Source of the DNA: a virus
Virus record (IMG/VR): IMGVR_UViG_3300045988_151684
Coordinates: 1-64,000 of that record
Direction: 5' to 3' (one strand)
DNA: 64,000 nucleotides
Shown here one piece after another: positions 1-64,000 of this stretch (position 1 is the first letter of the stretch; every line of letters begins with the position of its first letter). The position numbers and the translations under genes are program-made. The notes under the pieces are model-generated. The model made no database searches. It saw only the letters and a program-made list of their open reading frames with translations, and was not told where the DNA came from.

Positions 1-30
1 AAAGAAGCAGCCGAATTATATATCAAACTG

Positions 31-213
31 ATGGCAGAATGTCAGGATCTAATAACAGCAGTCACGAGTTATCAGGAAAAAATGCAGTTTGATGAGAAAA
101 TGCGCCAGCAAATGACGCGCAGTATCAATCACCGTAATAAAGTCAGAAATGACGGAAAGAGGATAAAAAAGATAATTATAAAAAGTAATTCAGGCAATAA
201 AAAAGCCCCATAA
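31..213 (+). CDS. hypothetical basic phage protein
   Basis: ORF followed by hairpin AGCCCCA-taa-TGGGGCT at 205-225; no recognisable motif. Confidence 0.3.
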   Translation: MAECQDLITAVTSYQEKMQFDEKMRQQMTRSINHRNKVRNDGKRIKKIIIKSNSGNKKAP

Positions 214-249
214 TGGGGCTTAAAAGCTTATGACACAGAGGGAGCAGAT

Positions 250-609
250 ATGGAATATAAACGGATTGTTATATGCGAATTGTGTGGCCATCGTTTCGAA
301 GTGACGAATAAATATAATCGGAGCAAAAGGTGTCCGGAATGTCGAAGAAGCATTCGAAGCGGAATACGGCAAAAAGAAACCACTAATAAAGAAAAAACAT
401 GCGTGTCCAATTTGGACACACTGGCTAGAGAAGCAAAAAAATACGGTCTAACCTATGGAAAATATGTTGGACTAAAAAGAGCTGGATATAAGATGGTGCA
501 TAAGCACTCAAAAGAAACAATTACTCACTCATGGGATGAGTGGATTGCTGATTTATATCGCATAGTAGATGCTGGCAAGGAGAGGGTATACACACAACAC
601 CAATACTAA
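250..609 (+). CDS. hypothetical Zn-ribbon protein (CxxC...CxxC)
   Basis: RBS GAGGGAG upstream of ATG; motif ICELCGH...CPECRR suggests zinc ribbon; palindrome GTGTCCAAtTTGGACAC inside (403..419) and degenerate copy just after stop (613..630). Confidence 0.5.
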   Translation: MEYKRIVICELCGHRFEVTNKYNRSKRCPECRRSIRSGIRQKETTNKEKTCVSNLDTLAREAKKYGLTYGKYVGLKRAGYKMVHKHSKETITHSWDEWIADLYRIVDAGKERVYTQHQY

Positions 610-676
610 AATGTGTCCGACTTGGACGCGCTGGATTATAGATGACTATCGTCTCAAAAGAAAAGCCCGCACGTCA

Positions 677-705
677 TAGACATGCGGGCAAATATTTAAT
701 AAAGA
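677..705 (+). terminator. hairpin GCCCGCA...TGCGGGC followed by A/T tract
   Basis: 7-bp stem seen in sequence after stop of 250..609. Confidence 0.4.
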
Positions 706-719
706 ATCTTGAATATGTA

Positions 720-748
720 TTGACAAATCATGATGTAAATGATATAAT
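720..748 (+). promoter_or_regulatory. consensus sigma70-type promoter TTGACA-17nt-TATAAT
   Basis: TTGACA at 720..725, 17-nt spacer, TATAAT at 743..748; followed by RBS AAGGAAAGGAGGG and ATG 782. Confidence 0.5.
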
Positions 749-781
749 AGAATCAAGATAAAGGAAAGGAGGGAAGCGGTT

Positions 782-865
782 ATGGATCCAAATAAAATAC
801 TGAACCTCATAACAGCGGTTATCAACCTCATCACTGCGATAATCCTGCTGAATGCGGCTCAGTAA
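782..865 (+). CDS. 27-aa hydrophobic peptide MDPNKILNLITAVINLITAIILLNAAQ
   Basis: perfect promoter and strong RBS directly upstream; single predicted TM helix; followed by GC hairpin CCCGCC-tgcg-GGCGGG at 877..892. Confidence 0.35.
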   Translation: MDPNKILNLITAVINLITAIILLNAAQ

Positions 866-1019
866 AGCAAATTGAGTGACAAGCTCCCGCCTGCGGGCGG
901 GGCGGCTTCCCTCAAACACAATATACCATAATCGCAAATGTTATGCAAAGAATAACAATGATAATTTCGGGAATCGCATTGATGGTTGCATTGTACGCAC
1001 TATATTTGGGGGTGAGTAG

Positions 1020-1211
1020 GTGAGTAGCAGCAAAAATGGATGGGGCGGAAAACGTGAAGGCGCCGGACGTAGACCATCGGCTCCAGACGGCACCGAAAGA
1101 CGAATGCGTTCCCTGCGCGCTTCAGATGATGAATGGGAAACAATAAAAGCCTTTGCTAAGATTCTCAAAGACAATCCGGTGCGGGCGGCGCGGATGATGA
1201 AAACAGAATAA
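1020..1211 (+). CDS. conserved small phage protein with NGWGGKR.GAGR motif (paralog of 55589..55786)
   Basis: GTG start with RBS GGGGGTGAG; N-terminal motif shared with prophage 2 protein MADTNNGWGGKRAGAGRP. Confidence 0.5.
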   Translation: MSSSKNGWGGKREGAGRRPSAPDGTERRMRSLRASDDEWETIKAFAKILKDNPVRAARMMKTE

Positions 1212-1222
1212 ATCAACATGAA

Positions 1223-1251
1223 GGGGCGGCTGAAAGGGCCGTCCTTTTTAT
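1223..1251 (+). terminator. Rho-independent terminator
   Basis: stem GGCGGC/GCCGTC (one GU), loop tgaaagg, then CTTTTTA. Confidence 0.5.
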
Positions 1252-1349
1252 GTATAAATCCAGAAAATATAGATTGGCATGTCAGACATATGTTTTACAC
1301 AATGTTAAAATATTGTATATATTCATTCGTATAATGCAGGAGGGATTCG

Positions 1350-1856
1350 ATGGCAGCAGAGACTGAAATTATTGACAGCATGAAAAATGATCGAATGATT
1401 GCAGAGGAATATCTATTAGCCTATGAAGATAAGAAACAGGAGTATGAAGACCGCCGCGCAGAATATCTCAACCGTAATATCCCGTTTGATAATAATATGG
1501 GCGGCGGGAAAGGTAATCTGCCAGGCCATCCTGTTGAAATTGCGGCCATTCGGGCGGTACAATACAACATGAATCATGACGAATACCTATGGCTGAAAGC
1601 TGCAGATATCACATTGAAGACGTATGGTGAAAGGAAAAGGATATTCATATCGTGTCGGCAGGAAGCAGATAGACACGCCCGCCGGTGGCGTGGGCGGAAG
1701 TCATGGATAATATACACACAGCGCCGATATAACGAGGAAATCGAAAAGCGATTCATCAATGCCCGTGGATGGGTGAGTGAGCGCACAATTCATACATGGT
1801 GGGCGCAGATTGTCGATAGAGTTGTGCAGATACATTTGCGTTTGCAAAATATTTAA
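1350..1856 (+). CDS. putative late-gene transcriptional activator (ArpU/RinA-like), homolog of 54183..54593
   Basis: RBS AGGAGGG; conserved block RTYGERKRIFI..RQEA...YVQRRY.EEI.KRFINAR...W..I..R..E.HLRL shared with prophage 2; position immediately upstream of HNH-TerS. Confidence 0.45.
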   Translation: MAAETEIIDSMKNDRMIAEEYLLAYEDKKQEYEDRRAEYLNRNIPFDNNMGGGKGNLPGHPVEIAAIRAVQYNMNHDEYLWLKAADITLKTYGERKRIFISCRQEADRHARRWRGRKSWIIYTQRRYNEEIEKRFINARGWVSERTIHTWWAQIVDRVVQIHLRLQNI

Positions 1857-1946
1857 TCATGAAGCATTTTACTTGACGAAATCCATGATATATTAATACC
1901 GTGATGAATCAATCGAATCCCATTAATAATTCTTCATATACATAGA

Positions 1947-1980
1947 AAAGACCACCTTTGCCATTCGGTGGTCTTTTCTA
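1947..1980 (+). terminator. Rho-independent terminator
   Basis: 11-bp stem AAAAGACCACC/GGTGGTCTTTT with 10-nt loop. Confidence 0.7.
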
Positions 1981-2015
1981 TTGCGGAGAAGAGGATAGAA
2001 GGACGTGAATGATGT

Positions 2016-2426
2016 ATGCTGACTACTATATGCAGTAGATGCGGCCAAGTTATAAAGCAGGGTGAACGTTGCCAGTGCGAGCTGGAAAGGCAGCGTGAAT
2101 ACGACCGCGATAATCGGAATCGCGAGTCAGCAGCGTTCTATCACAGCAAAAGCTGGAGCTACCTACAGAAAGCAATAGCAGCGAGAGCCGGATATCAGGA
2201 CGAATATGTTAAGTTCTACAAAGGGCGTGTAATGCCCGGTAGGATAGCACATCACATTGCACCGATTGATGAAAGGCCTGAGCTGAAGCTCGATGGGAAG
2301 AATATCATCTACGTGTCAGACAAGACACACCAGATGATTCATGCCGAATATAAGAAGGGAATAAAGGAAAAAGAAGAGATGCAGCGGCGGTTGTATCGGA
2401 TTCGGATGAAGTCAGAAAAAAGATGA
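2016..2426 (+). CDS. HNH homing endonuclease
   Basis: N-terminal CxxC...CxC, HHI motif, ...THQMIH; typical HNH next to terminase; homolog of 53662..54081. Confidence 0.75.
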   Translation: MLTTICSRCGQVIKQGERCQCELERQREYDRDNRNRESAAFYHSKSWSYLQKAIAARAGYQDEYVKFYKGRVMPGRIAHHIAPIDERPELKLDGKNIIYVSDKTHQMIHAEYKKGIKEKEEMQRRLYRIRMKSEKR

Positions 2427-2513
2427 TTTCATCAAGTAAATATGAGGCCTAGGGGGGTGCTTGAAAAAGTTTTCATCGAAAAACATAGAACCACAAGGCC
2501 TCTTCTCTCGCGA

Positions 2514-2526
2514 GAAAATGCCAAAA
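2514..2526 (+). promoter_or_regulatory. conserved motif AAAATGCCAAAAA upstream of terS (also at 53610..53623 in prophage 2)
   Basis: identical 13-14 nt motif in the terS upstream region of both phages despite strong GC divergence. Confidence 0.4.
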
Positions 2527-2547
2527 ACAGTGAAGGGGGGTAGGGCA

Positions 2548-3027
2548 ATGGGACGTCCGAGAAAAGTAGTGTCTATGTCGACAGGGAAAATTAGCAAGGC
2601 ACAAAAGGCTGCCCGCGTTGAGGGAGAAAAGGCTCTGAAGGTCAGTCGTGATGAATTGAGAGCTCCAGATTGGCTCCCGGATAAAGCCGCCCTTGAGTTC
2701 GAGCGAGTTTGCAGGAATGCCGCAAAGCTGGGGATGCTCGATAATCTGGATTTGTCGGTGCTGGCCGTCTATGCGGACAACTACAACCGATATATCGAAG
2801 CATCGATGCAATTATCCATGCATGGGCATGTCATCACGACAGACAATGGGTATGCGATGCCGTCGCCGTGGATGTCAATCCTCAACCAGTCGGCGAAAAA
2901 TATTTTCTCCTGCTCGGCGAAACTGGGGCTGGCCGTGACCGATAGGCTAAAACTTATTACGCCAGTCAAGAAAGAGAAAACAGTCAACAAGTTCATCAAA
3001 TTCTTGGGCGATGGGGCAAATGGATAG
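2548..3027 (+). CDS. terS: terminase small subunit (P27 family)
   Basis: start MGRPRKVV matches prophage 2 MARPRKVI; conserved LLDNLDLS.LA.YADNY.RY; directly upstream of TerL. Confidence 0.75.
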   Translation: MGRPRKVVSMSTGKISKAQKAARVEGEKALKVSRDELRAPDWLPDKAALEFERVCRNAAKLGMLDNLDLSVLAVYADNYNRYIEASMQLSMHGHVITTDNGYAMPSPWMSILNQSAKNIFSCSAKLGLAVTDRLKLITPVKKEKTVNKFIKFLGDGANG

Positions 3028-4753
3028 AACCACAGAATATGCCAAACTGGTGCTGAGTGGCAAGCGGATTTGTGGCCGGTCAGAAAAGCTGGCAGCAGAA
3101 CGCCACCTGAAGGATATGGCGAACAAATCCTCTGAGTGGATTTTTGACGCCAGGGAAGCCGAGCGACACATCGAAATAGCCAACACGTTGACAATCGGTG
3201 AGGGCGAAGCCCATGCGCTTCGGACACGCGGCTTCCAGAACTTCATTATCGGTTCACTCTTTGGGTGGCGGCGCAAGCGGTCAGATATTCGCCGGTTTCG
3301 TGAGGCCTATGTGCAGGTAGGCAGGCAGAACGGTAAATCATTCCTTGCCGGCGCCCTTGCCAATGATTTCGCCACTTTCGGCGGGTATCAGTATGGCCGT
3401 ATCTTCTGTACGGCTACCAAGCAGGACCAGGCAAACATCGTATGGGATGAAGTTCGTAAGTTCATCGAGTCCGATAAAGACCTTGCTGAGCTCTACAAAA
3501 TCAAGACATATGACAGAACCATAACGAGCCGGGTAACCGGCACCACAATCAAGGCCATCGGGCGCGATACAAAAAGCGCCGATGGCTTTCGTACTATCCT
3601 AGCGATTGTGGATGAGTACCACGCCCATCCCACTAATCAAATGTACAAACTGATGATGGACGGGCAGGACATGGTCAAAAATGCGCTGACGATAGCGATT
3701 ACAACGAGCGGATTCAATCTGAAATCACCATGCTATGAACAGTATCAGTTCTGCAAGAAGGTATTGGAGGGGGTAGTTCAGAAGGATTCGCTCTTTGTAT
3801 ATATAGCCGAAATGGATGAAGGAGATGATATCTGGGAGCGGGAGAACTGGGCAAAATCAAATCCGCTCAAGCTCTTTCTGCCGGATGATGTCACGCTGGA
3901 TGAAGAAAAGCTCAAAGTTGTAGCGTCCAAGGCGATTGACGCCAAGGAAAAGCAGGGCGAGGAGCTGGTCAATTTCAAGACCAAGACGCTCAATGAGTGG
4001 GTAACCTATACAGGCGGTGCACTCCTTGACCTTGCGGCTTGGAAGCTGTGTGGCAGTGATAAAACCATTGAAGATATGGCCGACTGCGATGCCTTCCTTG
4101 GAATTGACCTGTCAAGCGGCGGTGACTTAACGAGCATTGCCCTTTTGTTCCCGATGGCTTCTGACAATGTATATATCTGGTCGCACAGCTATATGCCGGA
4201 ATTGCGGCTGGCGGAGCATATCAAATCCGATGATGCGCCGTATGGCGTGTGGAAAAATCAGGGACTTATCACGCTGACCAGCGGGATGTATGGGATAAAG
4301 ACCGATTATAAGTACATCATCGCTGACTTGAAGCGGATTATTAAGCAGTACGGCATCCGCATTATCGGATGCGGCTATGATGCACATAATGCGGCGGCCT
4401 TTCTGGGAGATTTGGACGAGGTGCTGGATTGCGATATTACGGAGGTCAAGCAGTCTGCCCGATCACTTAATGACCCCACGAAAGACTTTGCCCTGTCAGT
4501 CAAGGCAGGACAGGTCAGCTACGACAAGAACAATGCGCTCCTGTCGTGGAGTGCTGCCAATGCCATCGTATCGGAGCCGAACAGCTTTGGAGAGATAAAG
4601 GTGGACAAGATGACACAGACGAACCGAATCGACCCCATAGATGCCATTTTGGATTCCTGGAAGGTCTGGTTTATCAGTAAGCAAAATAACAGCCCATCGG
4701 GCGAGGAGGCGTTACAGATATGGCTGGAGTCGCTGGGAGGTGAGAACGAATGA
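3011..4753 (+). CDS. terL: terminase large subunit
   Basis: 580 aa; ATPase and nuclease regions (ILAIVDEYHAHP, GIDLSSGGDLTSIALLFP); roughly 70-75% identical by eye over the aligned stretch to 51326..53074. Confidence 0.9.
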   Translation: MGQMDRTTEYAKLVLSGKRICGRSEKLAAERHLKDMANKSSEWIFDAREAERHIEIANTLTIGEGEAHALRTRGFQNFIIGSLFGWRRKRSDIRRFREAYVQVGRQNGKSFLAGALANDFATFGGYQYGRIFCTATKQDQANIVWDEVRKFIESDKDLAELYKIKTYDRTITSRVTGTTIKAIGRDTKSADGFRTILAIVDEYHAHPTNQMYKLMMDGQDMVKNALTIAITTSGFNLKSPCYEQYQFCKKVLEGVVQKDSLFVYIAEMDEGDDIWERENWAKSNPLKLFLPDDVTLDEEKLKVVASKAIDAKEKQGEELVNFKTKTLNEWVTYTGGALLDLAAWKLCGSDKTIEDMADCDAFLGIDLSSGGDLTSIALLFPMASDNVYIWSHSYMPELRLAEHIKSDDAPYGVWKNQGLITLTSGMYGIKTDYKYIIADLKRIIKQYGIRIIGCGYDAHNAAAFLGDLDEVLDCDITEVKQSARSLNDPTKDFALSVKAGQVSYDKNNALLSWSAANAIVSEPNSFGEIKVDKMTQTNRIDPIDAILDSWKVWFISKQNNSPSGEEALQIWLESLGGENE

Positions 4754-6006
4754 ATTTATTTCAAAAAGTGAGAAGCTATTTTACGAATCAAAATGATACG
4801 CTGAGTCTTTCGGCGATTAATGAATTGTTTTTCTCGGGCGGTTCGGCTCAGTATGGGGCGGATATTACGGAAATAACATATTTCACCTGTCTCAAAACCT
4901 TATCTGAAGCACTGGGGAAAATGCCTGTATATCTGATGAACGAAGATAAAAAACGCATCACGAATCACGAAACAGCTCGTTTCCTCTCGGTATCGCCTAA
5001 TGACGTCTATACGCCGATTCAGTTCTTCACCTATATGGAGTTTTGTAGAAACCATTACGGCAATGCCTACGCATACGTAGAGCGGCATAATAGCCATATC
5101 ACTGGGGTTTATCCGCTGGATCCGCGAATGGTGCAGATTTGGGTAAACAATACAGATATGTTCACGAAAAGGAAATATACGTATTACTACACGGATGAAC
5201 GGAGTGGAATGGGCTATTGGCTGGACCCGGAGGATGTGCTGCATGTCAAATCGTGGGTAACGGATAGGAGCGGCCTTGCCGGAAAATCCGTGAGGGAAAT
5301 CCTTGCCACGAATATGGCGGGGTCCAAAGCATCACAGGCTTTTCTCAATGACTTGTATCAGAAAGGGCTCACAGCCAATGCAGTGGTCAAGTATGTAGGA
5401 GACCTCAGTCGTGAACAGCAAAAGGTAATGCTCAAGCAGATTGACAAGCAGGCTCGGGATGAAGGGCGACGGCTTATCACGTTGCCTGTCGGCTATGACA
5501 TTCAGACACTTGATCTCAAACTGACAGATTCGCAGTTCTACGAGCTGAAAAAGTACAACAGCCTGCAGGTGGCTGCAGCGTTTGGCATCCAGCCGAATCA
5601 ACTCAACGATTATAGCAAATCCAGCTATGCAAATAGTGCAGCGCAAAGCCTTAGCTTCTACGTCAACACGCTTCTGTACAATATCACGCTTTATGAGCAG
5701 GAGTTAAACCGGAAACTGTTGACAACTAAGGAACAGAGGCAGGGGCTTGGCTTCAAGTTTAATGTCTGGACGATTTTGCGCGGTGATCCTACACAGCAGG
5801 CTGATGTCCTGCAGAAGATGGTTGCCAGCGCGATTTATTCGCCAAATGAAGCTCGAAGCAAGCTGGACATGCCGCCTACGACTGGCGGAGACGTTCATAT
5901 CGTCAATGGCTCATACGTGAAGCTGGAGGACGTCGGACTTGCCTATACGGCGAAAGCAATGCAATCAGCGGAAGGAGGTGACGACAATGCTGAAAATCAA
6001 AAATAG
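4750..6006 (+). CDS. portal protein (HK97 family)
   Basis: 418 aa, position after TerL, homolog of 50083..51339. Confidence 0.9.
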   Translation: MNLFQKVRSYFTNQNDTLSLSAINELFFSGGSAQYGADITEITYFTCLKTLSEALGKMPVYLMNEDKKRITNHETARFLSVSPNDVYTPIQFFTYMEFCRNHYGNAYAYVERHNSHITGVYPLDPRMVQIWVNNTDMFTKRKYTYYYTDERSGMGYWLDPEDVLHVKSWVTDRSGLAGKSVREILATNMAGSKASQAFLNDLYQKGLTANAVVKYVGDLSREQQKVMLKQIDKQARDEGRRLITLPVGYDIQTLDLKLTDSQFYELKKYNSLQVAAAFGIQPNQLNDYSKSSYANSAAQSLSFYVNTLLYNITLYEQELNRKLLTTKEQRQGLGFKFNVWTILRGDPTQQADVLQKMVASAIYSPNEARSKLDMPPTTGGDVHIVNGSYVKLEDVGLAYTAKAMQSAEGGDDNAENQK

Positions 6007-6724
6007 CGCATATAGTGCAGATATATATATCAGCGGCGCAATCATCGATGATGAAGATGGGGGCTGGCTTGAGTCCTGGAAAGACTCTGGTACTGGCTAC
6101 GAGTGGCCTAATAATATCAAAGCCAAGCTCGCGGAAATCGATGATGATGCACCGCTTACAATCTACATCAATTCGGATGGTGGCAGTGTACCGGCAGGCG
6201 TAGCGATTGCGAATATGATTGCTCGCCACAAGGGAAAGACAACTGCCGTGGTAGATGGCTGGGCGTGTTCGATTGCGACTCAGATATTCTTTGCTGCAGA
6301 TGAACGAAAGATTCCCTCCAATGCTTATCTGATGATTCACAAGCCGAGCACATGTGTCTGCGGAAATGCCGATGACTTCCAGCAGGCCATCGATACGCTG
6401 AATGTATTGCAGGAAGGGTTGGAAACCACTTACCGCAAAGCCGCCTGTGAGGGGGTAACGGATGAGCAGATTCATCAGATGGTGGAGGACACCACCTGGC
6501 TGACGGGCGCGGATGCTGCAGAGCTTTTCAATATTGAACTGCTCGAAGCGACGCAGACTGCTGCATGTGCCAGTGGTTCCGTCAAGTTCAAGAACATGCC
6601 AAAGGGCATCAATTTTGCGGACAGGAAGCCGGTACCTGAACCGCAGGATGCAGATAATTACAAAGTTAGGGCTGCTATTCAGCTCGCAATTATGGAAGGA
6701 GAGATTCTCGATGAAAAAATCTGA
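5987..6724 (+). CDS. ClpP-like prohead protease (HK97 family)
   Basis: RBS GGAGGTGA; IYINSDGGSV.AGVAIANMI...W.CSIATQIFF..DER..P.N.YLMIHKPS ClpP signature. Confidence 0.85.
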   Translation: MLKIKNSAYSADIYISGAIIDDEDGGWLESWKDSGTGYEWPNNIKAKLAEIDDDAPLTIYINSDGGSVPAGVAIANMIARHKGKTTAVVDGWACSIATQIFFAADERKIPSNAYLMIHKPSTCVCGNADDFQQAIDTLNVLQEGLETTYRKAACEGVTDEQIHQMVEDTTWLTGADAAELFNIELLEATQTAACASGSVKFKNMPKGINFADRKPVPEPQDADNYKVRAAIQLAIMEGEILDEKI

Positions 6725-7850
6725 CGAACTCAAGAAAGTCGTTGACGAGCTAAAAGCAAAAGCTGAACAGCTCCAGACGGATGAACAGTATGATGACGCT
6801 CTCAGCGTTGCCAATGAACTGAAAGACGCTATCCGCGACTACAAGACCGCCAAGGCCATTGAAGAGGCTGAGGCTACCAATTTCATCAAGGATGCGACCC
6901 CGGCAACGAAGAAATCGCAGGTCAGCGATTCCGTTATGCGTAACCGTATCTTCAATAAACAGGTATTCGGCAAAACGTTGAACGAAGAGGAAATGGCCTT
7001 CCTCAACACGGCAGGCACGCCGGGACAGGTTGAAGCTACGCCGGCAAAGGGCGGTTACCTCGTACCGGAGGAACAGATTGCACAGCTGACAGAGTTCCGC
7101 CGTGCATACACGGCACTGAAAGATTACACTTCTGTTCGTACAGCCAAAAGTGATAAAGGTAAATTCCCGACGATTGGTGCTGAGACCGGGACGCTGACTG
7201 CATTTGACGAACTTACGGATATCGGCAAATCGGATTTTGACTTCGGTCAGCTCTCTTATGAGATTAACGATTATGGCGATATTATCCCGGTATCGAATCA
7301 GCTCCTGCAGGATGTCGATATCAATCTCATGGGAATCATTGGTCAGCGTTTCGCCCGCAAGGCAATCAATACGGAGAACGCTCAGATTATTGCCTTGCTC
7401 AACACGTTATCGGCATCGGCCATCACGGATTACAAAGGACTGACGAAAGCTATCAATGTTGAGTTGGATCCTGTCTTTGCTGCCAATGCGAAAATCTTCA
7501 CGAATCAGGACGGTTTCCAGTGGATGTCCGAATTGCAGGATGGTCAGAACAGACCGCTGCTGGTGCCGGATGTTACTGCTGCAGATACCTATCGTTTCCG
7601 CGGTAAGGAGGTAGTAGTCCTTTCCAACAATGACCTTAAAACCACGGGGCCCACAGCCAAGAAGGCCCCGATGTATATCGGTTCGATGTCCGATTTTGCG
7701 GCATTCTTCCAGCGTTTGGGCGTTGAGGTTGCTGTATCGAACGAAGCAGGCTTTGTACAGTACGCAACGCTTATCCGTGCGGTCGAGCGCTTTGGTGTGA
7801 CGAAGGTCGATACGGATGCCCTGAAAGCTTATACCGTAGCATTGTCGTAA
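6711..7850 (+). CDS. major capsid protein (HK97 fold) with N-terminal coiled-coil delta domain
   Basis: start MKKSDELKK with RBS GGAAGGAGAG; continuous frame into capsid body; homolog of 48244..49371. Confidence 0.9.
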   Translation: MKKSDELKKVVDELKAKAEQLQTDEQYDDALSVANELKDAIRDYKTAKAIEEAEATNFIKDATPATKKSQVSDSVMRNRIFNKQVFGKTLNEEEMAFLNTAGTPGQVEATPAKGGYLVPEEQIAQLTEFRRAYTALKDYTSVRTAKSDKGKFPTIGAETGTLTAFDELTDIGKSDFDFGQLSYEINDYGDIIPVSNQLLQDVDINLMGIIGQRFARKAINTENAQIIALLNTLSASAITDYKGLTKAINVELDPVFAANAKIFTNQDGFQWMSELQDGQNRPLLVPDVTAADTYRFRGKEVVVLSNNDLKTTGPTAKKAPMYIGSMSDFAAFFQRLGVEVAVSNEAGFVQYATLIRAVERFGVTKVDTDALKAYTVALS

Positions 7851-7865
7851 AGGCGGTGATGGCTT

Positions 7866-8258
7866 ATGGCTATCACACTGGATGAAGTAAAAGTATACCT
7901 CCGCATCGATAGTGATGCGGAGGATGCTTTGCTGGAACGTCTGATGGCAACGGCCTATGCTGTTGTTGCTGGGGCGGTAGATAACTACAAGCTCATTACC
8001 CAGCTAAAGCCTGACTGCGAAAAGTTGGGCGATATGACGCAGTTGGCCTTGATTGCGGACTTGTATGAGAATCGCAATTTAGAGGGAGAAACACCGCAGA
8101 GTTATAGCCGTATCGTGGAGACGATGCTCCATCAATTGCAGTATAATACCGATATGACCAAGGAAGAACTCCAGACACTGGTTGATGCAAAATCGCCTGC
8201 CGAGTCGGCAGATCCAGCAGAATCGGCAGAACAAACCACGCCGGAATATTGGGAGTGA
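7866..8258 (+). CDS. head-tail connector protein (gp6-like)
   Basis: position and similarity to 47930..48226 (ITLDEVK.YLRID.D..D..L; LIA.MYENR). Confidence 0.55.
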   Translation: MAITLDEVKVYLRIDSDAEDALLERLMATAYAVVAGAVDNYKLITQLKPDCEKLGDMTQLALIADLYENRNLEGETPQSYSRIVETMLHQLQYNTDMTKEELQTLVDAKSPAESADPAESAEQTTPEYWE

Positions 8259-8264
8259 TAGCGG

Positions 8265-8585
8265 ATGATTATTGGGAAATTGAATCATAGGGTTACACTC
8301 TTGCAGTATTCTGCTGTTGCTGAGGATGAAGGCTTTGGCCCTATCAAAGAATGGCAGGAGATTGCAACGGTCTGGGCTCAGATTCATGCACCGAGGATTC
8401 AGGCGGTAGCTGCAGTTGGAAGCGGCGATGCGGTAATTATCACGCAGGGTATCACGATCCGAAAACGTGATGGCATCGAAAAAGGCTGGCGAGTTCGTTT
8501 GAATGGCGCGCTCTACGACGTCATTCATGTGGACTGCTCGAAACCATCACAGCTTACCCTGATGACAAGAAAGGTTGATACGTAA
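8265..8585 (+). CDS. head-tail adaptor / head closure protein
   Basis: synteny; homolog of 47556..47987. Confidence 0.5.
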   Translation: MIIGKLNHRVTLLQYSAVAEDEGFGPIKEWQEIATVWAQIHAPRIQAVAAVGSGDAVIITQGITIRKRDGIEKGWRVRLNGALYDVIHVDCSKPSQLTLMTRKVDT

Positions 8586-9037
8586 TGAGTAAAGGATTCT
8601 TCATCAAGATGGACCTTGACAAAGTTGCTTATCAGGCTACGGCTGATATCAACCGATATAACGCGAATACGCAACGCGGAATCCGGCGCGTGATAGCAGA
8701 TGGTGTACAGTCGACTTTTGAGACGGCAGTGAATCGAGCCCCATATGGACCGACAGGAAACCTGAAGACAGGCATCAAGAAAGAAGTCCGAGGTTCTCAC
8801 GGTGTGGTCAAGTCAACCTCGCCGCATTCGCATCTGGTAGAGTTCGGCACAGGACCTCGTATTGTTGGCCCAGTAAAACGAGTAGCATTGAAACTTCCAC
8901 ATTGGCCAGGCTATGTAAAAGGCGATATCTATAACGGAAAAATGCCAAAGGCTCCATTCATGAAACCCGCTGCCGAAGAGAATAAACCAAAAATTGAAGC
9001 CGCAATGGAGGAGGTGCTGCGCGGTGAGAATCATTAA
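8585..9037 (+). CDS. HK97 gp10-like tail component
   Basis: synteny; homolog of 47141..47572. Confidence 0.5.
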   Translation: MSKGFFIKMDLDKVAYQATADINRYNANTQRGIRRVIADGVQSTFETAVNRAPYGPTGNLKTGIKKEVRGSHGVVKSTSPHSHLVEFGTGPRIVGPVKRVALKLPHWPGYVKGDIYNGKMPKAPFMKPAAEENKPKIEAAMEEVLRGENH

Positions 9038-9434
9038 GACTATCCCGACAGTATCGCTCCAAAAAGCGGTATTCAAGTTGCTGTCAGAGGGACAGAGTAA
9101 TAAGGTATATGGCCAAGTGCCCGAAAATGCAGTATTCCCTTATATTACAATTGATTCCATCACGGCAAAGCCATTGGATACTAAAAATAGTGTGCACTGG
9201 AATTGTTCCTTGACGGTCAATGTATGGGGAACTGAGGAAGGAAAACAAGCCGTATATGAGGCCGTATCCGATATTACGTACTTGATATCCAAATACGGCA
9301 TTGAGAAGGTGGTTGTCGATGGTTTTGCGGTGCTGGATGCGCAAATCGATATGATTGAAACATTCCCAGAGCAAACCACCGGCTATCACGGACTCATTCA
9401 GATTAACTATCAACTATCCGATAAGGAGGAATGA
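9024..9434 (+). CDS. tail completion / neck protein
   Basis: probable GTG start after RBS GGAGGAGG; homolog of 46760..47140. Confidence 0.45.
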   Translation: MRIIKTIPTVSLQKAVFKLLSEGQSNKVYGQVPENAVFPYITIDSITAKPLDTKNSVHWNCSLTVNVWGTEEGKQAVYEAVSDITYLISKYGIEKVVVDGFAVLDAQIDMIETFPEQTTGYHGLIQINYQLSDKEE

Positions 9435-9976
9435 AAATGGCACTTACAGAGAATCAGCTGCAGAACTTGCCGACGAACCCCGACCAGAGCGTTGCAGAGC
9501 TCGGCAAAGATAGTCTGCTCTATATTGATGGCGGTACGAATTCGAAGCCGGACTGGAAGCTCGTCGGCGGTCAGCGAAATTCGCCGATTAACCAGTCGGC
9601 TACGAGCATCGATGCATCGCATAAGACGAGCGGCGGCTGGGCTACAAACCTCGCCGGCATCAAATCGTGGACATGTGCTTATACTGGCCTGCTGATTATG
9701 TCAGACGATGGCCTGCAGGTATTGGAGCATTGCTTCCGCAACGACAAACAGGCTCACGTCAAATTCGTCTATAAAGACGGTTCGTATCAGACGGGCTGGG
9801 CGGCAGTTACGCAGTTCAATAAAGATACGAACTACACGTCAGTGGCAACGGTTAGCGTAACGCTTTCTGGTGTTGGTGCAATCAGTGAAGTTACGGCCGC
9901 AATGACTACACCAACTACGGGCGGAGAGTCTACTGGCGGCACGACTTCCAGTGGCAAAACGACGGGCAATCCCTGA
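9431..9976 (+). CDS. major tail protein
   Basis: RBS AAGGAGGA; position before chaperones and TMP; homolog of 46176..46760. Confidence 0.7.
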   Translation: MKMALTENQLQNLPTNPDQSVAELGKDSLLYIDGGTNSKPDWKLVGGQRNSPINQSATSIDASHKTSGGWATNLAGIKSWTCAYTGLLIMSDDGLQVLEHCFRNDKQAHVKFVYKDGSYQTGWAAVTQFNKDTNYTSVATVSVTLSGVGAISEVTAAMTTPTTGGESTGGTTSSGKTTGNP

Positions 9977-9999
9977 TTTGTGAGAAAGGAGATAATAAA

Positions 10000-10353
10000 A
10001 TGAAGAAAGCAACGACGTTTGAAGTAGGTGGAAAGCAGTACACTTTCCTCTTTACCAATCGCTCGTTGGCAATGATGGAGCGGTCGATTGGCCGCTCCAT
10101 TTTGTCGATTATGAGCAGCGGACAGTTGGAAATAATGCAGGCTATGACGATTTCGACGATAGCGGCAGGCGTAAAATACGGTTTACAGGAACTTGGCGAT
10201 AAGGATGCCTACGATGTTATCGATGAAATCTGTGACGCTGGTGGTTCGATTGATGTGATTGCGGCAAATCTCATTTCGTCCTTGCTTGCTACCGGGCTTT
10301 TTACCAGGGGGACGGCTCCCGAGATAAAAGCCGACAAAGTGGCGAAACAGTAA
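10000..10353 (+). CDS. tail assembly chaperone (G-like)
   Basis: RBS AAGGAGA; directly upstream of TMP. Confidence 0.6.
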   Translation: MKKATTFEVGGKQYTFLFTNRSLAMMERSIGRSILSIMSSGQLEIMQAMTISTIAAGVKYGLQELGDKDAYDVIDEICDAGGSIDVIAANLISSLLATGLFTRGTAPEIKADKVAKQ

Positions 10354-10667
10354 AATCGTTCGAGGAATGGTACGAAAAAGCTGAGGATATCGCGTATCGC
10401 ATCGGAATCAAGCCTGCAGAGCTTGATGATATGCAACCGAGAGAGCTCTATAAGATGATGGACGCCTATCGGGAACGCAATAAGGATGAGGATAGAAAGC
10501 GTGCATATCTCACAACGTGGATAGTCAATCCACATCTAAGAGAGCCGGTTAAACCGGATGATATCTTCAATCCGATGTACTATTCTGCAGAAGAAATAGA
10601 GAAAATGAAGCAAGAGAAAGCAAAATCGGACTTAAAATACTTAGAATCGTTCAAAGAAAAGGGGTGA
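10320..10667 (+). CDS. tail assembly chaperone -1 frameshift extension (GT-like C-terminal part)
   Basis: -1 frame is open from ~10290 through 10667 overlapping the end of 10000..10353; classic G/GT arrangement upstream of TMP; slippery site not pinpointed. Confidence 0.45.
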   Translation, partial: RDKSRQSGETVKSFEEWYEKAEDIAYRIGIKPAELDDMQPRELYKMMDAYRERNKDEDRKRAYLTTWIVNPHLREPVKPDDIFNPMYYSAEEIEKMKQEKAKSDLKYLESFKEKG

Positions 10668-10673
10668 CATATT

Positions 10674-13600
10674 TTGGCTACAATATCCGAGCTGTTAATC
10701 AAGATTGGTGCTGATAATTCGGGCCTGTCGAAGGCATTGGACAATACCAAGCAGCAGATTGATTCGACATTTAAAGATGTGTCACCGCTTAATGAGATGC
10801 AAGGCGCGTTAACCGGCACGACGAACAAAGTTGAAGCCTTGCTGGGCTCATTCACGAAGTTTGCGGCAATGGCAGCGGGCGGTTTCGGCATGACGTCACT
10901 GATTTCGGCATCAGTTGAAGCTGGAGAAAGCCTTTATCAGCTTCAGCGGAGGCTAGGCGTTACCACAGCTGAGGCGGGAGAATTTAAGAAAATCCTCGCG
11001 CTCACAGGTGGTGATGCGGATACCGCGTCCGTTGCTATCATGCGAATGGATAAAAATATCAGTGGCTCGTCGGAATCGGCTAAGAAAGCCAAGGCTATCT
11101 TTGAAGCTGTTGGCGTTTCCATGACGGACCAAAACGGCAAGCTCCTGCCGGTCAACAAACAGCTTGAACAATTGGCTGAGGGCTATCGAAAGGCCACTGA
11201 AGCGGGGTACGGGCAGGAATTCATTATGAATACGCTGGGGTCCCGCGGTATGGCCTTGACCAAAACGCTGCAGAATTTTGCTGAAGCGAAAGAAAACGCT
11301 GCCAAGGTGCAGAGTAATGGGCTGATTGACCCCGAGGAAATGCATAAGCTCGACCAAGAGATGAAGGTCATAAATATGCAGCTCGGTCAGCTCAAAACGG
11401 CGGGCGGTGCGGCTTTTGCTCCGATTGCTAAAGAATTCCTGCCGGTTATCTTGACCGGTTTGCAGGACACGGCCAAGTTTATCAAAGAGAATTGTGCGGC
11501 GATCAAGGAGACGACAAAAGATGTTGTGGCATTGATTGCCGTCTATAAGTCCCTGCAAGCGGCCCGTGCTATTGCTATGAAAGTCAACCATGTCGTTGGT
11601 GGCCTGACAGACCATACTGAAGAACTCAAGGCAAATGAATCCAAGGAAACAGAGCTGACAGCGCAACAGGAGCGGGCCATTGCTCGACGTATCAAGAATA
11701 TCGAGAAGCAATCCATCGCTGAAGAACGTGCTTATGCTAAAAGCGTAGCTAAAATGGAGGTTTCCGAAGAGGAAAAATCCAAGCTGATTGCCAAGCATAT
11801 CGTCCAGCGCGAGAAGTTGGCCGCCGAAGCGGCAGAACGTGAACGCCTCATCATGACGGAAATGTTCGCGAAAATCAACGCTGAGCGTCAGATTTCCGTG
11901 GCGAAAGCGGCGACGGCATACTCCGAAAATGCTACAGCGGCGCAGGCAGCATACACACGAATAGTGGCGGCTAATACGAAAGCGGCAGCATCGGCCAATG
12001 AAATTGTTATTGGCAATGCCAGGGCGGCACAGAGTGAGGCGGCGAAAGCAGCGGCGTCCGTAACGGCATCCAGTACGATTGTAGCCAGCAACACGGCGGC
12101 TAAAGCGGCTATTGTTGAAACGACAGTAGCACAGGATGCCCTCACGGCGTCCGAGGTTATTACAGGCGATACTGCCGTTGTACAGGGAGAACGCAAAGTA
12201 GCATCGGAGGCGGCAGCCAAGGCGGCAGTCGTAGAAACTACGGTAGCGCAGGATGCCCTTACGGCGGCTGAGGTTGTCACTGGCAATACGGCAGTTGTGC
12301 AGTGTTCCCGTACAGCCGAAGCATGTGCCGTGGTTACAGGTGCGGTCGGCAGACTAACCAGCGCAGTATGGGCATTGGAACAAGGTTGGTGGGGCGTGTT
12401 CGCCGCGGTAGTGGCAGTAATAAACCTATCTGCACAAAGAAGTACAACAATCGGTCAAAATATCGGCAATCAATACACCTCACTAAGCACAGGCCGGACA
12501 GCTAAGTTTGAAAATGGGAAATTTGTACGAGTAACTGATGAAAGTAATGACATATCACAATCGGTCGTCGCGGCCATGCCGAGTAGAGACGACTATGACG
12601 AAGAAGGTATGGGGGATGACGTACTTGATCCTGATAGTACCGACCTTGAGCGATATGGTGGTACCAATGCAACAGAAGGTGCTGGCGCGCCCAGTCCTGG
12701 CCCTACTTATACGGTTGATGATTTGACAGAGGCTGAACAAGCAGAAGCCTTTGGTAAATCGGAGTTTGGTAAGCAACAGGTATTAGCCGAGCAACAGGCC
12801 GCTGCTGAAGCCGCCGCTGCTGAAGCCCAACGCCAGCAAGAAGAAGCAATGAGGAATCTATTTGCCTCTACCGGCAATGTTATGGGTGCGGGCGGTGGCG
12901 CAGGCGGCGGTGGTGGTTCGTCAAGTGGCGGGGCCGCACCGGCACCCGTTGAGTATGACGTACCGATCGGCGAATATGTCGCACAGGTGGCAACGGAGAA
13001 CTTCCAGCAGGGGGATCAATGGCGCGGCACGCTTGGCAATGATGTAGCAGGCTGGTGTGATGACTTCACGCATGAGGTTTATAAACAGGTTTTTGAGTCC
13101 CTTGGGCGAGCCGATCCGTTCGATGGTGTTGTCAATGACGATGACTTCAAAGCGGCAGGTGCTTATCACGATGGTTCTCTTTCGGAAATCCGTGCTCAGC
13201 TTCAGCCGGGTGATTTGATTGACACACCGGGACATGTCGGTATCTATATTGGTAATGGTATGGTCCGTTCTCGTCAATCTTCGGCGGGGATTAATGACTT
13301 GTCTCTAGATGATTTTGATTCGACCTTTGGCGGTATCATCGGTTTTGGCTCCATCGCCGAAGCATCGGGCGGCCAGACTGTAAAGTCAAGTCAGATTCAT
13401 GGGGATGGTGCGACGCGAGAAGCACAGGAAGCCGCTCGGGCTCTTGCTAATGCACGAAAAGAAGCTACTGCATTGATGCAGACCATGAGGGATGCTGTAC
13501 AAGCAAATGACGGACCCGAATATCAGACCAACATGATAAAAAACATCGAGGACGTCATGCGGAAGAAACAGCAAATCAATAAGATTGCCGCTACGCCTGG

Positions 13601-14690
13601 CATTGACCAGCAAACTGTTGATTCTCTGAACAAGGAACTCGAAAAATATGCCAAATCGATTGACAAGAAGGTTAAAAAGAAATGGCGCGAAGCATTCCAA
13701 GAAATGAAAGACGCTGCATCAGTGGCTCATGCACAGGTTAAGCATGATTATGAGGCGTTTGCTGATGCGGAATTCCGTACGACGCTACATAAGCTTGATA
13801 AAGAGCGTGAAGCGAAAGAAAAAGCCCTCATGAAGGATAAGAAGGACACAGAAGCTCGTGCAGTTATTAATGATTGGTATCATGCACAGGTTGAAGCAGC
13901 TTTAGAAAAGCGCAATAAGTCACGACAGGAGGCCCATGAGAAATATATCAATTGGCTGGCCGAGGAGGGCAGGCTTGAGCAGATTATTGCTGACCTGAAC
14001 ACAGAAACCAGCTCGAAAAAAATGGTAAATTCCATTGATATTGCTGGTCAGAAGAAGCTGGCTCAGACGTATGTAAGTATATGGAAAGATGCTCATGGTT
14101 CGATGTCAAGCTATATCGCGGATGTATCCACATCGGTATATAGTTCGCTCACGGATTCCATGACGGAATTCATTCGCGGCGCCAAATCTGCTAAAAGTGT
14201 ATTACAGGATTTTACGAACTCCATCCTCCAATCAATGGCTAAAATCGCGGCCCAGCGACTGGCAGCTTCGTGGATGACGGAACTGCTTGGGGCGTTCAGC
14301 AGCACACGAAAGAGCGGATTTACCCTTGGAACCGGGGAAAAGCTGGATCCATCATTCGGATATACCGGATCAGTGGTGACGGGGTTTACCAAGTTTGCAA
14401 AGGGCGGTATTGTCACAGCTCCGACCTTGGCTATGATTGGTGAAGCGGGAGAAAACGAAGCGGTCATTCCGCTGAATCATGAAAATTTATCCGCTATGGG
14501 CGGAAGGTCGAAAAGCGGCGGAATGGTGGTGAATATCACGAATAAAACAGACAGTAAAGTCAGCGTGCAGAGTTCCAGCTACGATGAGGGTCTTGAAAAG
14601 TGGGTGCTGGATGTCGTGGTAGATGGAGCGTCCCGTAACCGGGGCGGCTTTGGTACGAATCTGAAAACGGCTTTGGGAGGTCAGGCATAA
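10674..14690 (+). CDS. tail tape measure protein with embedded NlpC/P60-like peptidase domain, Gly-rich linker and 41-aa tandem repeat
   Basis: 1338 aa, coiled-coil rich; WCDDFT...GHVGIYIGNG Cys/His motifs near aa 770-870; 123-nt direct repeat at ~12096 and ~12219. Confidence 0.9.
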   Translation: MATISELLIKIGADNSGLSKALDNTKQQIDSTFKDVSPLNEMQGALTGTTNKVEALLGSFTKFAAMAAGGFGMTSLISASVEAGESLYQLQRRLGVTTAEAGEFKKILALTGGDADTASVAIMRMDKNISGSSESAKKAKAIFEAVGVSMTDQNGKLLPVNKQLEQLAEGYRKATEAGYGQEFIMNTLGSRGMALTKTLQNFAEAKENAAKVQSNGLIDPEEMHKLDQEMKVINMQLGQLKTAGGAAFAPIAKEFLPVILTGLQDTAKFIKENCAAIKETTKDVVALIAVYKSLQAARAIAMKVNHVVGGLTDHTEELKANESKETELTAQQERAIARRIKNIEKQSIAEERAYAKSVAKMEVSEEEKSKLIAKHIVQREKLAAEAAERERLIMTEMFAKINAERQISVAKAATAYSENATAAQAAYTRIVAANTKAAASANEIVIGNARAAQSEAAKAAASVTASSTIVASNTAAKAAIVETTVAQDALTASEVITGDTAVVQGERKVASEAAAKAAVVETTVAQDALTAAEVVTGNTAVVQCSRTAEACAVVTGAVGRLTSAVWALEQGWWGVFAAVVAVINLSAQRSTTIGQNIGNQYTSLSTGRTAKFENGKFVRVTDESNDISQSVVAAMPSRDDYDEEGMGDDVLDPDSTDLERYGGTNATEGAGAPSPGPTYTVDDLTEAEQAEAFGKSEFGKQQVLAEQQAAAEAAAAEAQRQQEEAMRNLFASTGNVMGAGGGAGGGGGSSSGGAAPAPVEYDVPIGEYVAQVATENFQQGDQWRGTLGNDVAGWCDDFTHEVYKQVFESLGRADPFDGVVNDDDFKAAGAYHDGSLSEIRAQLQPGDLIDTPGHVGIYIGNGMVRSRQSSAGINDLSLDDFDSTFGGIIGFGSIAEASGGQTVKSSQIHGDGATREAQEAARALANARKEATALMQTMRDAVQANDGPEYQTNMIKNIEDVMRKKQQINKIAATPGIDQQTVDSLNKELEKYAKSIDKKVKKKWREAFQEMKDAASVAHAQVKHDYEAFADAEFRTTLHKLDKEREAKEKALMKDKKDTEARAVINDWYHAQVEAALEKRNKSRQEAHEKYINWLAEEGRLEQIIADLNTETSSKKMVNSIDIAGQKKLAQTYVSIWKDAHGSMSSYIADVSTSVYSSLTDSMTEFIRGAKSAKSVLQDFTNSILQSMAKIAAQRLAASWMTELLGAFSSTRKSGFTLGTGEKLDPSFGYTGSVVTGFTKFAKGGIVTAPTLAMIGEAGENEAVIPLNHENLSAMGGRSKSGGMVVNITNKTDSKVSVQSSSYDEGLEKWVLDVVVDGASRNRGGFGTNLKTALGGQA

Positions 14691-15058
14691 TGACAGACAT
14701 ATATACTTTACCGGATATCGGTGAGCCAAATCTTCCTGTCTCGTCGAACTGCGGGGATAGCTACAAAGTAAAGAGCCAGGACAGCACTATCAGCACGACG
14801 TCGGACGCACACTACAAGCATACCAGGCCACGAACCACGCGCATGATACGCATTTGGACGTTTGCCTGGGTGGGCATGAAGCAGGAAAAATATGATCTGC
14901 TGATGGATTTTTGGTCAAAAGTAGGGACATTCCAATCGTTCAGCTGGAAAAACTGGATGGACGGCAAGACCTATCTGGTACGCTTTAGCGGCGCGTTTGA
15001 GTGGCAGGAGAATTATCCCTATGGCTGGCAGGGCTCGCTGTCATTTGAGGAGGTATAA
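14690..15058 (+). CDS. minor tail protein (lambda gpM-like)
   Basis: size and position after TMP, ATGA start overlap. Confidence 0.55.
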   Translation: MTDIYTLPDIGEPNLPVSSNCGDSYKVKSQDSTISTTSDAHYKHTRPRTTRMIRIWTFAWVGMKQEKYDLLMDFWSKVGTFQSFSWKNWMDGKTYLVRFSGAFEWQENYPYGWQGSLSFEEV

Positions 15059-15060
15059 GC

Positions 15061-15648
15061 GTGTTCAAGTTTTCTAAGATAGCCACACTCGAAAAAAACA
15101 AGCTCTCGACCGATGCGCCATTCCTCGTATGTATCGAGATGAAAAATGACATGCTGGATGAGCCTGTCCGGCTGGTTCGCAACACGGAAGATATCACATG
15201 GAATAAAAGCACATGGTACGCTTATCCGGTGGAGGTTGAAAACTATACGGAGGATGGCAAGACACTGCCAGCGCTCAATCTGAAAGTGTCAGCTGGCGGC
15301 GGTACGCTCGTAACCTACCTGCAGAAATACAACGGTCTGGCTGATTCTATAGTGAACTTGTACATCATCAACGCCAAGCTGCTTGGCGCCAGCACACCGG
15401 AGATGGAGCTGGCTTTTCAGGTGACATCGACCAGTTATGACGAGCAGTGGATTACATTTACACTGGGACCGTCGCCGGAGCTGGCGAACCGTTTCCCGGC
15501 TTGGCGGTATCTGACCGATTTCTGTCCATTTGTTTGCGGAGATATCCGCTGCGGCTATCAGGGAACCAAAACCTGCCAGAACAATCTGGCGTCCTGCCTG
15601 ATACCGGAACGGTTCGGCGGGGAACCGGGCATCCAGACGGGGAGATGA
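15061..15648 (+). CDS. minor tail protein (lambda gpL-like) with C-terminal Cys cluster
   Basis: position; FCPFVCGDIRCGY..TC...LASC resembles gpL Fe-S cysteines. Confidence 0.6.
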   Translation: MFKFSKIATLEKNKLSTDAPFLVCIEMKNDMLDEPVRLVRNTEDITWNKSTWYAYPVEVENYTEDGKTLPALNLKVSAGGGTLVTYLQKYNGLADSIVNLYIINAKLLGASTPEMELAFQVTSTSYDEQWITFTLGPSPELANRFPAWRYLTDFCPFVCGDIRCGYQGTKTCQNNLASCLIPERFGGEPGIQTGR

Positions 15649-15652
15649 TATC

Positions 15653-16051
15653 ATGTTTACCTATATCGATTTGATCGGCGTGCCATATCAGGATGGTGGC
15701 CGTGATGAAAAAGGAATGGACTGTTGGGGACTGGCAAGGGAGCTGTTTCGGCGGCAGGGGTATACCTTGCCGCTTTATCCGATTGATCCGCGGGATCCAA
15801 AGAAAGTGGATGCGACAGCGCACCGCGTTCTCTCGGCGTGGTGGAAACTATCCGTACCCACTGTTGGATGTTTGGTTCTGCTGAAGCTCTCTACAGGATT
15901 ATGGGCCAATCATGTAGGCATTTATATTGGCAGCGGACGGTTTATTCATGCCTATAGCGGTGCCGGTGTATGTATAGATCGTCTGCGTCGATGGCAGTCA
16001 AGAATTGCTGGCTATTATATGCCGGGAGGTAGAAATGGTACAGATAATTGA
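15653..16051 (+). CDS. tail tip NlpC/P60 family protein (lambda gpK-like)
   Basis: GMDCWGL ... NHVGIYIGSGRFIHA catalytic Cys/His motifs. Confidence 0.75.
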   Translation: MFTYIDLIGVPYQDGGRDEKGMDCWGLARELFRRQGYTLPLYPIDPRDPKKVDATAHRVLSAWWKLSVPTVGCLVLLKLSTGLWANHVGIYIGSGRFIHAYSGAGVCIDRLRRWQSRIAGYYMPGGRNGTDN

Positions 16052-19000
16052 GATACAGAACCCTTTTGAGCCAGAAAAGTGTGAGTATAAGGACCTGTAT
16101 TGTACGGGCGGCAGATTGCCGGAATACATTGCCGTTGAGGGGCGGGATGTTTATATTGACGGAAAGTGCGTGGAACAGCCGGAGAAGGTCACGCCGACTG
16201 ACGAGATGCAGATTCTCGTCACTCCACATATTGCAGGACATGGTCTAAAGCGCATCCTCGGCTTTGCAGCTATGATTGCACTGTCCGTCTATTCCGCCAA
16301 CATCGCGGGCGGCTTGTGGGCCAAAGCCGGAAGCTTTTTCGCCAAGGGGGCGATTGGTTCCGTTCTGGCATCCGGGGCAGTGATGTTCCTCGGCGGTAAA
16401 GTCATCAATGCGATATTCCCTCAGCAGTCGCCGTCTCTGAGCTGGAATGACCGCCAGTCATCGCAGACCTACGGCTGGGACCTGCCAACGCCAACTACGG
16501 TGGCAGGCAATATCATCGGCGAGACATACGGCGAATGTATTCCGGCCCCGCAGCTTTTAGAGCAGCATGTCGAGACGGTCAATGATAAGCAGTATCTGAA
16601 TCTGCTCTACTGCGGCGGCTACGGCCAGGTCGATGAGATCAAGGACATCCGCATCGACTACACCGATATATCGAATTTCAACGAAGTACAGATTGAAACG
16701 CGCCTCGGCACGAACGACCAGAAGCCGATATCGTTCTTCAAGAACACTCCGCTTGACCAGTCGGTCGGCATCGAGCTCTTGAAGGATTCGGTGATTTCCC
16801 GCACGTCAGACAGTACAAAGGCAACTGCGCTGGACGTAACGCTGGAATGGCCGGCAGGACTCTATCATATGAACGATAACGGTTCTTATGGCAATGCGAC
16901 GGTGAAGTTAAGGATAGAATACCGTCTGCGCGGTGAGACTAATTGGAATAATTTCCACCGCAATAGCGACGACTATGTATACGAAGTGACCGGAGCCACG
17001 AATGAAGCCCTTCGGCGTACTTTCAGCGTTACCGGGCTCACGGCCGGTCAGTACGAGGTGCGGGTGTCGATGGTAGACAAGCCCTCTACCTCGCGCTATC
17101 AGAGTATGACACAGTGGTCGATACTGACGTCTTACGTTGACGGCATTTACTGCCGGCCGGGCAAGGTACTCGTAGCGCTGCGCATCAAAGCCAGCAATCA
17201 GCTATCAGGCGGTGTTCCGTCGCTGAACTGGCGGCAGGTACGCAAGACGGTATGGGTACACAACCCGGAAACGGATACCTACGAAGAAAAGCCGGCAGAC
17301 AATCCGATATGGGCCACCTACGATATCCTGCACGGCTGCAGACGGCTGAAAAATGTCCATACTGGCGCATATGAATTTACAGTGGCAGGCTATCCGGCCG
17401 ACTGCTTAGATGCGTATTACGAGCAATGGACGGAAGCGGCTGCTTATGCAGATGAAGAGATCACCAATCAGGACGGAGAAAAAGAACCGCGCTTCCGGTT
17501 TGATGCGTTCTATGATACTAGTCAGAAACGCTGGAACGCGGCACAGAAGGCCGCGAATGTCGGTCACGCGGCCATTATCCCGCATGGGCGCAACATCGGC
17601 ATTGTCGTGGATAAGCCGGGGCAGATCACACAGGTATTCGGCGAGGGCCGTACCACGGTTTCCTCGGTCAAGGGTTCCTTCTCGGCGACTGCTGACCGCG
17701 CCAAGGCGATAGAGATCACCTATAACGATAGCCAGAACGATTTCAAAAACACCGTCATGACAGTACGGTCACCAAACTACAATACCGACCACGCGAGCGA
17801 CAACACGTCCCAGATGACGCTGTTCGGCGTGAAGCGGCGGTCACAGGCGTACCGTGAGGCTATTACGGCTCTTGCGACAAACGAGAGACAGCTGCAGTTT
17901 ATCGAGCTGTCGGCGGATATCGATGCCATCGTGGCGGAGTACGGAGATATTGTCGGCTATAACCACACGGTAAGCCGGATCGGCATAGCGTCGGGGCGCA
18001 TCAGGGCGGCGACAGAAACCACGGTTAGGCTGGATAAGGCCGTGACCATGGTTGATGGCAAAGACTATGAAATTTATATCACGCTTTCAGATGATACGGT
18101 GGTAAAGCGTCAGGTAGTAGCAAAAGCCGGGACTGTCGATACTATTACGGTGTCAGTGCCATTTGACGAAGTGCCGCAGACGTTTGACACCTACGCATTC
18201 GGCGAGACGGATAAGGCAGTAAAGCCGTTCCGCATCGTCAATGCGAGCCGCGACGGCGATATGTTGGTCAGCCTGAAGCTGGCCGAGTATGACGAGGCAA
18301 TGTATTCAACAGAACTGGACTACAGCCGCTATCCGGTTATCGATTACAGCAATTCGCCGACAGCGGCGACGGTCAAGGCTGTCACGGCCAAAGAGCAGAG
18401 CTATCTCAATGGCCGCTCGTCCGTGTCGGACCTCCTTGTGAACTGGACGCTTTCAGGCGGCACGCCGCCGGATAGCTATACTGTCGATTGTATCAGCCGG
18501 GACTCGGCGTTTACCCAGACGATCAATACGCGTATGACCTCTTGTCTTTTCCACGCTGTAAAGCCCGGCGAAACGTATGACATTATCGTGCACAGTGTCC
18601 TGGACGCAGTGACAATCGGGAACACGGCAACCTATATCCATGTTGCCGGTCATGCGGTTCCGGGGGAGAATGTTTCCCATCTTACCGCAATGCCGGTTGT
18701 CGGAGGACTGCGGCTCACATGGTCGCCGACCGGCGAGTACGGGGCAGTTGGATACAATGTGTATCGCGGCGCCAAAGGCGCGGACCTGTCAAAGTGCGAG
18801 CTCATTGCGAAAGGGATTACCGGCATGGTACTGGATGATCCACGAGATAGTGTTGGAGAATGGCAGTATTACGTCAGCGCGGTAAGCAGCAGCGGGGCAC
18901 TGATGGGAAACGCTGTCACGACACTCGGTCAGATAACAGCGCCGGGTGCGGTCAAAGGGGCCACAGCGCGAAGCATCTATCGCCGCTATAATGATGGCTC

Positions 19001-21329
19001 GGCAGGATACGATATTGTCGTTGAGTACGCTTTGCCGCAGGATGACGTTACAACATCTGCAATCTGTTATTATAAGACCAATGCAGTCAGTATGACGGAG
19101 ATCGGCACGATTCCCGAGGGATTGGCGGGCGATGAGACCGGCTATGGGGCAGATTGGCGGATTGCTGGCGAAAGCGCCGATCGGACGGTTATTTCCGGCG
19201 GGCAGATTGGCGATACGTATAAGCTGAAATTAGTATCAAAGTCAAAATATGGTTATGCATCGCCAAACCCAGTGAATATCTCTATCACAGTAGAACCGCG
19301 CACCGAAGTGCCGAATACGCCACAGAATTTCAGCTATGATTTCAGTCTGTCAGGCGGCTTCAGGTTCGCCTGGGATGATGTCGCAAACGCGGATGTGGAC
19401 TTCTATGAGCTGCGTTATGACCAAACTCCAGGAGCGACTGCCGGCCTGATTGCCCGTGTGCAGGGAGCAGGCGCGATGATAAGCACACTCAGCCGCCGCA
19501 ACGCTACGGTGTACCTTTATGCACATAACAGTGCGAAGCTGTATAGCTACCCGGCATTACTGAGCTATGATTTACCCAAGCCAGATGCCCCAAAATCAAT
19601 AACCTTTGCCAGTATTCCCCGCGGCGTTCGGATAACATGCCCGTCTTTTACCTCACCAATTCAATGTATTCGCCTTTATATTACAGGGGAATCTTCATCG
19701 GATGTTATTGATACAAACAATTCATCTTATGCTTACTATGGCAGTCCGGGGATTTACTCTGTCCGTGCAACGTACATTGATCTGATTGGCGAGGGATATT
19801 CTTCGACAGAATACATGGCAACGATTGAAGCGACCTTTGATCCAGCATGGATTAGCGAAGAATCCATTGGATTGAAAAATATCGATGATACCTTGAAAAG
19901 CGCCCTTAAAGATGCTCAGACAGCCATTTCTGGTATTAACGAGGAAATTACTGGATTGAAACAAACTGATTCCGAGTTATCCAATGTCATAAAACAGACA
20001 AAGACGGATATGGAATCGGACATATCCAAGGCAGACCAAAAGGCAGATAGCATTAGTACCACCGTACAGAATCAGAAAAAAGAAATAGATGGGACGATAA
20101 GCGGATTATCCAGTAGAATCTGTCAAAATGCAAATAGTATCACCAATATTGTTACAGAGCTTGGAAAATCCCCGGATAAAAGCAGTTATTCGGCGATAAC
20201 TCAGCTTCTCAATGGAATCAATCTGCGCGTCAAGAAAGAAGAGATTATCAACCAAATCAATATGACTCCATCTGGAACAACTATTGATGGTAAATATTTA
20301 CATATCACAGGAACAACAAAAATTGATAACGATGTGATTGTTGGCGGCATGATAAAAGCCGGGGCAGTGACGGCGGATAAACTGAGCGCTGGGACAATAT
20401 CATTAAGCAATAACCAAGGTATTCAAGGTGGGAATGTTATACTGAGTACCAATGGAATGACTTGTACCGACTCTAATGGGACTACCATTCAATTTGGACA
20501 GGATGGCATGGTATCTAAGGACAAAAATGGCAACAGCTTTGCAATCCTTTCTCAATGTATGATGGGCGTAGCAAAAAACGGTAAATATATAAAATTTAAT
20601 AATCCGTGGACGGAAACGCCTGTTGTCATCATTACGCCTCAAAATGTACAGACAAATAATCCTGCATACTCCACATCGCAAGTAAGATTGCATTGCTATG
20701 CAGAGGATGTATCTGTCAATGGCTTTCGCGTGAGGGCATATAGCGGTATTGCAAATGGTTCTGGCTCATTTGCGCAGTATCAAGAGTGTGGCTCAATGAG
20801 CTGGACAATTTGGAGAGATAACGGGGCTGCCGGCAATATGCGACTACCATATGGCAGTCGCTCTATTACCTTTACTGTAAAAATGCCAAGTAATGCAAGC
20901 CGTGTTGTTTTCCATGGTAGATTCGGGATGCATCTCAATTATAAGTATAGGAATTTTGTTAGATTTCCAAATAGCGCATCTCAGAATATATCTATAAGAT
21001 GCAATGGCAAAGAAACATACAATGGTATGTTTTTTTCTGGTGCTAATAATAACGAAATCCACGGGAGTACAGGCAATCATAACATTGACGAATACTGCTC
21101 ATATACATCAAATGCATTTACAGTCGCACAGGGGAGCGAATTAACATGTACATTAACACTTAACCCATGGACTGAGCATGACGGCGATGGTTCGGATGAT
21201 CTTAGAGTATGGCTCATTATTGATTCGCTTGACGTGTATGTTGACGGTGAACAGATACTTGATAATGACGGGACAGGCGCCTTCTTTGTCGTCAATAGTA
21301 GCAATGGATTGTATACAATTACAGATTGA
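16035..21329 (+). CDS. tail tip protein: gpI-like N-terminus fused to host specificity protein J-like body (FN3 repeats), AT-rich swapped C-terminal domain
   Basis: 1764 aa from ATG 16035 (RBS GGGAGG); hydrophobic I-like segment; long beta-rich body; GC falls sharply from ~19650 to end. Confidence 0.8.
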   Translation: MVQIIEIQNPFEPEKCEYKDLYCTGGRLPEYIAVEGRDVYIDGKCVEQPEKVTPTDEMQILVTPHIAGHGLKRILGFAAMIALSVYSANIAGGLWAKAGSFFAKGAIGSVLASGAVMFLGGKVINAIFPQQSPSLSWNDRQSSQTYGWDLPTPTTVAGNIIGETYGECIPAPQLLEQHVETVNDKQYLNLLYCGGYGQVDEIKDIRIDYTDISNFNEVQIETRLGTNDQKPISFFKNTPLDQSVGIELLKDSVISRTSDSTKATALDVTLEWPAGLYHMNDNGSYGNATVKLRIEYRLRGETNWNNFHRNSDDYVYEVTGATNEALRRTFSVTGLTAGQYEVRVSMVDKPSTSRYQSMTQWSILTSYVDGIYCRPGKVLVALRIKASNQLSGGVPSLNWRQVRKTVWVHNPETDTYEEKPADNPIWATYDILHGCRRLKNVHTGAYEFTVAGYPADCLDAYYEQWTEAAAYADEEITNQDGEKEPRFRFDAFYDTSQKRWNAAQKAANVGHAAIIPHGRNIGIVVDKPGQITQVFGEGRTTVSSVKGSFSATADRAKAIEITYNDSQNDFKNTVMTVRSPNYNTDHASDNTSQMTLFGVKRRSQAYREAITALATNERQLQFIELSADIDAIVAEYGDIVGYNHTVSRIGIASGRIRAATETTVRLDKAVTMVDGKDYEIYITLSDDTVVKRQVVAKAGTVDTITVSVPFDEVPQTFDTYAFGETDKAVKPFRIVNASRDGDMLVSLKLAEYDEAMYSTELDYSRYPVIDYSNSPTAATVKAVTAKEQSYLNGRSSVSDLLVNWTLSGGTPPDSYTVDCISRDSAFTQTINTRMTSCLFHAVKPGETYDIIVHSVLDAVTIGNTATYIHVAGHAVPGENVSHLTAMPVVGGLRLTWSPTGEYGAVGYNVYRGAKGADLSKCELIAKGITGMVLDDPRDSVGEWQYYVSAVSSSGALMGNAVTTLGQITAPGAVKGATARSIYRRYNDGSAGYDIVVEYALPQDDVTTSAICYYKTNAVSMTEIGTIPEGLAGDETGYGADWRIAGESADRTVISGGQIGDTYKLKLVSKSKYGYASPNPVNISITVEPRTEVPNTPQNFSYDFSLSGGFRFAWDDVANADVDFYELRYDQTPGATAGLIARVQGAGAMISTLSRRNATVYLYAHNSAKLYSYPALLSYDLPKPDAPKSITFASIPRGVRITCPSFTSPIQCIRLYITGESSSDVIDTNNSSYAYYGSPGIYSVRATYIDLIGEGYSSTEYMATIEATFDPAWISEESIGLKNIDDTLKSALKDAQTAISGINEEITGLKQTDSELSNVIKQTKTDMESDISKADQKADSISTTVQNQKKEIDGTISGLSSRICQNANSITNIVTELGKSPDKSSYSAITQLLNGINLRVKKEEIINQINMTPSGTTIDGKYLHITGTTKIDNDVIVGGMIKAGAVTADKLSAGTISLSNNQGIQGGNVILSTNGMTCTDSNGTTIQFGQDGMVSKDKNGNSFAILSQCMMGVAKNGKYIKFNNPWTETPVVIITPQNVQTNNPAYSTSQVRLHCYAEDVSVNGFRVRAYSGIANGSGSFAQYQECGSMSWTIWRDNGAAGNMRLPYGSRSITFTVKMPSNASRVVFHGRFGMHLNYKYRNFVRFPNSASQNISIRCNGKETYNGMFFSGANNNEIHGSTGNHNIDEYCSYTSNAFTVAQGSELTCTLTLNPWTEHDGDGSDDLRVWLIIDSLDVYVDGEQILDNDGTGAFFVVNSSNGLYTITD

Positions 21330-21345
21330 AGGTGAATAATACAAT

Positions 21346-23727
21346 ATGTTAAACGCAGGATTCCAATATTTAGAACAACGAGACGCAAATGACACCATCA
21401 CGAAAAACGGCGTAGTGAGCAAGAATAGCCCTTTTGCTACATCGGACAATAGTGGTATTTATGATGTAATCGCTGAGAATTTCCGGGCGATCAAGTATAT
21501 GCTTGACACAGTATCGTCAAGCAATGATTTGTCCTCTATTCGTGATGAAGTCAAAACGATGTATGACGATATGAGGACGAATGAGAAGTTTGGCAGTATC
21601 GAAGCGACGGAGCAAGCGGCGATAGCGAAGGAACAAGCGGCGATAGCCACTGAAAAGGCAAAGGAAGCCGCTGCATCGCTTACTTCCATTACGGACAGCA
21701 GCAAGGATATATCGGCGAATATCAAAACGATAAACGATAGTATTTCTGCTGTAAAGACATACCTTGATACGATCCAGTCGGTACAGAAAGATGTTGCCGA
21801 TAATGCTCAGGTAGCAGCCAATCAAAAAACGGCGGCAAAACAGGCGGCAGACGAGGCGGGTACATCGGAAACCAATGCCGCATCCAGTGCCGCATCCAGT
21901 GCTGCATCGGCAAGTGCGGCAAAGGACTCTGAGACAAATGCAAAGACCAGTGAAACGAATGCAAAGACCAGTGCATCCAGCGCGGCAAGCAGTGCAGAAT
22001 CCGCACAGAACGCAAAAGATTCAGCGGAATCTATTAAAGATACGGTCATGTCATTGAAAAGCGGTGCTGAGAAAGCCATATCGGACCATAACAACACAAT
22101 GACTGCGAATAGTGAGTCCATGCAGGAAACGTTGTCGTTGACGAATCAGGCATACAACAAGGCAAATGAATCTGCATCGACTGCGGAAATGTGGGCAGAG
22201 GGCGATGTTCCCTCTGAGAATGTCACCGGAGGCGATGGAGTTATTACGGTTATTGCGCATAAATCGTCCAAGGGATGGGCATCTGAATCGAAATCGAGTG
22301 CTGAATCAAGCGCTGCCTCTGCTGACAATGCCAGTAAGAGTGCATCGGATGCACATGAATATTTGGACACGGTTGCGACAAATGCAAGCAAGTCCGAGGC
22401 ATCGGCAACGGCAGCAAAACAGTCGGAGGAGAATGCACTTAGTCATGCCAATGGTGCAAAGACCAGCGAGTCTAATGCGAAAGCATCGGAAACCAATGCG
22501 TCTACCTATGCGAACATGGCAAAGGCATGGGCCATGTCAGGGGATTCCCCGGACGACGCATTTGACGCTGACGCTGATGGCGGAAAGACGATGAGTTCCA
22601 AAACATGGGCAATGAAAGCCAGGTCAAGCGCACAGTCGGCTTCGGACAATGCGAAGGAATCCAAGGAAAATGCCAATAACGTAGCTACTGCATTACAAAA
22701 TATGCAAGCGGTTCAGTCGAATATTCTGTCCATTCAAGAGCAAATCAAAAAGTTGGAAAAAGAAGCCAATAAATGTCTTTCCGATGCACAATCCATACGG
22801 GACAGTATTTCCAGTTCCGTGGTGTACAAGGGGGCTGTCGATACTTATGCCGCATTGCCTACGTTCAATAAGGTCGGCGATATGTACAACGTTGCCCATG
22901 CAGATTCTGACCATGGAATTAAAGCGGGAGACAATGTGATTTGGAATGGGACCGATTGGGATAATACTGGCGGCACAATAGACACATCAACTTTTGCTCA
23001 GATTGGTTCTGACGTATCGTTTGGTACAGTCACCGCAACAACATTTAAGGGGAAAGCGGATGCAGCCAAGTTTGCTGACAGTGCATCAAGTGTTGCGTGG
23101 AGCAATGTGACGGGAAAACCAACGTCAATGACGGCAAACGGCGGTAGTGCCGATACGGCAAAAGTTGCAGACAGTGCAAAGATATGTACCGGTAACAGTG
23201 CAAGTGCATCGAGCGTATCGTGGAGCGGGGTAACGGGCAAACCGTCAACGTTTGCGCCAAGTAGTCATACCCATGATTACTTACCCGCATCTGGTGGCAC
23301 GCAACGAGGCAACATTTACTTTTCTGAGATTGGTAATACGGCTAAAAGTGCCGGTATGACGTGGAAAGGCTCAACAGATGGCGCGGATATTTATTATCAG
23401 ACTACTGCTGCTGACCAAGGCAATCTCGTATTTAATCTCCGTGATGATGCCAATTGTTATCTCCGTATTGCATACAATGGCGATTTCAAGAGCTATTTCT
23501 CGCCGTCCGATGGTAATTTCCACGGGAATGTCAACGGAAAAGCGGATGCAGCCAAGGTTGCTGACAGTGCATCGAGTGTTCCGTGGAGCGGGGTGACGGG
23601 AAAACCATCGGCCTACAAGCCGGCGTCCCATTCTCATAGCTGGGACACGACAACGGGCAAGCCGGGTGGCATTGTCAAGGTTGCCGGATGGGATGGGTCG
23701 ACGCTGAGTCTTACGACCTGTACCTGA
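21346..23727 (+). CDS. tail fiber protein with Ala/Ser-rich coiled-coil region and C-terminal repeats
   Basis: low-complexity SETNAKT repeats; triplicated GKADAAK(F/V)ADSASSV.WS.VTGKP motif. Confidence 0.65.
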   Translation: MLNAGFQYLEQRDANDTITKNGVVSKNSPFATSDNSGIYDVIAENFRAIKYMLDTVSSSNDLSSIRDEVKTMYDDMRTNEKFGSIEATEQAAIAKEQAAIATEKAKEAAASLTSITDSSKDISANIKTINDSISAVKTYLDTIQSVQKDVADNAQVAANQKTAAKQAADEAGTSETNAASSAASSAASASAAKDSETNAKTSETNAKTSASSAASSAESAQNAKDSAESIKDTVMSLKSGAEKAISDHNNTMTANSESMQETLSLTNQAYNKANESASTAEMWAEGDVPSENVTGGDGVITVIAHKSSKGWASESKSSAESSAASADNASKSASDAHEYLDTVATNASKSEASATAAKQSEENALSHANGAKTSESNAKASETNASTYANMAKAWAMSGDSPDDAFDADADGGKTMSSKTWAMKARSSAQSASDNAKESKENANNVATALQNMQAVQSNILSIQEQIKKLEKEANKCLSDAQSIRDSISSSVVYKGAVDTYAALPTFNKVGDMYNVAHADSDHGIKAGDNVIWNGTDWDNTGGTIDTSTFAQIGSDVSFGTVTATTFKGKADAAKFADSASSVAWSNVTGKPTSMTANGGSADTAKVADSAKICTGNSASASSVSWSGVTGKPSTFAPSSHTHDYLPASGGTQRGNIYFSEIGNTAKSAGMTWKGSTDGADIYYQTTAADQGNLVFNLRDDANCYLRIAYNGDFKSYFSPSDGNFHGNVNGKADAAKVADSASSVPWSGVTGKPSAYKPASHSHSWDTTTGKPGGIVKVAGWDGSTLSLTTCT

Positions 23728-23764
23728 TGGATGTGCTTTTCTTTATAAAGTATGGAGGGGTGAC

Positions 23765-24310
23765 ATGGGAAATTTTTTGTACGGAGGGAAAAAACCTGCC
23801 TCCATAAAATACAACGGTGCAGCGGTACAAGTATTGAAATATAATGGCGTAATCGTATGGCAGGCAATGGACAGTTATGTGATTACCGGTAAGCTGATTG
23901 GCAAGGGGATAAGGCATAGCTGGGATTGCAACTGTGAAATTGACGATTGCCATAGCGAACAAAATTGTGATTGTAATTGCTCGAACAGTGCAGATGACTA
24001 TGAATATAGTTTGCAATTGACGTTCAGCGGAGTAAGCCGGTTTCCGATCAAGTATGTATCAAAATCCGGTGCGACGGTCAGTATTGAAAAATCTGCTGTT
24101 TCCGGCAGTGGCAGCACCTATACGTATACGTCGGGAACGTTTAACGTCAATCAGCCGTCTATGACTGGGAATTGCAGCGAAAGTTTTGATATGAACTCCG
24201 GAATCGAAGAATTGAAAAGCATTTATCCGGCGTCCGGTCTTAGTTCGTACAGCAGTATCGCTTCGATAAATATTACGGCTCAGAATAACGGCGTGTCGGA
24301 GTGCGTATAG
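23765..24310 (+). CDS. hypothetical protein with Cys-rich cluster (8 Cys in 26 aa: CNCEIDDCHSEQNCDCNCSNS)
   Basis: RBS GGAGGGG; immediately upstream of radical SAM gene. Confidence 0.45.
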   Translation: MGNFLYGGKKPASIKYNGAAVQVLKYNGVIVWQAMDSYVITGKLIGKGIRHSWDCNCEIDDCHSEQNCDCNCSNSADDYEYSLQLTFSGVSRFPIKYVSKSGATVSIEKSAVSGSGSTYTYTSGTFNVNQPSMTGNCSESFDMNSGIEELKSIYPASGLSSYSSIASINITAQNNGVSECV

Positions 24311-24364
24311 GAATCCAATAACTGCCAAGACTGTAATAATTAAACTAGTTGAGGATGTGGTGCC

Positions 24365-25387
24365 ATGTTATTTTCAATCTATCGAATTTTTCTGATGCTT
24401 GGGCCTGAATGCAACCTGCAATGTAAATATTGTTTGCAGCATGATATGGCTTCGACCAGCAGTAAACAGATTTCCCAAGAGGTAATCCATTGGATTAAGA
24501 CTCAGGTTCGAAGCCAATCGTCAAAGTTTACGATAACGTTTTATGGCGGAGAGCCTTTGATTTATTGGGATGCGATTCAGCAAACCATAAGAGAAATTGG
24601 AGATGTGGTATCTTTTTCCATCATAACGAATGGAAAATTGCTGGATGAAGAGAAAGTGAATTATCTAAACGATCACAATGTTCATGTTGCTGTATCTTGG
24701 GATGGTAAGAATGTAATGGAAACACGCGGTTATGATGTTTTGAAAAACAATCCGAATATTCCATACATAAACAATTTGAGTATATCAGCGGTTTCGTCCA
24801 AAGCAAACTATCCAAAGGATTTTCTCGATAGTTTAGAGCCGTTTATGCAGACGTATTATGAGATACATCATTCTTATCCGGGGCTTAATATCGACACCAT
24901 TATGGATTTTGGTCATTGTGCTGATTTGGCCGATATGGATTGTGATAAAATTTACCAGCAGATGCAGGAAATCGTTGCGACGGACAACAGGATTTATCAT
25001 CTTTTCAAGCGTGATTTGATTCGAAGGGCTACGCTGTATTTCCCGCACGATACCGATAGAGCTGCTTGTGGCAACGGTATAAGCGTATGGAATGTAGATA
25101 CGGATGGAAATATCTATCGCTGTCACAACTGCGGAGAAAAGATTGGTAGTATAGATGATGATCCGGTTAATGCTTTGATTCGGGCGGTAAGAAAAGACCC
25201 TACGGAAGAGAATTTCAAAATATGCAAGGAGTGTCCGGTGGTCAGCCTTTGCGGCGGAGGGTGTCCTTTGGTCAATCAGGCGGACAGGGAACGGTATTAC
25301 TGTAAGATCAAGCGATCATATTACCTTCCACTGATTGAGTATGCAAATCGGAAAAATGAGGCAGGAAAGGAGATCGTGATTCAATGA
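24365..25387 (+). CDS. radical SAM enzyme with C-terminal SPASM/twitch domain
   Basis: CNLQCKYC (CxxxCxxC) near N-terminus; GGEP motif; C-terminal CGNG...DG.IYRCHNC and CKECPVVSLCGGGCP cysteine clusters. Confidence 0.75.
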   Translation: MLFSIYRIFLMLGPECNLQCKYCLQHDMASTSSKQISQEVIHWIKTQVRSQSSKFTITFYGGEPLIYWDAIQQTIREIGDVVSFSIITNGKLLDEEKVNYLNDHNVHVAVSWDGKNVMETRGYDVLKNNPNIPYINNLSISAVSSKANYPKDFLDSLEPFMQTYYEIHHSYPGLNIDTIMDFGHCADLADMDCDKIYQQMQEIVATDNRIYHLFKRDLIRRATLYFPHDTDRAACGNGISVWNVDTDGNIYRCHNCGEKIGSIDDDPVNALIRAVRKDPTEENFKICKECPVVSLCGGGCPLVNQADRERYYCKIKRSYYLPLIEYANRKNEAGKEIVIQ

Positions 25388-26133
25388 ATTTTTTGGATGA
25401 ATTGGCAGATAAGATGCCTGAACATGACCGGTTACTCCTTGGCGGTATTGTCGGTTCCTTTACTTACAGATTGGGTGATACCTTGAGTGATACGGATATT
25501 CGCTATTATGTCATGCCGACGCTGGATGATTTACTTCGTAGCCGCAAACGCCGGAGGATATTTTTAGATGGGGAAAACGATGTCCAGGTTCATGACATCC
25601 GGCGCTTTCCTTATTTTTTGAATATGGGCGATTTGAATCAAATATCGGTTTTGTTTTCGCCTTTTTTGTATATCGGTGAATCTTATATTGGGTTATCCCA
25701 TCTGCTTTTGGAACGGCGTGAAGAGATTGCTGAGGCCGTTTCCTCCAATATTTACAGTTGGGGGAAATCTATGTTCGAAAAAAAGATGGGACAGCTGGAT
25801 AGCTTTAAATTGAATGAAATCGTATATCAGCGAAACGGATATAACACCAAGGCTGCAGCGCAGGCGATATATCATATTAAGATGATCGGGAAGTATCTGC
25901 ATAATCTGGAATATAACGTAGAAAAACCTTTGGAGAACGCATTGGACTGCAAGGATATTCGTGAAGATATTCTCGCGGTCAAGGACGGAAAATATACACG
26001 GGATGAGTTTTTGAACATAGCCGATGACGCTTTTTCGTTGTATGCCGTGATTGATCGGAACAGTTATTCTAATATGCCCGGATGGGTTGCCTCGGCAATC
26101 AATGATGAGATCAAAAAACATATTGGTGATTAA
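25384..26133 (+). CDS. Pol-beta superfamily nucleotidyltransferase (AbiEii/KNTase/MNT-like fold) with helical C-terminal domain
   Basis: ATGA overlap with upstream rSAM gene; GGIVGS-x11-SDTD matches GS...DxD NTase motif. Confidence 0.55.
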   Translation: MNFLDELADKMPEHDRLLLGGIVGSFTYRLGDTLSDTDIRYYVMPTLDDLLRSRKRRRIFLDGENDVQVHDIRRFPYFLNMGDLNQISVLFSPFLYIGESYIGLSHLLLERREEIAEAVSSNIYSWGKSMFEKKMGQLDSFKLNEIVYQRNGYNTKAAAQAIYHIKMIGKYLHNLEYNVEKPLENALDCKDIREDILAVKDGKYTRDEFLNIADDAFSLYAVIDRNSYSNMPGWVASAINDEIKKHIGD

Positions 26134-26290
26134 TGGAGGTGATGATCCCATGGAAAAGAATTGATAAACAAAAAGAGCAATTTGCATTTGGGGCATATTG
26201 CTATTTTTTGATTGGAGGAAGATACTTGGCAAGACCGCCGCCGGGGAATCATCCGGACACGATTCTGAATAAATAGTAGAGGTACACGAC

Positions 26291-26524
26291 ATGACACTAA
26301 ATGACGCAGCTATGATCGTATCAATCGCAGCAGCGTGTGGAGGGGCGTTTTATAAGGCTTGTCTTGCGCCACTGCGGGAGAGTATCAATCGACTGAATAA
26401 ACTGATTGATGAGCAGTCGAAGATGATTTCCAGCGATCGGGTGAAGATTGCTGAGATTGAACAGTCGTGCCGGTCGGCGCACCATCGCATTGACCGGCTG
26501 GATAATTTGATGGATGGGAGATGA
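26291..26524 (+). CDS. XhlA-like lysis-associated membrane protein (N-terminal TM + coiled coil)
   Basis: 77 aa; homolog of prophage 2 33752..34018 (shared SAHHR.DRLD); precedes holin and amidase. Confidence 0.5.
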   Translation: MTLNDAAMIVSIAAACGGAFYKACLAPLRESINRLNKLIDEQSKMISSDRVKIAEIEQSCRSAHHRIDRLDNLMDGR

Positions 26525-26696
26525 TAAGGTGATAATCACGACGGATATGATTGTGGGAACGGGACTTGTCGTTGCTTTACTCGCCGCCATTTTTTGCGGC
26601 GGGAGTACGGAGCTTCAAACGACGCTCGGCAGTGGCCTGATCGGCTACCTTGGGCGGACGGCGATCGGGCACGGAGGAGGAGATACGCATGGATAA
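26514..26696 (+). CDS. holin (small 1-2 TM protein)
   Basis: TTD.I...GLVVAL block shared with prophage 2 holin 33568..33762; upstream of endolysin. Confidence 0.5.
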   Translation: MGDDKVIITTDMIVGTGLVVALLAAIFCGGSTELQTTLGSGLIGYLGRTAIGHGGGDTHG

Positions 26697-26859
26697 CCGC
26701 ATACCGACCTTGCAGTATACGCCTTTCGCGGATGCGTTTTGGAATTTCGCGTCCCTGGCAAAGCAGTATCATTTCTACGATGAGGAGGTGGCGCGGATGG
26801 AACAGGCCATGCTGGACATGAATCCCTTTCCGCGCCAGAGAAAGGATGATGTGAAATGA
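26689..26859 (+). CDS. small hypothetical protein in lysis cassette
   Basis: RBS GGAGGAGGAG; overlaps holin end and amidase start. Confidence 0.35.
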   Translation: MDNRIPTLQYTPFADAFWNFASLAKQYHFYDEEVARMEQAMLDMNPFPRQRKDDVK

Positions 26860-27422
26860 AAGTATTTATCAATCCAGGACATGACACGACATACGACAGC
26901 GGCGCGGTCAATCCGAATACGGGGCTGCGTGAGTGCGATGTGGCGGCAGAAGTCGGCGCACGGGTCGCGGCTTATCTTGAGGGAGCAGGTTGTGAGTGCC
27001 AGCTGATGCAGAGCGACAACCTCGCACCGACTGGCGCAGGCCGTTCTGAGTATGCCGACAGACAGGGCTTGACGGTCACGGAGACGGCTAATGAGTGGGG
27101 CGCAGATGTGTTTGTATCTATCCACTGTAATGCGTTCAACGAATCCGCGCACGGTACGGAGGTCGAATGTTACGGTGCAGGAGAGGGCGCACGGCTGGCT
27201 GGCAATATCCAGAAGCAGATTGTCGGGGCACTGGGCACTCTTGACCGTGGCGTGAAATCCATGCCGCATCTTCTCGTGCTCAAATATACGGACATGCCCG
27301 CGTGTCTTGTCGAGATGGCGTTCATCGATAACGACGATGACGCGGAACTGCTGGCAAATAAGCAGGACGATTTCGCTCGTGCAATCGCGCGCGGCGTTAC
27401 TGATTATGAGCAGTCTTTATAA
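26856..27422 (+). CDS. N-acetylmuramoyl-L-alanine amidase (Amidase_3) endolysin
   Basis: FINPGHD...SIHCNAF...MPACLVEMAFIDN signature. Confidence 0.85.
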   Translation: MKVFINPGHDTTYDSGAVNPNTGLRECDVAAEVGARVAAYLEGAGCECQLMQSDNLAPTGAGRSEYADRQGLTVTETANEWGADVFVSIHCNAFNESAHGTEVECYGAGEGARLAGNIQKQIVGALGTLDRGVKSMPHLLVLKYTDMPACLVEMAFIDNDDDAELLANKQDDFARAIARGVTDYEQSL

Positions 27423-27489
27423 ATCGTTCGAACGATTCGCGCCAGCAATGACGCGGATTCGTGGGCTTTTCGAACGATTTTCGAACGAT
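27422..27489. repeat. 16-bp perfect palindrome AATCGTTCGAACGATT plus two direct TTCGAACGATT half-sites
   Basis: seen directly at the right end of prophage 1 after endolysin stop. Confidence 0.6.
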
Positions 27490-27502
27490 TGATTATAGAT
27501 AG

Positions 27503-27541
27503 GAATAAATAAGGCCCCGATACTCTTACGAGCGTCGGGAC
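27503..27541 (+). terminator. probable terminator after lysis cassette
   Basis: CCCGA...TCGGG stem then TTATTTTT. Confidence 0.4.
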
Positions 27542-27637
27542 CTTATTTTTGTGCAAAAAATATTCCGCGAAAAACATTCAAGGATGCAGGAGTATAAGCC
27601 AATAATGTAGTAATAATATATTGCTAGTAACAAAGAT

Positions 27638-27662
27638 TTGTGATAACATAATTTGGTATAAT
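27638..27662 (+). promoter_or_regulatory. extended -10 promoter (TGgTATAAT) for 313-aa gene
   Basis: TTGTGA-13nt-TGgTATAAT then RBS AGGGGGAAG and ATG 27677. Confidence 0.35.
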
Positions 27663-27676
27663 TTAGGGGGAAGAAA

Positions 27677-28618
27677 ATGTGTACTGATAAAGTTAAGGTT
27701 AGAATAGCCTATGATGGCAACGCTCTTTCTGATGGCACCATGGATGTTAAAGACCTAGCCCCGGCGTTGATGGCCTATGCTAACTTTATTATTAGAGCAA
27801 ATCAAGTGATTGGTAATGAGGTACCAATCAATGTGAAGTTGAGAGCTGATGATGTACAAAAAGGTTCATTTGATTTAGTGTTGGAAGTAGTGCAGAGTCT
27901 TTTAGGACAGGCAAAAAGCCTGTTTAAGGTGGCTGAGAACACTGGCTTGAAAGATTTATCAGACCTTATTGGCATCGGAGAAACCATCGGCGGTACAATG
28001 ACAAGTATATTCGGGTTCTTATTGCTTGTGAAAAAACACGGAGGCATTTTAAAACAGAAGCCGATTGAAAGTGGCGTGCAAATTACATTCAAGGATTGTG
28101 TTATACAGAATGTGACAAACAATGTGTACAATGTGTATAAAGACTATGAATCACGAAAAAATTTAGAGGGCGTAGTTGAGCCGCTGAAACGAGATGGCAT
28201 TAGCAGCTTTCAGTATAGGGATGCAGAGAAACCTTCAAGTAAAGAGGCACTGCTAGTTATTAACAAGGATGATATACAGGCATTTGCTTCACCGGAAAAA
28301 GCAGAGGGCGAGCAGATTGTTAATGAAATTTCTGGCAGGATGGTTTTTCACATAGTCGGCATAGTATTTGATGAAAATCAAAAATGGCGATTCTCTGATG
28401 GAGAATCGACTTTTTGGGCAAAAATTGCAGATAACGATTTTTGGAGTTACGTTGAAGATGGTACATATGCATTTGCCAAAGGAGATCAGCTTGAGGTTGA
28501 GTATACGATTAGACAAACAGTACAAGCTGGTGGGAAATCAAACGTTGAGCGTGTCATAACAAAGGTTGTACGAAAAATTCCACGCCCAACCCAGATAAAA
28601 TTAGATTTTGAAAAATAA
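27677..28618 (+). CDS. stand-alone 313-aa hypothetical protein (AT-rich accessory gene, candidate defense/abortive infection)
   Basis: own promoter, strong RBS, downstream hairpin/T-run; GC much lower than prophage 1; no recognisable motif. Confidence 0.6.
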   Translation: MCTDKVKVRIAYDGNALSDGTMDVKDLAPALMAYANFIIRANQVIGNEVPINVKLRADDVQKGSFDLVLEVVQSLLGQAKSLFKVAENTGLKDLSDLIGIGETIGGTMTSIFGFLLLVKKHGGILKQKPIESGVQITFKDCVIQNVTNNVYNVYKDYESRKNLEGVVEPLKRDGISSFQYRDAEKPSSKEALLVINKDDIQAFASPEKAEGEQIVNEISGRMVFHIVGIVFDENQKWRFSDGESTFWAKIADNDFWSYVEDGTYAFAKGDQLEVEYTIRQTVQAGGKSNVERVITKVVRKIPRPTQIKLDFEK

Positions 28619-28945
28619 ACTCTATATCAATAAGGTCTATACTGGCAAGATAATGCCGGGTATGGGCCTTATTTTTGTTTCTGCTAGACTATGAGGAGCT
28701 TTTCCATAATGAACGAAAAGATACTGAGAATTTTTCTGCAAATATTTAAATATATTATTAGCATATTGTTGGACATGCCGTATTTTTGCCGCTCAAACAG
28801 GGGACTTTTGCCGCTCAAGCGTATAAATGCATATAAAAGTGTATGCAAGTGTTTTCCCAGATAATTTTTAAAAACCTAATAACTACGCGGTTTCTAGACG
28901 TTTTTTACAAACGTATATAAACATATATAAAAGGATATTTTGTTT

Positions 28946-28974
28946 ACTTCCGATAATTTATACTTATCGGAAGT
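28946..28974. repeat. 11-bp perfect inverted repeat ACTTCCGATAA-n7-TTATCGGAAGT in AT-rich non-coding gap
   Basis: seen in sequence; followed by TTTTTGTT. Confidence 0.5.
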
Positions 28975-29184
28975 TATGACCTTTTTGTTAATGCTTGTTA
29001 ATATTTGTGCTTTAACCCTTGCGCCGTCGCGGACTTATTGGAATCACAAAAAATGTTTGTTTATATTTATTAATGTCTGTAAATAAGATTTTCCGGACGC
29101 ATGGCGGAAAAATGGCGGAAGAAATGAAATCATGGACAGGGTTTAAAACGGATGACGAAATTTTTTCGTTCAGACTATATTTTA

Positions 29185-29268
29185 TCAATTCTCAAGGTAA
29201 ATCAACGCCATCACTGCATTGGCCACAATCAGCCATGTAATAATTTTCCTTTTGGTTTCCAATGTCAT
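29185..29268 (-). CDS. 27-aa hydrophobic peptide MTLETKRKIITWLIVANAVMALIYLEN
   Basis: RBS AAGAAAGGGG; adjacent to conserved GGAGG.TTTCGCCTCCC hairpin. Confidence 0.3.
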   Translation of the reverse strand: MTLETKRKIITWLIVANAVMALIYLEN

Positions 29269-29335
29269 TGCTATCTGCCCCTTTCTTATGTATAATTAGG
29301 GCTAAGCAGGAGGATTTCGCCTCCCGCGCCCCGGT
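29268..29335 (+). promoter_or_regulatory. TTGCTA-17-TATAAT promoter followed by hairpin GGAGGATTTCGCCTCC (motif shared with 55924..55939)
   Basis: seen in sequence; no ORF downstream before terminator at 29465..29518. Confidence 0.35.
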
Positions 29336-29464
29336 GTGCTACTTAATTAGGAATGCGATTAACTGGAGTAGGAAAGAAACTAGCTATCGTAATCACTAAT
29401 TCTAAGTCAGCACGCTTTTCTGCTCTTTCGAGCCGTTTTCGGTGTTCCGTGCGGAATATTTTTT

Positions 29465-29518
29465 TGCATAAAAAAATAAGCCCTATACCAGCATTGTGCC
29501 AGTATAGGGCTTTTGTTA
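29465..29518. terminator. bidirectional Rho-independent terminator
   Basis: AAGCCCTATA...TATAGGGCTT stem flanked by A-run and T-run. Confidence 0.6.
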
Positions 29519-30325
29519 ATATCCTGTGAATGTATTGAATGACGTTGCTCTGTACCAATACAACGCCCACAAAACAAAGTCAACTATCATCACGAAAAAC
29601 AAAAACAGGTTTATTCCTGCTATGGTTGATAGCTGAGGTTCTTTTTTCTTGTCATTTATCTTTGATGACACCGCTAATGGCTTCATGTTCACTTTTGCTA
29701 TGAAATCCAGCAGTAAATTCAGTAAGTTGAAAAGCATCATTGCAATCAGGATAATCACAAACGTCAAGCGATATATGGAAACTTTGTCTATATTGTTCAA
29801 TATAGAGCTGGAAAACACCATACCCGCTACAAACGTAATAACTATGGATGAGAAAATGCCAAGGATTGTAATATAGTCCTTCTGCATATTAGCCGCCTTT
29901 TCGCTCAGTGACCTTATTTCCTCACCAGATTTGCGATTTTTATCCTCCATGCGCTGAGCTATCTCTTGTGTGTAGCTGATGCGAGATATTTCCAGGTTCA
30001 CATGGTCATAAAGCTTTTCAAGCTTGTCACACAGCTCTGATGTCACATGGCCACGTCCTTCATCCCGCCACTGCACGGCAGATTCATACAATATTTGGAT
30101 ATTCCCTTGTAATTTTGCCATATCCAAATCATTATCAGCATCGATTCGTGTTATGACCCCGAACATCCCAGAATACAGGTGCCGGAAATCATCCGCATAA
30201 ATATCCTGCAATATAAAAATGTACTGTTCAAGGTTCTTTTCTGTTACATTCGTGTCTAAGCGAGCCAGCTTTAGAAGAAATTCCTGCAGTGCCTGCTGTT
30301 TATCACGCACATTCATACTCTGCAA
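29516..30325 (-). CDS. putative membrane toxin (soluble N-domain + 3 C-terminal TM helices), partner of Panacea-like gene
   Basis: start overlaps upstream gene by 23 nt; predicted TM segments at the C-terminus. Confidence 0.5.
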   Translation of the reverse strand: MQSMNVRDKQQALQEFLLKLARLDTNVTEKNLEQYIFILQDIYADDFRHLYSGMFGVITRIDADNDLDMAKLQGNIQILYESAVQWRDEGRGHVTSELCDKLEKLYDHVNLEISRISYTQEIAQRMEDKNRKSGEEIRSLSEKAANMQKDYITILGIFSSIVITFVAGMVFSSSILNNIDKVSIYRLTFVIILIAMMLFNLLNLLLDFIAKVNMKPLAVSSKINDKKKEPQLSTIAGINLFLFFVMIVDFVLWALYWYRATSFNTFTGY

Positions 30326-30782
30326 TCACTTCCTTGGGTATAATCTGCATCTTGCCGGCACCGCCCTGATACACTAAATCCCACGGTTTCCCTTCGGCAT
30401 GTGTCTCCTGAACTAAGTCCCACGGTCTCTTGCTCAACTTGTCAGCTACTACCTGGTCGATAATTGCCTTTTCATCAGCAGAAAAAGCTTCTTTTGGCTC
30501 TTTGCGTTCATAAATCGCAGCTGCCCCATAACCGCAATACTCACGGTAAACGCTTCTGACAACAGGACCGAATTGCCACGCTTCTACCTCATCCATAAAC
30601 AAAGCTCGCTTTTGTTGTATCAGAAACGTAGCTTGAACATAGTATAGAATCTTTTGCAACTGCAAATTGCTGATAGCCTTGTTTTCCTTCGTGCACTTGC
30701 TGATAATGTATCTTGCTACGTCATTAGCCGTGTGCGTGCCTTCAAAATCATTATTTTTATCGCCTTTGAAGAAAAAAAACAT
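30303..30782 (-). CDS. Panacea (DUF4065, SocA-like) domain protein, putative antitoxin
   Basis: LQKILYYVQATFLIQ...L..DE.EAWQFGPVVRSVY resembles DUF4065 signature; likely start MFFFFKG at 30782 with RBS GAGGAG. Confidence 0.5.
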   Translation of the reverse strand: MFFFFKGDKNNDFEGTHTANDVARYIISKCTKENKAISNLQLQKILYYVQATFLIQQKRALFMDEVEAWQFGPVVRSVYREYCGYGAAAIYERKEPKEAFSADEKAIIDQVVADKLSKRPWDLVQETHAEGKPWDLVYQGGAGKMQIIPKEVIAEYECA

Positions 30783-30811
30783 GGTTTTCAGCTCCTCTCT
30801 ATTGAATTTTT

Positions 30812-30841
30812 TATTATAGCCATATGATATATGGTTACACA
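30812..30841 (-). promoter_or_regulatory. promoter (TTGTGT-18-TATAAT) with embedded palindrome CCATAT-n3-ATATGG (putative autoregulatory operator)
   Basis: palindrome at 30820..30834 lies in the spacer. Confidence 0.4.
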
Positions 30842-31082
30842 AAAAATTACTTTTGTCAAACCCTGCATATTTAACCTAATCCGCTAGAAGTCCTCCACCT
30901 CTTAGTTGGGGGATGAAGGCGGGCATGGTGAATATACATTTATACATTTGAACGGCAAAAATCCCCTGTTTGAGTGGCAAAAATATGGCACCTTTTTGCA
31001 GGCTGGGCCGGAGCCAAAACGCCGTATTTTTGCCGTTCCGCCGCATACAGATATGTTGCAAAACGGCGGCAACCATAATATA

Positions 31083-31133
31083 AAATCAACCCCATACCGG
31101 CATAATGTGCTGACATGGGTTGATTTTTTGTTA
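31083..31133. terminator. bidirectional terminator
   Basis: ATCAACCC...GGGTTGAT stem with T-runs on both strands. Confidence 0.5.
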
Positions 31134-31349
31134 ATTTTTCTTTGTCAGCTTCGGCCCAAATACCCGTGTCATACCTTCAATGGTAATTAGCCAGGTAGAA
31201 CCTGACTGCCGTGCTTCGTTTTTTTCGAAACGTGGTGCGGCTTTTTTATAGCCGGTGCAGGCCTGACGGACGGTGACAACAGACTTGCCCCAGCGCTTAG
31301 CCGCCTCCGCAACCGTCATGACATTATTTAATAATTCTTTGCCTTCCAT
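31131..31349 (-). CDS. helix-turn-helix DNA-binding protein (excisionase/HTH_17-like)
   Basis: MTVAEAAKRWGKS...WLIT motif; GC-rich unlike neighbours. Confidence 0.5.
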   Translation of the reverse strand: MEGKELLNNVMTVAEAAKRWGKSVVTVRQACTGYKKAAPRFEKNEARQSGSTWLITIEGMTRVFGPKLTKKN

Positions 31350-31549
31350 TTCCGCAGCTCCTTAATTCCGCAAATCATTACCCATGCCCCCATAATTGAA
31401 AGGAACACTCCCATGTCTGTACCATCTGGCAATAGACAATCCAGCAGGAATGCCAAAGCTGTGATGAATACTATCAATTTCGTATTGCTCATATCTTATT
31501 CAGAATGGTATAATTCCAGTGAGGGGTGTCGGCCCCTCACCGGTTTTCT

Positions 31550-31672
31550 TTATTTGCTCAAGCTTTCAATGATTGAAGCTAATCCCTTTAACACGATGCC
31601 AAGTCCCGTTAATAGGATTCCTACTGCTTTTAGCAGGTCAGCGATAAGCTTGAGCTTTCTGTTTGATACCAT
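31550..31672 (-). CDS. 40-aa amphipathic/hydrophobic peptide MVSNRKLKLIADLLKAVGILLTGLGIVLKGLASIIESLSK
   Basis: perfect RBS AAAGGAGGG 6 nt upstream of ATG. Confidence 0.3.
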   Translation of the reverse strand: MVSNRKLKLIADLLKAVGILLTGLGIVLKGLASIIESLSK

Positions 31673-31764
31673 CTGTTTCCCTCCTTTCTATGATTTAATT
31701 ATACATCGAATTGCGTTGTTTATCAACGCAATTCGATTGATTTCCTTAGAAATTTACACAAAGA

Positions 31765-31810
31765 TAAGGCCCGTACCAACTGAGATTGCCGGTACGGGCC
31801 TGTTATTTAC
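31765..31810. terminator. Rho-independent terminator
   Basis: AGGCCCGTACC...GGTACGGGCCT 11-bp stem. Confidence 0.5.
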
Positions 31811-32347
31811 TTCGTCGCTCCCCAAGCACCCAACCCTATGGCCAATATTTGCCATAGGGTTTTCTGCGTCCTGAGCCGCTTTTCAGTCGTTTCGTGTGCT
31901 TTCTGAGCCGCCAGCATCTCTTGTCTGGCCTGTTGTAATGATTGATTGGTTGCTTGTATTGAGTTCTCGGCATTCTCGGCAGAGCTGGAAAGCCCGTTCA
32001 AGTGCTGATGAAGCTGATTGATTTGCTGCTTCTGCTGATACAATATTATTGTTAACTCGCTGACTTGCTTCTGCGATTCGGTCAGCGACTGACGTGCCTC
32101 CGCCGTTGCTGTCTGCGATAACTGCAGCTGACTGCTGAGCTGAATCAATTCCTTTTCTAACAACTGCAATTTCTGCTTCTGCTTTTCGTTGTTGATCTGC
32201 AGTCTGCTCAATGCACTGGACTGCTCGATGGTCTGCGTCTGGGGCTGTCCGGTTGTCTCGGAACAATAGCCAGACGAAAGCGGCCACAGCAATGACAAGC
32301 ACAATATAGCCGCCATAAGTAAGATACTTTTTGACGTTCTCATTCAT
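31807..32347 (-). CDS. lysis-region membrane/coiled-coil protein; two alternative overlapping frames (154 aa from ATG 32347 ending 31883, or 178 aa from ATG 32343 ending 31807)
   Basis: both frames open ~460 nt; RBS AAAGGAG upstream; N-terminal hydrophobic segment in both; Q/L heptads in the 178-aa frame. Confidence 0.4.
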
Positions 32348-32363
32348 GGTGTCTCCTTTCCCG

Positions 32364-32774
32364 TTATAAGATTCTCCCTAAGATGTAGCCCAGGGCTAAA
32401 ATTTCCATTGCTTGGTAAATGTCCTGCCGATGCGCAATGAGCATTTCCCCGAAGGCCTTGATATACTCCTTTACGCTCCGCTTTTCGTACTCTACTTTCC
32501 CCTGCAAGACAGCAACGCTCTTCTGCAGCCCCCGGCTGACATCTTCCAGCTGATGCGCCCAGGCATTGCTTCCAGCTTCTTTGAGTTTTTCAGCGCCCAG
32601 CTCCAGTTCTACTATCGTGTTCTGGTATGTTCTGATCAGAATCTTCTTGTCTTCTTCACGCATTTTATGCCCTCCATTCTGTTTCACTTGACTTTTCGAA
32701 GAAATATGCGCTCCTACTTGATTTATAAAGTCAAGTAAGTACGCATATTCCCTGCAGAAGTCAGAATTGGACAC
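32364..32774 (-). CDS. hypothetical protein downstream of endolysin
   Basis: ORF only. Confidence 0.4.
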   Translation of the reverse strand: MSNSDFCREYAYLLDFINQVGAHISSKSQVKQNGGHKMREEDKKILIRTYQNTIVELELGAEKLKEAGSNAWAHQLEDVSRGLQKSVAVLQGKVEYEKRSVKEYIKAFGEMLIAHRQDIYQAMEILALGYILGRIL

Positions 32775-32794
32775 GGAGTTAACTCAGCTTTAAC

Positions 32795-33409
32795 TCACTC
32801 ATCATAATAGATGCTTGCATCATAGCCAAAGCCAGCTAAATTGTCCGTGAACTGGTGCATCCGAATGATGTTATTCGGATATTCCTCTTTGAGATAATCC
32901 CGACAGGCCGTTTCGAACGTGTTGCCCTCACCATAATTTGCCACCCAGTATGGCACATAATCGGGCAGGTCTTCGATTCGGATGTGATGATCCCCTTCAG
33001 CGCTCAGCCAGTTCCAGCTGGCGTAGATTCCATTGTACTGATGGCCATAGTCTGTCAATCGATTGATGAACGCCCGGCAGCACTCGGTCACATCACCGTT
33101 AAGCATCCGTTTTGACTCTGCATCATACCAAATACCCAGCGACGGGGTTTCGCCCCTCAGATATTCCTTCAGCCATGCAGCCACCTGATCAGCCTCAGCC
33201 ACCGCCTCATCATAGGTGCAAGCGCGGGCAAAATAATAAACGCCAAATTGTAAACAATTTTCCACAGCCTTATTGATATGATCCACAAACATATCATCCA
33301 GGTGGGAATGTTCGCCAATCTTCAATATAACGCCCTCGATACCGGCATCTTTCACGGCCTGCCAGTCCACATTCTCCTGCCATGCAGAAATATCGATTAC
33401 CTTCATCAT
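32795..33409 (-). CDS. GH25 family lysozyme (muramidase) endolysin
   Basis: MMKVIDISAWQ..VDW...GIEGVILK...GVYYFA signature. Confidence 0.85.
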   Translation of the reverse strand: MMKVIDISAWQENVDWQAVKDAGIEGVILKIGEHSHLDDMFVDHINKAVENCLQFGVYYFARACTYDEAVAEADQVAAWLKEYLRGETPSLGIWYDAESKRMLNGDVTECCRAFINRLTDYGHQYNGIYASWNWLSAEGDHHIRIEDLPDYVPYWVANYGEGNTFETACRDYLKEEYPNNIIRMHQFTDNLAGFGYDASIYYDE

Positions 33410-33567
33410 TAGTTCTTACCGCCTTTCTTATTCGGTCTGTAATTTCGCGGAAATGGGCACATCTTAAAAAGACTGTATTCCATTTCCTGCACTTGATTTA
33501 CATAAAAACCCTGCCGCCTTGCTGCGTATGCAAATGCCGCTAACTAATTCACTCCACGCTAAACCAT

Positions 33568-33762
33568 TCATTTTCCCTCCGTGTTCTCCTGCGCTTTCCC
33601 GTGCAGGTCTTTTCCTGCCACTTTGCCGCCTAAAAAGCCTACAAGCCCTATGGCGATATTGTTTTGTAGTTGTGTATCACCGCCGATAATTTCGGCGATT
33701 ATAAGCGCAACCACAAGCCCTATAGCGATAATTTTATCCGTTGTAAAGTATTTAGCCTCCAT
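33568..33762 (-). CDS. holin
   Basis: homolog of 26514..26696; TM segment. Confidence 0.5.
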   Translation of the reverse strand: MEAKYFTTDKIIAIGLVVALIIAEIIGGDTQLQNNIAIGLVGFLGGKVAGKDLHGKAQENTEGK

Positions 33763-34018
33763 TTCTCCCTCCTACAACACTGTCAAGCCTGTCCAGTCTG
33801 TGATGGGCACTAGCCGCGCTGGCTTCAACCTTTGCGACACGCTCCTGTAGTTCGTTCCGTCTTTGTTCGCTGTATCTTAGTTCGTCCTTGAGTTCTGAAA
33901 CGATTGTTCTAAGCCCTTCGATGGACTGGTTCAACGGTTTCAGGACGATGTAAGAAAATGCCCCTGCAAAAAATCCTGCTATAGCTACCGACTGCGCTAT
34001 TGTGTTCAAAATATCCAT
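33752..34018 (-). CDS. XhlA-like lysis-associated protein
   Basis: likely start MDILN (ATG 34018); homolog of 26291..26524. Confidence 0.5.
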   Translation of the reverse strand: MDILNTIAQSVAIAGFFAGAFSYIVLKPLNQSIEGLRTIVSELKDELRYSEQRRNELQERVAKVEASAASAHHRLDRLDSVVGGRNGG

Positions 34019-34019
34019 T

Positions 34020-34169
34020 TCACCACCGCCATACAACACCTTCCGCTACACTGTTCCATTCGCCAAACAGGTATGTTGTCACCATGCCAATTGCTCCCGT
34101 TATCGTTCCCCACACAACTTCAAAACGCACCGGTATTATGGACTTAATAATTTCATTTATGAACTCCAT
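34020..34169 (-). CDS. 49-aa hypothetical protein (TGAaATG coupling to XhlA-like gene)
   Basis: ORF with overlapping stop/start. Confidence 0.3.
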   Translation of the reverse strand: MEFINEIIKSIIPVRFEVVWGTITGAIGMVTTYLFGEWNSVAEGVVWRW

Positions 34170-34182
34170 ACTTTCACCATTT

Positions 34183-34581
34183 TTACTTGCTATTTACTTT
34201 GAACCCGATAGTATTGTCATTCTGTGGCTCTATCACTGTATTGTTAACTATTGAATACTTGCCGCTGCTTTCCTTAGTGATTTGTATTATTGGCAGCATT
34301 TTGGTCCCATCACCTGCCTCATCAAAATATATACCATCATTTTTCATCACCATACGGGCTTCACTGTCATTATCAAACAATATACTTACTGAATTATTAG
34401 CTAAAAGTTCAATATTACGTGTTGGATCGGATGGAATACTTATATCATTATATCCATTAAACAATACTCCATTTATTTTTGCACCAGGTGTTAACTGCCT
34501 AGCAAATGGTGCCATAAAATACGCCTGCATTTGTGCAATTATATATTTAATATTATCCAATGTTATTAAAGATTCAGCCAT
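34183..34581 (-). CDS. hypothetical tail-module protein
   Basis: AT-rich block, co-oriented. Confidence 0.4.
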   Translation of the reverse strand: MAESLITLDNIKYIIAQMQAYFMAPFARQLTPGAKINGVLFNGYNDISIPSDPTRNIELLANNSVSILFDNDSEARMVMKNDGIYFDEAGDGTKMLPIIQITKESSGKYSIVNNTVIEPQNDNTIGFKVNSK

Positions 34582-34586
34582 TTTAA

Positions 34587-35630
34587 TTAACCTCCAATAA
34601 AATTTATTTTAAATTCACTTTTTATAGGAACATATTTTTTATCTTTCTTAAAAATTATTTTCCCCGTATCAGCATCATAAGTAGCGGTCATTTCATCATA
34701 ATCATATCCGTTTTCATAAAGACATTTTCCGCTCAATGAATGTTCCAATTCTGCAATCATGTTAATTTTAAATTTTTTATAAAAATCATAACTATTCCAT
34801 TCATCTATATTACATGTACATACAATAGTTCGAGTAGCTGGTGTATAATCACTACCATATGTATATAATTCCATATTAATATCAATGGTTTCTTCTTTAT
34901 TAGCTGGCGCTGCTGATATTTGATTGTCTATTATTTTTTTTATTACCAATAAATCATTAAATGTTATTTTAATTTTTTTATAGTAGTATTCATTACACTC
35001 TAATTCTATATCATACCAAGTAGGCTTTATTACTATTGGAACAGTCCCATATGCATTTAGATTTTTTACGCTAGATGCTTCAAACATCATTTTACCGCCA
35101 TATTTTGTAGCCCAGTCTTTTACTGATAACATATTTAACGTCCAAGGAAATATTTGTGGCAAGCTGCGGCATCCGCTAAACATCAAATAAAAATTTTGAC
35201 ATTTTGATGTATCAAATTCAGATAATTTTTGTAATTTTTGACAATCATAAAACATCGCTTCTGCACTACCAAGCAAAGGTGTTTTTAAACCATTTATTGA
35301 AATCAGTTCCGTGCATCCATCAAAACAATGATTAGCACTAATAGCATTGCTTAAATCCAAATTATCTATATTCTTTAATGCTGAACATCCTTTAAACAAC
35401 TCATCAGCACATGTTAATTTAGAATAATCTATATCATACGGTATTTCTGTCATTGATTTATATGTATCTGGATATAAATCAATCATTCTATAGCCAGTTT
35501 TTTCAAGCAAATAACTTTTATTTGTTTGCGTTGTCTTTAACAATTCCTTGGTGTCTTGTGTTACTGATTTATTTAAAAATTTACTTTTAATATTATTAGC
35601 TTGACCATGGCTTAATATTTTATTTCCCAT
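34587..35630 (-). CDS. BspA-type leucine-rich-repeat (LRR_5) tail-associated protein
   Basis: repeats F.GC..L..I......N...MF..C..L. Confidence 0.5.
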   Translation of the reverse strand: MGNKILSHGQANNIKSKFLNKSVTQDTKELLKTTQTNKSYLLEKTGYRMIDLYPDTYKSMTEIPYDIDYSKLTCADELFKGCSALKNIDNLDLSNAISANHCFDGCTELISINGLKTPLLGSAEAMFYDCQKLQKLSEFDTSKCQNFYLMFSGCRSLPQIFPWTLNMLSVKDWATKYGGKMMFEASSVKNLNAYGTVPIVIKPTWYDIELECNEYYYKKIKITFNDLLVIKKIIDNQISAAPANKEETIDINMELYTYGSDYTPATRTIVCTCNIDEWNSYDFYKKFKINMIAELEHSLSGKCLYENGYDYDEMTATYDADTGKIIFKKDKKYVPIKSEFKINFIGG

Positions 35631-35642
35631 TATATCACCTGC

Positions 35643-35963
35643 TTATTGATATACATTTAATGGAACTTTTTTGCCCTGTATGTTGCAATTTTGCATATAT
35701 TCATATATTTCGCTATTTCCTTCAATATGCACATTATCTAATATGCCATCATAAACTGTTTGCCGTGCATAATATCGTCTATCTGCTTTTATAATTTGTT
35801 TAATACTACCATCAGATATTACACCATGTATTATTTCATTATCCATATTTAAATCGCTATTAGCTGTTATAACAAATTCTCCTTTTTTATAACAGTTGCT
35901 TTTCAAATATGATACTAACTGCTTTATATCATCAATTGTTGCCCATTTATCAGCCATTTTCAC
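35643..35963 (-). CDS. hypothetical protein
   Basis: ORF. Confidence 0.35.
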   Translation of the reverse strand: MKMADKWATIDDIKQLVSYLKSNCYKKGEFVITANSDLNMDNEIIHGVISDGSIKQIIKADRRYYARQTVYDGILDNVHIEGNSEIYEYMQNCNIQGKKVPLNVYQ

Positions 35964-36523
35964 ACCTTCACACGTCCATTAATTATAATCATATTTAAAC
36001 TTGTCCCCAAATTATCAGCGGTCATATTTGCTATTAATGAATCTGGTACATCTTCAAATCGTGCAATTGTTACGCTGCTTCCTGAAAATATGCCCTTTAT
36101 ATTATCTATTCTTTCATCTATGCTTTTACATGATATAATCCATGGGAAAACTCCTGGTAATGATGAACAATCTTTAAACATATCTGCTAATGATACCGCA
36201 TTAGATGTATCTAGCCAATTTATATTTTTCAATTTAGCGCAGCCAGAAAAAGCTGCTTTATAATTTATCACCTTATTCCTTCGAAACTTCGTTATTACAT
36301 CATCTGGCAATAAATTTATGTTATTGTATGAATCGGTATAATTATTTGACATATAATTAGTTGCATCAATATCCGTAATATTTTTTAATGATGATAATAC
36401 GTTATCTAGGTCTTCTTTAGTTGCATGATTACTATAATCTTTTTTTAATAAATAGGTTGCTTTAGTTTTTTTAGCTAATTCATTTATGGCTTCGCTGCCA
36501 ACCAACTTTATATTACTTGCCAT
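35960..36523 (-). CDS. BspA-type LRR tail-associated protein
   Basis: AFSGCAKLKNI...MFKDCSSL repeat units. Confidence 0.45.
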   Translation of the reverse strand: MASNIKLVGSEAINELAKKTKATYLLKKDYSNHATKEDLDNVLSSLKNITDIDATNYMSNNYTDSYNNINLLPDDVITKFRRNKVINYKAAFSGCAKLKNINWLDTSNAVSLADMFKDCSSLPGVFPWIISCKSIDERIDNIKGIFSGSSVTIARFEDVPDSLIANMTADNLGTSLNMIIINGRVKV

Positions 36524-36534
36524 TTTATTCTCCT

Positions 36535-36984
36535 TTAAAACAAGGCATCAACTTCAGCAGCAGTCATATATTCCACTGTAGATCCATCAGGCATTATTTG
36601 ATTCCCCTCATCAACCGCTAATACAATTACTTTTGACAAATATTTATCCGAATCAGGTATAATTTCTTGAATTTCATTTGATGGTACACATATTTTTTCT
36701 TGTACGGTGACAGCAGCATTAACTTGGTTACTGCTGCCACCTTGGTTAAAATCCACTACATTAATTACCGCTTCCGTTCCTGCTCCATCTATTGCTCTAG
36801 CATAAACAGTTCCTGCAAACGGTATTTTCTGCCCTGATAACAGGGGTATGCCTTCCCCTTGCTTTGCATCTGATGAACTAGTTAATTCCACATTATCACG
36901 TCCAGCATTATAAATTGTGCCAGCAGTTTCAGTAATTTTTTGTAACTTAGGTGTTAATACATATTGCTTAGCCATTTTCATCAC
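36535..36984 (-). CDS. hypothetical tail protein
   Basis: ORF. Confidence 0.35.
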   Translation of the reverse strand: MMKMAKQYVLTPKLQKITETAGTIYNAGRDNVELTSSSDAKQGEGIPLLSGQKIPFAGTVYARAIDGAGTEAVINVVDFNQGGSSNQVNAAVTVQEKICVPSNEIQEIIPDSDKYLSKVIVLAVDEGNQIMPDGSTVEYMTAAEVDALF

Positions 36985-38545
36985 CTTTTTGTTTCATTAT
37001 ATTTTTTGCCATTTGTCTTATTTTAGATTGACTAACTTGATTTATTCTAAAATTGTTTCCATAACCAACATAGCTATCAATTATTTGCACCTCAACGTCT
37101 TGTTTGCTTATATCAACTAAACTAAGGTCCTTTTGAGACATTACTAAATATATTCCATTAGCTACTTCTAAAATATCATTTGGAACTGTCATATTAGTTA
37201 ACCCTAAATAATCACAGGTTTTATATGGATATTTACCGTCAGCATTAAAAGTTACTGGTATACCATTTCCTTTTAAATCTTTTCCTATAGGTATAGTAAA
37301 ATCGTAATATTGGGGCTCTTCAAAATATTGTTCTTTATTATCCGGTATTGCAGGTGGTGGTGTTTTTGTATGCAAAATTTTAAAATATTTTTTAGTAACT
37401 ATTTCTTTTTTATCATCAGAATAAATTATTTTGTCATCTACTAATACAGATAAATTATAATTCCCTTCATTATTTTTTTCCCACGTAAACGGATTGCCCA
37501 CATCACCATCTAATTCTTCTTTACCAATATATCCAACAGCTAATTCATATTTCTCAGATGCTTCATATCTCGTGCTTATTGCTATTTCATTCAACTGTTT
37601 CTTTTCATAATAAAGATGCCTATGCGTGGTACCACCGCTAATATGGGTTCTCCGTATTACACGTATGTTCTTAAAAATGCTTCTGTTATTATATTTAATA
37701 TCATCTAATGCTGTGTCTTTAGCTTCATCAGGTATAATAGGTCCAACAGTTTCAGTATTTATGCACTCACCTTCTATATATGTGAGCCTATCTGTATATG
37801 CATAAACAGGATAATCTGAAACAACTTTATAATTTGATATTACTAGTTCCACTTTCTCATCTTGATATTCACCACTCCCCTCATCCGCAAATGCATAATA
37901 ACATCCACCTTTGTTATCTATATATACTGGTTCTGTCACTTGAGGAATAATTTTTTCTGCTACATCATTCTTAAAAATCACACATCCTGGAATATACCTA
38001 TCTCCATTATAACCGCCAATGTAGGCAGTTATTAGATCTCCGTTATCTGTTATAGTTGCCATGTTAACATACGGATTATGAATTGTATATCCTCCTTTAT
38101 CATCATTTAGATAGTACCGTTGTAAATCTATTTTATTATCATTAATTATATCTATCCATTTTAATGATGTTCTGCCATTTTGCCACCAAGCATTATTATT
38201 ACCACACACCAATGTACTATATGGGGTAATACCAAAATTTTTTGTTTTAAAGTTTTTAATTCCCAGCCCATATAAAAAACCTCCCATATATGAGCTTATA
38301 TATGGATAATAATGTTCTCCCCACAACATACCACCACCGCTTCGAGCTTCCAATCCATATATATATTTACCATCTGTCCAAACCGTATCACCTGGAACGA
38401 AACTACGATTACCTGTAAAAATTAATTTACTGCCATTAGTAGTTATTCCTTTTCCTTCGGATATTTTTGCCAATGTTTCGCGGTATACCATTATAATTAT
38501 ATTCCTCCACCAATTATTGCTACCCCTGATGGGGTTGGCAGACAA
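36968..38545 (-). CDS. putative receptor-binding / tail fiber protein
   Basis: 525 aa, beta-rich, distal position. Confidence 0.4.
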   Translation of the reverse strand: MSANPIRGSNNWWRNIIIMVYRETLAKISEGKGITTNGSKLIFTGNRSFVPGDTVWTDGKYIYGLEARSGGGMLWGEHYYPYISSYMGGFLYGLGIKNFKTKNFGITPYSTLVCGNNNAWWQNGRTSLKWIDIINDNKIDLQRYYLNDDKGGYTIHNPYVNMATITDNGDLITAYIGGYNGDRYIPGCVIFKNDVAEKIIPQVTEPVYIDNKGGCYYAFADEGSGEYQDEKVELVISNYKVVSDYPVYAYTDRLTYIEGECINTETVGPIIPDEAKDTALDDIKYNNRSIFKNIRVIRRTHISGGTTHRHLYYEKKQLNEIAISTRYEASEKYELAVGYIGKEELDGDVGNPFTWEKNNEGNYNLSVLVDDKIIYSDDKKEIVTKKYFKILHTKTPPPAIPDNKEQYFEEPQYYDFTIPIGKDLKGNGIPVTFNADGKYPYKTCDYLGLTNMTVPNDILEVANGIYLVMSQKDLSLVDISKQDVEVQIIDSYVGYGNNFRINQVSQSKIRQMAKNIMKQKGDENG

Positions 38546-38766
38546 TATACCAACACACCATTTTTTAATATAATATCTTTACTAGCTAATGAACAATTAT
38601 ATAATTTATCATTAATAACTACTTTCCCATTATAATATATCCCCTGTTTTGCTGTTGTATTTTTCATCGATTTTATTCGCTGCATTTTTAAGTTGTTTTG
38701 TTGAATTACATTTTTTATTCGATGCACTTTATTGTTTAAATAATTCAAGCTGCTCATTATTTCCAC
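38497..38766 (-). CDS. hypothetical protein
   Basis: ORF. Confidence 0.3.
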   Translation of the reverse strand: MEIMSSLNYLNNKVHRIKNVIQQNNLKMQRIKSMKNTTAKQGIYYNGKVVINDKLYNCSLASKDIILKNGVLVYCLPTPSGVAIIGGGI

Positions 38767-40739
38767 CTCACTAATACTAAGGATTGTTTTAATTCTTTTG
38801 GTGATATTGATACATTGTTGCTAACAAGATAATATTCACATCCTGCTAAAATAATTTTATCTCTAAAATCTATAATATGTTTGTATTCAGAAATTCCATT
38901 ATTCACTGATGTTATTAAATCTAAGGTAACAGTTTCTTTAATCCTTTGATTACAGTATTCCGATATTTCCTTAAAATATTTATTATTAAGTGAACTGTCT
39001 TCTATTGAAAATGGTAATGTATCATTTTCCTCACTTGAATAATACGTATTGGAATTACCATAAGTATCATTTAGCTGGTATAAATACCAGCTATGGTGTT
39101 CCCCTACTGATGGAGTAATTATTATGCTATGGGATATATTATTTAAACCTGTTACATTATTAGTATTAGCTATTGCATTTTCAATAACACCACTTATATC
39201 GCTTTTTGATGTTATAGCATGACGATGGCCTAGATCAGTGTGATATACGTTATATGAATCATTTTTTTTACCATTCTTTAATACTGTATGATTTTCATTA
39301 ATCTGTCTAGCATTTGTATTATAATCAAACTTTATAACCTCCTGTGATCCATCCGCATTATTTATAATTTGCATGGCTGGTCTATTATATATATCATAAA
39401 TTATTTCATTATCAGCACTGCCCGTTTCAAAATATAGCAAATTACCATTATCATCGTTATCACCATCTTCAAAATCGAAATCTATATTTACATCATAACC
39501 AACATCTTTGTTTAACAATATTGCCATAGTTTTATAAATCATTATTGGTTCCTGTTGAATTACTGGTCTAGTATGCGGAATGTCAGTAATATCTACTATA
39601 TTTATTTCATGACCTCGTTGTAATGCATATATTTTTTTATTACGTATAAATACATTTATTTGATGCCAGGGTATTTCCTTGCTCCAGCTAAAAAAATTAC
39701 TGATCAAATCAATACATGTAGCACTTTGATTAGCACATCCATTAGATGGTGTAAAATCATCGAACATTATTACCGGTTCCAAACCTAATATATTGGCTAA
39801 ATATTTAAAATGTACACTTGCTTTAGCGGTTGGTTCTCTTTTAGAATCGTCAACACCTCCAGACACACCATAATTTAGTGTTGTATGACCGCCAATATTA
39901 CCACCGCCTGTAACTATATGCGGTTCACTTGGTGAAGTATCTCTATAAATTACAATTTTTCCATTTTTATCAAAATCAGGATAACGAACAAGTGAATGTG
40001 TCAATATTTTCCAAGCCGTCGTTGACGTTATTGATAGTTTCTTGTCTGTTATTGATGTTGTTTTTACCATAAAATCATAATAATAATCCAAAATATTACC
40101 ACTTATTCTATCTTTAGGTAACATTGAACCAAACATCAAATCCATACTTATATTATCATTAATTGTATTTTCTTGTATGCTAATTGCTGCATTTATTAAC
40201 CGCATTCCTTTTGGCTGAACAACTTGACCATTTTGCCACGATATATTTTTTAATGCCTGTGCTAAAGTATCAAATTTTATTTCAATCGAACCATTTTGAA
40301 TTACTTTCGTTGAAAAATTCCACTTTGTCAAATATCCTTGCTTACGAAATGTATCCGATGATAAACTTATATGTTTGTATACATAACGTTTTAAATCAAA
40401 ATCACTAACTATGCTTATATATTGTGCTAAATCTCTTTGAACATCATATGAAATAGTCATTGTCTTATCTATAATTCGTTTTGCAATGCTATTATTTATT
40501 TCAAAATTACTAATATAACGTTTTATATCATATTGAACAGCTATTGCTGTTCCAATAGATAAGTCTCGTTTAGTTGCATAATAAGCCTGCAACGACTTTT
40601 CAACATTACGTTGTATATAATAATTTTCATCTATAGTTATAGCGTTGTCTGCAATTATATACGCATATAACGATATTGATGATATATCCGCTTTTTGTTT
40701 TCTACAATTTGCATAACTAATGAACGACAGATTCGCCAT
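38757..40739 (-). CDS. tail-associated (Tal-like) baseplate protein
   Basis: 660 aa, position after Dit-like. Confidence 0.45.
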   Translation of the reverse strand: MANLSFISYANCRKQKADISSISLYAYIIADNAITIDENYYIQRNVEKSLQAYYATKRDLSIGTAIAVQYDIKRYISNFEINNSIAKRIIDKTMTISYDVQRDLAQYISIVSDFDLKRYVYKHISLSSDTFRKQGYLTKWNFSTKVIQNGSIEIKFDTLAQALKNISWQNGQVVQPKGMRLINAAISIQENTINDNISMDLMFGSMLPKDRISGNILDYYYDFMVKTTSITDKKLSITSTTAWKILTHSLVRYPDFDKNGKIVIYRDTSPSEPHIVTGGGNIGGHTTLNYGVSGGVDDSKREPTAKASVHFKYLANILGLEPVIMFDDFTPSNGCANQSATCIDLISNFFSWSKEIPWHQINVFIRNKKIYALQRGHEINIVDITDIPHTRPVIQQEPIMIYKTMAILLNKDVGYDVNIDFDFEDGDNDDNGNLLYFETGSADNEIIYDIYNRPAMQIINNADGSQEVIKFDYNTNARQINENHTVLKNGKKNDSYNVYHTDLGHRHAITSKSDISGVIENAIANTNNVTGLNNISHSIIITPSVGEHHSWYLYQLNDTYGNSNTYYSSEENDTLPFSIEDSSLNNKYFKEISEYCNQRIKETVTLDLITSVNNGISEYKHIIDFRDKIILAGCEYYLVSNNVSISPKELKQSLVLVRWK

Positions 40740-40740
40740 A

Positions 40741-41565
40741 TTAACTTCCCTCGCTCGTTATAACAATTTTTTCTTTATCTATAGCTGTAAATACAGTTTG
40801 CTTTTCAGTTGTTAATCCAATTTTTTTTGATATTTCATTGGCTTGAACCGTTAAGCCGGTTACATCACCACCACCAGCAACATTAAATATTGCTTGTAAA
40901 CAATCAATATTGTACCCCTTTAGTTCATCAATATTCTCTGGTGCTGCCAACATTATTTTTTTATTAATATTATCTGTTTCATAGCTGCTATCATCTTTTA
41001 AAATCCAGTCAGTAGTTATTGTTGGCTTTATTTTTACAATTTTATCATTAAAGTCAATTTTACTATCTGAAATTATAATCATTTTAAAATCATATCTATA
41101 TTTACTATATGGATCACATATTAATAGTTTTGTAATTGATTCATCAGCTAGATAATTACCATTCAATGATACTACCGGTGAATCATCTCCTGCTTGTTTT
41201 ATGACAAAAACACCATCTGTACCACTTTTTATATGAATAATAATATCAAGATTTTTTGTATTTAAAACAAATGGTTCAGAACTGATTTTATCATCGGTTT
41301 TTATCACCCAATTTAAAGAATTTGCATTACACGATATTATTATTTGATGATTAGCGGACTGAAACGATATTATGTCTGTATCAAAACCACCAGTATAATA
41401 TTCTGCTTTAACTCTCACCCAATATTCTTTTTTATTTTCACTAACCAGGTCCAAAACAGGCGCATTAACCAACTTATATGGCAATGCTAATGAGTTGGTT
41501 CTTTCAAAAACATCTGTATAATCATCAAAAAAATATTTACTATTTATCGTAAATTTTTTAAACAT
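40741..41565 (-). CDS. distal tail protein (Dit-like)
   Basis: size/position downstream of TMP. Confidence 0.4.
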   Translation of the reverse strand: MFKKFTINSKYFFDDYTDVFERTNSLALPYKLVNAPVLDLVSENKKEYWVRVKAEYYTGGFDTDIISFQSANHQIIISCNANSLNWVIKTDDKISSEPFVLNTKNLDIIIHIKSGTDGVFVIKQAGDDSPVVSLNGNYLADESITKLLICDPYSKYRYDFKMIIISDSKIDFNDKIVKIKPTITTDWILKDDSSYETDNINKKIMLAAPENIDELKGYNIDCLQAIFNVAGGGDVTGLTVQANEISKKIGLTTEKQTVFTAIDKEKIVITSEGS

Positions 41566-41582
41566 AAATTATCCTCATTCAC

Positions 41583-41993
41583 TTATACAGCCTTGATTTT
41601 TGTTGTTATTCTAATATTAGTTGAACTATCAATGACTGGATCTTCATCAGCTGTTGATAGTGCTTTAATATATAATATTTTATTGGTTTCATTTATTGAA
41701 TCTCTAATGATTAATGAACTTTCAAACGAACTGTTTTCACTAGCAGATATTACCCATTTATTACTATTACTACCAACAAAAGTTATAGCTGTATTGCCTG
41801 TAGTAATAAACCCTGGTTCACACCGTACTGCTACTTTAACTGTCTTGCTTTCATTATTGGCAGCATCAAGTGTAATTTCTAATGGTGATGTTTCTGTATT
41901 ATCTGTAGATATTGGTATTCCGTCACTTCCGCCCTCTGTTACATCTCCCATGTATAAATTAATATATTTATTAGACATTTTATTCATCCTCAT
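41583..41993 (-). CDS. 136-aa tail protein, tandem paralog A
   Basis: paralogous to 41990..42400 (YINLY..TEG..DG...RCE....A.IT.V...W....SL....IN.TN.I). Confidence 0.45.
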   Translation of the reverse strand: MRMNKMSNKYINLYMGDVTEGGSDGIPISTDNTETSPLEITLDAANNESKTVKVAVRCEPGFITTGNTAITFVGSNSNKWVISASENSSFESSLIIRDSINETNKILYIKALSTADEDPVIDSSTNIRITTKIKAV

Positions 41994-42400
41994 TCATTTA
42001 CTAAAATCATTGCCTTTAACTGCAAAACAACTGACCTATCATTTTTAGGCAATGCTGCATCTGATTTCACTTTAACAAAAAAAATTGTATTCGTAGTATT
42101 TATTTCATCTTCAAATATCAAGCTCTTTTTAAATTCATCTGTTTCATTTTTAGCAAACAACCAATTAGTTTTATCATCATTGACAGCAGTTATAACTGCT
42201 CCTGGTGCTGCCTTCCACCTGTTTTCACATCTTAATCCCAGTTTTATATTTTTGCTTTCAAATTCACCTACATCCAAAACAACTTCCACTGGATTACTTT
42301 GTTCACCATTAAGACTAACTAATACTCCATCTAATGCGCCTTCTGTTGGATTGTTTTTATATAAGTTTATATATTGATTAGCTGCCATTATATTCTCCAA
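41990..42400 (-). CDS. 136-aa tail protein, tandem paralog B
   Basis: as above. Confidence 0.45.
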   Translation of the reverse strand: MENIMAANQYINLYKNNPTEGALDGVLVSLNGEQSNPVEVVLDVGEFESKNIKLGLRCENRWKAAPGAVITAVNDDKTNWLFAKNETDEFKKSLIFEDEINTTNTIFFVKVKSDAALPKNDRSVVLQLKAMILVNE

Positions 42401-42744
42401 ATTTCCAATGCTGCTTTTACTGCCTGCTTAGCATAATATTCTACATATTGCCAGTTTTTTATCACTATACGGCAATTTGATATTTTTTTCCCACTTTCAT
42501 CAGTTACAGTAACTAACGTCCTTGACTCCCATAATTGATAAATTTTGCTAAAATCTTCACTTCTAAAAGTCGTTGAAACTGTAATTTTATCCCCTGCTGT
42601 ATTGTGACCAAAATCTTGTACTACCGTTCCATCAATCACATCAATTCTAGTTTGCCGATCATCTGGTGTTATTTGCCATGATTCAGCTTTTCCAAGTGAT
42701 GATATATCATTTATTTGTAAAACTGCCAAAATACTCACCTTCAT
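42388..42744 (-). CDS. hypothetical tail protein
   Basis: ORF after TMP. Confidence 0.4.
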   Translation of the reverse strand: MKVSILAVLQINDISSLGKAESWQITPDDRQTRIDVIDGTVVQDFGHNTAGDKITVSTTFRSEDFSKIYQLWESRTLVTVTDESGKKISNCRIVIKNWQYVEYYAKQAVKAALEIWRI

Positions 42745-42745
42745 T

Positions 42746-45622
42746 CTAATAACTTAAACCTACATCAGCATCACCTAATGCTTTAGCTACTATTTCCGCT
42801 CCAGCTTCCGCTACTTTATTTTCAGCATCTTCCAAACCGCTTACTAGTATATGCATCTGAATTTTTTTAGTAGCTTCTGGATAATTATTAATTTGTCTTG
42901 CGCTAGGATTATAATTTAGTTTACTAGAATTATTTTCTAATGTGCCAACTATTTTAGTCAGGCTATCAGTAACCCTAGTAATATCATCACTGCTAAACAT
43001 TGCATTAGCCTGTTGCTGCGTCCATAAAGGATAATCCTGCCAATTTGCCGTCCCGCTTGGCTGACTATAATTATAATAATCTGTCTGCGTTCCTTTAATC
43101 ACTGATACAGCCGCTTCCCCAGTTATCATACCTGCCATTTTAAATGCATCAACTGCCTCAGTATTAATACCGGCCAATACATCCCCTGGCAATTGGTAAC
43201 TGCTTTGCGTTCCGCCCACTACTTCAACCATCGCTGCTTTTACCCCTCTATAGGTCGCATCTGACAAAATAGGAACTAAATTATTATTAGCTATCTGCAT
43301 TGCTTGCTGAAATTGTGCTATTTCAGCAGGTGAGGTAAATGACATATTAGCAATTCCTTTGTCTTTTCGCATTTGTTCAGCAATCTGTTGTGCAGCTCCA
43401 TTAATATCCGCTCCTCCAGCCATTGCATTTCTAAATATTTCTAAATATTTTTTCTGTGATGTAAACATTTCTTGTGCTGATTGCTGTTGTAATTGTTTTT
43501 TAGATTCTTCTGCCCACTTAGTTGCTTTTACTTCATCTAATCCTTTTTGAATCCAAGCTTGTTTTTCCCGATTAATTTCTGATAATCTTTTTTGATAATT
43601 ATTTCCCCAAATAGAATCTATCTGACCAGCAACTTGCGCATCCCAATCAGAACGTATTTTAGATTTTCTTGCCTGCGCCCATTTGTTGGCTTCATCTGAA
43701 CTTGCACCACGCTTAATATAATCTTTAGCTTGCAAATCTACATCATCAAGCTGATTTTGTAAGTCTGTCTTAAAAGCTTGTGCCATTGGAGCAGTTACAT
43801 TCCTAAACTTATCCTCTGCTATACGTGTTGATTTAGCATTGATAAAATCATTTATTAAATCATCAGGAACACCATTTGCTTTAGCCTTTTCAGCTTCCAC
43901 ATACATAGCATGTGTGGCACTGTCAATATCATTATGGGTTAGCGTATAAATGGTTTCTGCCAGCTGTCCGGCAGCAGTTGCCCGCCATTTCATGGCGTCA
44001 GCAGCCTTTAATTGAGCGCTGGCGTTTTTATTTGCCGTTTCTGCATTCTTTTTATCTGCATTTTCCGCTTTCATGCTTGAATTAACAACGCGGTTCCAAG
44101 CTTCTTCAATAAATGGCGTATTTTTATTTATTATATTGGCATATTTCGTAAATCCTTCCGTGCTAGGTGCATCTATGCCCTTATGTAAGGCTTTTTGAAA
44201 AACATTCCCTATGCTGCTATAGTCTTTGCCTTTTTGTATATCATCATAAACGCCTTGTTGCATCCTATAGGCATCATAATCTTTTTTTATTAGCGAGCCT
44301 CCCAAATAGGCACTAATTGGATTAGACATCATAGCTATGGTATTCAATTTGCCTTTATTGTTCCAGGAATATTCTAATTCTTTGAGCACTTGACCAGACT
44401 TTAAGCCTATAACCCCAATTACTTTAGCAACTGCCTCTATAGCTGTTGCCCAGCCTTCAATAGAGTCTTTTACATCATCCTTGTTATCCTTAATAATGCT
44501 AACAAATGTTTTCATCCCGTCGGTTACTTCTGGCATTATTGCTTGCGCTATTGGTATCATTGCTGCACCAAAAGCTGTTTTAAGCTGTCCAGCTTCCGCA
44601 TTCATGGTTCTCCATTCAATTGATAATTTATGTGCTTCAACTGGATCAAGCAAACCGGTAGTCTTAACATTATTCGCTATCTGCATATTAGTTTTATAAT
44701 CTTCTAACAACGGAATCAGCTCTGCACCACGACGCCCTAATATTTGCGCTTGAAATTCTTCCAGCTTCCCGGCTTCGGCTGCTCTTTGATATCCTGCGGC
44801 TAATTCATCTAGCTGACGATTTAACGGCAATAAATTACCTGCTGAATCCTTTAGATTTATACCAAATGACAGTAAAGCTAAACTTGTGCTATTAAGTCCT
44901 TTATTTGAACTCAACACTTGTTTATCCAGATTGGAAAAAAAAGGAATAACTGCTTGTATATTAACTCCACTGATAGAAAACACTCTATTCAAACTGGCAG
45001 CTTCTCCAGTAGTAAGATGAAGTCTATTGGATAATTTATACAGGTTTTCTCCAGCCTGCATTGCATCTTGCGTTATATTGAATAATCCTGCTCCAGTAGT
45101 AGCTATCGCCATAAAAGCCGCTAATTTACCACTTAAAAGTCCAAAACTTCCTGTTAATTTATCCAAGCCTGAACTAGCACCATTTGCCATTTTTGATATT
45201 CCTGATTGGTTAACTTTATTTTGTTCAACTTGAACCATTTTTAGCGCATTTTTTAACTTTTCTAATTGTGTTGCCTGTTGAAGATAATTATTTTGAGCCC
45301 TATATGTTACTTTAGATTTTCCACCGAATTGTTCATTGGCTGCTTTATACGCCTGTGCTAAAATGTCAACCTTTCGTTTTTGAATTTCAATTTGCTGTGT
45401 TAATGACTGCTCTTTTATTTTTAGCTTGTCAACATCATTCCCAGCTTCCCCAAGCTTTGCCGCATCAAAGCTAGCTTTTAGCTTGATAGTTTTTGCTTCC
45501 GCATTTAGTTTTTGAATCTCAGCATTTATTGAATTTTTCGCAGCATTAAAACCGCCCGCTAAATCATCAATATTAAGTCCCAATGATAAATATAATTTTG
45601 ATACTTCCGTTCCTGCTGCCAT
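42746..45622 (-). CDS. tail tape measure protein
   Basis: 958 aa, coiled coils, homolog of N-terminal part of 10674..14690. Confidence 0.85.
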   Translation of the reverse strand: MAAGTEVSKLYLSLGLNIDDLAGGFNAAKNSINAEIQKLNAEAKTIKLKASFDAAKLGEAGNDVDKLKIKEQSLTQQIEIQKRKVDILAQAYKAANEQFGGKSKVTYRAQNNYLQQATQLEKLKNALKMVQVEQNKVNQSGISKMANGASSGLDKLTGSFGLLSGKLAAFMAIATTGAGLFNITQDAMQAGENLYKLSNRLHLTTGEAASLNRVFSISGVNIQAVIPFFSNLDKQVLSSNKGLNSTSLALLSFGINLKDSAGNLLPLNRQLDELAAGYQRAAEAGKLEEFQAQILGRRGAELIPLLEDYKTNMQIANNVKTTGLLDPVEAHKLSIEWRTMNAEAGQLKTAFGAAMIPIAQAIMPEVTDGMKTFVSIIKDNKDDVKDSIEGWATAIEAVAKVIGVIGLKSGQVLKELEYSWNNKGKLNTIAMMSNPISAYLGGSLIKKDYDAYRMQQGVYDDIQKGKDYSSIGNVFQKALHKGIDAPSTEGFTKYANIINKNTPFIEEAWNRVVNSSMKAENADKKNAETANKNASAQLKAADAMKWRATAAGQLAETIYTLTHNDIDSATHAMYVEAEKAKANGVPDDLINDFINAKSTRIAEDKFRNVTAPMAQAFKTDLQNQLDDVDLQAKDYIKRGASSDEANKWAQARKSKIRSDWDAQVAGQIDSIWGNNYQKRLSEINREKQAWIQKGLDEVKATKWAEESKKQLQQQSAQEMFTSQKKYLEIFRNAMAGGADINGAAQQIAEQMRKDKGIANMSFTSPAEIAQFQQAMQIANNNLVPILSDATYRGVKAAMVEVVGGTQSSYQLPGDVLAGINTEAVDAFKMAGMITGEAAVSVIKGTQTDYYNYSQPSGTANWQDYPLWTQQQANAMFSSDDITRVTDSLTKIVGTLENNSSKLNYNPSARQINNYPEATKKIQMHILVSGLEDAENKVAEAGAEIVAKALGDADVGLSY

Positions 45623-45642
45623 TATTTTCTCCTTTATATAGG

Positions 45643-45815
45643 CAAAACATCATCAATAAATGCCTGTGTTGGTTCATTTTCTACTTTATCCATCACATAT
45701 ATCATTTCAAACAAATCTTCTAAATCAGTATCATCTATTTGTTTGATAGTCCAATGATATGTCTTAGCTAACTGACAATATAATGAAAGTGCTGTTTCAT
45801 GGGCGGTCAGCTTTA
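45643..45815 (-). CDS. tail chaperone -1 frameshift extension (GT-like)
   Basis: -1 frame open ~70 codons from chaperone stop to just before TMP start. Confidence 0.35.
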
Positions 45816-46118
45816 TTGTTCTGCTGCCGCCGTTTCTACGTTTGGGAGGTTATTTATTTTTTCATAAAAAGTCCGGTATACATATTTGCTTGCATCAATA
45901 TAAGCATTTGCCACATCTTCAAATGACATTTTTTCAATTTCCTTATCTGAAACGTCGTATATCAGCAATATTCCCTGTATTGCTATATTGGCAGCGTCTT
46001 TTATTGAATTTTCACTCTCATATTTTTCATTTAATTTCAAGATTTCACGCCAATCACCAACAGTTATTTTTTTTGCACTATATTCAGTTCCATCTATCAC
46101 AATTTTTGGGATTTCCAT
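45813..46118 (-). CDS. tail assembly chaperone
   Basis: synteny with 10000..10353. Confidence 0.55.
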   Translation of the reverse strand: MEIPKIVIDGTEYSAKKITVGDWREILKLNEKYESENSIKDAANIAIQGILLIYDVSDKEIEKMSFEDVANAYIDASKYVYRTFYEKINNLPNVETAAAEQ

Positions 46119-46175
46119 AAACGTTATCCTTTCTATGTAGAAAAAACAGACGGTAATTAACCGCCTGCTATATTA

Positions 46176-46760
46176 TCAGGCTGTTGCAAACCAATCCGTT
46201 TTAGTCTGCTCAATATAGCCTTCTGCTTCTTCATCTGCCTGCATAACCGCTACATGATCACTGTTTCTATACACAGCTGTAGCTGTCATTTGTGGCGTAT
46301 TGTACGAAATATTTTCTTCTTTGGTCTTAGCATCTTCATCCGGCTCAGCAAATTTAACTTTTACAAATTTTATAAATCTTGCTTTGCCATTAGACTTATT
46401 GGCTTGAAATGCTACTAAAAAATATGGTGCTGCATCAGTAGACTTTATCGTCATTATGCCAGTTTTATCATCGTAATCATGACCGCATAATAATGCTCTA
46501 TATTCTAGTGGTATATTAGCCATATCAACAGTTAACTGATATTTTGATACTACATTGGACGATTCTACAGCTGCATCATCTGCGTATAGCGATTCTTCAT
46601 TTGTTTGCGGTTTAATTTGTACTTCCCGCAATTGCGGAATATGAATCATTTCAGCATACGTAGCTATTCCCTCTGCTGGATCCGTAAGCATTTCCGCAAT
46701 ATGAAATTGCGAAATACCTATGAACGGAGAATTGGTAATGCCTGATTTTGTTCCTGCCAT
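46176..46760 (-). CDS. major tail protein
   Basis: homolog of 9431..9976. Confidence 0.7.
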   Translation of the reverse strand: MAGTKSGITNSPFIGISQFHIAEMLTDPAEGIATYAEMIHIPQLREVQIKPQTNEESLYADDAAVESSNVVSKYQLTVDMANIPLEYRALLCGHDYDDKTGIMTIKSTDAAPYFLVAFQANKSNGKARFIKFVKVKFAEPDEDAKTKEENISYNTPQMTATAVYRNSDHVAVMQADEEAEGYIEQTKTDWFATA

Positions 46761-47140
46761 TATGCTTCAACTCCAATCTTATAATCAGCCACGCATAATG
46801 CATGGCCATCATCTTCCTTTAACTCATTTACTTGTAAGCGTGAAAATCCTAACTTGACCATTATAGTATTAATTATCTCGTAAAGCTGCCAATATCCCCC
46901 AGTATTTCCTGTTACAACATGTATTCTTAATGTTACATAATGCCCTAATTCATAATCATCACCACATATTCCTGGTATATCTGATACAACAGAATAAACA
47001 ATATATGGTATTCGGGCTTCATTGCCTGGCGGAGCTTGTATATGATATATACCTTGACTTCCTTTAGCCAAATTATCCGTAAGCTTTTGGTCTTTACTTA
47101 ATGCACTATAAACTTTTGTCAATAATTCTGCTGTTTTCAA
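46760..47140 (-). CDS. tail completion / neck protein
   Basis: homolog of 9024..9434. Confidence 0.45.
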   Translation of the reverse strand: MKTAELLTKVYSALSKDQKLTDNLAKGSQGIYHIQAPPGNEARIPYIVYSVVSDIPGICGDDYELGHYVTLRIHVVTGNTGGYWQLYEIINTIMVKLGFSRLQVNELKEDDGHALCVADYKIGVEA

Positions 47141-47572
47141 TTATTTGCTTCCTCGTCGTTTTGTAGCATTTTGAACTGCTTGAATAATTGAATTTCTTAC
47201 AGCCTGTTGATGTGCATCAAACGCTGGGTATAAAAACGGTTTATTTATTTTACTAGAAAATTCAACAAATAATCCATACGGCAGTCCTGATGTGCTACTT
47301 TTGGCATTAGCTTCAATATGATATACCGAACCTTCTTTTTTACCAACTGCTTTAATTGAAGCTTTTAAAGCTCCCGCCTCAACATCAGCTCTTGGTAAGC
47401 CGTTATATACTGGAACTCTATTTTTAGCATCCTCAGTAATTGTATTGACGCCCTGTTTTAAAGCTGCTTTAGCAGCTTTAACAACATTTACGCCAATTTC
47501 TTCTAATGCTTTTACTGCCTGAGCAACACCACGTACATCACCACGAGTAAAATCATTATAGCGTTTGGCCAT
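47141..47572 (-). CDS. HK97 gp10-like protein
   Basis: homolog of 8585..9037. Confidence 0.5.
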   Translation of the reverse strand: MAKRYNDFTRGDVRGVAQAVKALEEIGVNVVKAAKAALKQGVNTITEDAKNRVPVYNGLPRADVEAGALKASIKAVGKKEGSVYHIEANAKSSTSGLPYGLFVEFSSKINKPFLYPAFDAHQQAVRNSIIQAVQNATKRRGSK

Positions 47573-47987
47573 CTTCCACTAACTCCCTACAATCAATGAC
47601 TAGCCATATATGACGATTCTCGGCATCATATGGCGGTGATACTATTTGTAATTTTTTTGACCGCCAAAATATTATATCGTCCGTTTTAATATTTTTACGA
47701 TAACGGATTATTATCCTGTAATATATTTCAGCTGATTTACTTGCCACATCATGACCATCCTTTGCAGCATATGGCAAAATTTTAGCCCAACAAGTGTAAC
47801 GCGTTTTCTCTGTACGACTAACGATGTCGCCAATTTCATCACGGCTATAGTCATAATAAAGAACCTTTATTCTCTCTCGTAAATCATCAAAAGAAGTTCC
47901 CTTTATGATACTTCCTTTACTAATCACAATTAATCCTCCGCAAAATTCTGTAACTGCGAAATCATCGAACGTATAAAATATGGCCAT
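47556..47987 (-). CDS. head-tail adaptor
   Basis: homolog of 8265..8585. Confidence 0.5.
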   Translation of the reverse strand: MAIFYTFDDFAVTEFCGGLIVISKGSIIKGTSFDDLRERIKVLYYDYSRDEIGDIVSRTEKTRYTCWAKILPYAAKDGHDVASKSAEIYYRIIIRYRKNIKTDDIIFWRSKKLQIVSPPYDAENRHIWLVIDCRELVEDGQTL

Positions 47988-48226
47988 TCAGTGCGACTAT
48001 CATTATGTGAATCTCTATTAGAATACATTTCCGCTATTAACGCATATAACAACATATTAGCTTCAGGCTCAAATTTATTGTTTTTCATAAGTTGTTCAAA
48101 ATTATCTATTGAATTTTTGCAATAACTTTCAGCAGATACTATACATTGTTGCAAAAACGCATCATCATGAGTAATATCATCATCTATGCGCAAATAATTT
48201 TTTATTCCACTTAAATCAATTGCCAT
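47930..48226 (-). CDS. head-tail connector
   Basis: homolog of 7866..8258. Confidence 0.55.
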   Translation of the reverse strand: MAIDLSGIKNYLRIDDDITHDDAFLQQCIVSAESYCKNSIDNFEQLMKNNKFEPEANMLLYALIAEMYSNRDSHNDSRTEWPYFIRSMISQLQNFAED

Positions 48227-48243
48227 AATTTCAGTTAACCTTC

Positions 48244-49371
48244 TTATGCAGTCGTAACAGCGTATGCCTTCATTGCATTCACATCATCAGCTACTACATC
48301 AAAACGTTCAACACAACGTAAGGCTGTCGCATATTTATCAAAAAGAAAATCTTGTGATACCGCTATTTCTATTCCCTGACGTTCAAAAAATGCTGCATAA
48401 TCTGCCAACGAACCAACATAGAATGGTATTTTTTTGGCGGTAGTAGCTAATGTATTGTTCGGTAATACAACAATTTCCTTTCCTCTAAAACGATATGTAT
48501 CTGGTGCAGCAACATCCGGCAATAATAAAGGGCGATTCTGACCATCTTCCAATTCTGATAACCACTGAAAACCATCCTGATTAGTGATAATTTTTGCATT
48601 AGCATAATAAGCTGGATCAATATCTACATTTAACGCTTTTACCAAATTTTTATAACCTGTTAGCGCAGTTGATGATAATTTAGCCAACAGCTTTAATATT
48701 TCAGCATTTTCCGTATTTACTGCTTTTCTAGCAAACCGTTTACCAATAATATCTACAATACTTACATCTGCATCCGCTAACAGCTGATTTGATACTGGAA
48801 TGATATCACCGTAATCTTTGATTTCATACTTCAATTGACCAAAATCAAAATCAGACTGTGTTATACTATTAAGTTCTTCAAAAGCAGTAAGCAAACCAGA
48901 TTCATCACCAAGTGTTGGCATTTTCCCTGATAAACTATTTGCATTTTGAACATGTGTAAGCTGCTTTATTGCAGTATATGCTTTTCTGTATTCTCGTATA
49001 GTTGCCAATTGCTCCTCAGGCACCAAATAGCCGCCCTTATTCGGTGTCCCAGCAACCTGTCCCGGCGAACCAATTGTATTAGCTATTTCTTTTTCATCGT
49101 CATTAAGCTTATGCCCTAATACCAGCTTATTAAATACTCGATTTTTTAATTTAACATTATTCACATGCCTTCCATTCACAGGAGCAGCATTTTTGGTAAA
49201 ATTGGTCATTGCTGCTGCTTCCATAGCTTTTGCTGTATGGTATTTGTTTACTGTCTCTGTTAATTCCGTGCTTAGTTTTGCTGCATCAGAATACTTTTAA
49301 TTCTGTTGCAGTTGTTCTATTTTTCCAGTCAATTCATCTACAACTTTTTTCAATTCATCAGATTTTTTCAT
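48244..49371 (-). pseudogene. major capsid protein gene interrupted by in-frame TAA (49297..49299) after codon 25
   Basis: reading from ATG 49371: MKKSDELKKVVDELTGKIEQLQQN-stop-KYSDAAKLSTELTETVNKYHTAKAMEAAAMTNF... aligns colinearly with intact prophage 1 MCP, which has DEQ at that point. Confidence 0.55.
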
Positions 49372-50111
49372 TTCAACATTGCTCCTTTCGCAAGTGCCAA
49401 AGCTATTTCAGCTTTGTATTTATCATTATTTTTATCTAACATTGTTTTTTTCAATGCCATTTTTTGTTGTTGCACTATTTCATAAGGGATTTTGGTTTTA
49501 TTCATATAATTCAAGCCTTTGCCTGCACATGCAGCTACTTGTATTGGTTCAGTTTTATTTATATTGAATATTTTAGACGCTTCGTCACCAGTTAACCATG
49601 TTTCTGACTCTACCATAGAATGTATTTTTTCAGCTGTTATTCCATCTAAAGCGCAATTTATATAAATTTTTTCAAGTCCGTCTTGAATTGTGTCAAGGAT
49701 TTCCGCCATTTTTTTCATATCATTAGAATTACCACTACTATATGCGGATGGTTTATGTATCATTAAATATGTGTTGCTTGGCATTTCTCGCTCATCTGCT
49801 GAAAAAAATATTTGTGTTGCTATACTGCAACACCAGCCTTCAACAATTGCCTTGGTATGACCATCATGATTATGTATCATATTCGCAATTGCTACTCCTG
49901 CCGGTACACTGCCACCGTCAGAGTTAATATATATCGTTAAATCTTTTCCTTGTAAATCATCCAGTTGTTTACGAATTTTTTCAGGCCATTGATATCCTGT
50001 GGTATTGCTATACCATTCTTCTATGCAACCACCATTATCATCATCTATTATATTTCCACTAATAACTATTTCCGCACTATCATTAGTTTGATTTTGGATT
50101 CTTATCCCCAT
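49368..50111 (-). CDS. ClpP-like prohead protease
   Basis: IYINSDGGSVPAGVAIANMI...IATQIFF.ADER..PSN.YLMIHKPS. Confidence 0.85.
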   Translation of the reverse strand: MGIRIQNQTNDSAEIVISGNIIDDDNGGCIEEWYSNTTGYQWPEKIRKQLDDLQGKDLTIYINSDGGSVPAGVAIANMIHNHDGHTKAIVEGWCCSIATQIFFSADEREMPSNTYLMIHKPSAYSSGNSNDMKKMAEILDTIQDGLEKIYINCALDGITAEKIHSMVESETWLTGDEASKIFNINKTEPIQVAACAGKGLNYMNKTKIPYEIVQQQKMALKKTMLDKNNDKYKAEIALALAKGAMLK

Positions 50112-51339
50112 TGCTTTTCACCTCGTTGTTTTCATACGCTTTTCCTATATCTTCTAATTTCACATATGAACCATTAACCATATGCACATCACCGCCTATA
50201 CATGGCGGTATATCTAAACGGTCACGAGCTTCATTGACGCTATACACTGATGATTGAACCATTTTTTGCAAAACATCTGCCTGTTGCTGCGGATCACCGC
50301 GTAATATTGTCCAAACATTGAATTTAAATCCTAATCCAGCTAATTGTTCTTTTTTAGTTAATAATTTTCTATTCATTTCCTGCTCATAAATTGTGACATT
50401 ATATAGCAAGGTATTAACATAAAATTGCAAATTTTGCATAGCACTATTGTTATAACTTGATTTTGTATAATCATTTAGATGATCTGGATTTACCCCAAAA
50501 GCAGCTGCTATCTGTAATGCATTGTATTTGCGCAATTCATAAAACTGTGAATCGGTCAATTTTAAATCAATTGGCTGAATATCAAAACCTACGGGTAAGG
50601 TAATCATGCGCCTAGCATCATCCCGGGATTGTTCATCAATCCTTTTTAAAAGTTTTCTTTGTTCAATACTATTTAAATCACCAACATATTTAACCACGGC
50701 ATTAGCCGTTAGCCCATGACTATATAAATTGGTTAAAAATTCTTGGGCAGCCTTATTGCCTGCCATATTTGCGGCCAATATCTCTCGTACTGATTTTCCA
50801 ACATAACAACCATTTTCAGTAATCCACGCTTTGACGTGTAACATATTTTCAGGATCTATCCAAAAATCTTTACCGGAACCACTATCAAAATAACGATAAT
50901 AATACTGCCGTTTTGTATAATCAGCTGTATTATTAACCCAAACTTGAACCTTTTGTGGATCAAGTAAATGCAATCCCTTTAAAATAGAATTTTCCCGCTC
51001 AATATACGCATAACCATTGCCATAATGGTTGCGACAATATTCCAATCTAGAAAAAAATTGTATTGGTGTCATTATTTTATTTGGTGCTATGCTAAAAATT
51101 GAAACAGTTTCATGATGGCTTATTCTATTCTTTTCCTTATCAATTAGATAAACTGGCATTTTTCCCAAATTTTCAGCTAACGTTTTTAAACATGTAAAAT
51201 AAGTTATTTCAGCTAAATCCGGACCACCAATTTTATTTTTTGATGCAAAAAATAATTCATTTATATCATTCAAAGAAATATTAGCTGTCATATTATTTAT
51301 TTTTCTTTTAAGCAACGTCAATATACTAATCTTCCTCAC
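50083..51339 (-). CDS. portal protein
   Basis: homolog of 4750..6006. Confidence 0.9.
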   Translation of the reverse strand: MRKISILTLLKRKINNMTANISLNDINELFFASKNKIGGPDLAEITYFTCLKTLAENLGKMPVYLIDKEKNRISHHETVSIFSIAPNKIMTPIQFFSRLEYCRNHYGNGYAYIERENSILKGLHLLDPQKVQVWVNNTADYTKRQYYYRYFDSGSGKDFWIDPENMLHVKAWITENGCYVGKSVREILAANMAGNKAAQEFLTNLYSHGLTANAVVKYVGDLNSIEQRKLLKRIDEQSRDDARRMITLPVGFDIQPIDLKLTDSQFYELRKYNALQIAAAFGVNPDHLNDYTKSSYNNSAMQNLQFYVNTLLYNVTIYEQEMNRKLLTKKEQLAGLGFKFNVWTILRGDPQQQADVLQKMVQSSVYSVNEARDRLDIPPCIGGDVHMVNGSYVKLEDIGKAYENNEVKSNGDKNPKSN

Positions 51340-53074
51340 CTTCTTTCTCAGTGATTTCCAGCCACTCAGCTAAAGCAGCATGACCATCAACTGTATCACT
51401 TTTTTGTGAAAACCATACTTTCCAAGCATCTATAATGGCATCTACACAATCAATACGATTTGTTTGTGTCATCTTATCAATTTTTATCTCACCAAATGAA
51501 TTAGGTGCTGAAATAATTGCATTTACAGCGCTCCATGTCATTAATGCATTTTGTTTATCATACATTACTTGCCCAGATTTAACAGATAACTGAAAATCTT
51601 TTGTAACATCATTTAATGACCGTGCTGACTGCTTAATCTCAGTTAAATCACAATCCAAAATTTGTTCCAAATCTTCTAAAAAGGCACTGGCATTATGCGC
51701 ATCATAACCACATCCTATTATTTTTAAATGATATTTGTTTATCATATTATTTAATTCTGAAATGATATGCTTATAATCTGTTTTTATGCCATACATGCCA
51801 GATGTAAGCGTCAATAAACCTGCATTTTTCCACATTCCATACGGTGCATCATCTGACTGTATATGTTCAGCCAAACGTAACTCTGGCATATAACTATGTG
51901 AGTATAAATATATCCTTGACTGCTCCAGTGGGAAAAGCAACGCTATACTTGTTAAATCACCGCCACTAGATAAATCTATACCTAAAAAACATTCCTTGCC
52001 TTCCATGTCAGAAATTTTTTTATTAGCGCCGCATCGCTTCCAGCACTCTAAATCCAGTAACGCACCGCCTGTATATGTTACCCAGCGGTTTAACGATTTG
52101 GTTTGAAAATTAACTAATTCATTTCCTTGTTTTTCCTTTGCATCTATTGCCTTTTCAGCCATTCGTGCAACCATTTGCTTATTGATAGTATCATCATCAT
52201 TCCATAGATACAGCGGATTTGCTTTAGCCCAATTTTCTGGCAGCCAAATATCATCATCTTGATCCATTTCAGCAATATATATAAATAGCGATTCTTTTTT
52301 TACATTTCCTGTCAACACTTTTTTGCAATATTGATATTGCTCATAGCATGGACCATTAAGATTAAATCCAGCCGTTGTAATCGCTAGCGTCAAAGCATTA
52401 TCAACCAAAATTTGACCATCATTTACTAACTTGTACATCTGATTGGTTGGATGCGCATGATATTCATCAACAATTGCTAGTATTGTTCTAAAACCATCTG
52501 CGCTTTTAGTGTCTCTGCCAATAGCTTTTATAACTGTTCCAGTTATACGTGATGTAATAACATGATCGTATTTACGGATTGTATATAATTCAGCTAGGTC
52601 TGAATCTGATTCAATAAATTTTTGCACATCTTCCCAAACAATATTAGCCTGGTCCTGTTTAGTAGCTGTACAAAATATCCGCCCATAATTATATCCTCCA
52701 AATGTAGCAAAATCATTGCATAATTCACCAGCTATAAATGATTTACCATTTTGTCGTCCCATTTGGATATAACCCTCACGAAAGCGACGCAATTTACTAC
52801 GTTTTTTTCGCCAGCCAAATAAGCTTCCAATTATAAAATTTTGAAAACCTCTTGTTTTTAACGGTTTCGGACTGCCTTCACCTATTGTCAATGTATTTGC
52901 TATAGCTATATGACGCTCTGCTTGTTTAACATCAAAAATATATTCAAAATTTTTATTTTCCATGTCATTAAGATGACGTTTACAAGCTAAATACTCAGCA
53001 CGACCACATATTTTTTTACCACTTATTATTTTTTTTGCGTATTCAGTAGTTAAGTCTTTCATCACACATAGCAA
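51326..53074 (-). CDS. terL: terminase large subunit
   Basis: 582 aa, high identity to 3011..4753. Confidence 0.9.
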   Translation of the reverse strand: MLCVMKDLTTEYAKKIISGKKICGRAEYLACKRHLNDMENKNFEYIFDVKQAERHIAIANTLTIGEGSPKPLKTRGFQNFIIGSLFGWRKKRSKLRRFREGYIQMGRQNGKSFIAGELCNDFATFGGYNYGRIFCTATKQDQANIVWEDVQKFIESDSDLAELYTIRKYDHVITSRITGTVIKAIGRDTKSADGFRTILAIVDEYHAHPTNQMYKLVNDGQILVDNALTLAITTAGFNLNGPCYEQYQYCKKVLTGNVKKESLFIYIAEMDQDDDIWLPENWAKANPLYLWNDDDTINKQMVARMAEKAIDAKEKQGNELVNFQTKSLNRWVTYTGGALLDLECWKRCGANKKISDMEGKECFLGIDLSSGGDLTSIALLFPLEQSRIYLYSHSYMPELRLAEHIQSDDAPYGMWKNAGLLTLTSGMYGIKTDYKHIISELNNMINKYHLKIIGCGYDAHNASAFLEDLEQILDCDLTEIKQSARSLNDVTKDFQLSVKSGQVMYDKQNALMTWSAVNAIISAPNSFGEIKIDKMTQTNRIDCVDAIIDAWKVWFSQKSDTVDGHAALAEWLEITEKEGEED

Positions 53075-53078
53075 CTAC

Positions 53079-53543
53079 CTATAGGTATTTCAAATACTTA
53101 TTTACCGTTTTTTCTTCTTTAGTTGGAACAATTAATTTCAATCGATCCGTTGTAGCTAATCCTAGTTTCGTACTGCATTTCATTATTTGAGTCGCTGAAT
53201 CATTAGCAATTCGACAATAAGCCGATGGTATTTCTCCAACTTTGCCTTCTGTAGTCAAACCTTTTTCATTAAGTGATTTACTCGCAACGATATACCTGCT
53301 GTAATTATCTGCATAAATTGCCAATATTGATAAATCCAGGTTATCAAGCAAATTAACTTTAGCTGCTTCACGAACTACTCTATTATATTCATAAGCAGCC
53401 TCATCATTAAGCCACTTGGGAGCGCCTGTTTCTAATTGATCACGTCCGACTTTTAATTTGGATTCTTGCAATTCACGATTCATACGGTCTTTTTTACTTA
53501 TTTTACCGGTTGATATACCAATTACTTTTCTTGGTCTTGCCAC
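53079..53543 (-). CDS. terS: terminase small subunit (P27 family)
   Basis: GTG start MARPRKVIG after RBS AGGAGG + 8 nt; homolog of 2548..3027. Confidence 0.7.
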   Translation of the reverse strand: MARPRKVIGISTGKISKKDRMNRELQESKLKVGRDQLETGAPKWLNDEAAYEYNRVVREAAKVNLLDNLDLSILAIYADNYSRYIVASKSLNEKGLTTEGKVGEIPSAYCRIANDSATQIMKCSTKLGLATTDRLKLIVPTKEEKTVNKYLKYL

Positions 53544-53605
53544 ATGATTCACCTCCTACTAATGTATGTTCACTCAATGCGTATTTGCTTGCAGTTATAT
53601 CTATT

Positions 53606-53654
53606 GGCATTTTTGGCATTTTTCCAAAATAAAAGGGGGAGCGCGCTCCAACTA
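53606..53654 (-). promoter_or_regulatory. direct repeat GGCATTTTT x2 (contains AAAAATGCCAAAAA) and palindrome GGGAGCGCGCTCCC followed by T-run upstream of terS
   Basis: seen in sequence; motif shared with prophage 1 position 2514..2526. Confidence 0.4.
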
Positions 53655-53661
53655 GTAAATA

Positions 53662-54081
53662 CTAAAACTTTTTTCGCCTTCCCCTGGCAGTAACAATATC
53701 TATAAGCTTAGCTTGCAATAATTTCTTTTCGTTTCCTTCTTTTTTATAAATATCATGGACCTTTTTATGATTCTTGCGTGATAAAAAAATAAGATTATTT
53801 ATATCAAGTGCTTTGTCCGGTTTTTCTTCCAGTGTATATATGTGATGTACTATATTTCCAGCCTGATATTGTTTTGATTCTGCCATAACCAATTCATCAG
53901 CACCGTGTGCTATTATCTTTATTTTTTCAACTATCTTTCGCCATGCTAAACTATGATAAAATTTATTTTTTTTCTGATCACGTTTCTCATTGTTATACTG
54001 ACGTTGCCGTAAGCTAACGCATGGGCAAGTTACACCTTGTGGTAGTTTACGGCCACATGCGCTACATATGGTCATAAGCAC
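53662..54081 (-). CDS. HNH endonuclease
   Basis: CxxC...CxC, HHI motif; homolog of 2016..2426. Confidence 0.75.
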   Translation of the reverse strand: MLMTICSACGRKLPQGVTCPCVSLRQRQYNNEKRDQKKNKFYHSLAWRKIVEKIKIIAHGADELVMAESKQYQAGNIVHHIYTLEEKPDKALDINNLIFLSRKNHKKVHDIYKKEGNEKKLLQAKLIDIVTARGRRKKF

Positions 54082-54182
54082 ATTATATTCACCTTCCCTC
54101 TATTCATTTTAGATAATAAGCCTAAATAACTATCTCGGCATTAAATATAGTTATCCTTATTGAAAATAATAGCATTGATTGG

Positions 54183-54593
54183 CTAGTTTAAGGTGCTGCC
54201 TTTTAATCGCAAATGCATTTCAATTATTCGATTTATTATTTGCCGCCACCACTCTTTTAATGTTCTTTCAGCAAATAAACAACGAGCATTAATAAAACGT
54301 TTATTTATTTCCTCTGCATATCGTCTTTGAACATATGCTGTCCAAGCGTGCCGCCCACGGCCATTTGTTTTCTTGCCTTCTGCTTCTTGACGTACCATAA
54401 TAAATATTCTTTTTCGTTCACCGTATGTTCGCAAGGTTAAATCTATAGCCTGCAACCACTCATTATCTTTAATATTTTTATCCACTTGGGTTTGGTAAAT
54501 ATCATAATTTAGAATATACTTAGCTGCCATTTTACGATCTTCCCGCATTTGTTTAACAATTTCTTGCGCATTGTCATACTGATATTTTTTCAT
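54183..54593 (-). CDS. ArpU/RinA-like late transcriptional activator
   Basis: start MKKYQYD with RBS AAAGGGGA; homolog of 1350..1856. Confidence 0.45.
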   Translation of the reverse strand: MKKYQYDNAQEIVKQMREDRKMAAKYILNYDIYQTQVDKNIKDNEWLQAIDLTLRTYGERKRIFIMVRQEAEGKKTNGRGRHAWTAYVQRRYAEEINKRFINARCLFAERTLKEWWRQIINRIIEMHLRLKGSTLN

Positions 54594-54657
54594 AATTTCC
54601 CCTTTTATGTAATACGTGTTTATAAAACTCCTTGGCAATAGTCAGTTTTTGAAATCT

Positions 54658-54686
54658 CCTTGACAATATAGGATAAAACATATATT
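54658..54686 (+). promoter_or_regulatory. promoter TTGACA-17-TATTAT with direct repeats (TATAGGATA x2; TCCTTG.CAATA x2)
   Basis: seen upstream of HigB-like gene. Confidence 0.45.
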
Positions 54687-54725
54687 ATATCTATAGGATA
54701 TATCACATATTATCAAGGAGTAACA

Positions 54726-55082
54726 ATGTCAGATTTTGAAGTCAGTTTCTATACTTGCCACGATGGCGGCAAGCCTGCTAAAGATTTTATCCTTGGTCTG
54801 GATAAGAAGATGCGTACCAAAATGTTACGCACCATCGAAATTCTTGAAGATAAGGGCAATCTGCTCCGTGAGTCATATTCTAAGCATTTAGACGATGGTA
54901 TCTTTGAACTTCGTGCCAAAGTCGGCAGCGATATTTCACGGGTGCTATATTTCTTCGTGGTAAACCACGAAATTATACTCTCCCACGGCTTCATCAAGAA
55001 AACTCAAAAGACACCACCTGCCGAAATCGAACGTGCAAAAAAGAACCGTAAGGACTATTTGGAAAGGATGACTGACAAATGA
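54726..55082 (+). CDS. RelE/HigB-like (Gp49/DUF891-type) toxin
   Basis: ...ELRAKVGSDISRVLYFFVVNHEIILSHGFIKKTQKTPPAEIERAKK pattern; followed by HTH gene with ATGA overlap. Confidence 0.65.
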   Translation: MSDFEVSFYTCHDGGKPAKDFILGLDKKMRTKMLRTIEILEDKGNLLRESYSKHLDDGIFELRAKVGSDISRVLYFFVVNHEIILSHGFIKKTQKTPPAEIERAKKNRKDYLERMTDK

Positions 55083-55357
55083 GCGAATTTAGGGATTTTC
55101 TCAATAAACAACTGCAAGATCCAGAAATTAAGGCCGAATATGATGCTTTAGAACCGGAATTTGCCATTATTCGCGCCATGATTGATGCACGGGAACGGCA
55201 GGGCATAACTCAAAAGGAATTAGCCGCCCGCACCGGCATTGCGCAGGCCGATATAAGCAAACTGGAAAACGGCAACGCCAATCCATCCATCAAGACTCTT
55301 AAACGCCTGGCATCCGGCCTTGGTTGTCGCCTAAAAATTGAATTTGCAGCCCTATGA
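55079..55357 (+). CDS. XRE-family HTH antitoxin (HigA-like)
   Basis: GITQKELAARTGIAQADISKLENG HTH; coupled to upstream toxin. Confidence 0.65.
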   Translation: MSEFRDFLNKQLQDPEIKAEYDALEPEFAIIRAMIDARERQGITQKELAARTGIAQADISKLENGNANPSIKTLKRLASGLGCRLKIEFAAL

Positions 55358-55384
55358 GGAAAGGCCTTTGCAGAATTTGATATG

Positions 55385-55440
55385 ATACCTCTAAAGTAGA
55401 TAAGGTAAATAACTAAAATCTACTTTGGAGGTATTTTTAT
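55385..55440 (+). terminator. long hairpin (16-bp stem, 1 mismatch) followed by TTTTTAT; coincides with GC-composition junction
   Basis: ATACCTCTAAAGTAGA ... TCTACTTTGGAGGTAT. Confidence 0.5.
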
Positions 55441-55588
55441 GGGTAGAAAAACCAAATGTACGTTTGAAGAAAAAGTTTCTGCTGATAAAAATTTGCACTA
55501 GAAAAGGCCACCCGCATTTTTGCGAGTGGCCATCAGGTACACTTCTATGCCCTGATAATATCATGTTCGGTATTCGGTTGTCAAATTT

Positions 55589-55786
55589 TTATTTTGTTGT
55601 CATCATACGCTCGGCGCGAGCGCGGTCTTTTTTGACGATTTCAGCGTATTTCTTGATAAGTTCCCATTCGTCATCATGCGCCCGTACCTGCCGTTGTTTG
55701 CGCTGATTGCTTTCGGCCTTGGTTGTTCCCTTTGGCCTGCCAGCCCCGGCGCGTTTGCCGCCCCAACCGTTGTTAGTATCTGCCAT
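55589..55786 (-). CDS. conserved GWGGKR-motif small phage protein
   Basis: paralog of 1020..1211. Confidence 0.5.
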   Translation of the reverse strand: MADTNNGWGGKRAGAGRPKGTTKAESNQRKQRQVRAHDDEWELIKKYAEIVKKDRARAERMMTTK

Positions 55787-55905
55787 GCCCCATCACCTTC
55801 TTCAGAACAAAAAGCGATACCGCCAGAGCTGCTAGTGACACTGCCAAAGTTACACTTGTCAATATTTCCATTTTCGTGATATGAAAACTATGCTATAATT
55901 ATCTT

Positions 55906-55960
55906 AACCCTCCAATGGAGGGGGAGGCTTTCGCCTCCCATCGCTTTTACTTGCGATGTT
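55906..55960 (+). ncRNA. candidate antisense RNA with three stable hairpins (CCCTCC-aatg-GAGGG; GGAGGC-tttc-GCCTCC; CATCGC..GCGATG)
   Basis: extended -10 TGcTATAAT at 55892..55899 directs transcription antisense to the small peptide gene. Confidence 0.25.
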
Positions 55961-56057
55961 CTTCTTTATAAGCCTTGTACATCAGTAATGCCGTTACCAG
56001 TTGGATTACTGCTGTTACAAGGCTTATTGTGTTTGCTATAATTTGCATTGTTTCCAT
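55947..56057 (-). CDS. 36-aa Fst/Ldr-like hydrophobic peptide (candidate type I toxin) METMQIIANTISLVTAVIQLVTALLMYKAYKEEHRK
   Basis: strong RBS AAGGAGGTGAGGAT; single TM then charged tail; convergent antisense promoter and hairpins overlap its 3' end. Confidence 0.4.
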   Translation of the reverse strand: METMQIIANTISLVTAVIQLVTALLMYKAYKEEHRK

Positions 56058-56209
56058 ATCCTCACCTCCTTTCTATGATTTTATTATATATCATCTTGAT
56101 TATTTTGTCAATCATAAAATCAAAAAATTTATGGGAACATCATTTTTAGCTCCCGCTAGTACCTATAACCCCCGGGGGCTATATTTGTGCCCAAGTTGGG
56201 CACAATCTC

Positions 56210-56515
56210 TCAGACATCCCAGCCCATTGCCTTCCTGTTGAGCCTATAGACTTCGTCTGCGCTCATCCCCTCACGCTCTGCAACGATTGCAAGCAATTCA
56301 TCACGTTGAATGTTACCTGAATGAGCACCAATATGGCAGCACGTACACAGCTGAACCAAGTTGTATGATACATCGCCACCGCCGCTGCCAACCGTGAAAA
56401 TGTGATGTGGTTCAATTCCTGCGTAACGCCCGCAACGTTCGCAGAAGTTCTTGCGTGCAGCTTTGATGGCTTTGCGGTCCTTTATTCTCTTGTGTTTACT
56501 GAGTCCCAACAACAT
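56210..56515 (-). CDS. small HNH endonuclease
   Basis: start MLLGLSK with RBS AAAGGAGG; CERCG...HHI...CxxCH motifs. Confidence 0.6.
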   Translation of the reverse strand: MLLGLSKHKRIKDRKAIKAARKNFCERCGRYAGIEPHHIFTVGSGGGDVSYNLVQLCTCCHIGAHSGNIQRDELLAIVAEREGMSADEVYRLNRKAMGWDV

Positions 56516-56521
56516 ATTTCC

Positions 56522-56558
56522 TCCTTTGCATACAAAAAGACCGTTGGGGTACTCCCGC
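56522..56558. terminator. bidirectional terminator
   Basis: AGACCGTTG...CAACGGTCT 9-bp stem with T-runs. Confidence 0.6.
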
Positions 56559-56672
56559 AACGGTCTGCTTTCTTTTGGGCACTAAAATAGCCGCCCGTTA
56601 TACGCGGACGGCTTTGCTCTGCAATAGTTAGTGCTTTACACGCTCTATTATACCTTCCTCTCATTCTGACTG

Positions 56673-57149
56673 TCAACCGTCGCACAATCTTCGATAAAGT
56701 TCTTTTGTCGTGGGTTTGGATAAGTCCGTCTTGTGCCGGGGCTTTCCGCTTCTTGAGCCGCCGCCTTTCGTAGGCCGTCCGCCAATTATAGCCGCATATA
56801 TGTCTTGCGAATGATTGAACACCGGGAAATCCTCGGTGGTCTCCATAACTGCGCGGATATCGTTGCGGGTTTCCGCGTGTGTTTTTTTGCCGTACCAGAC
56901 TTCAGTGGCACATTGCGGACATTTGCAATAGGTATCGTCTATTGCTATCATCGGGACACGGCATCGCTGGCAATACCATACACCGTGTTTCTTGATCGCA
57001 AGTTCCGCGCCTTGCTTATTTTGTTTGTAGCTTGCTTCGCCGCTTGGCCATGCTTCGGCTCCGCACTCCGGGCATTTATCAAACATTCCCGCTTGTGGCT
57101 CCATTAGCACCCTGCATTCCTGACAAAACCACGTCTTGTCGTTTTCCAT
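56673..57149 (-). CDS. hypothetical double zinc-ribbon protein
   Basis: two CxxC-x10-20-CxxC units (CQECR...CPEC; CQRCR...CPQC). Confidence 0.45.
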   Translation of the reverse strand: MENDKTWFCQECRVLMEPQAGMFDKCPECGAEAWPSGEASYKQNKQGAELAIKKHGVWYCQRCRVPMIAIDDTYCKCPQCATEVWYGKKTHAETRNDIRAVMETTEDFPVFNHSQDIYAAIIGGRPTKGGGSRSGKPRHKTDLSKPTTKELYRRLCDG

Positions 57150-57215
57150 TAGTTCGAGCCTCCTCCGCGGTTCTTCTTTTTCCTCTGCTTGTGTTTCTTT
57201 CGATTCTTTGGCTGC

Positions 57216-57386
57216 TTATTTATTATAACGGTGTGCTGGCTGGCTATTTTCACCAGCCTTAGATATTCCCTTAGCTTCATGACTTCGTCCCTCCCAGCCA
57301 GGTATTTTATCCGGCTTATCAGATTTTGTTCCGCTCACCCAAATAATGGTCATGATGAAGATAGCCACTGCTAATATATCAAGCAT
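57216..57386 (-). CDS. 56-aa small TM protein (paralog B)
   Basis: RBS GGAGGG; hydrophobic N-terminus. Confidence 0.35.
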   Translation of the reverse strand: MLDILAVAIFIMTIIWVSGTKSDKPDKIPGWEGRSHEAKGISKAGENSQPAHRYNK

Positions 57387-57528
57387 GTTTATCCCTCCGG
57401 TTTGCTTCTTTCTCGTAATACCTGCGAACGCTTCTTTCGTAGTCGCAACGTCCGCCCACGGCAAAAATTACGGTTATCATCATGCCAAAGATGGCACCGA
57501 GCATAAAATCGATTACACACTCCAGCAT
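57379..57528 (-). CDS. 49-aa small TM protein (paralog A)
   Basis: RBS GGGGAGGA; hydrophobic. Confidence 0.35.
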   Translation of the reverse strand: MLECVIDFMLGAIFGMMITVIFAVGGRCDYERSVRRYYEKEANRRDKHA

Positions 57529-57533
57529 GTTTT

Positions 57534-57842
57534 TTATTCCTCCCCGTATATGATTCTCTTTCCCTGTTGCAGCGCAAAAGCTGTTTCCGCTCGGCATCCG
57601 TTAGAATCTTCCCAGCCGTTGCAAACCAGCAACGTATCGCAACGTGATAATAGTTCAAGGCACTGGCTCAGTTCCTGACAGTAGTTCACGGTTTTATTAT
57701 CCGCATCGCCGAACAACCCCAGTGGCGTTATAAATACTTTGTCCGGGTATTTCGCCTGTAAACACGCCCTGATAGCTTTCGCCTTTTTTATATTACTTTC
57801 TTCGTCCCCCGTGAACGGGTGGGCAATATATACAAGCTCCAT
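57534..57842 (-). CDS. DUF4406 / nucleoside 2-deoxyribosyltransferase-like protein
   Basis: weak pattern match (AHPF.G....N......L....P.....I.P....D....V......D.L.....GW..S.G...E...A...GK.I). Confidence 0.35.
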   Translation of the reverse strand: MELVYIAHPFTGDEESNIKKAKAIRACLQAKYPDKVFITPLGLFGDADNKTVNYCQELSQCLELLSRCDTLLVCNGWEDSNGCRAETAFALQQGKRIIYGEE

Positions 57843-57843
57843 G

Positions 57844-58086
57844 TTATTTTCGTCCTTTCCGTTCTTTTACCTTGCGCTGCTTGATTTGCCCGCACATAAT
57901 GCCAAAATACCGACGCCAATATTTCTCGCTCCGGTTGTCGATAGCCACCTGCAGCTTAATCTTGACACCGAACACTTTTTCAACGCTTGCACTGATATCT
58001 GCAATAATCTTCCTCTTTTCTTTTTCCCATTCCTTGCGAAACTCGGCGAAGTCCGCCGTGGCGTCCTCTGCCCATAGCTTTATCAT
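57844..58086 (-). CDS. hypothetical protein
   Basis: ORF. Confidence 0.3.
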   Translation of the reverse strand: MIKLWAEDATADFAEFRKEWEKEKRKIIADISASVEKVFGVKIKLQVAIDNRSEKYWRRYFGIMCGQIKQRKVKERKGRK

Positions 58087-58277
58087 TTCATCACCTTCTT
58101 TTTTTTCCGTTCCAGTTCTTCTAACATCGTGTCACAGCTTCGGCGGACGGCATTTACAGTATGGCTTTTCATTATTCCAGCCTTAAATGCGTCCAGCGCT
58201 TTTTTTCGTTGTTTTAAAACTTCACTTTCTGCCTGCTTGATTTCATCAAGTGTCATTTTATTTTTTAATACAATCAT
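58083..58277 (-). CDS. hypothetical protein
   Basis: ORF. Confidence 0.3.
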   Translation of the reverse strand: MIVLKNKMTLDEIKQAESEVLKQRKKALDAFKAGIMKSHTVNAVRRSCDTMLEELERKKKKVMK

Positions 58278-58295
58278 GCTCTCCCTCTTTCCAGT

Positions 58296-58562
58296 CTATT
58301 CAGTCCACTTCATAACGCCAGCTTTTACCATCTCATTGGCGTCTTTGAATCCATGACTTTGTGCATGGTCATTGCTGACAAAAGTTGACCATTGCCCGCA
58401 TATTTTACAAATGCCCGCCCGCCAGCGCGTCGGTTTAACCTGCCGTGGTACAACCGCTGGATGCCGATGATTATCTTGCTCAATGATGGCGCATATTGAC
58501 TGACTGATTTCTTTCCGCCCACAGCGTTGCTGCTTTAAATACTCGCTTTGATGTTTTTTCAT
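58296..58562 (-). CDS. hypothetical Cys-rich (zinc-finger) protein
   Basis: CGRK...CAII; CKICGQW. Confidence 0.35.
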   Translation of the reverse strand: MKKHQSEYLKQQRCGRKEISQSICAIIEQDNHRHPAVVPRQVKPTRWRAGICKICGQWSTFVSNDHAQSHGFKDANEMVKAGVMKWTE

Positions 58563-59803
58563 GACGCTGTCTCCCTGATTTTCTGCTCAAGCTGGCGTGT
58601 TTGCATAATTAATGTGTTGATATGGTTAAGGGCAATTTGCAGAGCGTCGATAGTCTCATCGTCCCCGCCGTTTTCCCAAGCGTCCGACTGTTGTTCGTAT
58701 AGTTCCGCCCGCGCTTTTTCCAGCGTATATGCCGCCAGCTCGTAGCCTCTTGCTTCTGCCAGCTTGCTGGTGTCCGGTTCCGTGTCATAATGAATGGTTT
58801 CCTGCGGCTCGTTTTGGTCATCCGAAATGTCCAAGGTGTTTGCTGGTGTCTGCTGTGCTTTCATTTTCAGCAGTTCGTTCCCCAATGCATCCTGCGTAAT
58901 CATTTCCAGCGCACCATCCCATGCTGCTTTATAAGAAACATATTTCTGGTTTTTGTCGACATACTCGAAAGCGTGAATCTGTCCATCTGATTCAGTAGCT
59001 TGTCCGCAATATCCAGCATAATACCGCCCGTCATATTGCCCAATTATTATAAATAATTCTCCAGCGCTTTCAGGAATATCTTGCAGGCGGGTTTTGGTTT
59101 CTTTTGGCAAAGGTTTATCATCTTGCAGGTCTGCCAGCTTGACCTTAGCCCCTTTTGTCGCATGTATAACTTTTTGTTCTTTTTCTGACTTACTGGCCAG
59201 CTTGTCGGCCACTCCCGTGGATATATTGCCGTCTTTGTATTCCTGCTTATATTCATCCGTCAGGCTTTTTTCAATCTTTTCCAAACGACCAACGGCTGAA
59301 AGGCTCATGCCTAACGCCTCCGCGATATGTTCACGACGGCGCCCTTTTATTTTCTCCCCAGCATCTTCCCGACGTTTAAATATCTCGTTCATCCGCTTGA
59401 CGGCCTGCATTTTCTCCCAATCGGAAATAACACGGTTCGGCAGATTTGCTTCTAACAGCATTTGCTCGGCATCCGTTTCGTCAGCATCGATAATTACGCA
59501 ATCGACTTTTCTAAATTCTTCTTTTCCTTCCGCTGCCAGCCGTTCATGCATCAGCTTACGGCGATGTCCCGAAATTAAAGTATACATACCACCGCCCGCC
59601 GGCCGAACGATAAGCGGATCTAAAAGTCCAAACTGCTCGATTGAATCTTTAAGCAGCGCGTTTTTTTTCTCAATCTCTGTACCGCCCGTTACCTCAAAGT
59701 CGTTATTTTCATCGTCTGCGATATTGGCAAGGTCAATTTTTACAATTTCCCTCGTTTTCTCTGCCATGTAGTCGCCCATAGCGCCCATCATGCTAAAAGC
59801 CAT
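58559..59803 (-). CDS. ParB-like nuclease domain (ParB/Srx N-terminal) protein
   Basis: RBS GGGAGG; LIVRPAGGGMYTLISGHRRKL ParB box. Confidence 0.7.
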   Translation of the reverse strand: MAFSMMGAMGDYMAEKTREIVKIDLANIADDENNDFEVTGGTEIEKKNALLKDSIEQFGLLDPLIVRPAGGGMYTLISGHRRKLMHERLAAEGKEEFRKVDCVIIDADETDAEQMLLEANLPNRVISDWEKMQAVKRMNEIFKRREDAGEKIKGRRREHIAEALGMSLSAVGRLEKIEKSLTDEYKQEYKDGNISTGVADKLASKSEKEQKVIHATKGAKVKLADLQDDKPLPKETKTRLQDIPESAGELFIIIGQYDGRYYAGYCGQATESDGQIHAFEYVDKNQKYVSYKAAWDGALEMITQDALGNELLKMKAQQTPANTLDISDDQNEPQETIHYDTEPDTSKLAEARGYELAAYTLEKARAELYEQQSDAWENGGDDETIDALQIALNHINTLIMQTRQLEQKIRETAS

Positions 59804-59829
59804 TATAAAACCTCCCTTATGCCTTATGT

Positions 59830-60612
59830 TCAAATTGTACCCAAGTTGGGTACAACCTCAGCTATAAAAGTACGATAATCTACTGCCGATCGGCATTTTT
59901 TTGCGTACTCAACGACTGGAATATGCGCAAACACTGATTCTTTAACTTTTACACTCATGTGGATTACTGACTTAAATACCGGGAATTTTGTTTTTTCGCG
60001 CAGAAAAGTCAGTCCATCCCGATCCATTTTGGTGCGGGCGCTGAATTTCGTAATCAGTACCCCTGCCAGTTTGCAGTCCGGGTTATAACTCTGCCTTGCT
60101 TCCAGTATACGGTTTTCTACTTCCCGCAAGCCATCAATACTGAAGCCGTCTATCTCCATCGGCACAATAACATCCGTGGCGGCTAAAAATGCATTGATTA
60201 CGTTCGGTGTCATATTCGGGGCGCAATCGATAATGACAAAATCAAAGCTATCGGCAACGCTTCCCAACGCCTCTTTTAAAATCAGTGCTGCGCTAACCCC
60301 CTGATCATTGCGCTGTCTAGCCATAAGTTCCATGTTCACGCTTGCCAAATCCATATCGCCCATGATTACAAAAAGATTTTCGTATTTCGTCGGGCGGATA
60401 GCCTTCCGCAGGTCAGCCCCACGGAACACATCAGCAATAGTCGGGACGCCTGCCGTTTTGCGCTGTTCGTAAAATGCGGATGCGTTGCCCTGTATGTCAT
60501 TGTCTACCAGCAAGACACGCTTACCTTCCTCAGCCAATAAATAAGCCATATTGCAGGCGGTGGTAGTCTTTGCGACGCCACCTTTCATGTTGACAATAGC
60601 AAATATTCTCAT
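59830..60612 (-). CDS. ParA/Soj-family ATPase
   Basis: deviant Walker A NMKGGVAKTTTA; start MRIFAIV with RBS GGAGGG. Confidence 0.8.
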   Translation of the reverse strand: MRIFAIVNMKGGVAKTTTACNMAYLLAEEGKRVLLVDNDIQGNASAFYEQRKTAGVPTIADVFRGADLRKAIRPTKYENLFVIMGDMDLASVNMELMARQRNDQGVSAALILKEALGSVADSFDFVIIDCAPNMTPNVINAFLAATDVIVPMEIDGFSIDGLREVENRILEARQSYNPDCKLAGVLITKFSARTKMDRDGLTFLREKTKFPVFKSVIHMSVKVKESVFAHIPVVEYAKKCRSAVDYRTFIAEVVPNLGTI

Positions 60613-61151
60613 TGTTTGCCCTCCTTGTGCACTATAAAACTGTTTTTTTGCCATGCATCATCCAGCATAAGCGTCAGTACATTACAGCCGTTAACCACGA
60701 CCATATCTCCGATGCATACCAGTTCTAGTTTATCGCCTATCATGTTCAGGTAATCTCCTTGGACTAAAATATAACCGTCCGCCCCAGCATAAAGCCTGCC
60801 GTCCATAGGGGTATTTTCGTAAAGAACAACAGCAATACCAGTCGGGGTTAATATTTCGCCCTGTTCAGCCTGCTTTATCCATGATAGATATTTTTCCAGC
60901 ACACCATCACAATCCGGCTCCCTTGCCGACTGCACCCAATTGGACTTTATGCGCTCATAATAAACGTTTCGTTTTTCTACTTCCAGCTTGCACTGGATCC
61001 GGAACGCATCGCGCTGGCGCAGGTGTAAAATAAATGTTTCTGTCACCAAGTAATGTTCTTCATCACGATCAAGCAACATGAACGTGCCGGACTGTTTCAC
61101 TGCCCGTACTACTGCCGAACAGTTTATCGGATCTATTTTTTCTTCCTCCAT
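60609..61151 (-). CDS. hypothetical protein
   Basis: ORF overlapping ParA start. Confidence 0.4.
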   Translation of the reverse strand: MEEEKIDPINCSAVVRAVKQSGTFMLLDRDEEHYLVTETFILHLRQRDAFRIQCKLEVEKRNVYYERIKSNWVQSAREPDCDGVLEKYLSWIKQAEQGEILTPTGIAVVLYENTPMDGRLYAGADGYILVQGDYLNMIGDKLELVCIGDMVVVNGCNVLTLMLDDAWQKNSFIVHKEGKQ

Positions 61152-61169
61152 GTCTTTCTCCTTTTCTGA

Positions 61170-62010
61170 CTACATGTTTTTATCTTGCAACGTCTGCACT
61201 TTTCGGGGCTTTTGCCAACACAAAACGTGCTGAGCAGTTCCCCCGCCTTTTTGGGATTCATTCTTCTGCTTTCCCTCCAGCTTGACGTATACCGCGTATT
61301 GCATGGGGTAGCCGTACCGGTTTACGCCACTATAAGATAAATTCTTGTCGATGTAATAGCCTTTTCTTTCCGGCGGTTCCTTCCTCCACGTTTTAGCATG
61401 GACAACACGAGCCTTTGGCGTCGCCTCTCGCAAGTTACGGGATGACGAAAATCTTTTTTTTATTATCGGATCGTCGCTTAGAAAAGTTTCCTCCCCGTTC
61501 TTGATGATGTACGCTGCCACACTGTGCCAGTTCTGCGTTTTATCAAGGTGGCTGGCGTGAACATGTACCCACTCACCACCGTTTACAATATTCTGCCAGT
61601 TGGTCGCTATTATCTCCGTGTCAATTTTGGTCAGTATCATGTGCAAATGGATTGCTCCACGTTTTCCACGACCAACCGAAAAGATATACTTACATTCTTT
61701 GCCATCCTGCCGATATTTCTTGCGGATCCGCTTCAAGAACTCTTTTATATTTTTCTTTACTGTATCACTGTCAGGAGTGCTCTTTGCTGGGTAGGTCAGT
61801 GTTACCCATAGATCTCCCGGCTGAAAGTTCTGTTTATCTCGCAGAAGTCTCCACACCTTTCTGACTGCTTCCTTGCTCTGCCATCTTAGCTGTTCTTCTG
61901 GTGTAGCTCTCTGTGCTGCTGCTTTCTCTCTTTTTTCTCTTATTCCATATCGGCCATTGGTATATTTATGGACTTCTACCACGTTTCCCCGATCTATTAC
62001 TTTTTCAAGA
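61170..62010 (-). CDS. rolling-circle replication initiator (HUH endonuclease, Rep)
   Basis: start MAYLEK with RBS GGAGG; HUH motif GAIHLHMIL and downstream Tyr motif VAAYIIKNGEE. Confidence 0.6.
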
Positions 62011-62173
62011 TAAGCCATTATGCAGCACCTCCTTCTGCTACTCTTTATTTTTTTTATTATTCTTTTATTATTGGTTCTTAAAACAATATGTTTAACAAGC
62101 CCAAACAGTCCCCCAGCGGGGAATAAAAAAGCAAGCTTGAAAAAAGCGCCAGGCAATAACTGGCGCGCTTTTC

Positions 62174-62413
62174 TTACTCGTCTATGGTCGCCGATGCCAA
62201 TGTTGCCAGTAAATCCTCGCCCATGTGCTCTACAAAAAACGCATGGAGGCACGATTTGGGGACTCGGCACTCATTGCCGAATCTGATAGCCCCCAGCAAT
62301 CCGGCGTCTATCAGTCCTTTGACAAATTTTCTTCCCGTCCGCATCCGCTTTGCGGTTTCTTCTAAATTCATCAAGCGGTCAGCATCGTCTAAAATCAACA
62401 CATTTTCAGTCAT
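62174..62413 (-). CDS. HTH_17/excisionase-family DNA-binding protein
   Basis: LMNLEETAKRMRTGRKFVKGLIDAGLL.AIRFGNECRVPKSCL; RBS AAGGAGG. Confidence 0.5.
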   Translation of the reverse strand: MTENVLILDDADRLMNLEETAKRMRTGRKFVKGLIDAGLLGAIRFGNECRVPKSCLHAFFVEHMGEDLLATLASATIDE

Positions 62414-62418
62414 GTCTA

Positions 62419-62586
62419 TCACCTCCTTAAATCAGCTTTATCTTCTGGCGTAGCGGTAAGGATATAACCCGCAAGAGTTAATATCGTATTTGTTCCGCCC
62501 ATCTCGCGGATTTTTTTTATTATCCGCATTGTTTCCATGCGGGCCTGCTCGCTACGCAGGGCTTCAAGTATAGTTCCTTTATTCAT
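62419..62586 (-). CDS. 55-aa hypothetical protein
   Basis: RBS AAAAGGAGGA; stop overlaps RBS of next gene. Confidence 0.35.
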   Translation of the reverse strand: MNKGTILEALRSEQARMETMRIIKKIREMGGTNTILTLAGYILTATPEDKADLRR

Positions 62587-62688
62587 TTTTATCCTCCTTT
62601 TAATAATTTCATTTTGTGCTTTTCAAGCTTTGTTGTCGTTCTTTTCTTTTAATAACAAATATGTTATAATTTTCTTGGAGGTGATATT

Positions 62689-63048
62689 TTGCACCAAGTA
62701 GAGTTTTATGCTGACTCCCAGGGTAATGAGCCTGTCAAGGATTTCCTTGTAGAGCTTCAAGCAAAGAGGGATTCCGATAAGTCAGCCCGCATCTTGTCAG
62801 AGAAAATACTGACATACATCCGTGTATTGCAGGAATACGGCACCAGAGCAGGTATGCCATATATGCGCCATTTGGATGGTGATATATGGGAACTTCGACC
62901 ACAGCCGGAGCGGGTTCTGTTCTTCTCTCATCACAATGGAAAATTCATTCTGCTCCACCATTTCCGCAAGAAAACTCAGAAAACTCCCAAAAGAGAAATT
63001 GACTGTGCCAAGCGACGTGCCAAGGCCTATAACGAAAGGAATGATTAA
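62689..63048 (+). CDS. RelE/HigB-like (Gp49-type) toxin, paralog of 54726..55082
   Basis: TTG start after RBS GGAGGTGA; FFSHHNGKFILLHHFRKKTQKTPKREIDCAKRR. Confidence 0.6.
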   Translation: MHQVEFYADSQGNEPVKDFLVELQAKRDSDKSARILSEKILTYIRVLQEYGTRAGMPYMRHLDGDIWELRPQPERVLFFSHHNGKFILLHHFRKKTQKTPKREIDCAKRRAKAYNERND

Positions 63049-63049
63049 C

Positions 63050-63322
63050 ATGGGTACTAACTTTAATGATTTGTGGAATGACTCCTCATTCATCAGCGAG
63101 GAGCAACGAAACAAAATAGATTTTGAGGTTGCTCTGATTGGCAAGCTGATTGAAGTCAGAGAAAGCAAAGGCTTATCCCAAAAACAGCTGGCTGATATGT
63201 GCGGGCTGAAACAGTCTGCTATTGCTAGACTGGAAAAAATGAATGTCACCCCTCAGCTCAATACCCTTATTAAAGTCTTAAAACCTTTGGGCTATAGACT
63301 GGATATTGTTCCCTGTGATTAA
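63050..63322 (+). CDS. XRE-family HTH antitoxin (HigA-like)
   Basis: KGLSQKQLADMCGLKQSAIARLEK HTH; 2-nt gap after toxin. Confidence 0.6.
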   Translation: MGTNFNDLWNDSSFISEEQRNKIDFEVALIGKLIEVRESKGLSQKQLADMCGLKQSAIARLEKMNVTPQLNTLIKVLKPLGYRLDIVPCD

Positions 63323-63370
63323 GCTCCGCCCCGTGGGGCTTTTTCATGTGTCAGAGGTTCTAGCAATTTA

Positions 63371-63568
63371 TCACCTCCTCAAGGATTTTTTTTTAGCCTT
63401 ATACATCGTCTTGAAGCGATGCTTCCCGACCTTGGCGTTAGGCTTGTTTAGCCTATTGCGCCACATCTTCAACCAGAAAACTTTATCCCATTTTCTTAAA
63501 TATTTGTTTATCTTGCGAGCTTCTTTCCCAGTAAGTGGCTCGCTTTTTTCATGCGCTAATTCAGTCAT
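63371..63568 (-). CDS. small highly basic protein in cro position of leftward operon
   Basis: RBS AAAGGAGG; K/R-rich; first gene transcribed from minus-strand consensus promoter. Confidence 0.4.
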   Translation of the reverse strand: MTELAHEKSEPLTGKEARKINKYLRKWDKVFWLKMWRNRLNKPNAKVGKHRFKTMYKAKKKSLRR

Positions 63569-63640
63569 TTAGCAACCTCCTTTCCTAGCTCCGCTTTACT
63601 CATTTCTAGACCATCCTAATCTTGCGTACTTTTGCGATAT

Positions 63641-63727
63641 TTTTATAGTTGTTTTGCGTTTACATACTCATTATACCAAATTCAATACGTATGTCAACGT
63701 TTTTATAGTTGTTTTGCGTTGACATAC
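63641..63727. repeat. 27-bp direct repeat TTTTATAGTTGTTTTGCGTT(T/G)ACATAC x2 (63641..63667, 63701..63727) plus inverted repeat GTATGTCAACG/CGTTGACATAC: operator region of lysis-lysogeny switch
   Basis: seen in sequence between divergent genes. Confidence 0.55.
63670..63697 (-). promoter_or_regulatory. near-consensus minus-strand promoter TTGACA-16-TATAAT (leftward early promoter)
   Basis: rc of 63692..63697 is TTGACA; rc of 63670..63675 is TATAAT. Confidence 0.5.
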
Positions 63728-63747
63728 GCAATAAAAGATATTATGAT
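63719..63747 (+). promoter_or_regulatory. promoter TTGACA-17-TATGAT for repressor gene
   Basis: overlapped by repeat copy 2. Confidence 0.5.
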
Positions 63748-63772
63748 TATATTAATGAAAGGTGGTGACTAT

Positions 63773-64000
63773 ATGACAAACATAGGAGAGCGCTTGAAAA
63801 TCTTTCGAAAATCAATCAAAAAAACACAGGCTGCGTTCGGCGAACTTTTAGGAACCGGTCGTGACACAATTTCGAACTATGAAATCGGGCGCGTTGAACC
63901 TACGGAAACATTTATACAGTTGCTAATAACTAAATATAATGTTTCTGAGAACTGGCTAAGGACTGGCCAAGGGGAAATGTATGCGGAAACGGAAACGACT
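63773..64000 (+). CDS. XRE-family (cI-like) repressor, 3' end beyond window
   Basis: RBS AAAGGTGG; LKIFRKSIKKTQAAFGELLGTGRDTISNYEIG HTH. Confidence 0.6.
   Translation, partial: MTNIGERLKIFRKSIKKTQAAFGELLGTGRDTISNYEIGRVEPTETFIQLLITKYNVSENWLRTGQGEMYAETETT

What the first reader, a model, noticed from the sequence alone, without database searches (positions are those of the whole stretch)
55892..56057. Candidate type I toxin-antitoxin: Fst-like peptide with convergent hairpin-rich antisense RNA
On the minus strand, a 36-aa peptide (one TM helix plus a KAYKEEHRK tail) has a near-perfect RBS. On the plus strand, an extended -10 promoter (TGcTATAAT) points into its 3' end. The resulting transcript starts with three very stable hairpins, including a GNRA-like GGGAGGC-GAAA-GCCTCCC on the complementary strand. 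This architecture mirrors the Fst/RNAII-RNAI and TxpA/RatA loci.
Basis: partly seen in the sequence, partly recalled or inferred. Interest (0 to 1): 0.6.

Follow-up and report, generated by a model that had tools for sequence, protein, structure and literature searches.

The report
Prophage membrane-peptide cassette with antisense promoter
The 36-residue membrane peptide is real and is the first gene of a small, mobile three-gene prophage cassette from gut and oral Negativicutes bacteria; its messenger RNA folds back to bury its own start codon and it faces a conserved opposite-strand promoter, so it looks like a new RNA-controlled toxin module but is not an Fst relative, and neither the antisense RNA nor toxicity is shown.

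Summary
The 36-aa ORF (55947-56057, minus strand) is a real gene. It belongs to an unannotated peptide family of 38 clusters and evolves under purifying selection. It is not an Fst, TxpA or TisB member. It is gene 1 of a roughly 600-bp cassette found in at least 20 diverged prophage loci of Negativicutes. The order is: consensus sigma-70 promoter, pep1, GC tetraloop hairpins, a second SD-less membrane peptide (55773-55871), a small DNA-binding protein (55589-55786), terminator. The sense RNA is exceptionally structured (z = -10.5). A covarying 5'-3' helix buries the pep1 start codon in 19-20 of 20 cassettes. A TATAAT-like -10 on the opposite strand sits at the same place in all 17 cassettes tabulated, usually with TG or a -35 at 17 nt. 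Its conservation partly overlaps the fold-back helix, and no expression data exist. The best reading is a new type I toxin-antitoxin-like module, closest in layout to yonT-yoyJ/SR6 of Bacillus prophage SPbeta (confidence about 0.45). The antisense RNA and toxicity remain unproven. The window holds a second, diverged copy at 782-1211.

The parts
56096..56123 (.). Operator-like inverted repeat TTGATT-N16-AATCAA around the -35. Related cassettes have CTTGA-N16-TCAAG, and CTTACTT/AAGTAAG in L011b.
   Evidence: Read and tabulated. The repeat type differs in the lineage whose third gene is an XRE HTH (ACCAC-N7-GTGGT). Its function is inferred.
56083..56111 (-). Promoter of the cassette: TTGACA-17-TATAAT (12 of 12 consensus positions). 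Predicted transcription start near 56076.
   Evidence: A TTGACA-like/17/TATAAT-like promoter lies at the same place in 14 of 15 cassettes checked.
56058..56076 (-). Short 5' UTR with SD AGGAGG (56065-56070), single-stranded in the predicted fold.
55947..56057 (-). pep1: a 36-aa single-pass membrane peptide from a new family (consensus ..ISLVTAVI[NQ]L[VA]TAILLYKA + basic tail).
   Evidence: The exact sequence occurs on 39 or more metagenome contigs. A profile search found 38 clusters, mostly 27-42 aa. Against L011 there are 7 synonymous and 6 non-synonymous codon changes, and 10 of 14 nucleotide changes are at codon position 3. KD hydropathy 1.97.
55968..56027 (-). Long hairpin formed by the pep1 coding sequence itself (AUAAGCCUUGUA.../...UACAAGGCUUAU).
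   Evidence: In alignment A6, helices 3 and 4 are 90-93% paired, with compensatory changes at 55/110, 58/107 and 62/103.
56038..56060 (-). 5' strand of the long-range closing helix. It covers the pep1 AUG and codons 1-6.
   Evidence: The start codon is paired in 19-20 of 20 cassettes. Covariation is shown.
55878..55902 (-). 3' strand of the closing helix (AUAAUU..GCAU..GUUUUCAUAUC). It overlaps the antisense -10 and its upstream spacer.
   Evidence: A synonymous ATT>ATC change in L011 is matched by GATAATT>GATGATT.
55939..55958 (.). Weak hairpin enclosing the pep1 stop codon. On the plus strand it is followed by UUCUUCUUUAU, so it is a candidate terminator for the antisense RNA.
   Evidence: Equivalent hairpins with other sequences occur in L011 and L043.
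55922..55939 (-). GC hairpin 1: GGGAGGC-GAAA-GCCUCCC, with a GNRA loop on the sense strand.
   Evidence: In L011 it is TGGAGCC-GAAA-GGCTCCA, two compensatory pairs.
55908..55922 (-). GC hairpin 2: CCCUCC-AUU-GGAGGG.
   Evidence: In L011 it is CACCCC-UUCG-GGGGUG, compensatory changes with a UNCG loop.
55891..55899 (+). Candidate antisense promoter: extended -10 TGcTATAAT, with no -35 in this copy.
   Evidence: A TAnnnT hexamer matching TATAAT at 5 of 6 or better is at the same place in 17 of 17 cassettes. TG is present in 12 of 17. TTGCAT at 17-18 nt is present in most of the others.
55906..55968 (+). Predicted short antisense RNA (about 60 nt). It consists of the complement of the two GC hairpins, the stop-codon hairpin and a U-rich tail, and is complementary to the last 7 or so codons and the 3' UTR of pep1. 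Both ends are guesses.
   Evidence: Fold. U-richness follows the hairpins only on this strand, across cassettes. No expression evidence exists.
55773..55871 (-). pep2: a 32-aa membrane peptide with no SD. Its stop overlaps the start of gene 3.
   Evidence: Against L002 there are 9 synonymous and 2 non-synonymous changes. Homologues, usually starting MQ..., sit in the same position in all cassettes.
55589..55786 (-). Gene 3: a 65-aa protein with a disordered basic N-terminal tail (GWGGKRAGAGRPKG) and a C-terminal helical hairpin. It is a presumed DNA-binding regulator.
   Evidence: 47 unnamed clusters. AlphaFold2 gives helices 38-53 and 55-63 and a disordered region 1-37. In one lineage an XRE HTH takes its place. 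The function is inferred.
55506..55531 (-). Intrinsic terminator of the cassette: GGCCACTCGC-AAAAAT-GCGGGTGGCC followed by TTTTCT.

Best explanation
The locus is the first unit of a mobile prophage cassette that works like a type I toxin-antitoxin module.

Shown by comparative sequence analysis:
- A consensus sigma-70 promoter drives one mRNA that runs through pep1, the hairpins, pep2 and gene 3.
- pep1 and pep2 are real membrane peptides.
- The first 190 nt or so fold into a closed domain. A long-range helix pairs the pep1 start codon with the stretch just after the GC hairpins, and the coding region forms its own long hairpin.

Inferred:
- The closed fold keeps pep1 translation low.
- A short RNA starts from the conserved opposite-strand -10 (near 55906) and runs back through the hairpins into the end of pep1.
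- That RNA pairs with the pep1 3' region and triggers decay or keeps the mRNA inert, as SR6, SR4 and RatA do in Bacillus.
- pep1 damages or depolarises the membrane when it escapes control.
- Gene 3 binds the inverted repeat at the promoter and autoregulates the cassette.

The benefit to the phage (prophage retention, exclusion of other phages, or timing of host shut-down) is speculative.
For: - pep1 is coding and conserved and predicted to span the membrane.
- The sense RNA folds at -78 kcal/mol, z = -10.5. All 14 cassettes folded have z between -3 and -10 and a closing 5'-3' helix.
- On alignment A6, 90.4% of cells are paired against 30-43% when partners are slid. 14 pairs change on both sides against 0-3 in the slid controls, and 0 of 500 shuffles reach the observed values.
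- The start codon is paired in 19-20 of 20 cassettes, and positions -3 to +3 show 3-6 pair types.
- Cognate 5'/3' duplexes average -21.3 kcal/mol against -13.9 for non-cognate pairs.
- The antisense -10 is TATAAT x7, TATACT x6, TATATT, TACAAT x2 and TAGAAT. T1, A2, A4 and T6 are invariant and the variation falls at positions 3 and 5.
- The antisense promoter score beats the sense strand in 13 of 14 cassettes, with shuffle p<0.03 in 11 of 14.
- In the L021 group the hexamer lies outside the helix yet is still conserved.
- U-rich sequence follows the hairpins only on the antisense strand.
- The pep1 unit is a discrete 330-bp present/absent block between otherwise identical flanks. The whole cassette sits at different positions in different phages.
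- The layout matches yonT-yoyJ/SR6 (PMC5848175).
Against: - There is no transcript evidence for either RNA and no toxicity data.
- The -10 motif overlaps the 3' strand of the closing helix in many lineages, where it pairs with codons GAT ATA. The -35 TTGCAT is simply the pep2 start ATGCAA, which persists where the pep1 unit is absent (L083). Sense-strand constraints could therefore explain much of the conservation.
- The hairpin loops are optimised for the sense strand, not the antisense.
- There is no canonical terminator for the antisense RNA.
- The SD stays unpaired, so pep1 may be translated during transcription.
- Some relatives have a first ORF that is amphipathic with a long basic tail rather than a membrane helix (L012, L020, L041).
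- A protein regulator (gene 3) is part of the unit, which classic type I systems lack.
- No known antitoxin RNA family matches.
Confidence: 0.45

Rival explanations
1. There is no antisense RNA. The cassette is a protein- and RNA-structure-regulated operon of two phage membrane peptides plus its own DNA-binding repressor. It might serve superinfection exclusion, a holin/antiholin-like pair, or host shut-off. The conserved ATTATA/AGTATA block then serves the sense RNA, as helix strand, nuclease site or protein-binding site.
For: - In many lineages the motif is inside the covarying closing helix.
- TTGCAT is the pep2 start codon plus Gln, and it is kept without pep1.
- The tetraloops favour the sense strand.
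- Gene 3 is swapped between two DNA-binding types together with the promoter repeat.
- TGNTATAAT is common in the window.
Against: - The hexamer keeps the exact conservation profile of a -10 (T1, A2, A4, T6 invariant) in 17 of 17 cassettes, including those where it is unpaired.
- TG and the -35 compensate for each other across cassettes.
- pep2's Gln codon is CAA in 9 of 9 cassettes where the spacing to the -10 fits, while CAG is used elsewhere in the cassettes.
Confidence: 0.3
2. pep1 and its fold are mainly a translational switch for the downstream genes. With the domain closed, the single free SD at the 5' end is placed next to the SD-less pep2 AUG at the base of the helix (a split ribosome binding site, as in T4 gene 38, from my own knowledge). 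With the domain open, the SD serves pep1.
For: - pep2 lacks an SD in every cassette.
- The SD lies 3-4 nt 5' of the helix and the pep2 AUG 5-8 nt 3' of it. The summed single-stranded spacer is 9-12 nt in all cassettes (read by eye).
Against: - L083 keeps pep2 and gene 3 without the pep1 unit and still has no SD.
- The pep1 amino-acid sequence is strongly conserved across 38 clusters, which a mere leader would not need.
- No such long-range split site is known.
Confidence: 0.1
3. It is a chance ORF next to ordinary terminator hairpins, with no dedicated function.
For: The extended -10 alone is within chance, and no database family matches.
Against: - The peptide family is conserved and shows a synonymous substitution pattern.
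- Covariation is seen in three helices.
- The cassette recurs in at least 20 diverged loci.
- The hairpins have no U-tract on the sense strand, and the covarying helix requires read-through.
Confidence: 0.02

Closest known systems
yonT-yoyJ/SR6 of Bacillus subtilis prophage SPbeta (type I TA; PMC5848175)
   Same: - Located on a prophage.
- The toxin gene is first on a polycistronic mRNA from a strong sigma-A-type promoter.
- A second small toxin-like ORF follows directly.
- The antitoxin RNA promoter, with an extended -10, sits between or at the start of the second ORF and reads back over the 3' end and 3' UTR of the first.
- The antitoxin RNA is short (about 100 nt).
   Different: - The sequences are unrelated.
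- Here the predicted RNA would not overlap pep2.
- The toxin mRNA has a covarying 5'-3' fold-back.
- A DNA-binding protein gene is a fixed third member.
- The hosts are Negativicutes.
- Nothing here has been shown experimentally.
hok/sok (fold-back inhibition) and aapA1/IsoA1 of Helicobacter pylori (PMC5416894, listed; mechanism from my own knowledge)
   Same: The full-length toxin mRNA is translationally inert because a long-distance 5'-3' interaction occludes the translation start, and the mRNA is highly structured.
   Different: - In those systems the antisense RNA targets the 5' region and the SD is sequestered. Here the AUG is paired while the SD stays free, and the antisense would target the 3' end.
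- The peptides are unrelated.
   Same: A small membrane peptide with a charged tail, a convergent short RNA, and a GC hairpin between the two promoters.
   Different: - No Fst profile match.
- No Fst-type Pro/Gly motif.
- No conserved repeats in the antisense that are complementary to the ribosome binding site; the CCUCC arms of this copy are not kept in relatives.
- The hairpin is not a sense-strand terminator.
TisB (E. coli type I toxin)
   Same: A weak profile similarity (L-x-x-A-x-x-Q-L-x-x-A-x-L-x-Y), a central polar Gln in the helix, and similar size.
   Different: - The score is 14 bits against a cut-off of 25, E = 0.06-0.07, and it appears only in this copy and its nearest relative, not in the 8 other first-ORF sequences scanned (5 clear family members plus 3 atypical ones).
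- The regulatory layout is different (TisB has a 5' trans-acting IstR-1 and SOS control; my own knowledge).
Type I TAs on Clostridioides difficile prophages (PMC7699646, listed)
   Same: Small membrane toxins with Lys-rich tails and convergent antisense RNAs on prophages of gut Firmicutes.
   Different: The sequences are unrelated. Those are two-component loci, with no second peptide or regulator gene and no documented closing helix.

Membership tests
Fst/Ldr toxin family (Pfam Fst_toxin) | Significant match to the family profile | tested here: not met
   The Pfam scan at E<=1 returned only DUF6529 (E 0.01) and TisB_toxin (E 0.073). NCBIfam returned nothing.
Fst/Ldr toxin family (Pfam Fst_toxin) | RNA I/RNA II layout: the antisense carries repeats complementary to the toxin's translation initiation region, and the two RNAs share a bidirectional terminator (from my own knowledge) | tested here: not met
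   The CCUCC arms that could pair with the SD in this copy are not conserved in L011, L021 and other relatives. No U-tract follows the hairpins on the sense strand, and the covarying closing helix needs read-through.
TisB toxin family (PF13939) | Profile match above the curated cut-off, shared by family members | tested here: not met
   14.0-14.3 bits against a cut-off of 25. The hit is present in 2 of the 10 distinct first-ORF sequences scanned.
Known antitoxin or other RNA families (Rfam 15) | Covariance-model match at the gathering score | tested here: not met
   No hit in the window at gathering score. Only sub-threshold chance hits appear in 55480-56220.
Type I toxin-antitoxin system (generic) | A small hydrophobic peptide of under 60 aa with one membrane helix | tested here: met
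   36 aa, with a KD mean of 1.97 over 19 residues. It belongs to a conserved peptide family.
Type I toxin-antitoxin system (generic) | A cis- or trans-encoded antisense RNA that pairs with the toxin mRNA | tested here: inconclusive
   A promoter-like element is conserved on the opposite strand, but it overlaps sense-strand pairing, and no transcript data are available.
Type I toxin-antitoxin system (generic) | A toxin mRNA fold that limits translation | tested here: met
   The start codon lies in a covarying long-range helix. The effect on translation is inferred.
Type I toxin-antitoxin system (generic) | The peptide is toxic when over-produced, and the RNA neutralises it | not testable with these tools
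   This needs expression experiments.
Type II TA (protein antitoxin that autoregulates the operon) | A DNA-binding antitoxin encoded next to the toxin that binds an operator at the promoter | tested here: inconclusive
   Gene 3 is an XRE HTH in one lineage (HTH_3, E 1.9e-8) and a basic-tail/helical protein here. Inverted repeats at the promoter differ with gene-3 type. Binding and neutralisation are untested, and only one HTH lineage was seen.
Known anti-phage defence systems (PADLOC) | Match to a defence-system protein model | tested here: not met
   There are no hits for pep1, pep2 or gene 3.

The most novel reading that the evidence does not exclude
The cassette may be a new kind of three-part switch. 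One Shine-Dalgarno sequence would be shared between two membrane-peptide ORFs through a 190-nt fold-back domain: open serves pep1, and closed places the SD next to the SD-less pep2 AUG. An antisense promoter would be embedded in the closing strand, and an exchangeable DNA-binding autoregulator would complete the unit. That would be a hybrid of type I and type II toxin-antitoxin logic, spread through Negativicutes phages.
Probability: 0.12. Interest if true: 0.8.

Novelty: new variant of a known kind. Interest (0 to 1): 0.6.

Why it matters
- The library searches found no type I toxin-antitoxin system described for Negativicutes (Veillonella, Selenomonas, Megasphaera and relatives, common in mouth and gut).
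- This peptide family has no name in Pfam, NCBIfam, PHROGs or PADLOC.
- If confirmed, it adds a new toxin family with an unusually clear, covariation-supported mRNA fold-back. It also adds a fixed partnership with a second peptide and a DNA-binding protein.
- The 330-bp present/absent polymorphism and the two diverged copies in one window give natural material for testing what the module does for a prophage.
- It is also a caution for annotation. These 27-40-aa genes and their RNA structure are mostly unannotated or only inconsistently called in public assemblies.

Tried and rejected
- **Protein libraries:** Pfam, NCBIfam, PHROGs and PADLOC gave only sub-threshold or function-less hits for pep1, pep2 and gene 3.
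- **RNA families:** Rfam at gathering score and at relaxed E-values gave nothing meaningful.
- **Isolated phages:** blastn and tblastn against phage genomes found no match.
- **Solved structures:** a PDB sequence search with the gene-3 profile found nothing. I did not run a fold search, because a two-helix model would match anything.
- **Second plus-strand promoter:** the GTTACA-17-TGcTATAAT inside the ORF (56014-56042) is rejected. Its -10 is hit by synonymous changes in L002 and L011.
- **Anti-SD idea:** the CCUCC hairpin arms are not conserved, so they are unlikely to act as anti-SD elements.
- **Hairpins as sense-strand terminators:** rejected, because no U-tract follows them and the covarying helix lies downstream.
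- **TisB homology:** rejected as a family-wide property.
- **Technical failures:** the 36-aa query was too short for two tools. A 12-sequence MAFFT alignment lost the register of the closing helix, so I used an anchored gapless comparison instead.
- **Noisy pattern scan:** most hits of the viral contigs DNA pattern fell in an unrelated gene.

Full report
**1. The observation**

The minus-strand ORF 55947..56057 encodes METMQIIANTISLVTAVIQLVTALLMYKAYKEEHRK. AGGAGG lies 7 nt upstream of the ATG. Residues 6-24 reach a Kyte-Doolittle mean of 1.97, and a charged tail follows.

On the plus strand, TGcTATAAT is at 55891-55899. An RNA starting near 55906 folds into three adjacent hairpins at -30.9 kcal/mol, z = -5.2. 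So the description is accurate.

Two qualifications apply. TGNTATAAT occurs 10 times in the window against 5.3 expected, so it is not remarkable by itself.

**2. Context**

The right half of the window is a prophage in minus orientation. Downstream of the peptide lie an HNH gene, TerS, TerL, portal, ClpP-type protease and capsid genes. Upstream lie another HNH gene and ParA/ParB-type genes.

Immediately after the peptide come two more minus-strand genes. The first is a 32-aa hydrophobic ORF (55773..55871). The second is a 65-aa ORF (55589..55786) whose start overlaps the stop of the 32-aa ORF. An intrinsic terminator follows at 55531-55506. A Gp49/HTH (HigBA-like) pair lies convergent to them at 54726-55357.

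**3. The peptide is a real gene of a new family**

- The exact 36-aa sequence occurs on dozens of gut-metagenome contigs.
- A profile search of 1.84 billion representatives found 38 clusters at E<0.001. Nearly all are 27-42 aa, with the consensus ..ISLVTAVI[NQ]L[VA]TAILLYKA followed by a basic tail.
- Against the diverged homologue in L011, 10 of 14 nucleotide changes are at codon position 3.
- Pfam, NCBIfam, PHROGs and PADLOC give no significant or named match.
- The only type I toxin signal is TisB_toxin at 14 bits against a cut-off of 25. It is confined to this copy and its nearest relative.
- No Fst or TxpA match appears.

**4. It heads a conserved, mobile three-gene cassette**

Searching with the 65-aa protein and with a DNA pattern from pep1 recovered cassettes from Megasphaera, Selenomonas, Acidaminococcus, Anaerovibrio and unnamed Selenomonadales and Veillonellaceae.

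All the cassettes share one order:
- a TTGACA-17-TATAAT-like promoter flanked by an inverted repeat;
- a short leader with a strong SD;
- pep1;
- one or two GC-rich hairpins directly after the stop codon;
- an A(T/G)TATA block;
- about 17 nt further, the start of pep2 (usually ATGCAA), which has no SD;
- a small third gene.

pep2 is under purifying selection, with 9 synonymous and 2 non-synonymous changes between the window and L002.

The third gene is usually the 65-aa family. AlphaFold2 gives it a disordered basic tail (GWGGKRAGAGRPKG) and a confident helical hairpin at residues 38-63. In one lineage an XRE-type HTH replaces it (HTH_3, E 1.9e-8). That lineage also has a different inverted repeat in the promoter spacer. 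This suggests that gene 3 is the cassette's own DNA-binding regulator, but it rests on a single lineage.

Evidence for mobility:
- In L002 the cassette sits between the portal and ClpP genes rather than before the terminase genes. Homology begins just upstream of the -35 and ends at the gene-3 stop.
- In L011 two cassettes flank a methyltransferase gene.
- L082 and L083 are identical except for a 330-bp block that carries exactly the pep1 unit, running from an upstream hairpin to 7 nt before the pep2 ATG.

Gene 3 relatives also occur alone in Veillonella, and directly after HicAB in other loci.

The window has a second, diverged copy on the plus strand: pep1 at 782-865, pep2 at 943-1023 and gene 3 at 1020-1211. 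It lies ahead of the packaging genes of a second prophage. Its peptides are identical to those of a Selenomonadales MAG (L037).

**5. RNA structure on the peptide's own strand**

From the predicted start (56076) to just before pep2, the 205-nt sense RNA folds at -78 kcal/mol against -37.8 +/- 3.8 for shuffles, z = -10.5. The fold has three parts:
- a long-range helix pairing GAUAUGGAAAC/AUGC/AAUUAU (the start codon and first codons) with AUAAUU/GCAU/GUUUUCAUAUC (55902-55878);
- a long hairpin made by the coding region itself;
- the stop-codon hairpin and the two GC hairpins.

The same closing helix appears in the minimum-energy fold of all 14 cassettes tested.

Covariation evidence:
- On a 7-sequence alignment, RNAalifold recovers the helices. 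90.4% of cells are paired against 30-43% with slid partners. 14 pairs change on both sides against 0-3 in the slid controls. None of 500 shuffles reaches the observed values. The structure was derived from the same alignment, so the paired percentage is somewhat favoured.
- In an anchored comparison of 20 cassettes, the start codon is paired in 19-20, and positions -3 to +3 in 16-20, with 3-6 different pair types.
- GUG starts pair with CAC or CAU.
- A synonymous ATT>ATC change in L011 is matched by A>G in the 3' strand.
- Cognate 5'/3' duplexes are about 7 kcal/mol more stable than non-cognate ones.

The SD itself stays unpaired.

The GC hairpins change sequence but keep their pairing. Their loops are GAAA, GCAA, GCGA, UUCG, UACG, UGCG or UCCG on the sense strand in most cases. 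They are not sense-strand terminators. No U-tract follows them (mean 1.8 U in 14 nt), and the covarying closing strand lies downstream of them.

**6. The antisense promoter**

The A(T/G)TATA block reads on the other strand as TATAAT (7 cassettes), TATACT (6), TATATT (1), TACAAT (2) and TAGAAT (1). T1, A2, A4 and T6 are invariant, and variation is confined to positions 3 and 5, as expected for a -10. TG precedes the hexamer in 12 of 17 cassettes. Of the five without TG, four have TTGCAT 17-18 nt upstream. The window copy and L011 lack the -35 but have a perfect TGcTATAAT.

A simple promoter score is higher on the antisense strand than on the sense strand in 13 of 14 cassettes. It beats shuffles at p<0.03 in 11 of 14. 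A U-rich stretch follows the hairpins only in this direction (7.1 of 14 nt), so a short RNA of about 60 nt is plausible.

Three points weigh against this:
- In several lineages the hexamer lies inside the closing helix, paired with pep1 codons GAT ATA.
- TTGCAT is simply the pep2 start codon plus Gln, and it persists where pep1 is absent.
- The hairpin tetraloops favour the sense strand.

Two points weigh for it:
- In the L021 group the hexamer is unpaired but still conserved.
- The pep2 Gln codon is always CAA where the spacing fits the -35.

I put the chance that a transcript starts here at roughly 0.6-0.65.

**7. Mechanism and comparison**

The anatomy best fits a type I toxin-antitoxin-like unit. 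It combines a strongly transcribed but self-occluded mRNA for a small membrane peptide with a convergent short RNA covering its 3' end.

The closest published layout is yonT-yoyJ/SR6 on prophage SPbeta. There the toxin is first on a polycistronic mRNA, a second small toxin ORF follows, and SR6 is made from an extended -10 promoter. SR6 overlaps the yonT 3' end and promotes RNase III decay (PMC5848175). The start-occluding 5'-3' helix recalls hok and aapA1 (PMC5416894 listed; the mechanism is from my own knowledge).

The differences are the unrelated peptide family, a free SD with a buried AUG, an SD-less second peptide, and a fixed DNA-binding third gene.

No paper in the searchable library links type I systems to Negativicutes.

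**8. Verdict**

The type I TA-like architecture holds, membership of the Fst family does not, and the antisense RNA and toxicity remain unproven.
- I rate it a new variant of a known kind and of moderate-to-high interest.

Noticed in passing
window 700-1211 (+): A second, diverged copy of the whole cassette. It has a TTGACA-17-TATAAT promoter, pep1-like 782-865 (MDPNKILNLITAVINLITAIILLNAAQ), a UGCG hairpin, pep2-like 943-1023 and a 63-aa gene 3 at 1020-1211. In this copy an anti-SD stretch GCUUCCCUC after the hairpin can pair with the SD. The peptides are identical to those in L037 (Selenomonadales MAG HGM14095).
   Followed up: partly
window 1-28000 (+) and about 30000-64000 (-): The window appears to hold two related prophages facing each other. 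Each has cassette, a 151/168-aa ORF, HNH, TerS, TerL. The right one has GC of 0.29-0.36 in its structural genes against 0.45-0.47 in its early region and about 0.5 in the left half. No tRNA gene is present.
   Followed up: partly
window 54726-55357 (+): A Gp49 (HigB-like) toxin and HTH_3 antitoxin pair, convergent with the cassette. In L004 and L006 a HicAB pair and a pRha gene occupy the same region, and in L088-L090 gene 3 follows HicAB directly. This position seems to be a hotspot for toxin-antitoxin cargo.
   Followed up: partly
L082 versus L083 (columns 518-847 of alignment A7): A clean 330-bp presence/absence polymorphism of the pep1 unit between 100% identical flanks, with no obvious target-site repeat.
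   Followed up: yes
window 56096-56123 and equivalent sites in other loci: An inverted repeat brackets the -35 (CTTGA-N16-TCAAG in most cassettes, with compensatory CTTACTT/AAGTAAG in L011b). Cassettes whose third gene is an XRE HTH instead have ACCAC-N7-GTGGT in the promoter spacer. This may be an operator for gene 3.
   Followed up: partly
window 56014-56042 (+): A second promoter-like site, GTTACA-17-TGcTATAAT, lies inside the pep1 ORF and points at its 5' end. It is not conserved in L002 or L011.
   Followed up: yes
L003 and L007, 854-4257: In these contigs an AAA ATPase and a 758-aa S8 peptidase lie upstream of the cassette, in place of the ParAB-type early genes seen in the other loci (an HNH-like 107-aa ORF is still called at L007 4472-4795). 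This may be a defence or cargo insertion.
   Followed up: no
L012, L036, L041, L020 (first ORF of the cassette): In Selenomonas and Anaerovibrio phages the first ORF is not a membrane helix. It is a 28-53-aa amphipathic peptide, often with a very long Lys/Arg tail, yet the promoter, closing helix, hairpin and antisense -10 are all kept.
   Followed up: partly
L011, 921-2907: Two cassettes on one 2.9-kb contig flank an N6 DNA methyltransferase gene.
   Followed up: no
window 54183-54638 (-) and 1350-1856 (+): Homologous 151/168-aa ORFs sit between the cassette and the HNH and terminase genes in both prophages, with no family match in PHROGs. They may be late-gene regulators.
   Followed up: no
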